Assembly: GCA_023248595.1 (NCBI GenBank)
Contig: JAHFEG010000010.1
Span: forward strand, 1,092-65,091
Length of the DNA: 64,000 bases
DNA from: Myxococcales bacterium
GTDB taxonomy: Bacteria; Myxococcota; UBA727; JABDBI01
Direction of reading: 5' to 3'
Of this stretch, positions 1 through 64,000 are shown piece after piece (within the stretch, counting starts at the first letter, position 1; the number at the start of each line of letters is the position of its first letter). A program made the translations under genes and the position numbers. Under the pieces are notes generated by a model that saw only the letters and a program-made list of their open reading frames with translations, had not been told where the DNA came from and did no database searches.

Positions 1-2
1 TG

Positions 3-188
3 AATGGATCTGGATTGATTACTTCTGTTACCGGTATTAGTTCAACGTCATTTAATTTAGCGTGGGATGCAGCTAAGTCTGCTACCGACGCTAAGCAACC
101 TGAAAGGTTTACCAGCCCAGATAGAATTGATGATTTCAATAGAGCTTTGACCGAGGCCTTGGCGCATTATTATAAACTTTGGCAATAG
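3..188 (+). CDS. 3' end of an upstream gene (open from window edge, stop TAG 186-188); function unknown
   Basis: Frame 3 is open for 62 codons from nt 3 to the TAG at 186-188. No start codon lies in the window and I recognise no motif. Confidence 0.3.
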   Translation, partial: NGSGLITSVTGISSTSFNLAWDAAKSATDAKQPERFTSPDRIDDFNRALTEALAHYYKLWQ

Positions 189-421
189 GTAAAGGCGCGA
201 ACAAATTTTAGGCCTCCAACGCTTTTTGATGAACAAAGCGTTGTTTTGTTCTGCTGGAAACATATCTAATAGCATATCGTTTGCTCATCGACGGGCAAGC
301 TCGACAGCAAGATTATCCGAGAATCTACTAAAAAATCTGCGCTTATTAATCTTGCGCCCTCCTGGGTAGGTTGACGGTATAGTTACTTGCAGGCATGGTT
401 TTTTTCAAAAATGGAAAATAA

Positions 422-913
422 ATGAAAAATAAGACTCCAAAAAAGAAATTAATTATTTCTGGTGAAGATTTATTGAAGCCTTCCACCCGGAAAAAAATGC
501 TGCGTCTCATCAAGAAAGTTTATGTAGCAGCCGATCTTCCCGATATGTTTTTGTCGCTTCATTTTACAACAGATAAAGAAATCAAGGCGCTTAATCTGCA
601 ATGGCGGGGAAAAAATAAAGCAACCGATGTTTTGTCTTTTGCTGCACAAGAAGGCGAGCAAATGCCCGGGTTTGATTTTGTTCTAGGTGATATTGTGATT
701 TCTGTGGATACTGCTAGAAGCCAAGCAAAGCAATTGGGGCATAGAACACATCAGGAAATTGCAGTTCTTTTTGTTCATGGGTTATTGCATTTACTAGGAC
801 TTGATCATGAACGAGATGAGGAGAGCGCGATTAGGCAAGTCGAATGTGAAATGGCATTGCTGGACAGGGCAGACATATCGCCACTGTTAGCGTTGACGAG
901 ACGTGAACTTTAA
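422..913 (+). CDS. ybeY: rRNA maturation endoribonuclease YbeY
   Basis: 163 aa. Zinc-binding H3xH motif 'HGLLHLLGLDHE'. Typical size. Confidence 0.85.
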   Translation: MKNKTPKKKLIISGEDLLKPSTRKKMLRLIKKVYVAADLPDMFLSLHFTTDKEIKALNLQWRGKNKATDVLSFAAQEGEQMPGFDFVLGDIVISVDTARSQAKQLGHRTHQEIAVLFVHGLLHLLGLDHERDEESAIRQVECEMALLDRADISPLLALTRREL

Positions 914-939
914 AAAAAAATGAGAGGGTTTGTTTAATC

Positions 940-1374
940 ATGTCTGATAATCCATTACAAGTATTGCAGAAATACGTGCAATCCGTTGGACTAAAGACAA
1001 CAAAACAAAGAGAGCTTATCGCCAAAGTGTTTTTTGCGCAAAATGCGCATTTGAAGGCGGAAGAAGTTTTAGATTATGTCAGAAAAATAGATCAGAAGAT
1101 AAGCCTGGCAACTGTCTACCGCACTCTTAAATTGCTGCAATCCTGTGGTTTAGCGAAGTCGCATCATTTTGGTGATGGGCACGCTCGCTTTGAGCCGACG
1201 ACTGACCAAGACGCACATCATGATCATTTTATTTGTACGAGCTGCGGAAAGATAACGGAATTTTTTAATGAGCAACTTGAGCAATTGCAAAATGATATTG
1301 CGCGTTCTCATGATTTTCAGGTGAATTACCATCGCATGGAACTCTATGGCTTTTGTGCTGATTGTAAAAAATAA
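940..1374 (+). CDS. fur: Fur-family metal uptake regulator
   Basis: 144 aa. N-terminal wHTH, metal-site motifs 'HHDHFICTSCG' and 'CADC'. Confidence 0.8.
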   Translation: MSDNPLQVLQKYVQSVGLKTTKQRELIAKVFFAQNAHLKAEEVLDYVRKIDQKISLATVYRTLKLLQSCGLAKSHHFGDGHARFEPTTDQDAHHDHFICTSCGKITEFFNEQLEQLQNDIARSHDFQVNYHRMELYGFCADCKK

Positions 1375-1445
1375 ATGCATAAACTGTGAATATTTTTTGT
1401 TTTTAGCGTGTTTTTAAATACAAGAATTTCAGTGTAAAGGTAATT

Positions 1446-2354
1446 ATGACCCTTTTGCTTCGTGCTTGTCATTTTTTAATCCTTATTCAAATTATGCTGT
1501 TTTTTTCTCCTGTATCCGCCCATTTTCGCGAAACATATTTGGAAGAGTCTGAAGAACTTTTGAAAAAAAAAGGAGCACTCTCTTTTTTAGAAAATGAAGA
1601 TATGACTTTACATGAGCATAACGTTAAAGAATGGGTCAATAGCGAAATTTCTAAAAAATTAGCGGAAAGTTCGGCGGAGTATGAAAAAAACCAACTCGAA
1701 AATAGCGAAGTTCGATTGCCAATTTGCGATCTTGGCCACCCCCCGTTGGAATGGTATTTTGCTGAAAAAGAACCTTATTTTCGCTATCTCGTTCATCACG
1801 GCATTTGTTCAGATGACTTTCATTTTCTAAAATGGTCTGGCGGTGACTGGGTAAGATTTTTTGAAAAACAAATCGAGAATCATAATGAAGGAATGATTTG
1901 TCAAAATATCTGGCAAGAACAACCAAATCAAAATAATTATATTCAAGTTGTTTTGAATCATCATGTGTTTGATGTCGTGATGCAAAAGCAAAAAATACTA
2001 CCAATGCTACAGCATGCAGTATTACAAATGTTGATGAGGACCAAAGAAAAGCCTGTGCAAATCATAGGCCAAATTGTCTTAACCTCTACTCCTGCTCTTG
2101 ACGAGGGTTTTCTTTGCTTGGAATTGTGGGAAAGAAATAAGGCTGATTGGCATCTGCTTCATAGTGTAACGGGTTTTGTTGATGATGCTCGTTATGATGT
2201 CAAAAAGTGGATAATAAAGACAAAAGCCTCTGCTTTTAGTGAAATAAAAATGATTCTAAAAGTAGATAAAAAAGGCCTTGATGCGATATCTGGTTCCAGC
2301 TTTTTGAGCCGTCTTTACATTTATGACGCAATTTTACGCAAAAGCCATCAATAA
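1446..2354 (+). CDS. hypothetical secreted protein
   Basis: 302 aa. N-terminal hydrophobic signal-like segment (LILIQIMLFFSPVSA). No recognisable domain. Confidence 0.45.
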   Translation: MTLLLRACHFLILIQIMLFFSPVSAHFRETYLEESEELLKKKGALSFLENEDMTLHEHNVKEWVNSEISKKLAESSAEYEKNQLENSEVRLPICDLGHPPLEWYFAEKEPYFRYLVHHGICSDDFHFLKWSGGDWVRFFEKQIENHNEGMICQNIWQEQPNQNNYIQVVLNHHVFDVVMQKQKILPMLQHAVLQMLMRTKEKPVQIIGQIVLTSTPALDEGFLCLELWERNKADWHLLHSVTGFVDDARYDVKKWIIKTKASAFSEIKMILKVDKKGLDAISGSSFLSRLYIYDAILRKSHQ

Positions 2355-2386
2355 AAAACCCCAAAAAAGCAAAGGCCACATGAGCC

Positions 2387-2848
2387 TTAAGGCAAGCCAG
2401 CAGATGCCTTGATTTGCTTGGAACGATGCCACCTTTGTTGTACTTCATAAGTGGCAATCACAGGAATATAGAAGAGAACGTCTCCGCAAATTTTGCCAAT
2501 AAGTACGCCTAGTTCAGGTCCAAGCAGGTTTGCGCCAAGAACTAAACAAATAGGTCGTAAGAAAAAACTGTCTAGGACTTCTGCTGGTCCAAATTCTGCG
2601 AGCATGTCTGTGAGCATTTTTCTTTTATTCTTGTGGTTTTTTTTATCTTTCATGCGTTGATAAAAAATGACACTGTAAAAACCTAAATTCTCAGCCCAAG
2701 CGCCTATGACGCCTGCGGCCAGGACAAAGCTGGAAAAATGTTCTACGGTAAAAAAAGCGATATAAACTGCGATTGTGCCGCTGATTTCAGCAGGGCCATA
2801 ACGTTTGAGCCAGTGTAAGAATTTTGCTTTGGTAAACATAAAAATCAT
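2387..2848 (-). CDS. hypothetical small membrane protein with internal duplication
   Basis: 153 aa, several hydrophobic segments. Internally repeated motif 'YGPAEISGT' / 'FGPAEVLDS'. Confidence 0.4.
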   Translation of the reverse strand: MIFMFTKAKFLHWLKRYGPAEISGTIAVYIAFFTVEHFSSFVLAAGVIGAWAENLGFYSVIFYQRMKDKKNHKNKRKMLTDMLAEFGPAEVLDSFFLRPICLVLGANLLGPELGVLIGKICGDVLFYIPVIATYEVQQRWHRSKQIKASAGLP

Positions 2849-2939
2849 CCATTTGTCGTATTGACTTGTTTGGCAGACTAATGGTTTGAAATGAACCCGT
2901 CAACGGGCTTAGAGTCGTTGACGGTTCTTCACAATTTTA

Positions 2940-4775
2940 TTATCGATTGCAGCTATCGTAACTAATGTAAATTCTTGTTGATGCTCGATCGCTTATTTGC
3001 CCATTGGAATCAATAACTTGAAGTTGGACGTGGACGCTATATCCAGATCCGATGTCTTTGAGAAAATAGTCGGTCCATTGTGGATAATCGGAATGATAAA
3101 CTAAAATTCCGTCATAATACCACCGGTACTCAACGATGCGGTTTGTACCAGGATCGTAAGAGTCGCTGGCATCAAAATCTATCGCTTGGTACTCACAATC
3201 CGAGTATCTATAATTGGTATAAGCATCAAAGGACGCGATCGGAAAGCCATTTTTCAAGGCTAAATTGATGGTTTTGCTTGATTTTCTGCCCTCATTGTCC
3301 GTTACCGTGAGAAGAATAGTATGTGGCCCAGACTGATTTATCGATGCCGAAATACGCCCATCAGCAGGGTAGGTCGTTTTATTGAGGCCCGGAATGGTGG
3401 ATGAAGACCAAGCATAGGAAACGATTGTGGTATTAGGATAATTGACCTTGGAACTGTTGGGATCCAGAGTAATGGTCGTAGGGGTGTATTCATTGGGGTA
3501 AAGGCTATAGGTTACCTCAACAATGGGATTGGGGCTTTGTAAAATATAGCTGTGTATATTTGTTGAATTTCGACCGCTATTGTCATAGGCGCTTAAGGTC
3601 GCTTGATATGTTCCGGGGGATTGATAGTGACGGGTTATAATTTGCGTTTCATTTGCTAAACGCTCAAAAGGTGCTTCTCCTGGTAAATTCCAAAGATATT
3701 TTACCATACTTGCTCCCGGATAAACGGTATGAGAGGCGCTGCCATCAAATGTCAATTGCAGTGGAGCCGAGTGGTAAATGTTGTCGTAAGAAATTGAGAG
3801 ATTTGTGACAGGTGATCCATCAGGCACTTGGAAATTTTGCGTTTCTGTCTTTTGTAAATTTACACTATCTGTCAATCGTAATTCAAAAGCATGTATTCCA
3901 GGATTCTCAATATGGTAGCTGTCGATGAAAAATCCTAAATTTTGAAACCCTTTACCCTCTTGGAAGTTCCATTCATAAGTTTTTAGAGTTGCACCAGGGA
4001 ATTGTGCATGAGAGGCACTTGCGTCACATGAAACATTCAAAGGCGCATAAGGGATGGGCGATGTGATTTGGCAAGCAAAAATGGGTGCTGGATAGCCGTC
4101 CTCAAGCGTAAGAATCAGAAAAGTTGTCGCTTCGTCACCTTCATCATCTTCCACCGTGAGCATGACATTTAAATTACCGGATGCTGTGTATAAGTGATCA
4201 ACTGTTGGGATAGTTGTGACAATAGTTTGACCGTCACCAAAATTCCATTTCCACTTACGAATTTTATTTGTGTTTCCAAGGTCTGAAGATTTCGATGCAT
4301 CAAAATGGACCGTTGTTGGAGTATAATTGCTGTCGCCGCTATACTTAAATTCAGCGACGGGATCTGCGGTCCTTTCAGTGTCAGCCCAGATAGAGCCTGA
4401 CACGATAGCCCAGAGCGCACCTCCAACCAAAGAAACCAACGAGGTTGCTTTAAAACCGACGCTGTGTGTACAGGTGTCTTGCGTGCATTTGGTAAACCCA
4501 AGTATGGTGCCGAGGACGCCAAATCCAAGTACAGGAAGGCTTACAAAAAATGCCGTTCGTGAATCATCGCGTTTTTTAATTTTATAATCTGTATGATGTG
4601 GTGTTTCACCAGAGATTGCTATCGCATCGCGGCGTGTATTGGCGATTGATTTTGCTTCAGCCGAATTAAATTGGTTAAAAGCAAATGAACAAAGCAGAAC
4701 ATAAGTCACGATTCTCATGTGGAAAACCTTCTTAGATGTTTTCCATTGAACAGGTCGCAGCGTTGTTTTATTCAA
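2940..4775 (-). CDS. membrane-anchored PKD-repeat surface protein
   Basis: 611 aa. Likely signal peptide starting at the internal Met (MRIVTYVLLCSFA...), then two TM-like segments. At least four PKD hallmarks (WKWNFGDGQ, YEWNFQEG, YLWNLPGE, YAWSSS). Confidence 0.6.
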   Translation of the reverse strand: MNKTTLRPVQWKTSKKVFHMRIVTYVLLCSFAFNQFNSAEAKSIANTRRDAIAISGETPHHTDYKIKKRDDSRTAFFVSLPVLGFGVLGTILGFTKCTQDTCTHSVGFKATSLVSLVGGALWAIVSGSIWADTERTADPVAEFKYSGDSNYTPTTVHFDASKSSDLGNTNKIRKWKWNFGDGQTIVTTIPTVDHLYTASGNLNVMLTVEDDEGDEATTFLILTLEDGYPAPIFACQITSPIPYAPLNVSCDASASHAQFPGATLKTYEWNFQEGKGFQNLGFFIDSYHIENPGIHAFELRLTDSVNLQKTETQNFQVPDGSPVTNLSISYDNIYHSAPLQLTFDGSASHTVYPGASMVKYLWNLPGEAPFERLANETQIITRHYQSPGTYQATLSAYDNSGRNSTNIHSYILQSPNPIVEVTYSLYPNEYTPTTITLDPNSSKVNYPNTTIVSYAWSSSTIPGLNKTTYPADGRISASINQSGPHTILLTVTDNEGRKSSKTINLALKNGFPIASFDAYTNYRYSDCEYQAIDFDASDSYDPGTNRIVEYRWYYDGILVYHSDYPQWTDYFLKDIGSGYSVHVQLQVIDSNGQISDRASTRIYISYDSCNR

Positions 4776-4784
4776 ATAGACATA

Positions 4785-5528
4785 TTACAACTGCGCTCTA
4801 ACAAATTCGCGATTTAGTTCTGTAATTACTCGAGTGCTAATTTCTTTGGGACAGACCGCTTCGCATTCTTGCGTATTGGTGCAGCTTCCAAAACCTTCTT
4901 CATCCATTTTCATGATCATAGCTTGGACACGTTGCTGACGCTCTGGTTGTCCTTGCGGTAGGTGCATGAGTTGGGATACCTTCGCACCAACAAATAACAT
5001 TGCCGAAGCATTCTTACAGGCTGCTACGCAGGCACCACAACCAATACAAGCTGCAGCATCAAAGGCGAGGTCTGCATGTACTTTAGAAATGGGAATGGTG
5101 TTGCCGTCGGGAGCAGAGCCAGTATTGACGGAGACGAATCCCCCGGCTTGCATGATGCGGTCAAAGGCGCTGCGATCAACGACCAAATCTTTGATAGGGG
5201 AAAATGCTTTAGCGCGCCAAGGCTCAACGGTAATGGTGTCACCATCTTTAAAACGACGCATATGCAGTTGACAGGCTGTTGTGCCTGAGTCTGGCCCATG
5301 CGCAATACCATTAATTACAAGCGAACAAGCACCGCAAATGCCTTCACGGCAATCGGATTCAAATGCGATGGGTTCTTGGTTTTGGCTGATTAAATCTTCA
5401 TTTACCACATCGAGCATTTCTAAAAAAGACATGTCAGGTGAGATAGCTTTGGCTTCATAGGACACAAACTGTCCTTTTGCCTTGGAATTTTTTTGCCGCC
5501 AGATGCGCAAATGCAGGTTCATGCTCAT
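4785..5528 (-). CDS. sdhB: succinate dehydrogenase/fumarate reductase iron-sulfur subunit
   Basis: 247 aa. 2Fe-2S and 4Fe-4S cysteine clusters ([28 protein letters not shown]). Confidence 0.9.
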
Positions 5529-7438
5529 TGATAACTCCGTTGTGCCAGAGCAATGTTTTCAAATTGTAATGGCTCTTTGTGGAGCTCAGGTTTTTGCTTG
5601 CTTCCTTTATATTCCCAGGCTGCTACGTAACAAAAGTCTTCGTCGTTACGTTTTGCTTCTCCGTCTTGTGTTTGGTATTCTTCGCGAAAATGCCCACCGC
5701 AACTTTCGCGCCGTTGCAAAGCATCGTGGCATAAAAGTTCTGCAAATTCTAAAAAGTCAGCGACGCGCAAGGCTTTTTCTAAGACTGGATTCATTTCAAG
5801 ATCGCTTCCTGTAACACGAACATCTTTCCAAAATTCTTCACGTAATGCTGGGATTTGTGACAAAGCATTTTGTAAACCTTTTTCTGTTCGAGCCATGCCG
5901 CAATCATTCCACATGATTTTTCCAAGTTCTCGATGGAAAAAATCAGGAGAACGCTTTCCTTGGATGGACATGAGGCGATGAACATCATCAGCTGCATCTA
6001 TCGCTGTTTGCTTGCATTTTGCATCGGTATCTTTGATGCTATTGGGTTTGATTTGGTTTAAATAGCCAGAAATGGTGTTGGGAAGTACAAAATAACCATC
6101 TGCTAATCCTTGCATTAAGGCACTGGCACCAAGACGATTGGCGCCGTGATCCGAAAAATTAGCTTCGCCCAAAACAAAGAGTCCAGGAATGGTACTCATC
6201 AATTCATAATCAACCCATAATCCGCCCATGGTGTAATGGGAAGCGGGATAGATGCGCATGGGCAATTCAAAGGGATCTTCATCTGTGATTTTTTGATACA
6301 TGTGAAAAAGATTGCTGTATCTGGCAGAAATAACGTCTTTGCCAAGGCGTTTGATGGCATCGCTAAAATCTAAAAAGACACCTCGTCCACCTGGACCAAT
6401 GCCTCTTCCTTCATCACACACTTGTTTGGCTGCACGCGAAGCAATGTCTCTGGGCGCAAGGTTCCCGTAGCTAGGATATTTTCGCTCTAAATAATAATCT
6501 CGTTCTTCTTCTGGAATTTGATGCGCAGCTCGTTTATCGCTTTTTTGTTTGGGGACCCATACGCGGCCATCGTTACGCAAAGATTCTGACATCAATGTGA
6601 GTTTAGATTGGTGATCCCCACTTTGTGGAATGCAGGTCGGGTGAATTTGTGTGTAGCAAGGATTAGCAAAGAGTGCGCCTTGTTTAAAAGCGCGATATGT
6701 CGCCGTGACATTGCATCCGATGGCATTGGTGGACAGGTAAAAAACAGGGCCATATCCGCCTGTAGCTAATACCACAGCATCACCAGTATGCGCTGTCATT
6801 TCTCCGGTGACCAAGTTGCGTACTATAATTCCTTTGGCGTGACCATCGACCATGATGAGATCTTGCATCTCGGTGCGCGGATGACTTTTAACTGTGCCTG
6901 CTGCTATTTGTCGATTTAGCGCCCCGTAGGCACCTAGGAGAAGTTGTTGGCCGGTTTGTCCGCGCGCATAAAAAGTGCGCGACACCAAAGAGCCTCCAAA
7001 TGATCGATTATCGAGCAGACCGCCATATTCGCGTGCAAAAGGGACGCCTTGGGCAACGCATTGGTCAATAATATTGACACTGAGTTGAGCTAATCGATAA
7101 ACATTGGCTTCCCTCGCGCGAAAATCGCCGCCTTTGATGGTGTCATAAAACAGGCGATGAACGCTATCACCGTCATTACGATAGTTTTTGGCAGCATTAA
7201 TTCCGCCTTGGGCGGCAATACTATGAGCTCGCCTGGGGCTATCTTGAAAGCAAAAAGTGGAAACTCTAAATCCAAGTTCGCCTAAAGAGGCAGCAGCTGA
7301 AGCACCTGCTAAACCAGTACCAACGACAATAATATGATATTTTCGTTTATTCGCTGGATTGATGGGTTTGCTGGCATCTTTATAGTGATTCCATTTGTCA
7401 GCTAAAGGTCCCGATGGAATTTTGGCGTCTAAGAACAT
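5525..7438 (-). CDS. sdhA: succinate dehydrogenase/fumarate reductase flavoprotein subunit (long form)
   Basis: 637 aa. FAD-binding N-terminus ([14 protein letters not shown]), covalent-FAD/His region, 'HYTMGG' motif. Overlaps sdhB by 4 nt. Confidence 0.9.
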
Positions 7439-7439
7439 T

Positions 7440-8129
7440 TTATAGCTCCGTTTCTATGATTCCGAGCCACACAGATGCAGGAATAGAAATATAGAGTGCA
7501 GCAATTAAAAGAGCAAAACAAACACCAAAGCGTCGTAAGAAAATTGCCCATTTACTATCGACAGCTAGACCGAGTGTTTGTGCTGAACTGGAAAATCCAT
7601 GGCTAATGTGCATGCTCAAAAAAATTTGAGCAATGATATAAAAACTCGCAATGTAAATATTTTGAAATCCTAAAACAGTCATGTTGTACACATCGTGTCG
7701 GCCTTGAGCATCGATGAGATTAGCCTGTTCAGGATTGATCCAGCCTAGGGTGAGATGGGCTAAGTGAAACAGCACAAACGACAAGACGACTAAGCCGCTG
7801 AGCAACATGGTTCTGGAAGCCACCGATGCGCGAACTGGTTTATTTTGCCCATAGCTAATTGGTCTGGCAGCGCGATTTTTAATCGACAATCGGATCGACG
7901 TCCCAATATGTAAGACGAAAGCCAAGATAAGAGCGATGCGCATTCCCCATAGGAATTTTGGGAAGCTCTTTAGCAAAACAGCATAGGTGTTGACGGCGTC
8001 TTGGCCCGAAAACATCTGCAGATTCCCGCATAAATGTGTAACTAGAAAGAATATTAAAAATAATCCTGTAGCAGCCATCATCATTTTACTGCCAATTGAG
8101 GAAGAGAAGAAGTTGTTATGTTTAATCAT
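7440..8129 (-). CDS. sdhC: succinate dehydrogenase cytochrome b subunit, single 5-TM di-heme type (type B)
   Basis: 229 aa. Five hydrophobic helices with His in helices 1-4 (H, H, HxxH, HxxH). Immediately upstream of sdhA. No separate sdhD is present. Confidence 0.7.
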
Positions 8130-8138
8130 GGCTATTTA

Positions 8139-9107
<969 letters not shown>

Positions 9108-9196
9108 TTACAAACAGTTAAACAACGCTTGAACACAAACATAAACAGGGGATTATTGCAAGCACGGTTTTGGTTTTTAAATAAGGAGCTATAATT

Positions 9197-9835
9197 ATGG
9201 TAGAATTTTTAAGTGATTTAAGTACGAGGGATATTAAGGCGCAAAAAGTCGAAGGGTTAGCGCGAGAAGTTCTTGGTAAAACCTATGTGACCTTTCAGAC
9301 AAAACAGTTTTTTCTAGACGAAGATTTTGATGGGGGCCATGCTAAGGTTAGAGCAAATTTGCGTCAGCATACCGGTGAGCAGACAACTGATATGGACATC
9401 GAAGGGCAAGGCGTAGGACTTGTGGATGCTTTATTTGATGGCATGCTTAAAAGCTTTGCGCGCGAATATTCTTCGCTTTCAAGTATTGCGATTGTCGATT
9501 TTAATATTCATATCAAAGTCAAAAGTTCCTATGGTCGTAGAAGTGATGCAATGGCCATTGCCATGTTAACTATTCGAAATTCTGAAGATAATGAGTATGC
9601 TTTTTCCCACAGTACGCCCTCTGTTAGTCAGTCGAGCGTGGCTGTTGTGCAAGATGCTGTTAAATTTTTTGTGAATAGCGAGCGCGCTTATATTCAGCTT
9701 TATGTAGCGTTGGAAGATGCTAAAAAGCGTGGCCGATTTGATTTGGTGGAGCGCTATCAAAATCAGATGTCCACCTTGGTGCAAGCAACATCCTATCGGA
9801 AAATTGTGGAGCAGATGACCGCTGACAAAAAGTAA
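9197..9835 (+). CDS. hypothetical protein (weak resemblance to LeuA-dimer/allosteric domain motif 'GQGVGLVDALFDGM')
   Basis: 212 aa, divergent from mdh. I cannot assign it to a family with confidence. Confidence 0.4.
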   Translation: MVEFLSDLSTRDIKAQKVEGLAREVLGKTYVTFQTKQFFLDEDFDGGHAKVRANLRQHTGEQTTDMDIEGQGVGLVDALFDGMLKSFAREYSSLSSIAIVDFNIHIKVKSSYGRRSDAMAIAMLTIRNSEDNEYAFSHSTPSVSQSSVAVVQDAVKFFVNSERAYIQLYVALEDAKKRGRFDLVERYQNQMSTLVQATSYRKIVEQMTADKK

Positions 9836-9907
9836 GACGAAGGCCCCTTGCCACTTATTGCGATTCAGGTAAATAGCCAGCACTGTTTTCATACAAAATT
9901 GTAAGGA

Positions 9908-11395
9908 ATGATTAGCACCATGATGAAAGATCAATCATATGAAGGCATTTCTTTAGGCTTAACCTTTGATGATGTTTCTTTGGTGCCAGCCTATTCGGAA
10001 ATATTGCCTGCTCAAGTCGATATTGCTTCATCATTAGGGCCTTCCCTTTTGCTTAAAGCACCTTTGCTGTCTGCTGCGATGGATACAGTCACTGAAAGCG
10101 CGACTGCTGTCACCATGGCTCATATGGGCGGTTTGGGCGTTATTCACAAGAACATGTCGATTGCCAAGCAAACAGAAGAAGTCACTTTGGTGAAGCGATT
10201 TGAAGCCGGTGTTGTATCTCACCCTTTGACGATTGGTCCGGATACGACCATTGCCGAAGTCATGCAGCTGATGAAAAACCATCGCGTCAGTGGTTTTCCT
10301 GTGACGACTAATGGAAAGCTGTGCGGTATTGTCACCAAAAGAGACTTGCGTTTTACCGAAGAGATGCAAGTTGCTGTTGCTCTAGTCATGACCAAAAACG
10401 TTGTGTCGGCAAAAGAAGGGACTTCCGCAGAAACTTGCCGGGCCTTGATGCAAGAGCATCGTATTGAAAAATTGCCACTGGTTGACAGTGAAGGTAAGTT
10501 GACCGGTTTAGTAACGATTAAAGATTTGCAAAATGTTTTGGCTTATCCAAATGCAGTGAGAGATAGTCGCGGTCGACTTTTATGTGCAGCGGCGCTTGGA
10601 GTCAGCCAAGATTTAGAAGCCCGCGCCCATGCCTTAGTGGCTGCCGGTGTTGACGCTTTAGTTGTGGATGCAGCCCATGGTCATAGCCTGGCGGTCATCA
10701 AGAGTGTCAAAAATTTGCGGCAGTGGTTCCCTGATTTGACGATTGTGGCAGGCAATATTGTCACAGGGGAAGGTGCGTTGGCTTTGGCTGACGCAGGTGC
10801 AAATGCTGTAAAAGTGGGAATTGGTCCAGGGTCGATTTGTACAACTCGTATTGTTGCTGGCGTTGGGGTACCACAAATCAGCGCTGTGATGGAAGTGGCG
10901 AAGGTGACGAAGCGCAAAGGCATTTCGCTCATTTCTGATGGTGGCATTAAGTATTCTGGAGATATGGTCAAGGCATTGGCTGCAGGCGCAAATTTAATCA
11001 TGGTGGGTTCCTTGTTAGCAGGAACAGACGAAGCGCCTGGCGAGCAAGTTCTTTATCAAGGACGAACCTTTAAAGTTTATCGAGGCATGGGAAGCTTGGG
11101 AGCAATGGCCCAGGGCAGCAAAGACCGTTATGGGCAAGCAGACGTCACAGAGTCAGGTAAATTTGTTCCGGAAGGCATTGAAGGACGAATTCCTTATCGT
11201 GGTCCGCTTTCTTCAACTGTTTATCAACTCATGGGTGGTTTACGTTCAGGAATGGGTTATTTGGGAGCGGCCAATATTGCTGAGCTTCAGCAAAAAGCAA
11301 AATTCGTTCAAGTTACAAGTTCTGGTCTTCGAGAAAGTCATGTGCATGACGTGATTATCACCAAAGAGGCACCTAACTATTATTCGAAGTCTTGA
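9908..11395 (+). CDS. guaB: inosine-5'-monophosphate dehydrogenase
   Basis: 495 aa. CBS pair, catalytic loop 'GIGPGSICTTR', typical C-terminus. Confidence 0.92.
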   Translation: MISTMMKDQSYEGISLGLTFDDVSLVPAYSEILPAQVDIASSLGPSLLLKAPLLSAAMDTVTESATAVTMAHMGGLGVIHKNMSIAKQTEEVTLVKRFEAGVVSHPLTIGPDTTIAEVMQLMKNHRVSGFPVTTNGKLCGIVTKRDLRFTEEMQVAVALVMTKNVVSAKEGTSAETCRALMQEHRIEKLPLVDSEGKLTGLVTIKDLQNVLAYPNAVRDSRGRLLCAAALGVSQDLEARAHALVAAGVDALVVDAAHGHSLAVIKSVKNLRQWFPDLTIVAGNIVTGEGALALADAGANAVKVGIGPGSICTTRIVAGVGVPQISAVMEVAKVTKRKGISLISDGGIKYSGDMVKALAAGANLIMVGSLLAGTDEAPGEQVLYQGRTFKVYRGMGSLGAMAQGSKDRYGQADVTESGKFVPEGIEGRIPYRGPLSSTVYQLMGGLRSGMGYLGAANIAELQQKAKFVQVTSSGLRESHVHDVIITKEAPNYYSKS

Positions 11396-11402
11396 AGGTA
11401 AG

Positions 11403-12584
11403 ATGTCAATGAGTAACTCAAGAATTCCAGGATTTTATCGCTTATCTTTAGAGGAGCGTCGCCAAGAAATTGCGCAGCGTTTGCAGATAGAAAAAGAAGC
11501 ATTTCATGCATTGTCACTGCCTTTGGGGCTCTCGCTTGAGGCCGCGGATGGCATGGTGGAGAATGCCATTGGTGTTTTAGGGTTACCTGTTGGTGTTGCC
11601 GCTAATTTTATGATTGATGGCGAAGCTGTTTTAGTGCCAATGGCGATTGAAGAGCCCAGCGTCATTGCTGCTGCAAGTCACATGGCAAAAATTGTTGCTT
11701 TGTCGGGCGGGTTTCAAACAAAAGTTGATGCGTCGATCATGATTGGGCAGATCCAAATTATGGACGTGTTAGACATGGATGCCGCCTGTTATCTTATTAA
11801 ACATCATCGAGAAGATTTGCTGAAAACGGCCAATGGTTTTTGTGAAGGGATGAAAAAAAGGGGAGGCGGCTGTGTAGACGTGGTTCCTCGTGTTTTCCCC
11901 GGGATGCTCGTCGTGCATGTTCATGTTGATTGCTGCGACGCCATGGGTGCCAATATTGTTAATACCATTGTGGAAAGTTTAGCCCCCACTTTAGCCTCTC
12001 TTGTGCAAGGTCGAATAGGATTTTGCATCTTATCTAATTTAGCAGATAAACGTTTATCTAGAGCTTATTGTTCGATTCCATATCGTTTGCTGGCAATGGA
12101 TAAAAATAGCGACGATGGGCGTGAAGTAGCCATGCGGATCGTCGAAGGTTATCGGTTTGCCTGCTTAGATCCTTATCGTGCCGCGACCCATAATAAAGGC
12201 ATCATGAATGGAATAGATGCAGTAGCAATTGTGACGGGAAATGATTGGCGTGCACTGGAAGCGGGGGCCCATGCGTATGCTTGCCGCACAGGAAAATATA
12301 CCAGCCTGACAACATACCAATTAAACGACGATTTAGGTGTTTTAGATTGTGCTATTGAACTGCCTATTGCTGTTGGCGTGATGGGTGGCAGTACCCAATT
12401 GCATCCAACGATTAAGCTATCTTTAAAAATATTAGGTGTTTTTGGAAAAACAGCAAAAAAACTTTCTAGTTTGATGGCAAGTATTGGTTTAGCTCAAAAT
12501 TTAGGGGCCTTAAGAGCACTTGCCTGTGAAGGAATTCAACAAGGTCATATGGCATTACATAATCGAAAAAATGAGAGTAACTAG
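11403..12584 (+). CDS. mvaA: hydroxymethylglutaryl-CoA reductase
   Basis: 393 aa. HMGR motifs 'DAMGANIVNTIVE' and 'GVMGGSTQLHP'. Starts 8 nt after the guaB stop. Confidence 0.8.
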   Translation: MSMSNSRIPGFYRLSLEERRQEIAQRLQIEKEAFHALSLPLGLSLEAADGMVENAIGVLGLPVGVAANFMIDGEAVLVPMAIEEPSVIAAASHMAKIVALSGGFQTKVDASIMIGQIQIMDVLDMDAACYLIKHHREDLLKTANGFCEGMKKRGGGCVDVVPRVFPGMLVVHVHVDCCDAMGANIVNTIVESLAPTLASLVQGRIGFCILSNLADKRLSRAYCSIPYRLLAMDKNSDDGREVAMRIVEGYRFACLDPYRAATHNKGIMNGIDAVAIVTGNDWRALEAGAHAYACRTGKYTSLTTYQLNDDLGVLDCAIELPIAVGVMGGSTQLHPTIKLSLKILGVFGKTAKKLSSLMASIGLAQNLGALRALACEGIQQGHMALHNRKNESN

Positions 12585-12595
12585 GAACCATTTTC

Positions 12596-13582
12596 ATGAA
12601 CCATGAGCAATCTGAAAATTTATCTGGAGGCGCGGACATCGCGTTTAGTTACGCACCAGGCAAAATTATTTTAAGCGGTGAACATGCTGTGGTTTATGGC
12701 TGTCCTGCCATTGCGGCGACGCTGGATCGAGGTGTGCGCATTGCTGTTCAATCGCGCAAATCTGATCAAAAGGGTCCAGTTTTAAAAGCGTCGGGGTTGG
12801 GATTTACTGGTCACGTGCGTCCTGATCCAGATGGAGAAGGTCCTGAAGTTTTGCGTGGAGCATTGGCCAGGTTAATCGAACTTTACGGCGACAGAGTCTG
12901 TGACTTAGAGTTAATGGCTGATAGTGCCATTCCTGCTGGTCGAGGTCTCGGCTCATCGGCTGCGCTTTCTGTGGCGATGATTAGAGGTCTGCATCGTTTT
13001 TTTGAAGAAGCAGTATCACCTGAAGTGGTTGCTGAATTGGCCCTGGCCTTGGAAAAAGTTTTTCATGGAAATCCTTCTGGAATCGATCACACCGTGATTT
13101 CTCAGGGAGGACTTATTTGGTACAAAAAAAATAGCAGTGAACTACGTGTTGAAAAAATAATCCCTAAACGCGCGATGCATTTTGCTGTTGGCTTAACAGG
13201 GCCACATGCTGGAACCAAGCAAGCCGTGCAAGCGTTGCGCAGTCGTGCGTCGCGGCATGAAACACTTTATCAGCATATATTTGCGGGAATTTCTCAAATT
13301 GCCACCGAAATGCGATTGGCGATTAGTGAAGGAAAATTAGCGGCCGTCGGCGAATTGATGAATCTCAACCAAGGCTATTTAAATGCTTTGTCAGTCTCAA
13401 CGCCTGAGTTGGAAAAGCTATGCACAATGGCGCGTGAAAAAGGAGCGCTTGGTGCAAAATTAACTGGTGCAGGTGGTGGTGGCGCGGTCATTGCATTGGT
13501 TGATGACGATCCAAAGCCCATTGTAAATGCTTTTGTGAAGGCCGGATATTTGTCGTTTGCAACTAAATGCGAAACGGAATAA
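12596..13582 (+). CDS. mvk: GHMP-family kinase, probable mevalonate kinase
   Basis: 328 aa. GHMP ATP-binding motif 'PAGRGLGSSAALSVA' and C-terminal 'KLTGAGGGGAVIAL'. Sits directly after the HMGR gene. Confidence 0.7.
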   Translation: MNHEQSENLSGGADIAFSYAPGKIILSGEHAVVYGCPAIAATLDRGVRIAVQSRKSDQKGPVLKASGLGFTGHVRPDPDGEGPEVLRGALARLIELYGDRVCDLELMADSAIPAGRGLGSSAALSVAMIRGLHRFFEEAVSPEVVAELALALEKVFHGNPSGIDHTVISQGGLIWYKKNSSELRVEKIIPKRAMHFAVGLTGPHAGTKQAVQALRSRASRHETLYQHIFAGISQIATEMRLAISEGKLAAVGELMNLNQGYLNALSVSTPELEKLCTMAREKGALGAKLTGAGGGGAVIALVDDDPKPIVNAFVKAGYLSFATKCETE

Positions 13583-13619
13583 AAACCAATTTCACTGCTT
13601 TTTAAAATGAGAGGTCGAG

Positions 13620-14051
13620 ATGCCATATCAGCAGTTTGAAGCGAAGCCAAAAACAAAATTTTCTCCGCGTCAGGGTTGGACGATAGCGCTTTTTAATCCC
13701 AATTTCGCGCAGACATATTATTTGGCTCATGTGGTGCAAATTGATCCTCAGCGTTTTATGAGTTTGGTTGGAGATTATTCTTTTTTGCTGGAACAGGCGA
13801 GAATGTGTCCTGAAGTGCATTTTGCAGCAGTCACAGCTGACGGCGATGAAGTCACAGGGCATGGGGCCATAACAATTTTAGGTAGGTTAAAAGATCTGAA
13901 AAACGAATCAAATGGATTTGTTGCCGCAGTTAATTTACTTAAAAAAAATCAAGTATTTTTAAACGATTCAGGTGTTTTAGTCGAATTCTCTATGCAAAGT
14001 CTGCGGGACTCTCAATCTTTGTTGTCTTGTGGTTTGTCTCTTAAAACTTGA
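13620..14051 (+). CDS. hypothetical protein
   Basis: 143 aa ORF with no recognisable motif. Confidence 0.35.
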   Translation: MPYQQFEAKPKTKFSPRQGWTIALFNPNFAQTYYLAHVVQIDPQRFMSLVGDYSFLLEQARMCPEVHFAAVTADGDEVTGHGAITILGRLKDLKNESNGFVAAVNLLKKNQVFLNDSGVLVEFSMQSLRDSQSLLSCGLSLKT

Positions 14052-14101
14052 TTGACAGCCGGAGAATATCTTGCTCTAAGTCGGGTTCCTTGAAAGTTTG
14101 T

Positions 14102-14176
14102 AGGCGCGTAGCTCAGTGGTAGAGCACTACCTTGACATGGTAGGGGTCGCCGGTTCGAGACCGGCCGTGCCTACCA
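14102..14176 (+). tRNA. tRNA-Val (anticodon GAC)
   Basis: Cloverleaf is readable. 7-bp acceptor stem AGGCGCG/CGUGCCU, D-arm GCUCAGUGGUAGAGC, anticodon loop UUGACAU, T-arm GGUUCGAGACC, encoded CCA. It sits 19 nt upstream of thrS. Confidence 0.85.
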
Positions 14177-14195
14177 TCAATTTGGTAAAATAACG

Positions 14196-16163
14196 ATGAA
14201 TAAAATTACAGTCAAATTGCCAGATGGCGCGATGAAAGAATTGCCTTATGGCAGTACTGCTATGGATTTGGCACAGGTAATCTCTCCGCAATTTGCGAAT
14301 ACTGTCGTTGTTGCCAAGGTTAACAATCAAATTACCGATTTAAGAGATCCGTTGCCAGAGGGTGCCAGCGTCGCGCTTTTTAAGGCTGATTCTCCTGAAG
14401 GAATCGATGTTCTGCGCCATAGTTGCGAACATGTTTTAGCCACGGCAGTGTGCAGATTATTTCCCGGTGCTCAAGTCGCCATGGGTCCTAAAAGTCATGA
14501 TGATGAATTTTATTATGACTTCGATGTGGGGCGTGCCTTTACTCCCGAAGATTTGATCAGCATCGAAAAAGAAATGACAAAGATCATTTCTCAAAAAACA
14601 GCTTTTAGTAAAAAAATGGTTTCCAAAAAAGAAGCCTTAGAAGTTTTTTCTGCTTTAGGCCAAAGATACAAACCAGAAATTTTAGAATGGGTTTTGGCTG
14701 ATGAAGTTAGTATTTATCAAAGCTCTGATTTCGTCGATCTTTGTCGTGGCCCGCATTTACCGCATGCTGGCTTCATTAAAGCTTTTAAATTGCTGAACGT
14801 GTCTGGATCCTATTGGCGCGCTGATTCCAATAGAGAAATGCTGCAGCGTATTTCTGGGATTGCTTTTGCTTCGCAAAAAGAACTGGATGCGTATTTGTAT
14901 CGCATGGAAGAAGCGAAAAAGCGCGATCACCGTAAATTGGGACCGATGCTAGATCTGTTTTCTGTGTCGGATCCTAGTATTGGACCAGGCCTGGTGACTT
15001 GGTTACCCAAAGGCGGTCGTCTTCGTGTTGCCATTGAAGATTTTTCGCGAAAAATGCATTTTGATAATGGCTACGAAATTGTTTTCTCACCACACATTGC
15101 TAAAAGTGATCTCTGGAAAACATCTGGGCATTGGGAATTCTATCGTGACAGCATGTTTTCTCCCATGGATATTGATGGGCAGGAATATGTTCTAAAGCCC
15201 ATGAACTGTCCTTTTCACGTGTTGGCCTATAAAAACCGTCCCCGTAGTTATCGTGATTTGCCTTTACGGTTTGCAGAATTGGGAACAGTGTACCGATATG
15301 AGCTTGCTGGCGTCATGCATGGTCTCATGCGTGTTCGTGGATTTACGCAAGACGATGCACATTTATTTTGTCGGTGGGATCAAATCGATAGCGAGATCGA
15401 TCAGGTGATTGGTTTCGTTTTGCAGATGCTTAAAACGTTTGGATTTACTCAGTTTGAAGTTAATTTGGCAACCAGACCAGAAAAATATGTTGGTTCTGCT
15501 GCTGCTTGGGATCGCGCTGAGGCTGCACTTCTATCTGCTGTCAAAAGGCAAGGGCTTAACTATCAAGTTGATGAGGGTGGTGGCGCTTTTTACGGGCCGA
15601 AGATTGATATTAAATTGCGAGATAGTCTAGATCGATTATGGCAGTGCTCCACAGTGCAGCTCGATTTCAATCTTCCTGATCGATTTGCTTTGGCTTACAC
15701 CAACTCAGACGGTGCTCCAGAGCAACCTGTCATGATCCATCGCGCTTTGCTTGGTTCACTAGAAAGATTTATTGGAATTTTAATCGAAGAATATGCCGGC
15801 GCGTTTCCGATATGGTTGGCGCCAGAGCAAGTGCGGATCTTGACCATTGCTGATCGCCATTTGCCCTATGCACAAGAGTTAAGCGTGCATTTGCGGGCCC
15901 AGGGTTTGCGTGTTCATGTCCCTTCGAGCAGCGATAAGCTCGGAGCTAAGATTCGCGATGCCCAGCTTGCCAAAATTCCCTTGATGCTGATTGTGGGTGA
16001 AGAAGAAGTGGAGAAGGGTGGGGCTGCGCTTCGGCTTCGGTCGGGTGAAGATTTAGGGTTTATGAGCAGGGATGATATTTCTAGCTATTGTGTGGAAGGT
16101 GCTAAAATCCCCATTGCATCAAAAACAGAGCTCTGGCATGAAGAAGATGCAATCGTAATCTAA
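14196..16163 (+). CDS. thrS: threonine--tRNA ligase
   Basis: 655 aa. TGS N-domain, class II core motifs, 'HRALLGSLERFIGILIEE' near the C-terminus. Confidence 0.92.
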   Translation: MNKITVKLPDGAMKELPYGSTAMDLAQVISPQFANTVVVAKVNNQITDLRDPLPEGASVALFKADSPEGIDVLRHSCEHVLATAVCRLFPGAQVAMGPKSHDDEFYYDFDVGRAFTPEDLISIEKEMTKIISQKTAFSKKMVSKKEALEVFSALGQRYKPEILEWVLADEVSIYQSSDFVDLCRGPHLPHAGFIKAFKLLNVSGSYWRADSNREMLQRISGIAFASQKELDAYLYRMEEAKKRDHRKLGPMLDLFSVSDPSIGPGLVTWLPKGGRLRVAIEDFSRKMHFDNGYEIVFSPHIAKSDLWKTSGHWEFYRDSMFSPMDIDGQEYVLKPMNCPFHVLAYKNRPRSYRDLPLRFAELGTVYRYELAGVMHGLMRVRGFTQDDAHLFCRWDQIDSEIDQVIGFVLQMLKTFGFTQFEVNLATRPEKYVGSAAAWDRAEAALLSAVKRQGLNYQVDEGGGAFYGPKIDIKLRDSLDRLWQCSTVQLDFNLPDRFALAYTNSDGAPEQPVMIHRALLGSLERFIGILIEEYAGAFPIWLAPEQVRILTIADRHLPYAQELSVHLRAQGLRVHVPSSSDKLGAKIRDAQLAKIPLMLIVGEEEVEKGGAALRLRSGEDLGFMSRDDISSYCVEGAKIPIASKTELWHEEDAIVI

Positions 16164-16301
16164 TTAAGGGGATGAGTTATCATTAACGGTAATGTAAAAA
16201 ACGCTTCAGGCGGTGGTTTTTCAGGTGACAATACCTTCGGCGGCGCTGCTGGTGGTGGCCCGGGCGGACCCGGTGGTCCTGGTGGTGATGCTGAAAGAGG
16301 C

Positions 16302-16853
16302 ATGAAACGTTCGATGGAGCCACGGATCAATCGGCGTATTCGTGTTCCTGAAGTGCGGGTTGTCATGGAAGACGGCGAACAGCTTGGCGTGCTATCAACC
16401 CAAGATGCTTTGCGTCGTGCTGAGTCATTAGGTCTTGATCTGGTTGAAGTTTCGCCAATGGCAAAGCCTCCTGTCTGCAAGATCATGGATTATGGTAAAT
16501 TTAAATACCAACAAAAGCGAAAAGCTGCAGATGCTAAGAAAAAGCAGCAGGTCATTGAACTCAAAGAAGTTAAATTTCGCCCCAAGACAGATATTCATGA
16601 CTTTGAAGTCAAAGTGAATCGATTACGAAGCTTTTTAGGTGAAGGTAACAAGGGAAAAGTCACCATCATGTTTAGAGGCCGAGAAATTGTCCATCCAGAA
16701 ATTGGTCAAGAAATGTTAAAACGTGTCAGTGAAGCGCTGCATGATGAGGCCCTGATTGAGTCCTCCCCTCGCATGGAAGGGCGGCAGATGGTGATGATTT
16801 TAGCTCCGCAAAAGGCCGGGAGCGGTGGGCAAAAGAAGAAAACAGAAGGTTAG
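16302..16853 (+). CDS. infC: translation initiation factor IF-3 (true start possibly AUU/AUC at 16179-16182)
   Basis: 183 aa from the ATG. Aligns to E. coli IF3 (RINRRIR..., GEQLGVLS, PPVCKIMDYGKF). The upstream 126 nt are in frame and stop-free (see finding). Confidence 0.85.
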   Translation: MKRSMEPRINRRIRVPEVRVVMEDGEQLGVLSTQDALRRAESLGLDLVEVSPMAKPPVCKIMDYGKFKYQQKRKAADAKKKQQVIELKEVKFRPKTDIHDFEVKVNRLRSFLGEGNKGKVTIMFRGREIVHPEIGQEMLKRVSEALHDEALIESSPRMEGRQMVMILAPQKAGSGGQKKKTEG

Positions 16854-16976
16854 TAACATCATTGAGGGATCTTTATCAAAGATGATGAAGCTTTCCCTCT
16901 TGCGCCTTTATTGCGGTCCAGATAGGGTGCAGAAAATTTTAATGGAAATTGGACCGGTTTTTGAAAGGATGTAAAA

Positions 16977-17210
16977 ATGGCGGGCTGTAACAAAGCAAGG
17001 GGTAAAAACAACCCTAAAATGAAGAGTAAGCGCGCGGCGTTAAAGCGGTTTACGGTAACAGCCTCAGGGCTTATTAAACACCCTTCGAAGGGTAAGTCCC
17101 ATTGCTTAAGCAATAAAAGCCGTAAGCGCAAAAGACAGCTTGCTAAAGCTGGTTATCTAAATAAAGGGGACGCTGCTCGCATTGCGAGAGGTCTGACTTA
17201 TTTGTTTTAA
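16977..17210 (+). CDS. rpmI: 50S ribosomal protein L35
   Basis: L35-like 'MKSKRAALKRF...'. The internal Met at 17019 may be the real start. The 16977 ATG has an AAGGA Shine-Dalgarno. Confidence 0.8.
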   Translation: MAGCNKARGKNNPKMKSKRAALKRFTVTASGLIKHPSKGKSHCLSNKSRKRKRQLAKAGYLNKGDAARIARGLTYLF

Positions 17211-17249
17211 GTTTTATGTTTTTGTTTTTGTCAAAGAGGATTAAACACT

Positions 17250-17597
17250 ATGGCTCGGGTAAAAAGAGGCTTTAAAGCAAGGCATCGTCGTAAACGAATT
17301 TTAAAAATGGCCTCAGGTTATTATGGCACGCGCAGTCGCTTATTTCGTACAGCAGTAGAATCAGTCGAGAAAGCGTTGGTCTATGCTTATCGCGATCGTA
17401 AAGTCAAAAAACGCGATTTTAGAAAGCTATGGATCACCAGATTAAATGCAGCAGTTAGAGTTCATGGACTCAGCTACAGTGTGTTCATGGGCAAGCTAAA
17501 AGCCAGCAATATATTGCTTGATCGCCGAGCTCTTGCCGAGTTAGCAGTGTCTGATCCAGCAGGTTTTGCCTCAGTTGTTACTTCCGTAAATGCATAA
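17250..17597 (+). CDS. rplT: 50S ribosomal protein L20
   Basis: 115 aa, '[19 protein letters not shown]...'. Near-collinear with E. coli L20. Confidence 0.92.
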
Positions 17598-17604
17598 ATA
17601 AAAT

Positions 17605-17647
17605 ACCTGAACTGAAATGCTTCGTTTTAGTCAGGTCCTTTATTTGG
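17605..17647 (+). terminator. hairpin (ACCUGA...UCAGGU) followed by U-rich tract between rplT and pheS; terminator or pheST attenuator
   Basis: Inverted repeat acctga(17605-17610)/tcaggt(17631-17636), followed by cctttatttgg. Confidence 0.4.
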
Positions 17648-17693
17648 AACACTGCCTTATATTGGCAAGATAGGCGCTTTTTTATGGACAGGT

Positions 17694-18749
17694 TTGTTTA
17701 TGCGCGACGATGATTTAATAAAGCCGTCTCGTGTCAAAAAGGATCTTGATAAGTTGCGCACAGAGGCGGAGTGTTTGTTGAAAGAAGCGGTTTCCCGGGA
17801 TGAAGTGGAAGCTGTGCGGATTCAATCCTTGGGTAAAAAAGGAAATATTTCGCAGATTTTGAAACTCATGGGCCAGTTTCCTGCAGAAGAGCGCAAAGAA
17901 CTTGGCAAGCTTGCCAATGAAGCACGCGACTTTGTTGAAGACTTAATTGCAAAAAGTTTCGAACGCCTTGAGAAAAAAGCGCGTCAAAAAACCTTAAGTG
18001 GACAAATAGATGTGACGCTGCCTGGCAGAAAGCCACAGCAAGGGCATAAGCATCCGTTAACACTGACTTCTGAAAAAATCTTAAACGTGTTGCAAAATCT
18101 TGGGTTTGATTTAGTTCAAGGCCCGGAAATTGAACACGATTTTTATAATTTTGAAGCCTTGAATGTTCCCTCTGATCATCCTGCTCGAGAAATGCAAGAT
18201 ACTTTTTATGTCGATAAAGATGTGGTTTTACGTACCCAAACAAGTCCAGTACAAATACGAACCATGCTTTCGCTAAAAGAGATACCTATTCGTATTGCTA
18301 GCATGGGAAGAGTTTATCGCAGAGATCAAGATGTGACGCATTCTCCTATTTTTCACCAAATTGAAGGTTTATTTGTCGACAAGTCAGTCACTTTTTCTGA
18401 TTTAAAAGGCACTTTAACCACGTTTGTAGAAAAAGTTTTTTCTGAAAAAGCCCGTATTCGTATGCGGCCTAGTTATTTTCCTTTTACTGAACCATCTGCT
18501 GAAGTGGATATGAGCTGCTTCCAGTGTGATGGCGCAGGTTGTCGTTTATGCAAAGGAACAGGCTTTATTGAAATTTTAGGCGCCGGAATGGTGGATCCTG
18601 AAGTGTTTAAAGCATCCGGTTTTGATCCAGAAAAAGTTTCTGGATTTGCTTTTGGTATTGGCGTAGAACGTGTGGCAATGCTGAAATATGGCATTTCAGA
18701 CATTAGACACTTCTACGAAAACGATTTGCGTTTCTTGGCTCAGTTTTAA
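17694..18749 (+). CDS. pheS: phenylalanine--tRNA ligase alpha subunit
   Basis: 351 aa. Collinear with E. coli PheS (FRPSYFPFTEPSAEVD, GFAFGIGVERVAMLKYGI). Confidence 0.92.
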   Translation: MFMRDDDLIKPSRVKKDLDKLRTEAECLLKEAVSRDEVEAVRIQSLGKKGNISQILKLMGQFPAEERKELGKLANEARDFVEDLIAKSFERLEKKARQKTLSGQIDVTLPGRKPQQGHKHPLTLTSEKILNVLQNLGFDLVQGPEIEHDFYNFEALNVPSDHPAREMQDTFYVDKDVVLRTQTSPVQIRTMLSLKEIPIRIASMGRVYRRDQDVTHSPIFHQIEGLFVDKSVTFSDLKGTLTTFVEKVFSEKARIRMRPSYFPFTEPSAEVDMSCFQCDGAGCRLCKGTGFIEILGAGMVDPEVFKASGFDPEKVSGFAFGIGVERVAMLKYGISDIRHFYENDLRFLAQF

Positions 18750-18764
18750 GCTGTTGGATGTGAG

Positions 18765-20951
18765 ATGCTTCTTAGCTTCAAGTGGTTATCAGAATTCGTA
18801 GAGTTACCTTCAGGATTATCAGCGAAAGATATTGCTGATCAATTAACGATGGGTGGCTTGGAAGTTGAAAATTGTGAAGAAAACCTTCAACTTGAAGATA
18901 AAATTCTTGAAGTCAAAATCACACCAAATCGGCCTGATGCGTTAAGCCACATTGGTATTGCTCGAGAATTAGCGGCACTTTTACAAACTCGGTTCTATGC
19001 ACCTCATTCAACAATCAAAGAATTGGGTGGACCTATTAACGATGTTGCACAAGTGAGCGTGCACGCAAAAAATGCGTGTTTGCGTTATGCCTGTCGCGTT
19101 ATCGATGGCGTGCAAGTGAAAGAAAGCTCTGAAGATGTGCGCTTGCGCTTATCTGCGTTGGGAATTCGTCCCATTAATAATATCGTTGATGTTACCAATT
19201 TAATTTTGCTTGAAAGAGGCCAGCCTCTGCATGCATTTGATCTCATGACGCTGCAAAAGGATCGTCATCGTGTTGCCATCAATGTAAGGCAAGCGCAAGC
19301 AGGCGAGAAAATAATAACACTCGATGGTAAAGAACGGAAATTAACACCTGAAGATTTGGTGATTGCCGATGGAGAATTTCCGATTGCCTTGGCAGGTATC
19401 ATTGGCGGTAAAGATAGCGAGGTGACAGAGCAAACCACAAGTGTTTTGCTTGAATCTGCCTATTTTGATCCCTCAACAATTCGAAAAATGGCGAGAAGGC
19501 ATGGACTAAGCACGGAAGCGAGTTATCGTTTTGAGCGCGGTACAGATCCCAATATGGTGATGTCGGCATTGGATAGAGCCGCCGATTTGATTGCTCAGCT
19601 TTCTGGTGGACGTGTTCGTCGTGAAGCCATTGATATTTATCCAAAGCCCGTTGCTCCCTTAGAAATTTATGTGCGCAAACAAAGAATTGCTGAGGTTTCT
19701 GGTCTATTAGAAGCAGATTTGGATGAAGCGAAAATTCGTTCCCGATTTTTATTGCTCGGAATTGAAACAGTCGGGCGCAGAGGCGATGCTTTAATTTTCC
19801 GTGTTCCTACCTTTCGCCCAGACCTGACACGGGAAATCGATTTAATTGAAGAGGCGATGCGTCTGATTGGCTTGGATAAAATACCTTCCAGGTTATCATT
19901 TAGCAGGCGCATGCTTGCAGTTGATCACGCGGGTTCTGATAAATATGTCGATAAGGCGCGGCAGTCTCTCGTGGCTTCAGGATTTTTTGAGGCAATTAAT
20001 TTTTCTTTTGGATCAAAGCACGACTTTAATTTATTTAAATCTAAAGATAGCGCTGACTTTATTCAGGTGAATAATCCGCTGGGCGAAGAATTAAGTTTGA
20101 TGCGCCAATCCCTGCTGCCCGGTTTGTTGAAAAATGTTGTGTTTAATATGCGCAAAGGGGCGCAGGGCGTTCATCTATTCGAAATTGGAAATGTTTTTTT
20201 AGGCCAAAATCCCCATGGCAAAGTGCCAAATATTGAACTGCTGCAAGGAAAAGCAGACCAAGATGCTTGGGCCATTGAACAATCACGCTTAAGTGGCGTG
20301 AGCTATGGAACTTTAGGGGTTCAGTCATTCGATACCAAGCTTAAAGCTGGAGATTTTTATGATCTCAAAGGGGCTTTGGAGGCGCTGTTGGCTCAGCTGA
20401 AAATATCTTCTGGGTGTATATCGGATCAAGTGCATTTTATTCATCCCAAAGAGCCTCCTGTATTTTTACATCCGGGTGTTTGTGCTGAAATCTGGGTGAA
20501 GCCAAAAAAATCCAAAGTAGAGATTTTATTGGGAGTGATTGGCGAAATCCATCCTGATATTCAAGCGGCGTTTGGGTTAGATAAGCCCGTTTATGCTTTT
20601 GAATTAAATATGGATCAATTGGCTCTATTGTCAAAAGAAGATGAACAGGCAAAGCCGCTGTCTAAATTTCCTGAAATCACCAGGGATTTAGCCCTTTTAC
20701 TTGATGAAGAGATCACCGCAGGCCAGCTTCAGATGGAAATATTAAATGACAAAGCAATTAAGCCTTTTATAAATGATTTGCGTATTTTTGATGTTTATAA
20801 AGGTCCCAAGATCGAAAAAGGTAAAAAATCGATTGCGGTTTCTTTAACGCTGAGAGCTCTGGACCGCACTTTGACGGATGATGAAGTGGCGGGGGCAATG
20901 CAGCCAATGATTGAAAATTTGCAAAAAAACTTGAAGGCATTGGTTCGTTAA
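18765..20951 (+). CDS. pheT: phenylalanine--tRNA ligase beta subunit (lacks the N-terminal tRNA-binding OB insert)
   Basis: 728 aa. B3/B4, B5 and FDX-ACB domains are recognisable. About 70 aa shorter than E. coli PheT at the N-terminus. Confidence 0.9.
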   Translation: MLLSFKWLSEFVELPSGLSAKDIADQLTMGGLEVENCEENLQLEDKILEVKITPNRPDALSHIGIARELAALLQTRFYAPHSTIKELGGPINDVAQVSVHAKNACLRYACRVIDGVQVKESSEDVRLRLSALGIRPINNIVDVTNLILLERGQPLHAFDLMTLQKDRHRVAINVRQAQAGEKIITLDGKERKLTPEDLVIADGEFPIALAGIIGGKDSEVTEQTTSVLLESAYFDPSTIRKMARRHGLSTEASYRFERGTDPNMVMSALDRAADLIAQLSGGRVRREAIDIYPKPVAPLEIYVRKQRIAEVSGLLEADLDEAKIRSRFLLLGIETVGRRGDALIFRVPTFRPDLTREIDLIEEAMRLIGLDKIPSRLSFSRRMLAVDHAGSDKYVDKARQSLVASGFFEAINFSFGSKHDFNLFKSKDSADFIQVNNPLGEELSLMRQSLLPGLLKNVVFNMRKGAQGVHLFEIGNVFLGQNPHGKVPNIELLQGKADQDAWAIEQSRLSGVSYGTLGVQSFDTKLKAGDFYDLKGALEALLAQLKISSGCISDQVHFIHPKEPPVFLHPGVCAEIWVKPKKSKVEILLGVIGEIHPDIQAAFGLDKPVYAFELNMDQLALLSKEDEQAKPLSKFPEITRDLALLLDEEITAGQLQMEILNDKAIKPFINDLRIFDVYKGPKIEKGKKSIAVSLTLRALDRTLTDDEVAGAMQPMIENLQKNLKALVR

Positions 20952-21035
20952 ATCGTAAAATATACTTTTTAGAGATTTGACTTTTCTAAGGCTTTAGGTT
21001 CTCCTTATAGGAGAAGACCTTAAAGGGAGGAAAGT

Positions 21036-21362
21036 GTGGCAGAGCAAATTGATCATCAAGGCCGAACATTAACAAAGGCTGAGATTGTAGAAAGCGTGCA
21101 TCGAAAAATAGGTTTTTCGAAAAAAGATTCAAACGAAATTGTTGAAAAAATATTTGAAATTTTAAAACGAACTCTGGAAAAAGGGGAGTCGGTTAAACTT
21201 TCAGGTTTTGGCAAATTCGAGGTGAGAAGTAAACGATCAAGGAGGGGTAGAAACCCACAAACAGGTCAAGAGATGGAAATTACTGCACGTCGGGTTTTAT
21301 CTTTTCGGCCTAGCCAAATTCTTCGCAGTGTTTTGCTAGATAAAAATTCAGGCAATCGATAA
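21036..21362 (+). CDS. ihfA: integration host factor alpha subunit
   Basis: 108 aa. 'GFGKFEVRSKRSRRGRNPQTGQEMEITARRV'. GTG start preceded by an AGGGAGG Shine-Dalgarno. Confidence 0.88.
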   Translation: MAEQIDHQGRTLTKAEIVESVHRKIGFSKKDSNEIVEKIFEILKRTLEKGESVKLSGFGKFEVRSKRSRRGRNPQTGQEMEITARRVLSFRPSQILRSVLLDKNSGNR

Positions 21363-21373
21363 GGATGTGAAGT

Positions 21374-21970
21374 ATGGTACAAGAAGGAGTAAGAGAAAAT
21401 AGACCAGTTGCATTGCCGGATAAGAAATATTTTAAGATTGGCGAGACATCTACATTGCTTGGAGTGAAGCCGCACGTGCTTCGCTATTGGGAAACAGAAT
21501 TTCCTCAGATCAGACCTTATAAATCAAAAACAGGTCAACGCTTATATCGTAGGTGTGATGTAGAGGCATTACTTAAAATTCAAAAATTGCTTTATGAAGA
21601 ACGGTTTACCATTGCTGGTGCCAGACAAGCTTTGCGGCTTAATAATTGGGTAAGCATCCATGTTGATGATGAAGAAATTGATGATATTGAAATAGAAGAA
21701 AGTCAGATGGTTTCGAATATTGTGAGTGCTATGGTTGCAAGTAGTCCTCAGATTGAAAGCAGCCCTCAGGTTGAGTGCGCTGAAAGCATCAACATCGAGG
21801 AAATCAACGAGACACCTGTTTCGCAACCTAAACCTTTAAGCGAAAACAATCCGACATCCGGCATTTCCGATGAAAGAGAATTAGATCCAGACATCAGCCG
21901 ATTGCTCAGCATGCCTTTGCTGTCAGCACAGAAAAGACTTCAAGAAATATTGAAACTGATTGATGGGTAG
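21374..21970 (+). CDS. MerR-family transcriptional regulator
   Basis: 198 aa. N-terminal MerR HTH ([25 protein letters not shown]). This is the position conserved after ihfA in proteobacteria. Confidence 0.7.
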
Positions 21971-21992
21971 TGGCCATTGTGCTGAAAGTTGT

Positions 21993-22017
21993 CATGGTCG
22001 GGCTTGGTCCGACCATC
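21993..22017. repeat. short palindromic hairpin repeat (TGTCATGGTCGG...CCGACCAT), copy 1
   Basis: Perfect 8-bp stem atggtcgg/ccgaccat. The same element in opposite orientation is at 40438-40464. Confidence 0.7.
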
Positions 22018-22039
22018 TAGTGTACAACAAATCTTGTGT

Positions 22040-22105
22040 TCTAGATTCCGGAACGAGTCCGGAATGACAAATCCTTGATTGTCATGCCAGCAGGATGAAT
22101 CGCTT
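22040..22105. repeat. REP/MITE-like composite palindromic repeat, copy A
   Basis: gattccggaacgagtccggaatgacaa + ttgtcatgccagcagg. Matches copies at 36144-36208 and 39926-39999 (reverse orientation). Confidence 0.7.
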
Positions 22106-22236
22106 AAGTGAATGCTGCCCCTACTTTGATAACCTGGGGTCTTAGCGCCCCCTGGCCAATGACGACTTTAACGCTTCATAGGAGCAGTCCTATAAGCGCA
22201 AAGCGCGGGAAACTATATCAATTTTATATCAGACTC

Positions 22237-24291
22237 TTATTGAGAAGATTGTTCGTTCTGCTGGGGAACGCAGGTCAGGCTGATTGCCAAATTGCGGGCA
22301 TGCTCAATGAGATCTGCATGTTTGCTTAAATCGCAAAAACGGAAGAGGGGCAGCCCAGACTGGCGTGTTCCCAAAAAATCTCCTGGGCCTCTGATATTTA
22401 AATCTTCGCTGGCAATGAGAAATCCATCTGACGTTTTTTCCATCAAGCTTAACCTGCGATAAGCATCGTCACCAGGTTGAAGCTTTTCAGTGATTAAAAA
22501 ACAGCTGCTTTTTTTCTCGCCGCGGCCCACCCGTCCTCTTAGTTGGTGTAGTTGTGACAAACCAAATCGTTCGGCATGCACGATGATCATATTGGTGGCA
22601 TTGGGAACATCGACACCGACTTCAATAACCGTGGTTGAAATAAGTAATTTCACTTCTGCTTGCACGAAGCGTTGCATGATTTCTTCTTTTTCTTTTGCTT
22701 TCATACGTCCATGAATCAGTGCGACTGTGACGGGGCCAAACAGGTTGGCCAGCATGTCAAAAGCGCGTTTGGCATCTTGCAAATCTAATTTTTCAGACTC
22801 TTCAACCAACGGGTAGACGATGTAACCCTGTTCGTCTTTATCGAGAATTTTTTTTGCTAACATTTGTATAATGTGATTGGGATCGCCAGGTAAAATCCGC
22901 GTGACGATGGGGGTTCGGCCAGGTGGCAATTCATCTAAAATGGAAATGGCAAAATCACCATATAAAGTAAGCGCTAAACTACGTGGAATAGGGGTGGCGG
23001 TCATGGCCAAAATATGGGGAACTAAATTGTCTTTTTTGCCTTTATTCAAAAGTGCAGTGCGTTGCTCGACACCAAAGCGATGTTGCTCATCGATGATAAT
23101 CAAACTTAAATTTTTAAAACAAACGTCTTCAGTGATGAGAGCATGGGTACCCACGGCGACCAGGGTCGGGCACTTTGTTAAATCATTGAGAATCGATTCT
23201 CTTTCTTTTTTATGAGTACTGCCTGTTAGAAGAACAACTTTTATACCGTGAGGCTCCAATATTTTCTTCAAAGTTTGATAATGCTGTTTGGCCAAAATTT
23301 CTGTGGGAACCATGATGGCCGATTGCAGTTTATTTTTTGCCGCGAGAAATAAACCGCAAGCAGCGATCGCCGTTTTGCCAGCACCGACGTCACCTTGAAG
23401 TAGACGCATCATAGGATAAGAGCGTGATAAAGCCTCGCTAATTTCTACGAGTACCCGTGCCTGAGCTGTGGTGGGGGCAAAGGGCAGGAGTGTCTTAAAA
23501 AGGTTTTGTATGTTTTCACTCTCAATAACTTGTGAAGAGTGCCGCGACATTTGCAAACGTCGTCTTTGTATGACTAATTGTAACGAAAGCATTTCATCAA
23601 AAGCCATGCGTCTGAACGCCGGATGACTTTGATCAATGAGTGCGTCAATTTCGCTTTTAATCAAGCCGCTGGGATGATGAATCGCTTGATAAGCTTGCGC
23701 AAGAGGCCAAATTCTTGCCCCTTCTAGTGTTTGTGCTGGCACCATCTCTAAAACAGGGCTGGCATTCATGTGTTGTAAAGCTGCTTGAATGAATTTACTA
23801 AGCTCCGCCGGATAAATGCCTTTCACCTCCGGATAGACTGGCCAAAGACCTTCCAAGGTAGCAGCAACGTCGCCATTATATGTGCGAGGATGGGGCATTT
23901 GCAGAAGCTGCCCATAGGCTGTCGCGGTGCCCAGAATAGTGATCAGATTATTGGGCGAAAACCGCTGTTCGAGGTTGATGGTTTGGGTATTAAAAAAAAC
24001 CAATTTGAGATGACCGCTGTCGTCTTTTACGAGGACTTCAAGACGTCTGAATCGTCCGTAACCTATGAATTGCGCGCGTAAAACATGCGCAAGCACAATT
24101 CCGGGTGAACCTATTTCAAGTTCTTTGATTTTTTTTCGCTGTCGGTCTTGATAGGTTCTGGGTAAAATATTGAGAAAATCCCTAACCAAACGGATGCCAG
24201 TTTTAGCCAAAACCTCTGCTTTTTTAGGACCAATGCCTGAAAGCACGGTGACAGGATCAGCTAAAGGATGGGATTTGGGTGTGAGAGACAT
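22237..24291 (-). CDS. recG: ATP-dependent DNA helicase RecG
   Basis: 684 aa. Wedge domain, helicase motifs (GDVGAGKT, DEQHRFGV, TATPIPR, QLHQLRGRVGRG). Confidence 0.92.
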   Translation of the reverse strand: MSLTPKSHPLADPVTVLSGIGPKKAEVLAKTGIRLVRDFLNILPRTYQDRQRKKIKELEIGSPGIVLAHVLRAQFIGYGRFRRLEVLVKDDSGHLKLVFFNTQTINLEQRFSPNNLITILGTATAYGQLLQMPHPRTYNGDVAATLEGLWPVYPEVKGIYPAELSKFIQAALQHMNASPVLEMVPAQTLEGARIWPLAQAYQAIHHPSGLIKSEIDALIDQSHPAFRRMAFDEMLSLQLVIQRRRLQMSRHSSQVIESENIQNLFKTLLPFAPTTAQARVLVEISEALSRSYPMMRLLQGDVGAGKTAIAACGLFLAAKNKLQSAIMVPTEILAKQHYQTLKKILEPHGIKVVLLTGSTHKKERESILNDLTKCPTLVAVGTHALITEDVCFKNLSLIIIDEQHRFGVEQRTALLNKGKKDNLVPHILAMTATPIPRSLALTLYGDFAISILDELPPGRTPIVTRILPGDPNHIIQMLAKKILDKDEQGYIVYPLVEESEKLDLQDAKRAFDMLANLFGPVTVALIHGRMKAKEKEEIMQRFVQAEVKLLISTTVIEVGVDVPNATNMIIVHAERFGLSQLHQLRGRVGRGEKKSSCFLITEKLQPGDDAYRRLSLMEKTSDGFLIASEDLNIRGPGDFLGTRQSGLPLFRFCDLSKHADLIEHARNLAISLTCVPQQNEQSSQ

Positions 24292-24302
24292 GCCTGCCCA
24301 TA

Positions 24303-24947
24303 TTAAGGGCTAGGATTCACAATTGGAATCATTTTTTTAACGAGAATATGCCCATCTGCAGCAACAGTGATCATTTCTTTAACAGATTGATATCCTACTT
24401 GCTCAAAAAGGATTTGGTGTGTCCCTTTCTTGATACGCACCATCACAGGTGTCATCCCTATTTTTTTACCGTCGAGCACTGCTTCTGCTCCCGGTGGGAC
24501 AGAATGCAAATGGACTTCCACGAGATTGCTTTTGTAAAACCAAAAATAAAAACCAATACTGCTGCCGGCAACTAGGAGAAAAGCAAGCGCTGCAAATAGC
24601 CATGTGCTTTTTAACCTGTTTTTTGGCAAAGTTTCTACGTTTTCTGGGGGCCCGGCTGCTTCTTTTGGGGCGGATACTGCTTCGGCAATCTGCGTTGTTG
24701 GAGTGCTGACAGATTCCTGAATTGGTTCCTGGGTAACCGAAGGTGTCGCAGCTTGTTTTTCTTGCTCATTTTTAACTTCTTCTATATCAAAATCAGAAGT
24801 CACTGCATCAGACGGAGCGGCCATTATTTCTGGCAAAGCAGGATTTTCCGGGACGGACTGAACAGCCTCTAAAGCAGCGCCATCCTTAGCGCATTTTTCA
24901 ATAGTATTATCCTCATAAGAAGTCTTACAAATGGGACAAGTTTTCAT
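24303..24947 (-). CDS. zinc-ribbon / TM / PEGA-domain protein
   Basis: 214 aa. N-terminal 'CPICKTSY...C', one TM, C-terminal PEGA-like 'VPPGAEAVLDGKKIGMTP'. Confidence 0.5.
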   Translation of the reverse strand: MKTCPICKTSYEDNTIEKCAKDGAALEAVQSVPENPALPEIMAAPSDAVTSDFDIEEVKNEQEKQAATPSVTQEPIQESVSTPTTQIAEAVSAPKEAAGPPENVETLPKNRLKSTWLFAALAFLLVAGSSIGFYFWFYKSNLVEVHLHSVPPGAEAVLDGKKIGMTPVMVRIKKGTHQILFEQVGYQSVKEMITVAADGHILVKKMIPIVNPSP

Positions 24948-25014
24948 GCTACACTCGAGTCACATAGATTTTATTTAGTATAGCAAAGACTTTTGATAAA
25001 ATGAAAATAGTTCC

Positions 25015-25500
25015 CTAAATTTCGACGATTATGAAATCAATATGCATAATTTCGCATTCGCGAATACCTTTTGGGGTTCTGATTTCCAATTGATCGCCTA
25101 CACTTTTACCAACCATGGCGCGGGCCAAAGGAGAGGCAATACTTACTTTATTGTTTTTTAAGTCAGCCTCATCTTCACCAACAATAGTCCAAGTTTGTTC
25201 AACATCAGTATCAATTTCATAGATGGTGACAGTGGCACCGAAAACCACTTTGTCTGGCCTTCGTTGGGTTGTATCAATCACTTGGGCTCTGGCCAATTTG
25301 CCTTCAATATCTCGAATGCGGGCCTCGACAAATGCTTGCTTCTCCCTCGCTGCATCATATTCGGCATTTTCAGATAAGTCACCATGGCTACGTGCTTCAG
25401 CAATATCACGAATCACTGCCGGACGTATTTTTGTTTTTAAATGTTTCAATTCGTCATGCAAAGCTTTAAAGCCAGCAGGCGTCATGGGAAAATTGCCCAT
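25015..25500 (-). CDS. greA: transcription elongation factor GreA
   Basis: 161 aa. Collinear with E. coli GreA ([24 protein letters not shown]). Confidence 0.92.
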
Positions 25501-25576
25501 GGATAAAATCCTTTTGTTCAGCTAAAAAGGTGAAGCTAACTAGAACATTCTTTTTGACAATGGGGACTAAAAAAAT

Positions 25577-26251
25577 ATGAGACATCCATTTTCCAGCCAT
25601 GCGTTATCGCGTGCACCGGTGGTCAAAGCGGTTTTGATTACTTTGGTCCTCATGTATGTTCTATTTGCATTGTCAGTTCAACTTGATCTTGGAGCAGATT
25701 TTTTCTATTTATGTGTGCTCAATCCCGTAGAAGTTTTTGAAAACGGATATTTTTGGCAGCTTTTAACATATGCTTTTTTGCATGATATTTCGAACCCCGT
25801 GCATCTTCTATTTAATGGCCTGATTTTCTTTTTGATAGGATCAGAGCTCGAAATACGTTGGGGAAACAAGCGGTTTATATTTTTTATAATAGCAGCGATT
25901 TTAGGTGGTTCCTTGTTTGTGTGTTTGAGTTTTTTGATTGGCTTATCAGATCAACCGGTGACTGGTTTTTCAGCTGTTTGCTTAGGATTAATAGTGGCTT
26001 GGGGAATCACTTACCAAGAGAGACTGATCTATGTCTTTGGCATGATACCAATATCAGGCCTGGCGCTTGTTTTTTGGACGCTGGGTTTTGAAGTCTTATA
26101 CGCACTTAGTATCTCGCATGTTTCTAGTGCACTGCATTTTGGTGGAATGGCAGTGGGCGCTATTTTGACATTGGGTTGGTGGCGGCCTAATCGCCTAAAA
26201 AAGTATATGCAGCAAATGCGGTTTACTTCCCATAGAGATCGCTGGAATTAA
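25577..26251 (+). CDS. rhomboid-family intramembrane serine protease
   Basis: 224 aa, polytopic. Catalytic Ser in 'GFSAVCLG', His in 'ALHFGGMAVGA'. Confidence 0.65.
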   Translation: MRHPFSSHALSRAPVVKAVLITLVLMYVLFALSVQLDLGADFFYLCVLNPVEVFENGYFWQLLTYAFLHDISNPVHLLFNGLIFFLIGSELEIRWGNKRFIFFIIAAILGGSLFVCLSFLIGLSDQPVTGFSAVCLGLIVAWGITYQERLIYVFGMIPISGLALVFWTLGFEVLYALSISHVSSALHFGGMAVGAILTLGWWRPNRLKKYMQQMRFTSHRDRWN

Positions 26252-26274
26252 ATTTTTGTGTATGGAATTTCAAT

Positions 26275-26832
26275 ATGAATCTTTTGTTAGCTTCCAGCTC
26301 CCCCCGTCGAAAAATGTTATTAGAAGGTTTGGGCTTTGATTTAAAAATTGTTGCTCCTAAAATTGATGAAGCGCCTTTGCCCAATGAAAATCCACATGAT
26401 TTAGTCTTAAGATTAGCAAAGCAAAAAGCAGAAGCAGTGTCGGGTAATTACGATTTAATTGTTTTGGCAGCAGATACTGTTGTGGTTTGTGCAGGTCAAC
26501 TTTTAGGAAAACCAAAAGACAAATCTGAGGCAAAGCTTTTTTTGCAAAAACTTTCCAATACCTGCCACAAAGTATTGACGGGCTATGCGCTTCTAAAAGG
26601 ACATCAGCATATAAGCCATGTCGTCACCACGCAAGTTTGGTTTAGAAATCTCAAGGAAATCGAAATCGAGGCATATATAGCAACCAAAGAGCCTTATGAT
26701 AAGGCCGGAGGCTACGCGATTCAGGGCGCTGCTGCGGCTTTTATTGACCGCATTGATGGAAGTTTCACAAATGTGATCGGTTTGCCCATCAAAGAAGTAT
26801 TAGAATCTTTGCAGCAGATATCGCATGGGTGA
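26275..26832 (+). CDS. maf: Maf-like nucleoside triphosphate pyrophosphatase
   Basis: 185 aa. 'LLASSSPRRKMLLEGLG' N-terminus. Confidence 0.85.
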   Translation: MNLLLASSSPRRKMLLEGLGFDLKIVAPKIDEAPLPNENPHDLVLRLAKQKAEAVSGNYDLIVLAADTVVVCAGQLLGKPKDKSEAKLFLQKLSNTCHKVLTGYALLKGHQHISHVVTTQVWFRNLKEIEIEAYIATKEPYDKAGGYAIQGAAAAFIDRIDGSFTNVIGLPIKEVLESLQQISHG

Positions 26833-27520
26833 TGTGTTGAAGTCTCGTTATGAAATTTTAAAAAAACGCATCAAAGTTGCTTGTCAAAAAGCCCATCGCC
26901 ATGAAAGCGAAGTTCACTTACTCGCTGTTTCAAAAGGGCAATCAGTAGAGGCAATTGTTGAATTTTATCGCTTGGGGCACCGTGATTTTGGTGAAAACTA
27001 CGTTGATGAGCTGCTATCCAAAAAAAAAGGACTGCAAGAAGAGTGTCCTGATATTGTCTGGCATTTTATTGGACAGATTCAGACGAATAAAGCTAAAAAA
27101 ATTGCCACTGCTGATTTTGTTCATAGCGTGAGCAGCGATAAGCAAGCATTGGCGCTTTCCAAATACTGTTCCCAGGAAAATCCTTTAGCTGTTCTCTTGC
27201 AAGTTTCTTTTCGTGAAGATATTCATCGAGGCGGCGTGTCGCCTTCTTCACTAAGGCAACTTTGTCATCAAATAAAAGCAATCAAAGAACTTGAGTTGAG
27301 AGGATTAATGCTGATTTTACCATTGGAGATGGAAAAAAATCCTGCACAGGGGTTCCAATGTCTCGCTGAAATTAAAAGAACAATTGAAGAACAAGATCAA
27401 TTACTGTTGCCAGAATTATCAATGGGCATGAGTAATGATTTTGAAGAAGCGATTGCTTATGGAGCCACGTGGGTGCGCATTGGCAGTGCCTTGTTTGGAA
27501 CAAGGAATAAAATAAAGTAG
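26825..27520 (+). CDS. yggS: PLP-homeostasis protein YggS family
   Basis: 231 aa. 'LLAVSKGQ' PLP lysine motif. Overlaps maf by 8 nt. Confidence 0.8.
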   Translation: MGDVLKSRYEILKKRIKVACQKAHRHESEVHLLAVSKGQSVEAIVEFYRLGHRDFGENYVDELLSKKKGLQEECPDIVWHFIGQIQTNKAKKIATADFVHSVSSDKQALALSKYCSQENPLAVLLQVSFREDIHRGGVSPSSLRQLCHQIKAIKELELRGLMLILPLEMEKNPAQGFQCLAEIKRTIEEQDQLLLPELSMGMSNDFEEAIAYGATWVRIGSALFGTRNKIK

Positions 27521-27539
27521 GTGATGGCTTAAAGCTATC

Positions 27540-28661
27540 ATGCTCAAACGACCATTTTTTTATTTTATCCATTCTGTCTGTTTTTTTTGTTCTGTTTCAC
27601 TGATGAGCGAGACTAAGATAAATGACGTGCAGATATTGGCGACTCATAATAGTTTCAAACAATATCTCGACCCCAATTTAAGTGGCATCATCGAAACCGT
27701 CTGTAGTCTATCAGATATCTCTTTAGAGGAGTATCAGCACCTTCCTTTAAAAGATCAGCTAGATAAAGGTGTAAGGGGTTTTGAACTCGATGTGTTTGCA
27801 GATCCCGAAGGTGGCAGATACCGGGAGTTTCGGTTTTTATCACTGATTGGCGAAGATGGCCAATCGCATGATCCTGACCTCGATAAGCCTGGTTTTAAAG
27901 TGATGCATGACGTTAATTTTGATTTTCACGCGACGTGTCATCTTTTTACCGGATGTCTTTCAGAAATTAAAGAGTGGTCGAATGCTCACCCTAACCATTT
28001 GCCTATTTTTATTCATGTACAAGTAAGAGACGAACCGACGCCAATCATTGGTAAGTATTTAAGTGTCATTGGCCTTGTTCAACCGATTATCATCACCAAG
28101 AAATTGCTAGACGCGCTTGACAAGGAAATCAGAGCCACGATCCCTGCTCAGCAATTAATTACGCCTGATCAAGTGCGTGGAAATTATATGACGTTGCGTG
28201 AGGCTGCTTTAGCAAATTCTTGGCCTAATTTGGCTGATGCTCGTGGTAAATTTATTTTTTATATGGATGTCAGACCAGGTGTTCGCGATTTATATTTAGA
28301 AGATCACCCTCAACTTGAGGGGAGGGCCATTTTTACGGCGCCTGCAGATTCGAGTGCAGACGATGCTGCTTTCATAATTTTGAATAGCCCCGTTGAGGAT
28401 GGCGGAAAGATTAAAGAGCTCGTCTTGAAAGGCTTTATTGTGCGAACAAGAGCAGATTCAGGAACAGTTGAGGCCTACAATAACGATAGAAGAACCTGGG
28501 AAGCTGCACTCTTAAGTGGAGCACAAATTATCAGCACGGACTATATTGTGCCAGATCCAAAAACAGGAACCGATTACTATGTTTTCATGCCAAACGGTAA
28601 TCCAGGTCGATGTAATCCCATCCGCGAGTCATTTTGTGATGCAGACACGATTGCTGAATAA
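27540..28661 (+). CDS. secreted PI-PLC-like phosphodiesterase (X-domain type)
   Basis: 373 aa. Signal peptide, catalytic motifs 'ATHNSF' and 'RGFELDV', second His 'VMHDVNFD'. Confidence 0.55.
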   Translation: MLKRPFFYFIHSVCFFCSVSLMSETKINDVQILATHNSFKQYLDPNLSGIIETVCSLSDISLEEYQHLPLKDQLDKGVRGFELDVFADPEGGRYREFRFLSLIGEDGQSHDPDLDKPGFKVMHDVNFDFHATCHLFTGCLSEIKEWSNAHPNHLPIFIHVQVRDEPTPIIGKYLSVIGLVQPIIITKKLLDALDKEIRATIPAQQLITPDQVRGNYMTLREAALANSWPNLADARGKFIFYMDVRPGVRDLYLEDHPQLEGRAIFTAPADSSADDAAFIILNSPVEDGGKIKELVLKGFIVRTRADSGTVEAYNNDRRTWEAALLSGAQIISTDYIVPDPKTGTDYYVFMPNGNPGRCNPIRESFCDADTIAE

Positions 28662-28678
28662 TGCTTTATGAGGAGTGA

Positions 28679-29176
28679 TTGATGCGATATGTTTTTATGT
28701 TTAGTGCTGTTGGGCTACTTTCCCAGTCATTGTTTGCTTTAAGTTCAAACAATACTTGTTTGCCTGTGCTTTCTGATGCTGTCGAGCAGATTGGAATATT
28801 AAATGAAAATATTAACGGTACGATTCATACAGTGGATGAAATCCAAGGCATTGTGAACAGAATCTTAGACAAGACCATACCAGAAATTTTAAAAAAATAT
28901 GATGAGACTGTTCCTAAAGTGACCGAACATATCGAATCTATTACCGCAGAAGTAAAAGCAATTCGCAAATTAGCAGACGAACGAACTTCTCCAGGCTTTA
29001 TAATTGGGACCGCAGTAGGAGCCGCTTTTGCCGCAGTTCTTTTTGGAACTGTGACATGGATGATGACAAACATGTCTGTAGGCTATGTCAAAAATAGATG
29101 GTTTCATCGACCGCCTTTGCTTCCCATTGTTGCTCCAGGTGATGGTTTGCCAAATTTGGTCACGACAAGTGTATAA
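28679..29176 (+). CDS. hypothetical exported/membrane protein
   Basis: 165 aa. Signal peptide, C-terminal TM (GTAVGAAFAAVLFGTVTWMM). Confidence 0.4.
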   Translation: MMRYVFMFSAVGLLSQSLFALSSNNTCLPVLSDAVEQIGILNENINGTIHTVDEIQGIVNRILDKTIPEILKKYDETVPKVTEHIESITAEVKAIRKLADERTSPGFIIGTAVGAAFAAVLFGTVTWMMTNMSVGYVKNRWFHRPPLLPIVAPGDGLPNLVTTSV

Positions 29177-29246
29177 GATTGACTTTTACCAACGTTTCAG
29201 GTGAATACTATCTGTGAAACGATAAAAGCATCGAGAGTAGTACAAC

Positions 29247-30083
29247 GTGAAAATAGCATTGATTGGATGTGGGGGACTTGGTACCTCGTTAGCCTTAGGG
29301 CTTTTGCGTTCTAAGGTTTCTGATTTAGAACTTCGGCTATGTGATCACAATCAATCGAAGATGGATTTAATTGTTAGCGAATTTCCTTCTTTAAAGATTG
29401 CGACATCGCTTTTTGTTAAAAACGTTGTGAAAGACGCTGAAATCATAATTGTTGTTGTAAAACCCGGTGACTTGGAGCGCACCTTGACCCAATTAAAAGA
29501 GGATCTGGCTCCACAAGCATTGCTCGTCTCGTGCGCAGCAGGTGTTCAAATAGATTTTATAGCAAAAGTCATTGGTAAAAAATGTGCAGTAGCACGGGCT
29601 ATGCCCAATACTGCTGTTGCCGTTGCCGGAGGAACCGTTGGTACTTTTTTAGGACCAAACTGTGATCAAAAGCGCGATGAAGAACGACTGAATTATGTTT
29701 TTGGGGTTTTAGGATCCGTACGTGCAGTCCATGCCGAAGAATTATTACATGCTGTGACGGCTTTGTCTGGTTGTGGTCCGGCATTTGCGTTGCTTTTTTT
29801 AGAAGCATTAATCGATGCAGGAGTGCGGGCAGGTCTATCTCGTAGCGAGGCAGATTTTTTTGCCAAAGGCGCGTTACGCTCTGCGACGGTTTTGGTTGAC
29901 CACGTCGCATTGCCACCGAGCGATTTGCGTGCACAAATTACTTCTCCTGGCGGGGTTACGGCAGAAGGTCTTTATCAATTGGAACGCATGGCTTTTCGCT
30001 ATGCCATCATGGAAGCAGTTGATGCTTCTAAAAAGAAATCAGAACAAATTAATTATTTGGAACAAGCAACAATCGTGAAGTGA
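29247..30083 (+). CDS. proC: pyrroline-5-carboxylate reductase
   Basis: 278 aa. NADP Rossmann N-terminus, 'SPGGVTAEGL' signature. Confidence 0.8.
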   Translation: MKIALIGCGGLGTSLALGLLRSKVSDLELRLCDHNQSKMDLIVSEFPSLKIATSLFVKNVVKDAEIIIVVVKPGDLERTLTQLKEDLAPQALLVSCAAGVQIDFIAKVIGKKCAVARAMPNTAVAVAGGTVGTFLGPNCDQKRDEERLNYVFGVLGSVRAVHAEELLHAVTALSGCGPAFALLFLEALIDAGVRAGLSRSEADFFAKGALRSATVLVDHVALPPSDLRAQITSPGGVTAEGLYQLERMAFRYAIMEAVDASKKKSEQINYLEQATIVK

Positions 30084-30953
30084 GTGGTGCTTTCTATGAT
30101 AAAAATATTCGTGAACGATATTTTTGGTTTGTTCCTTTTTTATGCATCGTTATTGCGGGCGAAAAAAAATAAAAGTCATTTGTTAACGAAAAAATGGCCA
30201 AGTCAAAAATGGATCTTGGGACATCGAGGTGCTAGGGCTAATGCACCAGAAAATACATTGTCTGCATTTAAAAAAGCGATGGAGTATGGCGCAGATGGTG
30301 TCGAATTCGATGTTTTTTTAAGCCAAGATGGGATCCCTGTGGTGATCCATGATGAGACAGTTGATCGAACCACTGATGGACATGGAGCTGTTTGGGATTT
30401 GTCTGCAAAAGAACTTTCGCAATTAAATGCTGCCAAAAATTTCCCTGAATTTGCCAAGGAAGGTGTGCCGACACTCGTGCAAGTTTTAGAAGTCTTGCCA
30501 GATGGAGCAATTATTAATGTCGAATTAAAAGCAAGTGGCCACTTTACCAAACAAGTGTTTGTTGAAAAATTAATGCCTATTTTTAAAGAACACGAGAAAC
30601 GTCTCACTTTAATTGTTTCGAGTTTTGATGGTGAATTGCTTTATTTATTTCGTTGCTTGGCCCCGCAATATTTGCTGAGTTTGCTTTTGTCTCCAAGAGA
30701 TGAAAATTGGCCAAAATCATTTCGCTATATGGATGCGATTGGGCCTGATGCGTTGCATCTGCCTGCACAATTAGCAGGGCCACTGGTTAGAAGTCTGGCC
30801 AGACGTGCTGATATCGCTATTGCGATTTGGACAGTGAACGATGTTGACCAAGCTAGAGCATGGTTTGATAAAGGGGCCATGGGAATTTTTACGGATACAG
30901 TTCCTGAGATGGTTGCAGCACAGCCGAAAAATCTTTTACAAAAAGAGGGATGA
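30084..30953 (+). CDS. glycerophosphodiester phosphodiesterase
   Basis: 289 aa. 'ILGHRGARANAPENTLSAF...GADGVEFDVFLSQDGIPVVIHDETVDRTT' GDPD catalytic region. Confidence 0.82.
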   Translation: MVLSMIKIFVNDIFGLFLFYASLLRAKKNKSHLLTKKWPSQKWILGHRGARANAPENTLSAFKKAMEYGADGVEFDVFLSQDGIPVVIHDETVDRTTDGHGAVWDLSAKELSQLNAAKNFPEFAKEGVPTLVQVLEVLPDGAIINVELKASGHFTKQVFVEKLMPIFKEHEKRLTLIVSSFDGELLYLFRCLAPQYLLSLLLSPRDENWPKSFRYMDAIGPDALHLPAQLAGPLVRSLARRADIAIAIWTVNDVDQARAWFDKGAMGIFTDTVPEMVAAQPKNLLQKEG

Positions 30954-30954
30954 C

Positions 30955-31689
30955 TCAAAAGAGGTCCCTTGAAGCCTCTTTGGTTTTGACGGAGTTGGCG
31001 ACTAATTGATTTAAAGTTTCTTTTTCGGTCGTTGTTAAATAACGCCATTTTCCAGGAGCAATGCCAGTCAAGGTGACGTTCATAATTCGTGTCCGTTTTA
31101 GACGCGTCACTTCATAACTTAAGGCTTCACACATTCTTCTAATTTGTCGATTGAGGCCTTGAACCAAGATAATTTTAAAATTACTTTTTCCAATTTTTTC
31201 GACAAAGCATTTGCGTGTCACAGTATCTAGGATGTGAACACCGCGACTCATTTTTTGAATAAAGCTATCGGTAATTGGTTTATTGACGGCAACAATGTAT
31301 TCTTTTTCATGCTGGTTCCCAGCCCTTAAAATTTTGTTGACGATGTCACCGTCATTGGTCAAAAAGATAAGTCCTTCGGAGTCTTTATCCAAACGCCCGA
31401 TGGGGAAAATGCGTTTGGGATAATTGATAAAATCAATAATATTATTTTTATCTTTTTGATCCGTGGTGCAGGTAATGCCAACAGGTTTATGAAAAGCGAG
31501 GTAAACTGGTTCTGCTTTGTTTTTTAAAGTTTGACCATTAATTTTAATGACATCGAGCGGAGTTACTTTTGTCCCGACCACTGCTTTTTGGCCATTGACG
31601 GTGACTCTTCCTTGCTCGATGAACAGGTCAGCCTCTCTTCTGGAGCAAATCCCCGTTTCGCTGATAAACTTGTTTAATCGTGTTTGCAT
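30955..31689 (-). CDS. rRNA pseudouridine synthase, RsuA/RluF family
   Basis: 244 aa. N-terminal S4 domain ([23 protein letters not shown]), catalytic '[12 protein letters not shown]'. Confidence 0.8.
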
Positions 31690-31692
31690 GTC

Positions 31693-33048
31693 TTAAGGAT
31701 AAAGCCTGTCCAAAGTTCTGGCAAAGGCAATGGTTTCCCGAACATGATGCAGACCGCATAGCCAGGCAACGGTGCGTTCAACTCCTAGACCAAATCCAGC
31801 ATGGGGCACAGAGCCATAGCGTCGTAAATCTAAAAACCACTCTAAATCATTTTGATTTAATCCATGCTTCTCAATTTCTTTTAAAAGAAATTCCAGATTG
31901 TCTTCACGTTCACCGCCACCAATAATTTCTCCATAACCTTCTGGCGCTAAAATATCCACGCATTTGGCGACTTTGGGATTTTGTGGATCTTTTTTCATGT
32001 AAAATGCTTTTACTTGAGAGGGAAACCCATAAACAATCAGTGGTTTATCAAAACGTTTGGTTAACTCAGTTTCGTGTGGTGAACCAAAATCCATGCCCCA
32101 TTCAATGTGCATTAATTTTTTGGTCTCTTCGTCGGTGACTTCTTTTTGGATTTCTTGAATCATGAGCACGGCTTCATCGTAACTCAGTCTTGGGAAAGGC
32201 TTCTTTACATTTTTTAGAATCGTTAAATCCCGTTCTAAAATTTCTGTGAGATCTTTTTCGTGTTTATTTAAAACAACTTCGACGACGTAGCATAGGAAGT
32301 CTTCGGCCAGCTGCATGTCGCCTTCGAGATCCATGAAGGCCACTTCAGGCTCTACCATCCAAAATTCATTTAAGTGTCGTCTGGTTTTACTTTTTTCTGC
32401 TCGAAAAGTAGGGCCAAAACAGTAGGTTTTTCCAAAGGCCATTGCGGTTGCTTCTTGATAGAGTTGGCCGGATTGGGACAGATAGGCTTTGCGTTCATCA
32501 AACCACTCTGTTTCAAATAGAGTTGAAGTTCCTTCGCAGGCATTTGGAGTGAAAATAGGGCTGTCGACGAGTAAAAAATCGTGGTTATCAAAATAATCGC
32601 GGATAGCTCTAATGATGGTCGCGCGAATCCGTAAAATGGCATGTTGTCTTCTTGATCTGAGCCATAAGTGGCGATGATCCATCAAAAAGGCGTCGCCGTG
32701 TTCTTTCTTGGCGATAGGATAATCAACAGATTTTCCCACAAGCGTGACAGAAGTCACTTGCAGTTCATGTCCACAAAAGGGAGCGCGGTCATCTTTTTTA
32801 ACGATGCCAGATAAAATAATGGAGGATTCTTGGGTTAAAGAACTCGCTAGCTCAAACATTTCTTCGCTGACGTCTTGCTTGCTGAGCACGCATTGCATAA
32901 AGCCTGAACCATCACGCATCTGTAAAAATTGGATTTTACCGGAACCGCGTTTATTATAGAGCCAACCTTTTAAGGTTATTTCTTGCCCAACATGGTCTGC
33001 AATGGCTGATATGCGAACCCAATTTTTTGATAATTCATTGGTAATCAT
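31693..33048 (-). CDS. asnS: asparagine--tRNA ligase
   Basis: 451 aa. Collinear with E. coli AsnS ([47 protein letters not shown]). Confidence 0.9.
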
Positions 33049-33190
33049 GGCTTCCTCATTTGCATTAAGCGTGCTCTTGTAGAGTCAGGGTCTTGCCTAG
33101 CAGGCTTAGGTCATTTTAACAATTGACAAAAAGTCAGGACCTTCACACAATCGTATCTTCAATTTGTAGCAATGTCCTGGGAGGATTAAA

Positions 33191-33826
33191 ATGGAACCTT
33201 TTCGTCTGATGAAAATGGGGATGATCGAGATGATTTGCGGACCCATGTTTTCCGGAAAAACGGAAGAATTGATCCGTCGTTTAAGGCGGGCGAAAATTGC
33301 TCGTCAGCGTGTGATTGTGTTTAAGCCCAGCTTGGATAACCGCTACGATGAAATTCAAATTGTAAGCCATTCTGCCCAACGCATCCCTTCGATTCCGGTT
33401 GAAGACCCAGCGATGATGGAACATTGCTTAAAGCAACTCGCATTTCCTGTCGAGGTTATCGGTATTGATGAAGCTCAGTTTTTTGATAACAGCTTAATTC
33501 CTTTGGTAGAAACTTGGGCCAACTCTGGCATAAGAGTGGTGGTTGCAGGGCTCGATCAAGATTATTTAGGGCAGCCATTTGGCCCAATTCCGCATCTATT
33601 AGCCATTGCGGATATGGTGACAAAGCAGTATGCCGTTTGTGTTTTATGTGGTGCTCCAGCAACGAAGTCTCAACGTGTTTTGGCGAATCATCAAAAAACA
33701 CAGTCTGGTGAAAAAGTATTAGTTGGGGCGCACGATGCTTATGAAGCACGCTGTCGTGGTTGTCATGTGTGTGGCGTCGACAAAGCTGTTACTGTTTCTC
33801 GCGAAAACGATACGACTGCAGTCTAA
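33191..33826 (+). CDS. tdk: thymidine kinase
   Basis: 211 aa. P-loop 'GPMFSGKTEEL', C-terminal zinc ribbon 'CVLCG...CRGC'. Confidence 0.88.
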   Translation: MEPFRLMKMGMIEMICGPMFSGKTEELIRRLRRAKIARQRVIVFKPSLDNRYDEIQIVSHSAQRIPSIPVEDPAMMEHCLKQLAFPVEVIGIDEAQFFDNSLIPLVETWANSGIRVVVAGLDQDYLGQPFGPIPHLLAIADMVTKQYAVCVLCGAPATKSQRVLANHQKTQSGEKVLVGAHDAYEARCRGCHVCGVDKAVTVSRENDTTAV

Positions 33827-33868
33827 GCATCGTTTAAGCATGCAGTGTTGCTCGTTTGAGGAGATGAA

Positions 33869-34702
33869 ATGTTAAAAGCAAAGGATTATGTTGATTGTGC
33901 CTATCTGGATTTGCCGCGTGAGCTTGCGGAGATTGAGCATGCTTACGGATCGCGTGTGCACATATTATCGGATCCATTTTTGCTGACGCATTTGGCTTTC
34001 TTGTGTGAAGAAAGAACGAAACAGCCAACAGTGAATGAAATTGTACGCGACTTGTATCAGTATTTAATCAAAGCTGTTTTGAATGCTGAATTTCCTCGTG
34101 TCGTGACTCAAGTTGAAACGCGAATGGCACAGTTTTCTAGCAGGGGTGTTTGGACTGGACAGATTATCGAGCAAAAAGTGCCGACGGTGACCGTCAATGT
34201 GATGCGTGCAGGGACTTTGCCAAGTCAGGTTTGTTTTGATTATTTAAATAAGACGATTGATCCCCAATATGTACGCCAAGATCACATCGTCATGTCGCGC
34301 GTTATCGATGAAAATGGCAAAGTAAAGGGAACTTATCTGGGGGACAGCAAAATCGGGGGCTCTGTTGATAATGCTTTTGTGATTTTTCCAGATCCCATGG
34401 GTGCAACCGGTGGCTCTTTGTGTGACGCCATTCATCATTATAAGAAAAATGTTCCGGGTAAAGCGCGCAGATATTTAACGGTTAATTTGATTGTGACACC
34501 TGAGTATTTAAGAAGGATGAAAGTCGAGCACCCCGATGTGGTTGTCTATGCTTTGCGGTTGGATCGAGGAGCCTCCCCTGTCGAAATTTTAAAGAAAAAA
34601 CCAGGTGTGCGTTGGAGCGAAGAAAGCGGCTTGACCGATAAAGATTACATTGTTCCAGGCGCGGGCGGGCTTGGAGAGATTATGAATAATACCATTTGTT
34701 AA
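33869..34702 (+). CDS. upp: uracil phosphoribosyltransferase-like protein with ~70-aa N-terminal extension
   Basis: 277 aa. PRPP/uracil motif 'FPDPMGATGGSL' and C-terminal 'YIVPGAGGLGE' match UPRTase. Confidence 0.65.
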   Translation: MLKAKDYVDCAYLDLPRELAEIEHAYGSRVHILSDPFLLTHLAFLCEERTKQPTVNEIVRDLYQYLIKAVLNAEFPRVVTQVETRMAQFSSRGVWTGQIIEQKVPTVTVNVMRAGTLPSQVCFDYLNKTIDPQYVRQDHIVMSRVIDENGKVKGTYLGDSKIGGSVDNAFVIFPDPMGATGGSLCDAIHHYKKNVPGKARRYLTVNLIVTPEYLRRMKVEHPDVVVYALRLDRGASPVEILKKKPGVRWSEESGLTDKDYIVPGAGGLGEIMNNTIC

Positions 34703-34711
34703 GGATTAACG

Positions 34712-35257
34712 ATGCCAAAGAAAAAAGAACCATTGATTCGTGTCTTACTTTCTAAAGAAGAAATTGAAAAACGTGTTGCTTTGCTTGGTCAAGAAATTTC
34801 AAAAAAATACTTCAATTTAGAAGAGCCTTTGATTTTAGTTGGCATTTTAAAGGGCAGTGTCATTTTTTTATCAGACTTATGTCGCGCTATTTCCTTGCCC
34901 GTTGAATTGGAATTTATGGGTGTCTCTTCTTATGGAGATGAAACGGAATCTTCGGGTGTTGTGCAAATTACGCAGGATTTGACCAGGCCAATTAAAGGAC
35001 GGCATGTTCTTTTAGTGGAAGATATCGTGGATACGGGGCTGACCGCAAAATATTTGCTTAAGCATTTTCGAACATGCGAACCGGCCAGTGTAGCGATGTG
35101 TTCATTGTTAGAAAAGCCAGGCAAAAGCAATGGAGAAATTTTAATTGATTTTCTAGGATTTTCTATCCCCGATGATTTTGTCGTGGGGTATGGACTTGAT
35201 TTTGCCGGAATCTATCGAAATCTTCCTTACGTCGGCATTGTTGAAACTTCCACCTAA
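34712..35257 (+). CDS. hpt: hypoxanthine-guanine phosphoribosyltransferase
   Basis: 181 aa. PRTase motif 'VLLVEDIVDTGLT'. Confidence 0.82.
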   Translation: MPKKKEPLIRVLLSKEEIEKRVALLGQEISKKYFNLEEPLILVGILKGSVIFLSDLCRAISLPVELEFMGVSSYGDETESSGVVQITQDLTRPIKGRHVLLVEDIVDTGLTAKYLLKHFRTCEPASVAMCSLLEKPGKSNGEILIDFLGFSIPDDFVVGYGLDFAGIYRNLPYVGIVETST

Positions 35258-35294
35258 TCTTTAATATTATGCAGTCTCCAAAATAAGAAGTCGC

Positions 35295-36110
35295 TTGATA
35301 TTTGTTTCTATAGCTCCATTTGGACAAAGGAAAAATATGAAGAGATTATTGGTTTTGGTTGGCGCGTTATTGACTGTTTTAGTTGGCACTTCAGCAGCTG
35401 CTTATGATTTTAGCGAAGCAGATGCTTTATTTAAACAACGTGAAAATAATTTAAGTGCAATTGGTAAAGCACGCGGTCTTTATGAACAAGCATTGAGTGG
35501 TTCTTCAAAAGAAGATTTGATGCATGCAGTAGAACGCTTGGGAAAACTTGCTTACTACGAGGGTGACTTGTTGCTTTCACAAGGTGAAAGTTCCAAGCGT
35601 AAACAAATTTTTTCTAAATGTCTTGAACATGTCGAAAGTATTAACCCATCAAAAATCGGGAAAACCGGTACTTACTTCTACTGGAAGACAGCTTGTCTGG
35701 CACTTTGGGGACGTGCAGCAGGTATGATTTCTGCAGCAGGTAGACTAGGAGAGCTGAAAGACAGCATGAAACAAGGGCTCGAATTTGATGCTGAATACGC
35801 AGGTGGTGGGATGCATCGTGTGGTCGCGACGATTCATTTGCGTGCTAGCTGGCTGAGTGGTCTTCAAAATTACGAGAAGGCATTGTTGCAAATTAATGAA
35901 GCCATTGCCAAAGGCCCAGAATATTTCAATGTTTACGTTGTGAAAGCGGAGATTTTAAAAGCTTTGGATCGTGACAATGAAGCATTACAGGTTTTGGAAA
36001 CGGCTAAACGTGAATTAGAAAGATTGGAACGGGCCAAACAATTGCCAGCTAACTTAGAGCCTGAAACCAGAGTGTTTTTAAAACAGATTAAAGAAGCTTT
36101 GCGGAATTAA
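35295..36110 (+). CDS. TPR-like repeat lipoprotein/periplasmic protein
   Basis: 271 aa. Signal peptide, helical repeat composition. Confidence 0.45.
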   Translation: MIFVSIAPFGQRKNMKRLLVLVGALLTVLVGTSAAAYDFSEADALFKQRENNLSAIGKARGLYEQALSGSSKEDLMHAVERLGKLAYYEGDLLLSQGESSKRKQIFSKCLEHVESINPSKIGKTGTYFYWKTACLALWGRAAGMISAAGRLGELKDSMKQGLEFDAEYAGGGMHRVVATIHLRASWLSGLQNYEKALLQINEAIAKGPEYFNVYVVKAEILKALDRDNEALQVLETAKRELERLERAKQLPANLEPETRVFLKQIKEALRN

Positions 36111-36143
36111 TAAGTGTTATAGCTTCTTCGGCTAATGTTTCCT

Positions 36144-36208
36144 CGTCATTCCGGAACAAGTCCGGAATCCACAAAATCCTGGATCCCGCACCAAGTGCGG
36201 GATGACAA
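36144..36208. repeat. REP/MITE-like composite palindromic repeat, copy B
   Basis: gtcattccggaacaagtccggaatcc ... ggatcccgcaccaagtgcgggatgacaa. Lies between convergent TPR and sodB genes. Confidence 0.7.
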
Positions 36209-36252
36209 TGTTGCTGGTCATTTCCATTGTACTGGCAATGACGACGTTGCTC

Positions 36253-36879
36253 CTACAAATTCTTATTGGCAAAATCCCAGTTAACAAGATTCCACCAAGC
36301 TTCCACGTATTTGGCCCGGGCATTACGGTAGTCGATGTAATACGCGTGTTCCCAAACGTCACAGGTTAGCAGCGATTTTTTTCCTGTTTTAAGAGGACTG
36401 TCAGCATTGGAGGTTGTTTCGATAGTCAAACCGCCTTTGTCGTCTTTCACCAGCCAAGCCCAACCCGAACCAAATTGGCCGATGGCAGCTTTGCTAAATT
36501 GCTCTTTAAATACAGAAAATGAGCCGAAAGACTGATTGATCGCCTCAGCAATTTTTCCAGTAGGCTCACCGCCTCCTTGAGGAGATAAGCTGTTCCAGTA
36601 AAATGTATGATTCCATACTTGAGCGGCATTGTTGAAAATTCCGCCAGTTTGCGTTTTAATTAATTCTTCCAGCGACTTGTTAGCAAGCTCTGAACCTTGG
36701 GTTAGATTGTTGAGATTGGTTACATAGGTTTGATGATGTTTGCCGTGGTGATATTCGAGTGTTTCCTCGGAAATATGAGGAGCCAGGGCATTTTTTGCGT
36801 AGGGTAATTCAGGTAAGTTAAACGGCATAATTTTTTTCTCCAATGAAGGGCCATTAACTTTTTGAATCGTGCTGTGCAA
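36253..36879 (-). CDS. sodB: Fe/Mn superoxide dismutase
   Basis: Motifs 'MPFNLPELPY...HHGKHHQTYV' and 'DVWEHAYY'. Real start probably at Met 36828. Confidence 0.9.
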   Translation of the reverse strand: MHSTIQKVNGPSLEKKIMPFNLPELPYAKNALAPHISEETLEYHHGKHHQTYVTNLNNLTQGSELANKSLEELIKTQTGGIFNNAAQVWNHTFYWNSLSPQGGGEPTGKIAEAINQSFGSFSVFKEQFSKAAIGQFGSGWAWLVKDDKGGLTIETTSNADSPLKTGKKSLLTCDVWEHAYYIDYRNARAKYVEAWWNLVNWDFANKNL

Positions 36880-37597
36880 GGCAAAGTATTTTTAAAATTT
36901 CTTGTGTATCTAAAGTAAAATCCCATTTTCCAAGCCGTGTTGGTTTGGTTTTTAAGGATTGTTTCAGTAATTTTAAAAACTGTGCTCTTGAGCAATGCTG
37001 AGCACCAAAGCGTGCCAAATGATCGGTTTGTGATTGGCAATCAACTAAGTCAAAATCCCAATGAAGTAAATGAGCAAGCAAAGTCGCGAAAGCGATTTTG
37101 GAGGCATTGGGCTTTAAGGCAAACATGGATTCGCCAAAAAAAAATCCACCTAAAGAAATACCGTAAAGTCCGCCAACCAATTGGTCACCGCTGAATGCTT
37201 CGATACTGTGCGCAAATCCTTTTTTATGCAGTTGCGTGTAGCCATCAATCACCCCAGGCGTAATCCAAGTTCCATCTTGCCCAGGTCGATAGCTACTCGA
37301 GCAATGTTCCATGACTTGGGTAAAAGCAGTGTCGCAGGCCATGCGATATGGTTCCTGGCGTATTGCTTTTCGTAAACTTTTTCCGATAAGTGCTTTGTTT
37401 GGTTCCAAAACAAATCGAGGATTGGGACAAAACCACAACAGGGGATAGCCTTCGTGTGGCCACGGAAAAATGCCTTGGCTGTAAGCAAGCAAAAGACGCT
37501 CAGGATTTAAATCGCCACCGACTGCCAGGATGCCGTCCTTGGATGCCAAGTGTCGAGGCGGAAAAACAAAATCATCACTGAGTTCAAAAATAGGCAT
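36854..37597 (-). CDS. aat: leucyl/phenylalanyl-tRNA--protein transferase
   Basis: 247 aa. 'GIFPWPHEGYPLLWFCPNPRFVL' and 'GESMFA' motifs. Confidence 0.85.
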   Translation of the reverse strand: MPIFELSDDFVFPPRHLASKDGILAVGGDLNPERLLLAYSQGIFPWPHEGYPLLWFCPNPRFVLEPNKALIGKSLRKAIRQEPYRMACDTAFTQVMEHCSSSYRPGQDGTWITPGVIDGYTQLHKKGFAHSIEAFSGDQLVGGLYGISLGGFFFGESMFALKPNASKIAFATLLAHLLHWDFDLVDCQSQTDHLARFGAQHCSRAQFLKLLKQSLKTKPTRLGKWDFTLDTQEILKILCLAQHDSKS

Positions 37598-37602
37598 GAT
37601 TT

Positions 37603-38370
37603 CTAATTAATTCCAAAAACGCTTTGCGCATTTTTTCCAGTTTGCAAGATAACCTCATCGACTAAGATGCCCTTCAGTTCAGCAATTTTTTTTGCCACTA
37701 AAAGAACAAAACCAGGTTCATTACGCTTACCGCGATGCGGCATAGGAGCCAAATAAGGAGAATCAGTCTCGACCAACAAATGTTCCAAGGGAATTTGGCT
37801 AACAACTTCGGGCAGTTCACCAGGCTCTTTGAAGGTCACCACACCAGAGATAGAAAGCAAACATCCCAGATCAATCATCTGCTTTGCTTGTGCAAGGGTA
37901 CCCGTAAAACAATGAATAATTGTTTTAGTGCGTTGCTGCTCATGTTCTTTTAAAATGGCCAGGCAATCATCCCAAGCATCCCGCACGTGAATGACGAGTG
38001 GTTTTTTAAGTTCATATGCCAATTGAATTTGGCTTTTAAACACATGCAGTTGAGCTTCTTTGGGCGAATGGTTGTAGTAATAGTCAAGCCCGCATTCTCC
38101 GATGGCCACGCATCTTGGATGACGCGCGATTGTGCGCAATTGTTCTATAAAATCTTGAGGCACTTTTGCGGCTTCGTGGGGATGAATACCGCTTGAGAAA
38201 TAAACATCAGGATGCACGATGGAAAGGCTCATGGCCCGAATCGAATTAGCAATATCGCAGCCAATGGTTATAAAACGGGACACCCCAATTTGCCTTGCAC
38301 GTGCAATGGTTTTTTCTCGTTCATGATCAAAACGCTTATCATCTAAATGGCAATGTGTATCAATCAACAT
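37603..38370 (-). CDS. tatD: TatD-family metal-dependent DNase
   Basis: 255 aa. 'MLIDTHCHLD', 'GECGLDY', 'HCFTG'. Confidence 0.85.
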   Translation of the reverse strand: MLIDTHCHLDDKRFDHEREKTIARARQIGVSRFITIGCDIANSIRAMSLSIVHPDVYFSSGIHPHEAAKVPQDFIEQLRTIARHPRCVAIGECGLDYYYNHSPKEAQLHVFKSQIQLAYELKKPLVIHVRDAWDDCLAILKEHEQQRTKTIIHCFTGTLAQAKQMIDLGCLLSISGVVTFKEPGELPEVVSQIPLEHLLVETDSPYLAPMPHRGKRNEPGFVLLVAKKIAELKGILVDEVILQTGKNAQSVFGIN

Positions 38371-38425
38371 TAACGACCTGCCTCTTGCTGGTAAATCAGA
38401 TTATTGCTACACGAGCATATATAAG

Positions 38426-39448
38426 ATGTCATGTGGGGTAAAGAGTAAGACAATGCCGAAAAATTATAGCGATTGGTTACAATTGCAAAAATCAGATTTA
38501 CCGCCAGTTATTGCACTTGGTGGAGAAGAGCGGGTATTTGTAGAAGAGGCTGTGGCAAATTTAAAAAAACGTGTGCTTGCTGCTGGCCTGGAAGATTTCA
38601 ACAGTGACACTTTAAGTGGCAGAAGCACGACCGTGGATGCAATTGTCGGCAGTGCCAATTCTTTTCCAATCATGGCCTCGCATCGCCTGGTTTTAGTGAA
38701 AGATGCAGAGCATATTAAAGCAGATGATTTAGGTCTTTTAGAAAACTATTTCAAAAAGCCATCGTTAACGACCGTGTTGGTTTTTATTTTTGATACCATT
38801 GATTCCAGGCAGAAATTTCCTAAATTGCTTGATGCGACCGGTGGCTTGTTTCAGTTTGATCACCCTCGAGAAGATCAAATGTTAAAACTCATTCAAAGAC
38901 GCGCAGAACGACATCAATTAATTTGCGATGATGAAACAGCTTTTGTGTTGCTGATGGAAATTGGAAACGATTTGCTGATGTTGGAACGCGCCTTAGAAAA
39001 ATTAGTAATTGCTTGTGAGTCCAAAAAAGTTCGTGTGCAAGATATTGTCGATCAGATTTCTGAAACGAGAATTATGGATGCCTTTGCTTTGGGAAAAGCT
39101 GTGGCTTTGGGAGATCGGACAAAGGCCGCAATGTGCTTGGCAAAATTAAGCATGGCGAGAGAAGTTCCGCTCAAACTTGTTGGAATGCTGGCTTGGCAAT
39201 TAAGACAAGTTCTCAGAGCACGTGTGCTTTTAGATAACGGTTTGAGTGAAAGTGAATTGGGTAAAGAGCTTGGCGTTTTTGGTGATCGGTTAAAGCCAGT
39301 GATATTAGCGGCACGCAAATGGAAAGCCCCAACACATATTTCAAGATTAGATCGTCTTTATCAACTCGATAAAGAGTTGAAGCGTTCCAGAGCACCAGCC
39401 TGGCTGTGGCTGGAACGTGTGGTTTTTCAACTTTGCCCCAAAGTCTGA
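38426..39448 (+). CDS. holA: DNA polymerase III delta subunit (probable)
   Basis: 340 aa. Size and helical architecture typical. Weak motif support. Confidence 0.55.
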   Translation: MSCGVKSKTMPKNYSDWLQLQKSDLPPVIALGGEERVFVEEAVANLKKRVLAAGLEDFNSDTLSGRSTTVDAIVGSANSFPIMASHRLVLVKDAEHIKADDLGLLENYFKKPSLTTVLVFIFDTIDSRQKFPKLLDATGGLFQFDHPREDQMLKLIQRRAERHQLICDDETAFVLLMEIGNDLLMLERALEKLVIACESKKVRVQDIVDQISETRIMDAFALGKAVALGDRTKAAMCLAKLSMAREVPLKLVGMLAWQLRQVLRARVLLDNGLSESELGKELGVFGDRLKPVILAARKWKAPTHISRLDRLYQLDKELKRSRAPAWLWLERVVFQLCPKV

Positions 39449-39591
39449 GTGAATTTTTTTCAACCGACCGATTGCATTCAAATTTAGTTTTAATTTATGA
39501 TTTTTTTACTGCTTTGATTCACATGGTGTGCATCAAAAAAAGTACCGCGCCAATACCCTAGTAAAGTTAAGGCGCGGCAGATCCACTTTAT

Positions 39592-39621
39592 GGAGTCGAG
39601 AAAAACTAACATCTCGACTCC
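39592..39621. promoter_or_regulatory. perfect 10-bp inverted repeat (GGAGTCGAGA-N10-TCTCGACTCC) upstream of island ORF; a second IR (CCGCGCC-N19-GGCGCGG) at 39545-39577
   Basis: Read directly from the sequence. Located in the 210-bp gap between holA and the 251-aa ORF. Confidence 0.4.
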
Positions 39622-39658
39622 ACATGTCAAGCTTGGTTAAAAGCTTGGGAGTGTTGTT

Positions 39659-40414
39659 ATGACAAATACAGTTTGTTTGCCTGTAGAAATTATTCGCAAC
39701 TTTAATTTATCGCCACGTGCCAGGCTTGTCTGGGCAGAGCTTTCTTTGTTGCCCAAAGGCGCTGTTGGCGAGTTCGTCGTCAAAGCAAAAGAGCTTAGCA
39801 AGTTGTTGGGAATTTGTGATAGCACCTTGCGTCGTGCCGTGAAAGCACTGGAAGAAGCGGGGTTGATTCAGTGTGTTGGGCTTTTTGAGAAACGCCACAA
39901 GAAATATGTGTTTAAATTATATGCTTGTCATTCCGGACTCGTTCCGGAATCCATCCCAAGCACTGAAAACCTGGATGCCAGCCTGCGCTGGCATGACAAA
40001 CAAGAGCAGCCAGCTCCCTGTCCAATTACACCGTTTAGTAATTGGAAAGAAACATACAAAGAATTAAAAGCACAAATGAAACCCGAGCCCACACCAAAAC
40101 CAGAACCAGAACGGAAAGTGGATCTAAGTGAAACTGATTTGCTGCGCATGAAATATCGCTTTGCCAATGGAAAACCCTGCAGCGATGACAAGCCAAAACT
40201 TGCTTACGCTGAGCAGCTCTACAACTTTTATCAAAATCAATGGCGTGCTCAATTTCCACTTTTAAACGGTAAAGACAACCGCCCGCTTTTAGATGCTGGT
40301 CTCATCGAATATATTATCATGAACGAACCAGCGAATGTTGCCGGTGGAAAAATGATGGACATTGTCGACAGGGAGTTGCAACGCTTTACCGACTTTCCTA
40401 TCGATAGGACATAA
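39659..40414 (+). CDS. phage/plasmid-like winged-HTH protein carrying an in-frame palindromic repeat element
   Basis: 251 aa. N-terminal wHTH-like region (LSPRARLVWAELSLL...ELSKLLGICDSTLRRAVKALEEAGLI). Residues ~89-113 (YACHSGLVPESIPSTENLDASLRWH) are the translation of repeat copy C. Confidence 0.45.
   Translation: MTNTVCLPVEIIRNFNLSPRARLVWAELSLLPKGAVGEFVVKAKELSKLLGICDSTLRRAVKALEEAGLIQCVGLFEKRHKKYVFKLYACHSGLVPESIPSTENLDASLRWHDKQEQPAPCPITPFSNWKETYKELKAQMKPEPTPKPEPERKVDLSETDLLRMKYRFANGKPCSDDKPKLAYAEQLYNFYQNQWRAQFPLLNGKDNRPLLDAGLIEYIIMNEPANVAGGKMMDIVDRELQRFTDFPIDRT
39926..39999. repeat. REP/MITE-like composite palindromic repeat, copy C (inside the ORF)
   Basis: tgtcattccggactcgttccggaatcc ... 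ctggatgccagcctgcgctggcatgacaa. Confidence 0.7.
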
Positions 40415-40437
40415 GCGTTCACTGATTCGTTTTTTGA

Positions 40438-40464
40438 TCATGGTCGGACCAAGCCCGACCATGA
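40438..40464. repeat. short palindromic hairpin repeat, copy 2 (TCATGGTCGGACCAAGCCCGACCATGA)
   Basis: Reverse-orientation match to 21993-22017. Lies between convergent genes, so it may act as a bidirectional terminator. Confidence 0.7.
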
Positions 40465-40520
40465 CACAACACTCCAAACTGAAACCATACGCAGAGAACT
40501 CATTTATATAGCCAGCGTTT

Positions 40521-50553: not shown

Positions 50554-52359
50554 ATGAATTTAGCTTTAAACGAAAAACCCAGCGAACTGTCTGGCCCTAA
50601 AAAGCAACAATCCCGCCATTCAAAGAAACATAAAACTGCCCCAAAAGATCCAGCAGTTTTTATCAATATGGATTTACTGCTGAAGAAGGCAGGAGCCCCT
50701 TTATGGCAAGGCGTCCATGAAGCTGTTGTCCAAGAAATGGGTGATGCAACTGTAACGGTCGCTATTCAAGGTTCGGTTGACAACGCAGTTCTTGCTTTGG
50801 TGCCTCGAATTGAACTTGGTGCCGCATGTGCAATTGGCGATACTCTTTTTGTTTATTTGGAAGAGCCTGCCGCGGCCAATACCTTGCCTAAGGCTTCTGT
50901 TAAAAAGGCCAATGAGCTGCTTGAGCTTAAAAATTTATCTGGACTCGTGCAGGCTCACCGTGAAGTTCAAGGCTTTGTGGCGGCTCCAATTAAGGGCGGC
51001 TTTAGCGTTGCACTTTTGGTGGATAGCCGTGAAGAGGCAGAAAAAGGACTTGGTTTGAGAGCTTTTCTACCAATGAGTCAGGCCACCTTAGGTCGAGAAG
51101 CTCCCTTGTTGTCAGACAGAGAAGCGTATTCGTTTGCGGTGAAAGAATTTGATCCCAAATCGGGCAATATTATTGTCAGCCTTCGTGACCATTTATTAAA
51201 ATCAAAACGCGCGAAAGAAAAATTGTTTTGGGAAAGTGCCCAAGAAGGGGAAATTGTCACTGGGGTTGTACAAAGTCTGGTGAATTATGGCGCCTTTGTC
51301 GATATTGGTGGAGTCGATGGTTTGCTGCATGTTTCTGATATGTCGTGGGACAAACAGCCAAAAGCAGAAAATCGGCTACATGTTGGCCAGCAATTGCAGG
51401 TTAAAATCTTAGAGCTTGATAAGAAAGCACGAAAATTAAAACTTGGGTTAAAGCAATTAACCAATGATCCGTGGCAGTCCAGTCGTGATCAATTTCAACC
51501 TGGAAAAGATGTGGAAGGTGATATCGTTGCCTTGGCGGATTTTGGCGCTTTTGTTCATTTGGCAGATGGCATTGAAGGGCTAATCCATTTAAGTGAAATG
51601 TCTTGGCAGCGCATCAAACATCCTTCTCAGCGATTTCATATTGGCGACAGAGTCAAAGCACGCATCTTAAGCCTCGACCCTGAGAGTCATCGTATTTCGT
51701 TGTCACTCAAGGCATTGGAACAAAATCCAATTGAAAAACTTGCTGAGAAATTCCCAGTGGGCGCCGTTTTGAAAACCGTCGTGGCTGGTATTCGCGATTA
51801 TGGTGTATTTGTTGAGCTTGCTGAGAATATGACGGGAATGGTTCATATTGGAGAGCTTTCTTGGACGAAAAAAGTGGAACATCCCAGTGAGTTGTTCGAA
51901 GAAGGACAAAGCGTTGAAATCGTTGTGTTGGGATTTGATGCAGAACGCCAACGTGTCTCTTGTTCCATTAAACGCACTCAGCCTGATCCATGGATTGTAT
52001 GGCAAAAGAAATTTGCCAAAGGTACGCGCCATGAAGTGACAGTGAAGCGCTTGGTCAACCAAGGTGCTGAATGTGAACTTGAACCAACCTTGATCGGCTA
52101 TTGTCCAACACGTGAGCTTTCTGCCACGCAAGAAATTTCTAGACCTCAGGATGCCGTTAAAATAGGCGAAGTGCTTCGTGTGGAAGTCACGCATTATGAT
52201 CCAAGTGAGCAACGAATCACCTTGAGTGTTCGTGTGCGTGCGGAAAAAGAAACCAAAGAAGATTATCAAATGTATCTGCAGCGACAATCTAAGGAAAGCA
52301 GTGCAAAGGTGACGCTTAAAGAGGCTCTGGAAGATTCCAAGCCAAAGGAATCGGCATGA
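50554..52359 (+). CDS. rpsA: 30S ribosomal protein S1 with N-terminal extension
   Basis: 601 aa. Repeated S1 domains (GEIVTGVVQSLVNYGAFVDIGGVDGLLHVSDMSW; FGAFVHLADGIEGLIHLSEMSW; etc.). Confidence 0.88.
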   Translation: MNLALNEKPSELSGPKKQQSRHSKKHKTAPKDPAVFINMDLLLKKAGAPLWQGVHEAVVQEMGDATVTVAIQGSVDNAVLALVPRIELGAACAIGDTLFVYLEEPAAANTLPKASVKKANELLELKNLSGLVQAHREVQGFVAAPIKGGFSVALLVDSREEAEKGLGLRAFLPMSQATLGREAPLLSDREAYSFAVKEFDPKSGNIIVSLRDHLLKSKRAKEKLFWESAQEGEIVTGVVQSLVNYGAFVDIGGVDGLLHVSDMSWDKQPKAENRLHVGQQLQVKILELDKKARKLKLGLKQLTNDPWQSSRDQFQPGKDVEGDIVALADFGAFVHLADGIEGLIHLSEMSWQRIKHPSQRFHIGDRVKARILSLDPESHRISLSLKALEQNPIEKLAEKFPVGAVLKTVVAGIRDYGVFVELAENMTGMVHIGELSWTKKVEHPSELFEEGQSVEIVVLGFDAERQRVSCSIKRTQPDPWIVWQKKFAKGTRHEVTVKRLVNQGAECELEPTLIGYCPTRELSATQEISRPQDAVKIGEVLRVEVTHYDPSEQRITLSVRVRAEKETKEDYQMYLQRQSKESSAKVTLKEALEDSKPKESA

Positions 52360-53795
52360 GTAAGGTCCACTTTATTTCTTTAGGCTGTCCTAAAAATCGA
52401 GTAGATGCTGAGCACATGCTCGGCATCGCTCTCAATGAAGGGCATTCATTAGTCGATGCACCGGAAGATTCTGATACGATCGTGGTGAATACCTGCTCTT
52501 TTATTGGAGAAGCCAAGAAGGAATCGATTGAGGCCATTTTGCGCATGGGTGAATTCAAGAAAAAATCTGGCCAAAAATTAATTGTCACAGGTTGTTTAGC
52601 GCAGCGTTACAGTGAACAACTAGAAAGTGAGATGCCCGAAGTGGATCACTTTTTAGGAACATCAGATTTTACGCAGATATCAAAGGCTTTTAATTCTAAC
52701 TCAAGTTCGAATTTTGTTCCTTTTAGCCAGCTCAAAAAATCGCCTTCTCTTCCTGTTCATCAAGAGGAGGAAGCTTCGCGTAATTTGGTCAGTCATGAAC
52801 TGCGTTATCTCGCTAATTACGATTTACCGCGTGTTAATTCTATGCCCAAATATACAGCTTATATTAAAGTATCGGAAGGTTGCGATAATGCCTGTGCATT
52901 TTGTATTATTCCCAAACTTCGCGGTAAGCAGCGCAGCCGAAAAATAGCAGATATTGTAAAGGAAGCAAAAAATTTAGCGGCAAGTGGCGTCGTTGAGATT
53001 AGCTTAATTGCTCAAGATTTAACAGCTTATGGACACGATATTGAGGGACGACCAACTTTAGCCCAATTGCTAGAAGCGCTTGCTCAAGTGCCTGGCATTC
53101 GTTGGGTGCGTTGTATGTATGCTTATCCAAGAAGCTTAAGTCTAGAGCTTATGCAAGTTTTAGCTTCTGGGAAAAACACGTTGCCTTATCTTGATATGCC
53201 TGTGCAGCATGGTTCCAACAAAGTTCTGCGTCGTATGCGTCGCGGTAAAGGACAAGAGAGACTCACAGAGTTGCTGGTTTCTTTGCGAAGCCAAGTTCCT
53301 AATTTAGTGATGCGTTCAACCGTAATGGTTGGATTTCCTGGCGAAGACGAAAGTGATTTTGAAAAACTGCTTGAGTTTGCGGAAGCAATTCGCTTTGAAC
53401 GGATGGGCGTTTTTAAATACTCAGACGAGGAAGATACCTCTGCTTTTGATTTTGACGAAAAAGTTCCTTATCAAATTAAACGTGCACGTTACGATAAACT
53501 AATGCGTCGTCAACGCAAAATTCACAAAGCGAAATTAAAATCGATGGTAGGTGAAGTGCATGAAGCGATTGTCGAAGGTGTGTCTGAAGAGCATGCGTTA
53601 TTGGTAAAGGGACGACTTTGGTCGCAGGCTCCAGACATTGACGGCTTTACTTACTTGTCGTCTTCAAGACCATTATCAGAAGGCCAAATTGTGCATGTCC
53701 GTATCCAGGATGCACATGAATACGATCTTGTTGCTGAAGTTCTCGATGAGGATGACACGATGATCAAACAATCAATTCCGTTTGAGGTTAGATAG
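52356..53795 (+). CDS. rimO: ribosomal protein S12 methylthiotransferase RimO
   Basis: 479 aa. 'KVHFISLGCPKNRVDAE' N-terminus, radical-SAM 'CDNACAFC', TRAM C-domain. Confidence 0.82.
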   Translation: MSKVHFISLGCPKNRVDAEHMLGIALNEGHSLVDAPEDSDTIVVNTCSFIGEAKKESIEAILRMGEFKKKSGQKLIVTGCLAQRYSEQLESEMPEVDHFLGTSDFTQISKAFNSNSSSNFVPFSQLKKSPSLPVHQEEEASRNLVSHELRYLANYDLPRVNSMPKYTAYIKVSEGCDNACAFCIIPKLRGKQRSRKIADIVKEAKNLAASGVVEISLIAQDLTAYGHDIEGRPTLAQLLEALAQVPGIRWVRCMYAYPRSLSLELMQVLASGKNTLPYLDMPVQHGSNKVLRRMRRGKGQERLTELLVSLRSQVPNLVMRSTVMVGFPGEDESDFEKLLEFAEAIRFERMGVFKYSDEEDTSAFDFDEKVPYQIKRARYDKLMRRQRKIHKAKLKSMVGEVHEAIVEGVSEEHALLVKGRLWSQAPDIDGFTYLSSSRPLSEGQIVHVRIQDAHEYDLVAEVLDEDDTMIKQSIPFEVR

Positions 53796-53850
53796 CAAGC
53801 TGATATGGATCGCCTGAAAATAACTTTAAGTTGGTGAGGCGATCCTTTTC

Positions 53851-55350
53851 ATGAAAATATCTGAATATTTAACCTATGATGGTTTAGGGTTAGCAAATCT
53901 AGTTAAAAATAAAGAAGTAACGCCGCTGGAGCTTCTAGAAACAGCAGTTGAGCATATTGAGAACGTGAATGGCGATATTAATGCGGTTGTCGTAAATCAG
54001 TATGATCGTGGTCGTGACCGCATTAAAAATCAAAAATTAGAGGGACCGTTTGTTGGCGTGCCTTTTTTGCTGAAAGATTTAGCTGCATTCGAAGTAGGCG
54101 TCCCTTCGACTTTTGGCAGTCAATTTTGTAAAGACTTAGTGGTTCACGAAGAAAGTGAATTGGTGACACGTTTTAAAAAGGCAGGCTTTGTGACGATAGG
54201 GCGAACCAATACGCCTGAGTTTGGTTTACACCCTACAACAGAGCCCCGCTTTAGGGGAGCCACCAAAAATCCTTGGCAATTAGAACATATTGCTGGGGGA
54301 TCTAGCGGTGGAGCAGCAGCAGCAGTTGCTAGTGGCATGGTTCCCATTGCACATGGTGGCGACGGTGGTGGCTCCATTCGAATTCCTTCTTCATGCTGCG
54401 GTGTGTTTGGCTTAAAGCCAACAGAAGGACGTTCGCCAACTGGTCCATCTGGGGGCAGGCTGTGGCATGGGCTTGCTGTTGAACATGTCATTTCTCGCAC
54501 CGTGCGTGACAGTGCTGCTGCTCTCGATATTGTGAGCGCGCGTCAGGTTGGTGCACCTATTTTAGCGCCTGCGATCAAGATGTCATTTTCGAAGCAGCTT
54601 GAGATTCCCTTAAAAAAATTGCGAATCGCTTATGTGGAAGAACCTTTCTTTAAAGCCAAACTACATGAAGATTGTCGAGAGGCCGCTTTGGATGCAGCGC
54701 GTTTATGCGAAAGTTTAGGGCATGATGTGGAACCTCATAAGCTTAATGTAAAGTCTGATGAAGTTGCCCATGCCTATTTAGTTGTCGTCGCTGGTGAAAC
54801 GGCTGCTTTGCTGGATCGAATTTCCGCACATTTAGGCAGAAGGCCTAAACCAAGTGAGTTAGAGCCAGTGAGTTATGTTTGTGCATTAGGAGGTCAGGCA
54901 TTTAGAGCGTCAGACTATGCGCATGCTGTACGTGTCATGGATGAAGCAAGACGCAATGTCGCTTATTCTTTTGAAGACTATGATTTGGTTTTGACGCCGA
55001 CATTGGCTTTGCCGCCACCAAAATTAGGAGAACTGGGGCCGACATTTCTTGAAAAAGGATTTTTAAAACTTGTAAATAAAATGCCAATTGCTAGTCTCGT
55101 TCGTCAGGCATTCCGCATGATTCCTGAAAATGGTTTCCGGTTGTCACCGTATACTTTTCTTTTTAATCTCACAGGTCAACCTGCGATGTCCGTCCCTTTG
55201 CATTGGAACAAAGAGGGGTTGCCTATTGGGACACATTTTGTAGCTCGCCACGGTGAGGAAGGGCTCTTGTTGCGCTTAGCCAAACAATTGGATGAGGCCA
55301 GATCTTTCTCCACTCAAAGACCGCCATTATTGCAGAAATATATGTCATAA
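53851..55350 (+). CDS. amidase-signature (AS) family amidase
   Basis: 499 aa. 'GGSSGGAAAAVASG...GGDGGGSIRIPSSCCGVFGLKPT'. Confidence 0.8.
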   Translation: MKISEYLTYDGLGLANLVKNKEVTPLELLETAVEHIENVNGDINAVVVNQYDRGRDRIKNQKLEGPFVGVPFLLKDLAAFEVGVPSTFGSQFCKDLVVHEESELVTRFKKAGFVTIGRTNTPEFGLHPTTEPRFRGATKNPWQLEHIAGGSSGGAAAAVASGMVPIAHGGDGGGSIRIPSSCCGVFGLKPTEGRSPTGPSGGRLWHGLAVEHVISRTVRDSAAALDIVSARQVGAPILAPAIKMSFSKQLEIPLKKLRIAYVEEPFFKAKLHEDCREAALDAARLCESLGHDVEPHKLNVKSDEVAHAYLVVVAGETAALLDRISAHLGRRPKPSELEPVSYVCALGGQAFRASDYAHAVRVMDEARRNVAYSFEDYDLVLTPTLALPPPKLGELGPTFLEKGFLKLVNKMPIASLVRQAFRMIPENGFRLSPYTFLFNLTGQPAMSVPLHWNKEGLPIGTHFVARHGEEGLLLRLAKQLDEARSFSTQRPPLLQKYMS

Positions 55351-55401
55351 AAGTTTAGTGCTTTGCTTGTTTGTGAATTTGAGATTCGTTAATATAAGTT
55401 T

Positions 55402-56265
55402 GTGGCAAAAATCAATTTTCGCAAAGAAGCCTTAAAAAAATTAGAATCACCCGATCAATTTGATGAAGCGGTCGGGGTGGTAACACCTAACATGTGGTTT
55501 GCACTTCTGGGTGTTATTCTATTGATATCTTTTACCATTGCTTGGGCTTTTATCGATCGGATTCCTGAAAAAGTAGAAGCCTACGGAATTTTTTATTTAT
55601 CAGGCCAAATCAGCGAAATTACTTCTGAAAAAGAAGGCGTTTTACGTGACATTTTTGTGCATGAAGGACAGGCTGTTGCCAATGGCCAATTGCTCGCTGC
55701 CGTTGAAGTGCAGGATCAGTGTGACTCGAATGTGCAATCTGTTTCGCAGTTAGAAATACGCGCTCCCTATGCTGGTATCATCATGGATATTTCAGCCTAT
55801 CCGATTAGTCACATTCAAGCAGGGAAAACCCTGTTTTTGCTGGCCTCTTTGGGAATTCCAAAACGCGATTTAGTAGGTTTGGCGTTTGTCTCCGTGCAAG
55901 ACGGTAAAAAAATTCATAAAGATATGAAAGCAGAGATTGAAGTTTCATCCGCTCGCCTTGAGCAGTCCGGCAGAATTTTAGGAAAAGTTTCTAGTGTCAG
56001 TACATTGTCGCTGGATAGAGAAGAAATTTTGTCATTGGTTAAAAATGATCAAATCGTTGCTGCAATTCAAAATCAGTTTAAAGAAGCTCCATTTTTTGTG
56101 AGACTGCAGCCTGATTTGGAAAAAAATAGTGTAACAGGCTATCGTTGGACACTTCAAGAACCAACTGAGCAAATCGATCCTGGTACCGTTTTTAAAGCAA
56201 AAATTACGATTATGGAAAGAAGACCTATTGATTACGTCATCCCTATATTTGAGCGCATGTTATGA
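55402..56265 (+). CDS. short HlyD-like secretion adaptor of the NHLM/bacteriocin-export type
   Basis: 287 aa. N-terminal 'FRKEALKKLESPDQFDEAV' then one TM, beta-barrel/lipoyl-like remainder. Lacks the long coiled-coil hairpin. Confidence 0.6.
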   Translation: MAKINFRKEALKKLESPDQFDEAVGVVTPNMWFALLGVILLISFTIAWAFIDRIPEKVEAYGIFYLSGQISEITSEKEGVLRDIFVHEGQAVANGQLLAAVEVQDQCDSNVQSVSQLEIRAPYAGIIMDISAYPISHIQAGKTLFLLASLGIPKRDLVGLAFVSVQDGKKIHKDMKAEIEVSSARLEQSGRILGKVSSVSTLSLDREEILSLVKNDQIVAAIQNQFKEAPFFVRLQPDLEKNSVTGYRWTLQEPTEQIDPGTVFKAKITIMERRPIDYVIPIFERML

Positions 56266-58412
56266 GGCGCATAACGCCGACTGTTTTACAAATGGAAGCT
56301 TCGGAATGTGGAGCTGCATCGCTGGCCATGATATTGGGATACCATGGATGCTATGTTTCTCTTGAACAATTACGCATGGAATGTGGCATTTCACGTGATG
56401 GGAGTAAGGCGAATTATATTTTACGGGCAGCAAGATTGCATGGTCTAGTTGCCAGTGGTTATCAACTGGAAGTACAAGAACTAAAAAAAATGCCCATGCC
56501 AGCAATCCTTTTTTGGGAATTTAACCATTTTGTGGTTCTTGAGGGTGTAAAAGGAAATAAATATTATCTCAATGATCCAGCTTCAGGTCATCGAACTGTA
56601 TTAGCCGAAGAATTCAAACGTGCTTTTACTGGGATTGTACTCGAATTTAAAGTTGGTCCCCAATTTCAATTAGGTGGAGAGAAGCCCGGCGCCATTAAGA
56701 CAGTTATTAAAAGACTCAAAAAGACGCCGGCAATTATTTTTTATCTCGCAATTTCGACTTTGTTATCAACAGCATTGCTTCTAGCTATCCCCGCATTTAT
56801 TAGGTTTTTTATCGATAATATCCTAATTCAAAAAACACTGAGTTTGGCTCCTTCTTTGATTTGGTTTGTTCTGATATTTGGAGCATTGCTTGGTCTTTTT
56901 CGTGTCCTGATTGATAAAATCGCCGTATTATTTGAAAGTAATTTAATTTTTTATTCCAGTAGTCAGTTTTTCTGGCGCGTTTTACGTTTGCCGGTTGCAT
57001 TTTTTTCGCAGCGCTATGTCAGTGATTTAAGCGACCGCATGCATGCCAATGTGCAGATTGCCAAAACCGTTTCTATTGAATTTGTGCAATTGATGATGGG
57101 TATCTGGGGCCTGATTATTTTTTCCCTGGTGATGGCTGTTTATGACTGGATATTAACCGGGATATGTTTACTGGTTTTTGTATTGACGATGATGATTCTG
57201 CGTATTGTTTTTCAGCGGCAAGAAGATGCACAGACAGAAGTTATTTTTCAAAACAATCGCATGCTTTCTACGGTGATGAATGACCTTTACAATGTAGAAA
57301 CTTTAAAAGTGCATGGCAATGAATCTGATTTTTTGACGCGTTTTGCAGGAATCCGTTCTAAAAAAATAAATGCCGCCAATCGTTTGATTACCTATGACGC
57401 AGTTGTAGATGCCTTGCCTTCTTTTTTGCTCTTAGTGTCTTTTGTAATTATTTTTGGGCTGGGGAGTTTAAATGTTTTTGAAGGTGAATTGAGCTTAGGC
57501 ATGCTTGTGGCATTTGCTATCTTGGCTGTTTTATTGTTGCAACCAATCGTGCAATTATCGATGATTTCCCAAAGCATTAAACAGCTTAATTTTGATCAAA
57601 GTCGTATTAACGATGTGCTGCATTACAAATTAGATCAGGAATTCGTCAAAAAAAATTTGGATAGCCTTGAGCAAAATGCCATTGAGAATTTAAGCGGCAG
57701 TTTACGGATTGAAAATCTAACTTTTGGTTATGATCCTTATGCCAAACCTTTAATCGAAAATTTTAATCTCGAAATAAAGCGTGGTGATCGCGTTGCGATT
57801 ATCGGTGCCTCAGGTTCAGGAAAATCAACAATTGTTAAATTGATTTGTGGTCTCTATCGACCCATGTCTGGTCGGATTTTGTTTGATGGTTTTGAGAGAA
57901 ATCAGATTGCAAGAGACTTGTTGGTCAAGCAGGTGGGTTATGTGGAGCAAGAAACGTATTTTTTTGCTGGAAGTATTTGGGACAATCTAACGTTGTGGGA
58001 TCCAGCTATTTCAATGGCGGATGTCGAAAAGGCCACGCAAGACGCCCTTATTTATGAAGATATTCAAAATGTTTTAGGTGGTTTTCAGGGCAGGATTGAA
58101 GAGGGCGGGAAAAATTTAAGTGGTGGAGAACGGCAACGATTAGAAATTGCGCGTGCTCTGATTCATAACCCATCGGTATTGGTTTTGGATGAATGCATGA
58201 GCGCACTTGATCCCCTGACAGAAAAATTAATTGACGATCGCTTGCGCGCGCGAGGTTGTACTTGTATTTTTGTGGCACATCGCTTGAGCACAATCCGTGA
58301 TGCAAATGAGATTATTGTGCTGGATGCTGGACGTGTTGCGCAGCTGGGGAAGCATGAGCAGCTGATAAAAGAGGAGGGGGTTTATCAAAAACTTGTTCAG
58401 CTCGATGGTTAA
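56262..58412 (+). CDS. peptidase-C39-containing ABC transporter (PCAT), peptidase/permease/ATPase
   Basis: 716 aa. C39 catalytic Cys 'EASECGAASLAMIL', His 'FNHFVVL', 'NDPA', six TM segments. Walker A 'GASGSGKST', signature 'LSGGERQR', Walker B 'LVLDE'. Confidence 0.88.
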   Translation: MRRITPTVLQMEASECGAASLAMILGYHGCYVSLEQLRMECGISRDGSKANYILRAARLHGLVASGYQLEVQELKKMPMPAILFWEFNHFVVLEGVKGNKYYLNDPASGHRTVLAEEFKRAFTGIVLEFKVGPQFQLGGEKPGAIKTVIKRLKKTPAIIFYLAISTLLSTALLLAIPAFIRFFIDNILIQKTLSLAPSLIWFVLIFGALLGLFRVLIDKIAVLFESNLIFYSSSQFFWRVLRLPVAFFSQRYVSDLSDRMHANVQIAKTVSIEFVQLMMGIWGLIIFSLVMAVYDWILTGICLLVFVLTMMILRIVFQRQEDAQTEVIFQNNRMLSTVMNDLYNVETLKVHGNESDFLTRFAGIRSKKINAANRLITYDAVVDALPSFLLLVSFVIIFGLGSLNVFEGELSLGMLVAFAILAVLLLQPIVQLSMISQSIKQLNFDQSRINDVLHYKLDQEFVKKNLDSLEQNAIENLSGSLRIENLTFGYDPYAKPLIENFNLEIKRGDRVAIIGASGSGKSTIVKLICGLYRPMSGRILFDGFERNQIARDLLVKQVGYVEQETYFFAGSIWDNLTLWDPAISMADVEKATQDALIYEDIQNVLGGFQGRIEEGGKNLSGGERQRLEIARALIHNPSVLVLDECMSALDPLTEKLIDDRLRARGCTCIFVAHRLSTIRDANEIIVLDAGRVAQLGKHEQLIKEEGVYQKLVQLDG

Positions 58413-58429
58413 AAGACCGTGAGACTATT

Positions 58430-60169
58430 ATGACGAAGCAACTTTCTTTAAAGCCGCTGCCAAATGGTTTGTCTTCTTTTTCATCTTTGCTTAGATGGGC
58501 GATGAAGGGTTCTCGTTTTGATATTGCTATTATCCTGAGCATTGGTTTTTTAATTGGGACGGTGAGTTTGCTGCTACCGGTACTGACGGGTGTCTTGTTT
58601 GATTTTATTATCCCCAGTGCCTCCTATTCCCATTTGTGGTCCTGGGGGATTGCCTTATTGGTTGTTGGGATTTCTATTTTTTGTTTAAAGATGACGCAGT
58701 TTATGGTGACAGCTCGCTTGAGCCAGACAATTTTTAATAAGTTGCAAATGGGGCTGATGGCTCGGCTCATCTCATTGCCTGCTTCATTTTTTCGAAAATT
58801 TTCTGCAGGGGAATTAGCTGCCAGGGCTTTAGGCATCGATCGTATTCAGGAGAAGTTTACGAATTCTGCCATTGCGTCTATGGTTTTCAGTTTTTTTTCG
58901 ATTTGTAATTTGTTGTTGCTATTTTATTATAGCGTCTACTTGGCTGCTGTGACATGTATTCTTGTTTTTTTATATGTGTGCGGTTTAATTATCACTTACA
59001 TGTTTTATGTGCGCACTTTAAAAAAAGAGAAATATGCATCGGGCGCATCGCTAGAAGAAGTCTACGAGACCTTAAATGGTATTTCTAAAATCAGGGTTTC
59101 GGGAGCAGAGGATCGTTTTTTTAATCGCTGGCTAAATAAATTAGAACATCAAATCGCTGCTATTGAACAACTAAATCGCATCTTAGGCGTACGAGTCATT
59201 TTCAATTGGTTTTTCAAATTTTTTGCGCTGGCAGTTATTTTTTATGTGATCGGTGAGTCTACAAAGATTAATTTGAGTATGGGTCAGTTTGTGGCGTTTA
59301 ATATGGCGTTACTTTTTTTTGCACTGGCGATCCTGAACTTGGCGAACTTAAGTATTACTTTTTTACAAACAGCTGCTTATTATAGAGGTATACAGCCAAT
59401 ATTAGTACAAGCTCCAGAAATAAAAGAAGGAATAAACGCCGTTGGTGAAGTGCGGGGGCAGATTGAATTACGGCAGGTTTCATTTCATTACGCCGGCAGT
59501 GACAGGCAGACATTGTTTGATATTAGTTTGCAAATCGAACCGGGTGAGTTCGTAGCCATTGTGGGTCGTTCGGGCGCAGGCAAATCGACATTGCTGCGTT
59601 TGCTGCTTGGTTTGGAAACTCCACGAGAAGGCGCAGTCTGTTATGATGGACAAGATTTAAATACCTTGAATGCAGCTGCTCTTCGCAGACAATGTGGTGT
59701 TGTGTTGCAAAACGATCGTTTATTTCCTGGAAGTATTTTAGAAAATATCATTGGATCAAGTTCCTTAACGGCAGATGACGCTTTAGCTGCAGTTGGTTTA
59801 AGTGGAATCTTAGAAGATATCAAAGCAATGCCGATGGGGATGCAGACTTTAGTTAGTGAGTCGACTGGCCTTTCTGGCGGGCAAAAGCAACGTATTTTAA
59901 TTGCGCGTGCATTGGTGCGAAAACCCAAAATTTTATTTTTTGATGAAGCAACCAGCGCACTTGATAATATTTCCCAAAACATCGTGGCCACCAGTCTTTC
60001 CCAATTAAAATTAACAAGAGTGGTCGTGGCGCAGCGTTTAAGCACCATCACAAACGCTAACCGCATTTATGTTCTGGATAAAGGGCATTTGGTGCAATCA
60101 GGAAGCTTGAAGGAGCTTATGAAAAAGCCGGGTATCTTTTCAGAAATGTCGCAAAGACAACTGATTTGA
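58430..60169 (+). CDS. ABC transporter permease/ATP-binding protein (second exporter subunit, no peptidase domain)
   Basis: 579 aa. TMD, then Walker A 'GRSGAGKST', 'LSGGQKQR', 'LFFDE'. Confidence 0.85.
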   Translation: MTKQLSLKPLPNGLSSFSSLLRWAMKGSRFDIAIILSIGFLIGTVSLLLPVLTGVLFDFIIPSASYSHLWSWGIALLVVGISIFCLKMTQFMVTARLSQTIFNKLQMGLMARLISLPASFFRKFSAGELAARALGIDRIQEKFTNSAIASMVFSFFSICNLLLLFYYSVYLAAVTCILVFLYVCGLIITYMFYVRTLKKEKYASGASLEEVYETLNGISKIRVSGAEDRFFNRWLNKLEHQIAAIEQLNRILGVRVIFNWFFKFFALAVIFYVIGESTKINLSMGQFVAFNMALLFFALAILNLANLSITFLQTAAYYRGIQPILVQAPEIKEGINAVGEVRGQIELRQVSFHYAGSDRQTLFDISLQIEPGEFVAIVGRSGAGKSTLLRLLLGLETPREGAVCYDGQDLNTLNAAALRRQCGVVLQNDRLFPGSILENIIGSSSLTADDALAAVGLSGILEDIKAMPMGMQTLVSESTGLSGGQKQRILIARALVRKPKILFFDEATSALDNISQNIVATSLSQLKLTRVVVAQRLSTITNANRIYVLDKGHLVQSGSLKELMKKPGIFSEMSQRQLI

Positions 60170-60226
60170 ACTTGTCCAAATTTTCGACTTACTAGAAACA
60201 ACTCCCAGATGACTGCATTCTAAATA

Positions 60227-64000: not shown

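Follow-up and report, generated by a model that had tools for sequence, protein, structure and literature searches.

The spacer between the convergent genes merR and recG carries short palindromes led by TGTCAT, and similar palindromes recur elsewhere in the window, by which we mean the whole 64-kb stretch of DNA analysed here. This raises the question of what kind of repeat they are, and of how they came to lie at this locus. An earlier note had read them as a REP/MITE-like family with TGTCAT...ATGACA termini, comprising at least five copies of two separate unit types. All five copies are indeed there, each at its stated position or no more than a few bases from it, but the two types turn out to have one shared architecture, and we treat them as one family.

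A single family of hairpin modules

Reading of the relevant regions, together with a scan for GTCAT followed by a 6-bp hairpin, gave seven intact hairpin modules and one truncated module in the 64-kb window. Their common format is (T)TGTCAT, a 6-nt G+C-rich stem, a loop of 4-7 nt, the complementary stem and AT-C(C/T)AG, with a module length of about 27-30 nt. The 5′ YGTCAT is constant, and the stem (6-8 bp) differs by subtype with the pairing kept: among the seven modules TCCGGA is found three times, GGTCGG twice, and CCCGCA and GCCAGC once each. GTCAT stands immediately 5′ of a perfect 6-bp stem in all seven, with T or C at position -1, and the AT flanks lengthen these stems to 8-11 bp (7/7). 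A C follows the closing AT in six of the seven, and TAG or CAG comes next in four; the module at 40436-40467 has a G in place of the C after the palindrome.

The modules are organised in three tail-to-tail doublets of about 60-80 nt (A, B and C), mostly with two different stems per doublet, in addition to one single module (D) and one stump. Doublet A (21989-22070) has as its left half a GGTCGG module on the + strand (21989-22020, TTGTCAT-GGTCGG-gcttggt-CCGACC-AT-CTAG), 19 nt past the merR stop, and as its right half a TCCGGA module on the - strand (22041-22070, TTGTCAT-TCCGGA-ctcgt-TCCGGA-AT-CTAG). The hairpin at 21993-22017, previously counted as a separate copy, is thereby joined to the hairpin at 22045-22068. 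The latter had been paired with a second palindrome to make a unit at 22040-22105; the first hairpin of that unit stands, but the half ending in ...ctggcatgacaa is a hairpin-less stump, namely a truncated GCCAGC module on the + strand (22079-22094, TTGTCAT-GCCAGC-agg) without the second stem arm.

Doublet B (36144-36208) combines a TCCGGA module on the + strand (36144-36172, CGTCAT-TCCGGA-acaag-TCCGGA-AT-CCAC), whose loop has the orientation opposite to the usual CTTGT, with a CCCGCA module on the - strand (36179-36208, TTGTCAT-CCCGCA-cttgg-TGCGGG-AT-CCAG). Doublet C (39925-39999) is formed by a TCCGGA module on the + strand (39925-39954, TTGTCAT-TCCGGA-ctcgt-TCCGGA-AT-CCAT) and a GCCAGC module on the - strand (39971-39999, TTGTCAT-GCCAGC-gcag-GCTGGC-AT-CCAG). 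This copy is not intergenic, and lies in frame within the open reading frame (ORF) at 39659-40414, which encodes a helix-turn-helix (HTH) protein. The single GGTCGG module D (40436-40467, - strand, GTGTCAT-GGTCGG-gcttggt-CCGACC-AT-GATC) begins 22 nt past the stop of the same gene. There are also two weak candidates for degenerate remnants, at 22152-22166 (CTGGCCAATGACGAC) and 36232-36245 (CTGGCAATGACGAC), which have CTGGC(C)AATGACGAC in common, including a 10-nt exact match (CAATGACGAC).

In the window, the sequence ATTCCGGA-N5-TCCGGAAT occurs three times with no mismatches, compared with 0.01 in shuffled sequences, and CATGGTCGG-N7-CCGACCAT is present at two sites, compared with 0.05. The generic scan of the window for GTCAT plus a perfect 6-bp hairpin gave nine matches (shuffle mean 1.0, maximum 4), corresponding to the seven modules, one duplicate register and one unrelated match. 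By itself, TGTCATTCCGGA with up to two mismatches shows no excess over chance in the window, and the signal resides in the lead and the hairpin together.

As single-stranded DNA (ssDNA), the modules and doublets fold with z-scores between -2.5 and -6.5. The left module of doublet A reaches -8.4 kcal/mol (z = -4.1) and the right one z = -2.5, doublet B -17.6 kcal/mol (z = -4.8), doublet C z = -4.7, and module D -11.8 kcal/mol (z = -6.5), and no stable hairpin was obtained for the stump (z = +0.2). The entire region 21985-22112 folds as a junction, with an outer TTGTCAT/ATGACAA stem, two hairpins inside and an inner CTAG stem. A search of Rfam returned no family for the repeats.

Probable membership of the NTS/SRM superfamily

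The dRS3 repeat of Neisseria was described more than twenty years ago, and the NTS and the related motifs were reported together with the Ssn nucleases in 2025 (PMC11893778). According to the available text of that report (Chenal et al., Nat Commun 2025), the Neisseria NTS, CGTCATTCCCGCGMAVGCGGGAATCYRG, encompasses the shorter dRS3 palindrome, and a degenerate 'Ssn-related motif' (SRM) is spread across bacteria (PMC11893778). The motif is bound solely as ssDNA, and on just one of its strands, by small GIY-YIG nucleases of family cd10448 (Ssn), which cut a few nucleotides upstream of GTCAT; binding depends critically on the C that follows the palindrome, and cutting on the 3 nt that precede it. 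Strand-specific binding and cleavage of ssDNA were demonstrated only for the Neisseria and Wolbachia homologues, and in Neisseria transforming DNA bearing the motif is integrated less as a result of Ssn activity. A further trait of the SRM family is that the genome also encodes a cd10448 ssnA, in many cases with copies of the motif on its flanks, and an Ssn homologue is found in 81%, though not all, of the genomes with more than 200 SRMs (all PMC11893778, available text).

We consider that the window modules probably are members of this NTS/SRM superfamily of hairpin repeats, which includes Neisseria dRS3/NTS and the SRMs (PMC11893778). The positions critical for binding and cutting are kept in the window (GTCAT in 7/7, AT-C in 6/7 modules), and the TCCGGA form reads YGTCAT-TCCGGA-N5-TCCGGA-ATC-YAN. 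The SRM search pattern, HGTCWYN(0-2)YYVSBRHN(0-5)WNVSBRGN(0-2)RNCYNB, which was hand-made from 29 genomes (PMC11893778, available text), matches one of the seven modules (39971-39998; 0.1 in shuffled sequences), and in a hand parse the TCCGGA modules miss it at a single position. We did not take the failure of the other modules as an exclusion, since the flank positions that were not selected for agree with the family. Given that the pattern matches one module and that the TCCGGA modules are off by one position, we classed the modules as stem variants new to this known family.

A GIY-YIG (Ssn) gene was not found in the 64-kb window, nor in about 125 kb from relatives, by regular expressions, phmmer and a small home-made HMM, one of whose three seeds was E. 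coli YhbQ. Small GIY-YIG ORFs are present at 4 of about 250 repeat-bearing loci, which is compatible with a single-copy enzyme acting on many sites.

Occurrence in other genomes

The TCCGGA type was searched as the exact pattern GTCATTCCGGA-N4-7-TCCGGAATC in one genome per species, and was found in at least 120 genome stretches of many phyla, with an estimated 4 or so by chance. The matches listed include Patescibacteria, Dehalococcoidia, Bacteroidota, Ignavibacteriota, Rickettsiales, Sphingomonadales and Campylobacterota. Among these 133 listed matches, the loop is CTTGA in 82, and the unselected flanks have pyrimidines at -1 and -2 and Y-A-G/T at +1 to +3 after the closing ATC. An inverted partner hairpin lies within 250 nt downstream in 55 of the 133 and upstream in 12; the median doublet in this set measures 74 nt, with 24 different partner stems that include the canonical TCCCGC of the NTS. 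The TCCGGA pattern was also found in 12 viral contigs.

The GGTCGG type (GTCATGGTCGG-N5-9-CCGACCAT) is present in at least 120 metagenome stretches, and among the matches listed for this type the flanks have C at -1 in 105 of 131 and C at +1 in 117 of 131, followed by CAYG. The CCCGCA type occurs in three further, unrelated loci. Thus, beyond what is reported in the available text of PMC11893778, stem variants that escape the search pattern are widespread, TCCGGA in many phyla and GGTCGG in many metagenome contigs, and the SRM censuses are therefore probably underestimates. Closer to the window, the relatives with 72-73% identity in MerR have no modules in 13-20 kb, and so the family may be sparse in this lineage.

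Signs of recent copying of single modules

The modules of the merR/recG spacer, which we call site A, have close copies 18 kb away, in the region of the HTH gene. The segments 21990-22016 and 40440-40466 are identical in 27 of 27 positions, and so are 22044-22070 and 39925-39951, the two members of each pair being inverted with respect to one another. The stump at 22079-22094 is identical in 17 of 18 positions, flank counted, to the GCCAGC module at 39986-40003. The identity between copies breaks off one or two bases at most from TGTCAT and from AT(C). As the order of the modules at site A is unlike their order in the HTH region, it is the single module of about 27 nt, and not the doublet, that behaves as the copied unit.

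The spacer between merR and recG has 266 nt in the window, versus 60 nt without any module in two relatives with a 98% identical MerR (L124 and L125). Comparison with this empty site shows that the spacer was replaced, with no clean insertion, and no target-site duplication could be read from it; RecG terminates three residues later in the window than in the relatives. The modules appear to be young in the lineage, since a 98%-identical relative lacks the site A cluster and the copies of its modules 18 kb away are identical.

On the best-supported reading, these hairpins are probably recognition sites of the Ssn type, read as ssDNA, which last wherever they cause no harm. A cognate Ssn would then be encoded elsewhere in the genome, and would act on the modules when these become single-stranded, during replication, repair or DNA uptake. 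Nicking linked to Ssn and followed by repair, or else copying, could spread the modules, and the copies would survive at places where they do no harm, such as the 3′ ends of convergent genes or a disordered protein linker. The Ssn-linked spreading of modules is a conjecture, and to our knowledge no transposition chemistry is known for Ssn.

A Rep-like unit carrying several modules

The sole mobile-looking neighbour of the copies is a unit of about 1 kb built around a Rep-like winged-helix (HTH_36) gene (39659-40414, + strand, 251 aa); the linker of this gene contains doublet C, and module D lies at the 3′ end. The ORF matches Pfam HTH_36 (E = 3.6e-7) and a PHROG of replication initiation/DnaD-like proteins (E = 8e-7). 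In its AlphaFold model, a winged HTH domain (residues 5-87) is followed by a disordered linker (88-159, pLDDT <50) and by a helical C-terminal domain (160-245), and in Foldseek the model has only weak matches to winged-helix proteins, the best in the PDB being the N-domains of RepA_N-type initiators (E = 3e-3). Doublet C encodes the peptide CHSGLVPES...LDASLRWHDK, at about residues 90-113 of the linker, and homologous genes of other genomes carry the same two modules. In 34 homologues this linker proved hypervariable, with repeat-coded peptides throughout, though a few homologues are without them; the peptides include CHSGLVPES, LDASLRWHDK (once or twice) and VIPAQAGIQ, and a different repeat gives SPALAGEENFSLEKLGEGSLP.

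The gene is preceded by a conserved leader of about 190 nt (39470-39658, + strand), with an AT-rich start (TTTTAATTTAT) followed by three hairpins. This leader is better conserved than the coding region, and was compared at six loci with different flanking genes. In its third hairpin, three distinct versions of the stem occur at the six loci, each with full complementarity; this hairpin was read directly from the sequences, having been missed by RNAalifold owing to the alignment register. The leader has no match in Rfam. The neighbourhood of the unit differs at every locus (holA/SET, purN/purM, recA/plsC-like, a filamentous-haemagglutinin cluster upstream, or beside a pterin-4a dehydratase), and one assembly contains at least two copies. 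At locus L123 an inverted repeat of 120 nt (86% identical) surrounds the leader, the gene and a hairpin module, and at L122 a 20-nt direct repeat built of the 3′ halves of modules flanks the unit. These flanks, considered as possible target-site or att sequences, are inconsistent among loci, the window sharing only CCGACC.

The alternative that survives best is that the modules are parts or footprints of this unit, which would carry and seed the hairpins; the merR/recG cluster would then be debris or a copy of it, with Ssn playing no part in its origin. Over the window and L121-L132, strict modules are in fact about 40-fold denser in and beside the unit (8 per 5 kb or so) than elsewhere (4 in some 105 kb), although the modules counted within the unit are not independent cases, the internal doublet having been inherited. 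All three modules of site A have their identical or near-identical copies in the unit, and the internal doublet, being common to homologues in other genomes, is older than site A; the changing gene neighbourhood and the repeats around the unit at L123 and L122 point in the same direction. However, the same hairpin types are found in hundreds of genomes and metagenome contigs without the HTH gene, doublet B has no counterpart in the unit, and the different order of modules at site A is more easily explained by modules moving one by one than by a deletion derivative of the unit. We regard this explanation as unlikely.

Among 264 loci the HTH family was found in relatives of the window only, and not beside the repeats of other phyla, and no relatives of the protein were found in the JGI metagenomes and IMG/VR. 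The absence beside the repeats of other phyla suggests that the unit is a lineage-specific carrier or hot spot of modules, and not their general partner. It is conceivable, if doubtful, that the unit is a new small mobile or replicative element, a vehicle or nursery that exchanges SRM modules and whose linker and 3′ end attract both SRM and other hairpin repeats, and that the copies at merR/recG result from a recent seeding in which 27-nt modules moved. Persistence of Ssn-type hairpins at harmless places is still the reading that we prefer for the family as a whole, and it is this reading that we compare below with the remaining alternatives.

Location between convergent genes

A Pfam scan covered most ORFs of at least 90 aa between 18.7 and 55 kb, and the annotated genes of this region are housekeeping genes: pheT, ihf/HU, merR, recG, greA, proC, asnS/aspS-like, tdk and sodB, and further aat, tatD, holA, rne/rng, hutH, mutY and rpsA. 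In this uncultured organism, PheT and MerR are closest, at 45-57% identity, to named proteins of Myxococcota or 'Deltaproteobacteria' MAGs, with a few metagenomic relatives at 72-100%. Gene content and a match to the Pfam family CBU_0592 had suggested Coxiellales or Legionellales, an assignment that was rejected in view of these PheT and MerR homologues. Exact-sequence look-ups of proteins of the window gave no entry. The clustering of the copies next to an island had been taken to suggest a role in rearrangement; we see no island, as the copies lie amid housekeeping genes and the G+C content is flat (0.40-0.45).

Four of the five copies had been described as lying between convergent genes, which the ORF map bears out. 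The repeat-bearing intergenic regions are three convergent junctions, namely merR/recG, TPR/sodB, where doublet B has the TPR gene (+) on one side and sodB (-) on the other, and HTH/SET, where module D lies between the HTH gene and a convergent SET-domain gene. Convergent junctions make up 6 of the 58 in the window, and the finding that 3 out of 3 repeat-bearing regions are convergent has a p of about 6.5e-4 in a hand calculation.

This bias, together with the stability of the hairpins, is what one would expect if they were mainly terminators or 3′-end mRNA stabilisers of convergent genes, a function that has been proposed for REP elements and that the earlier note had suggested. Nevertheless, no T-run follows any of the seven canonical hairpins, and a terminator scan was empty at site A and gave only off-register matches elsewhere, within the shuffle expectation. 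Doublet C belongs to a coding sequence, whose reading frame continues through it, and the 98%-identical relative has merR and recG without the hairpins. Given the lack of T-tails, the doublet that is translated through and the close relative without site A, a dedicated terminator role is not supported. The location is equally well explained by selfish repeats that persist where they are harmless, and Ssn is inactive on RNA (PMC11893778, available text). We judge a main role as terminators or stabilisers to be quite improbable.

Transposase-based origins

A further possibility is that the modules are classical REPs or REPINs moved by a Y1 transposase of the RAYT kind, or else MITEs descended from an insertion sequence (IS) with TGTCAT termini. 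The doublets of inverted hairpins do resemble REPINs and BIMEs, and the outer TTGTCAT/ATGACAA resembles short inverted repeats. The label REP can be kept in the loose sense of dispersed short hairpin repeats, but is not supported in the strict one, as the head is YGTCAT and not GTAG or GGAG, and no RAYT was found among the Pfam-scanned ORFs at 18.7-55 kb. Moreover, the two hairpins of a doublet mostly differ in their stems, whereas a REPIN is an inverted duplicate of one REP. The label MITE in its strict sense is not supported either: the inverted termini have only 7 nt, and none of doublets A, B and C shows a target-site duplication. The Pfam-scanned ORFs (most of those of at least 90 aa, 18.7-55 kb) include no transposase, integrase, RAYT, IS200, IS110 or Y1 protein. 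We know of no IS with such TGTCAT ends, and a transposase-based origin of either kind seems to us very unlikely.

Finally, chance palindromes or local duplications might be invoked because just 64 kb of the genome are visible and TGTCATTCCGGA alone, at two mismatches, is at the level of chance, but this reading is effectively refuted by the shuffle controls, by the two exact 27-mers common to separate sites, and by the hundreds of copies in other genomes, across phyla and with conserved flanks that were not selected for.

Significance

Returning to the reading as Ssn-type recognition hairpins, the repeats of this window are largely ordinary, belonging to a known pan-bacterial family, with the exception of the signs of recent copying and of their link to the Rep-like unit. 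In genome annotation, such hairpins should not be labelled as REPs, MITEs, terminators or small ORFs; when translated, they give rise to peptides that are spurious or extend a protein, CHSGLVPES and LDASLRWHDK being examples. The window adds to the available text of PMC11893778 a snapshot of copying at the level of the single module, seen in the identical 27-mers, in the relative that shares 98% identity but has the site empty, and in the tolerance of an in-frame insertion by a disordered linker, all of which bears on how SRMs spread. The Rep-like HTH unit may merit study in its own right.

Comparison with known repeat systems

Several known systems share features with the modules described here. 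The Rickettsia palindromic elements (RPEs) are repeats of about 100-150 bp found in frame within protein-coding genes, and, as with doublet C in the HTH linker, the in-frame repeat is tolerated as an extra peptide. Their sequence is unrelated, and in the window it is a doublet of 75 nt that has been inserted, into a linker predicted to be disordered. The REP, BIME and REPIN elements of Enterobacteria and Pseudomonas, associated with RAYT transposases, have in common with the window modules a short conserved head joined to an imperfect palindrome, an arrangement in inverted doublets and an intergenic location at the 3′ ends of genes. They differ in the head, in the enzyme (an HUH Y1 transposase instead of a GIY-YIG nuclease) and in the hairpins of the doublets, which are non-identical in the window. 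An analogy with REP-RAYT, as systems with a domesticated partner enzyme acting on ssDNA, is drawn in the available text of Chenal et al. (PMC11893778).

The likeness to Neisseria dRS3/NIME consists in the 20-nt palindrome built on ATTCC...GGAAT and in the arrays of repeats between genes; dRS3 is reported there to be the target of a phage recombinase (PMC11893778). The dRS3 consensus, ATTCCC-N8-GGGAAT, is not found in the window, which has ATTCCGGA-N5-TCCGGAAT, a related form in a host other than Neisseria.

Compared with the NTS/SRM family as given in the available text of Chenal et al. (PMC11893778), no ssnA gene was found in the 64 kb of the window, and the stems here are TCCGGA, GGTCGG, GCCAGC and CCCGCA instead of the TCCCGC of the NTS. 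In the same text we found no mention of tail-to-tail doublets or of in-frame insertion, both of which are seen here. With this family the modules share the (C/T)GTCAT head, the G+C-rich hairpin and the ATC-YRG tail, and like its members they are oriented, present in multiple copies and distributed across phyla.

A multi-copy unit around a winged-helix gene

The HTH unit, of about 1 kb and composed of a structured, conserved leader (about 190 nt) and a Rep-like winged-helix gene, is present in multiple copies, in the window at 39470-40467 and in other contigs at L121 3775-4743, L122 6957-7852, L123 9797-10911 and L131 3007-4019, with a different gene neighbourhood at each locus. In L123 the unit has a terminal inverted repeat of 120 nt, and in L122 it is flanked by a direct repeat of 20 nt, TTCGTTCGC[A/C]ATGACGAATT. 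The HTH unit may be a small mobile or replicative element, so far undescribed.

The leader (39470-39658 in the window) contains three hairpins, the third of which differs in stem sequence among loci, in three versions (GGAGTCGAG/CTCGACTCC, GTCAGTCGGAAGA/TCTTCGACTGAC and AGAACCGG/CCGGTTCT), with complete pairing in each. No match to leader 39470-39658 was found in Rfam, and we consider it a candidate for either a new structured RNA or an origin in the DNA.

A second inserted repeat, unrelated to the first, was observed in the disordered linker of the HTH protein (homologues P0011, P0013, P0014 and P0018 in the protein alignment A1; L121 4235-4300), where the peptide SPALAGEENFSLEKLGEGSLP arises from the DNA ...CCTCGCCTGCGCTAGCGGGAGAGG.... 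Several kinds of hairpin repeat are gathered in this linker. A further widespread subclass, with a GTCAT head, a TGCGAG/GCAAT stem and a longer loop (GTCATTGCGAGG...GCAATCC), occurs at L122 6876-6958, L123 9639-9675 and near 2110 in L108, and adjoins HTH units in assembly GCA_038920345.1.

Genomic context and distribution

Synteny breaks downstream of merR (window 21971-22236 versus L124 1336-1395 and L128 from 10515 onward). At the position of recG in the window, relatives with 72% MerR identity carry fdhD, a molybdopterin enzyme, ddl and an Ank gene. In the 98% relative (L124) recG is present, but the spacer of 60 nt differs from that of the window, and RecG ends in ER* rather than the EQSSQ* of the window.

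The window also encodes eukaryote-like proteins, namely a SET-domain protein of 675 aa (40521-42548) and a PI-PLC-like protein (27540-28661). Relatives encode ankyrin-repeat proteins (L128 14608-15588) and, in L126 and L128, the mevalonate pathway. The eukaryote-like proteins, together with the mevalonate pathway in relatives, may hint at a host-associated lifestyle of the uncultured source lineage.

The exact TCCGGA-type module was found in twelve viral contigs (IMG/VR, L133-L144), and hairpin modules may be carried between hosts by phages or prophages.

Orientation and symmetry of the modules

In the first hairpin of doublet B (36150-36165), the two-module repeat between the TPR gene and sodB, the loop reads ACAAG, reverse-complemented with respect to the common CTTGT orientation, although the flanks are still in the + orientation. 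As the stem TCCGGA is self-complementary, the hairpin core may have been flipped.

In some metagenome contigs (L158 11366-11437, L189 6142-6229 and L215 3678-3749), both hairpins of the GGTCGG-type doublet have nearly the same sequence and are spaced by about 20 nt. These form a true REPIN-like palindrome, whereas most other doublets have unlike stems.
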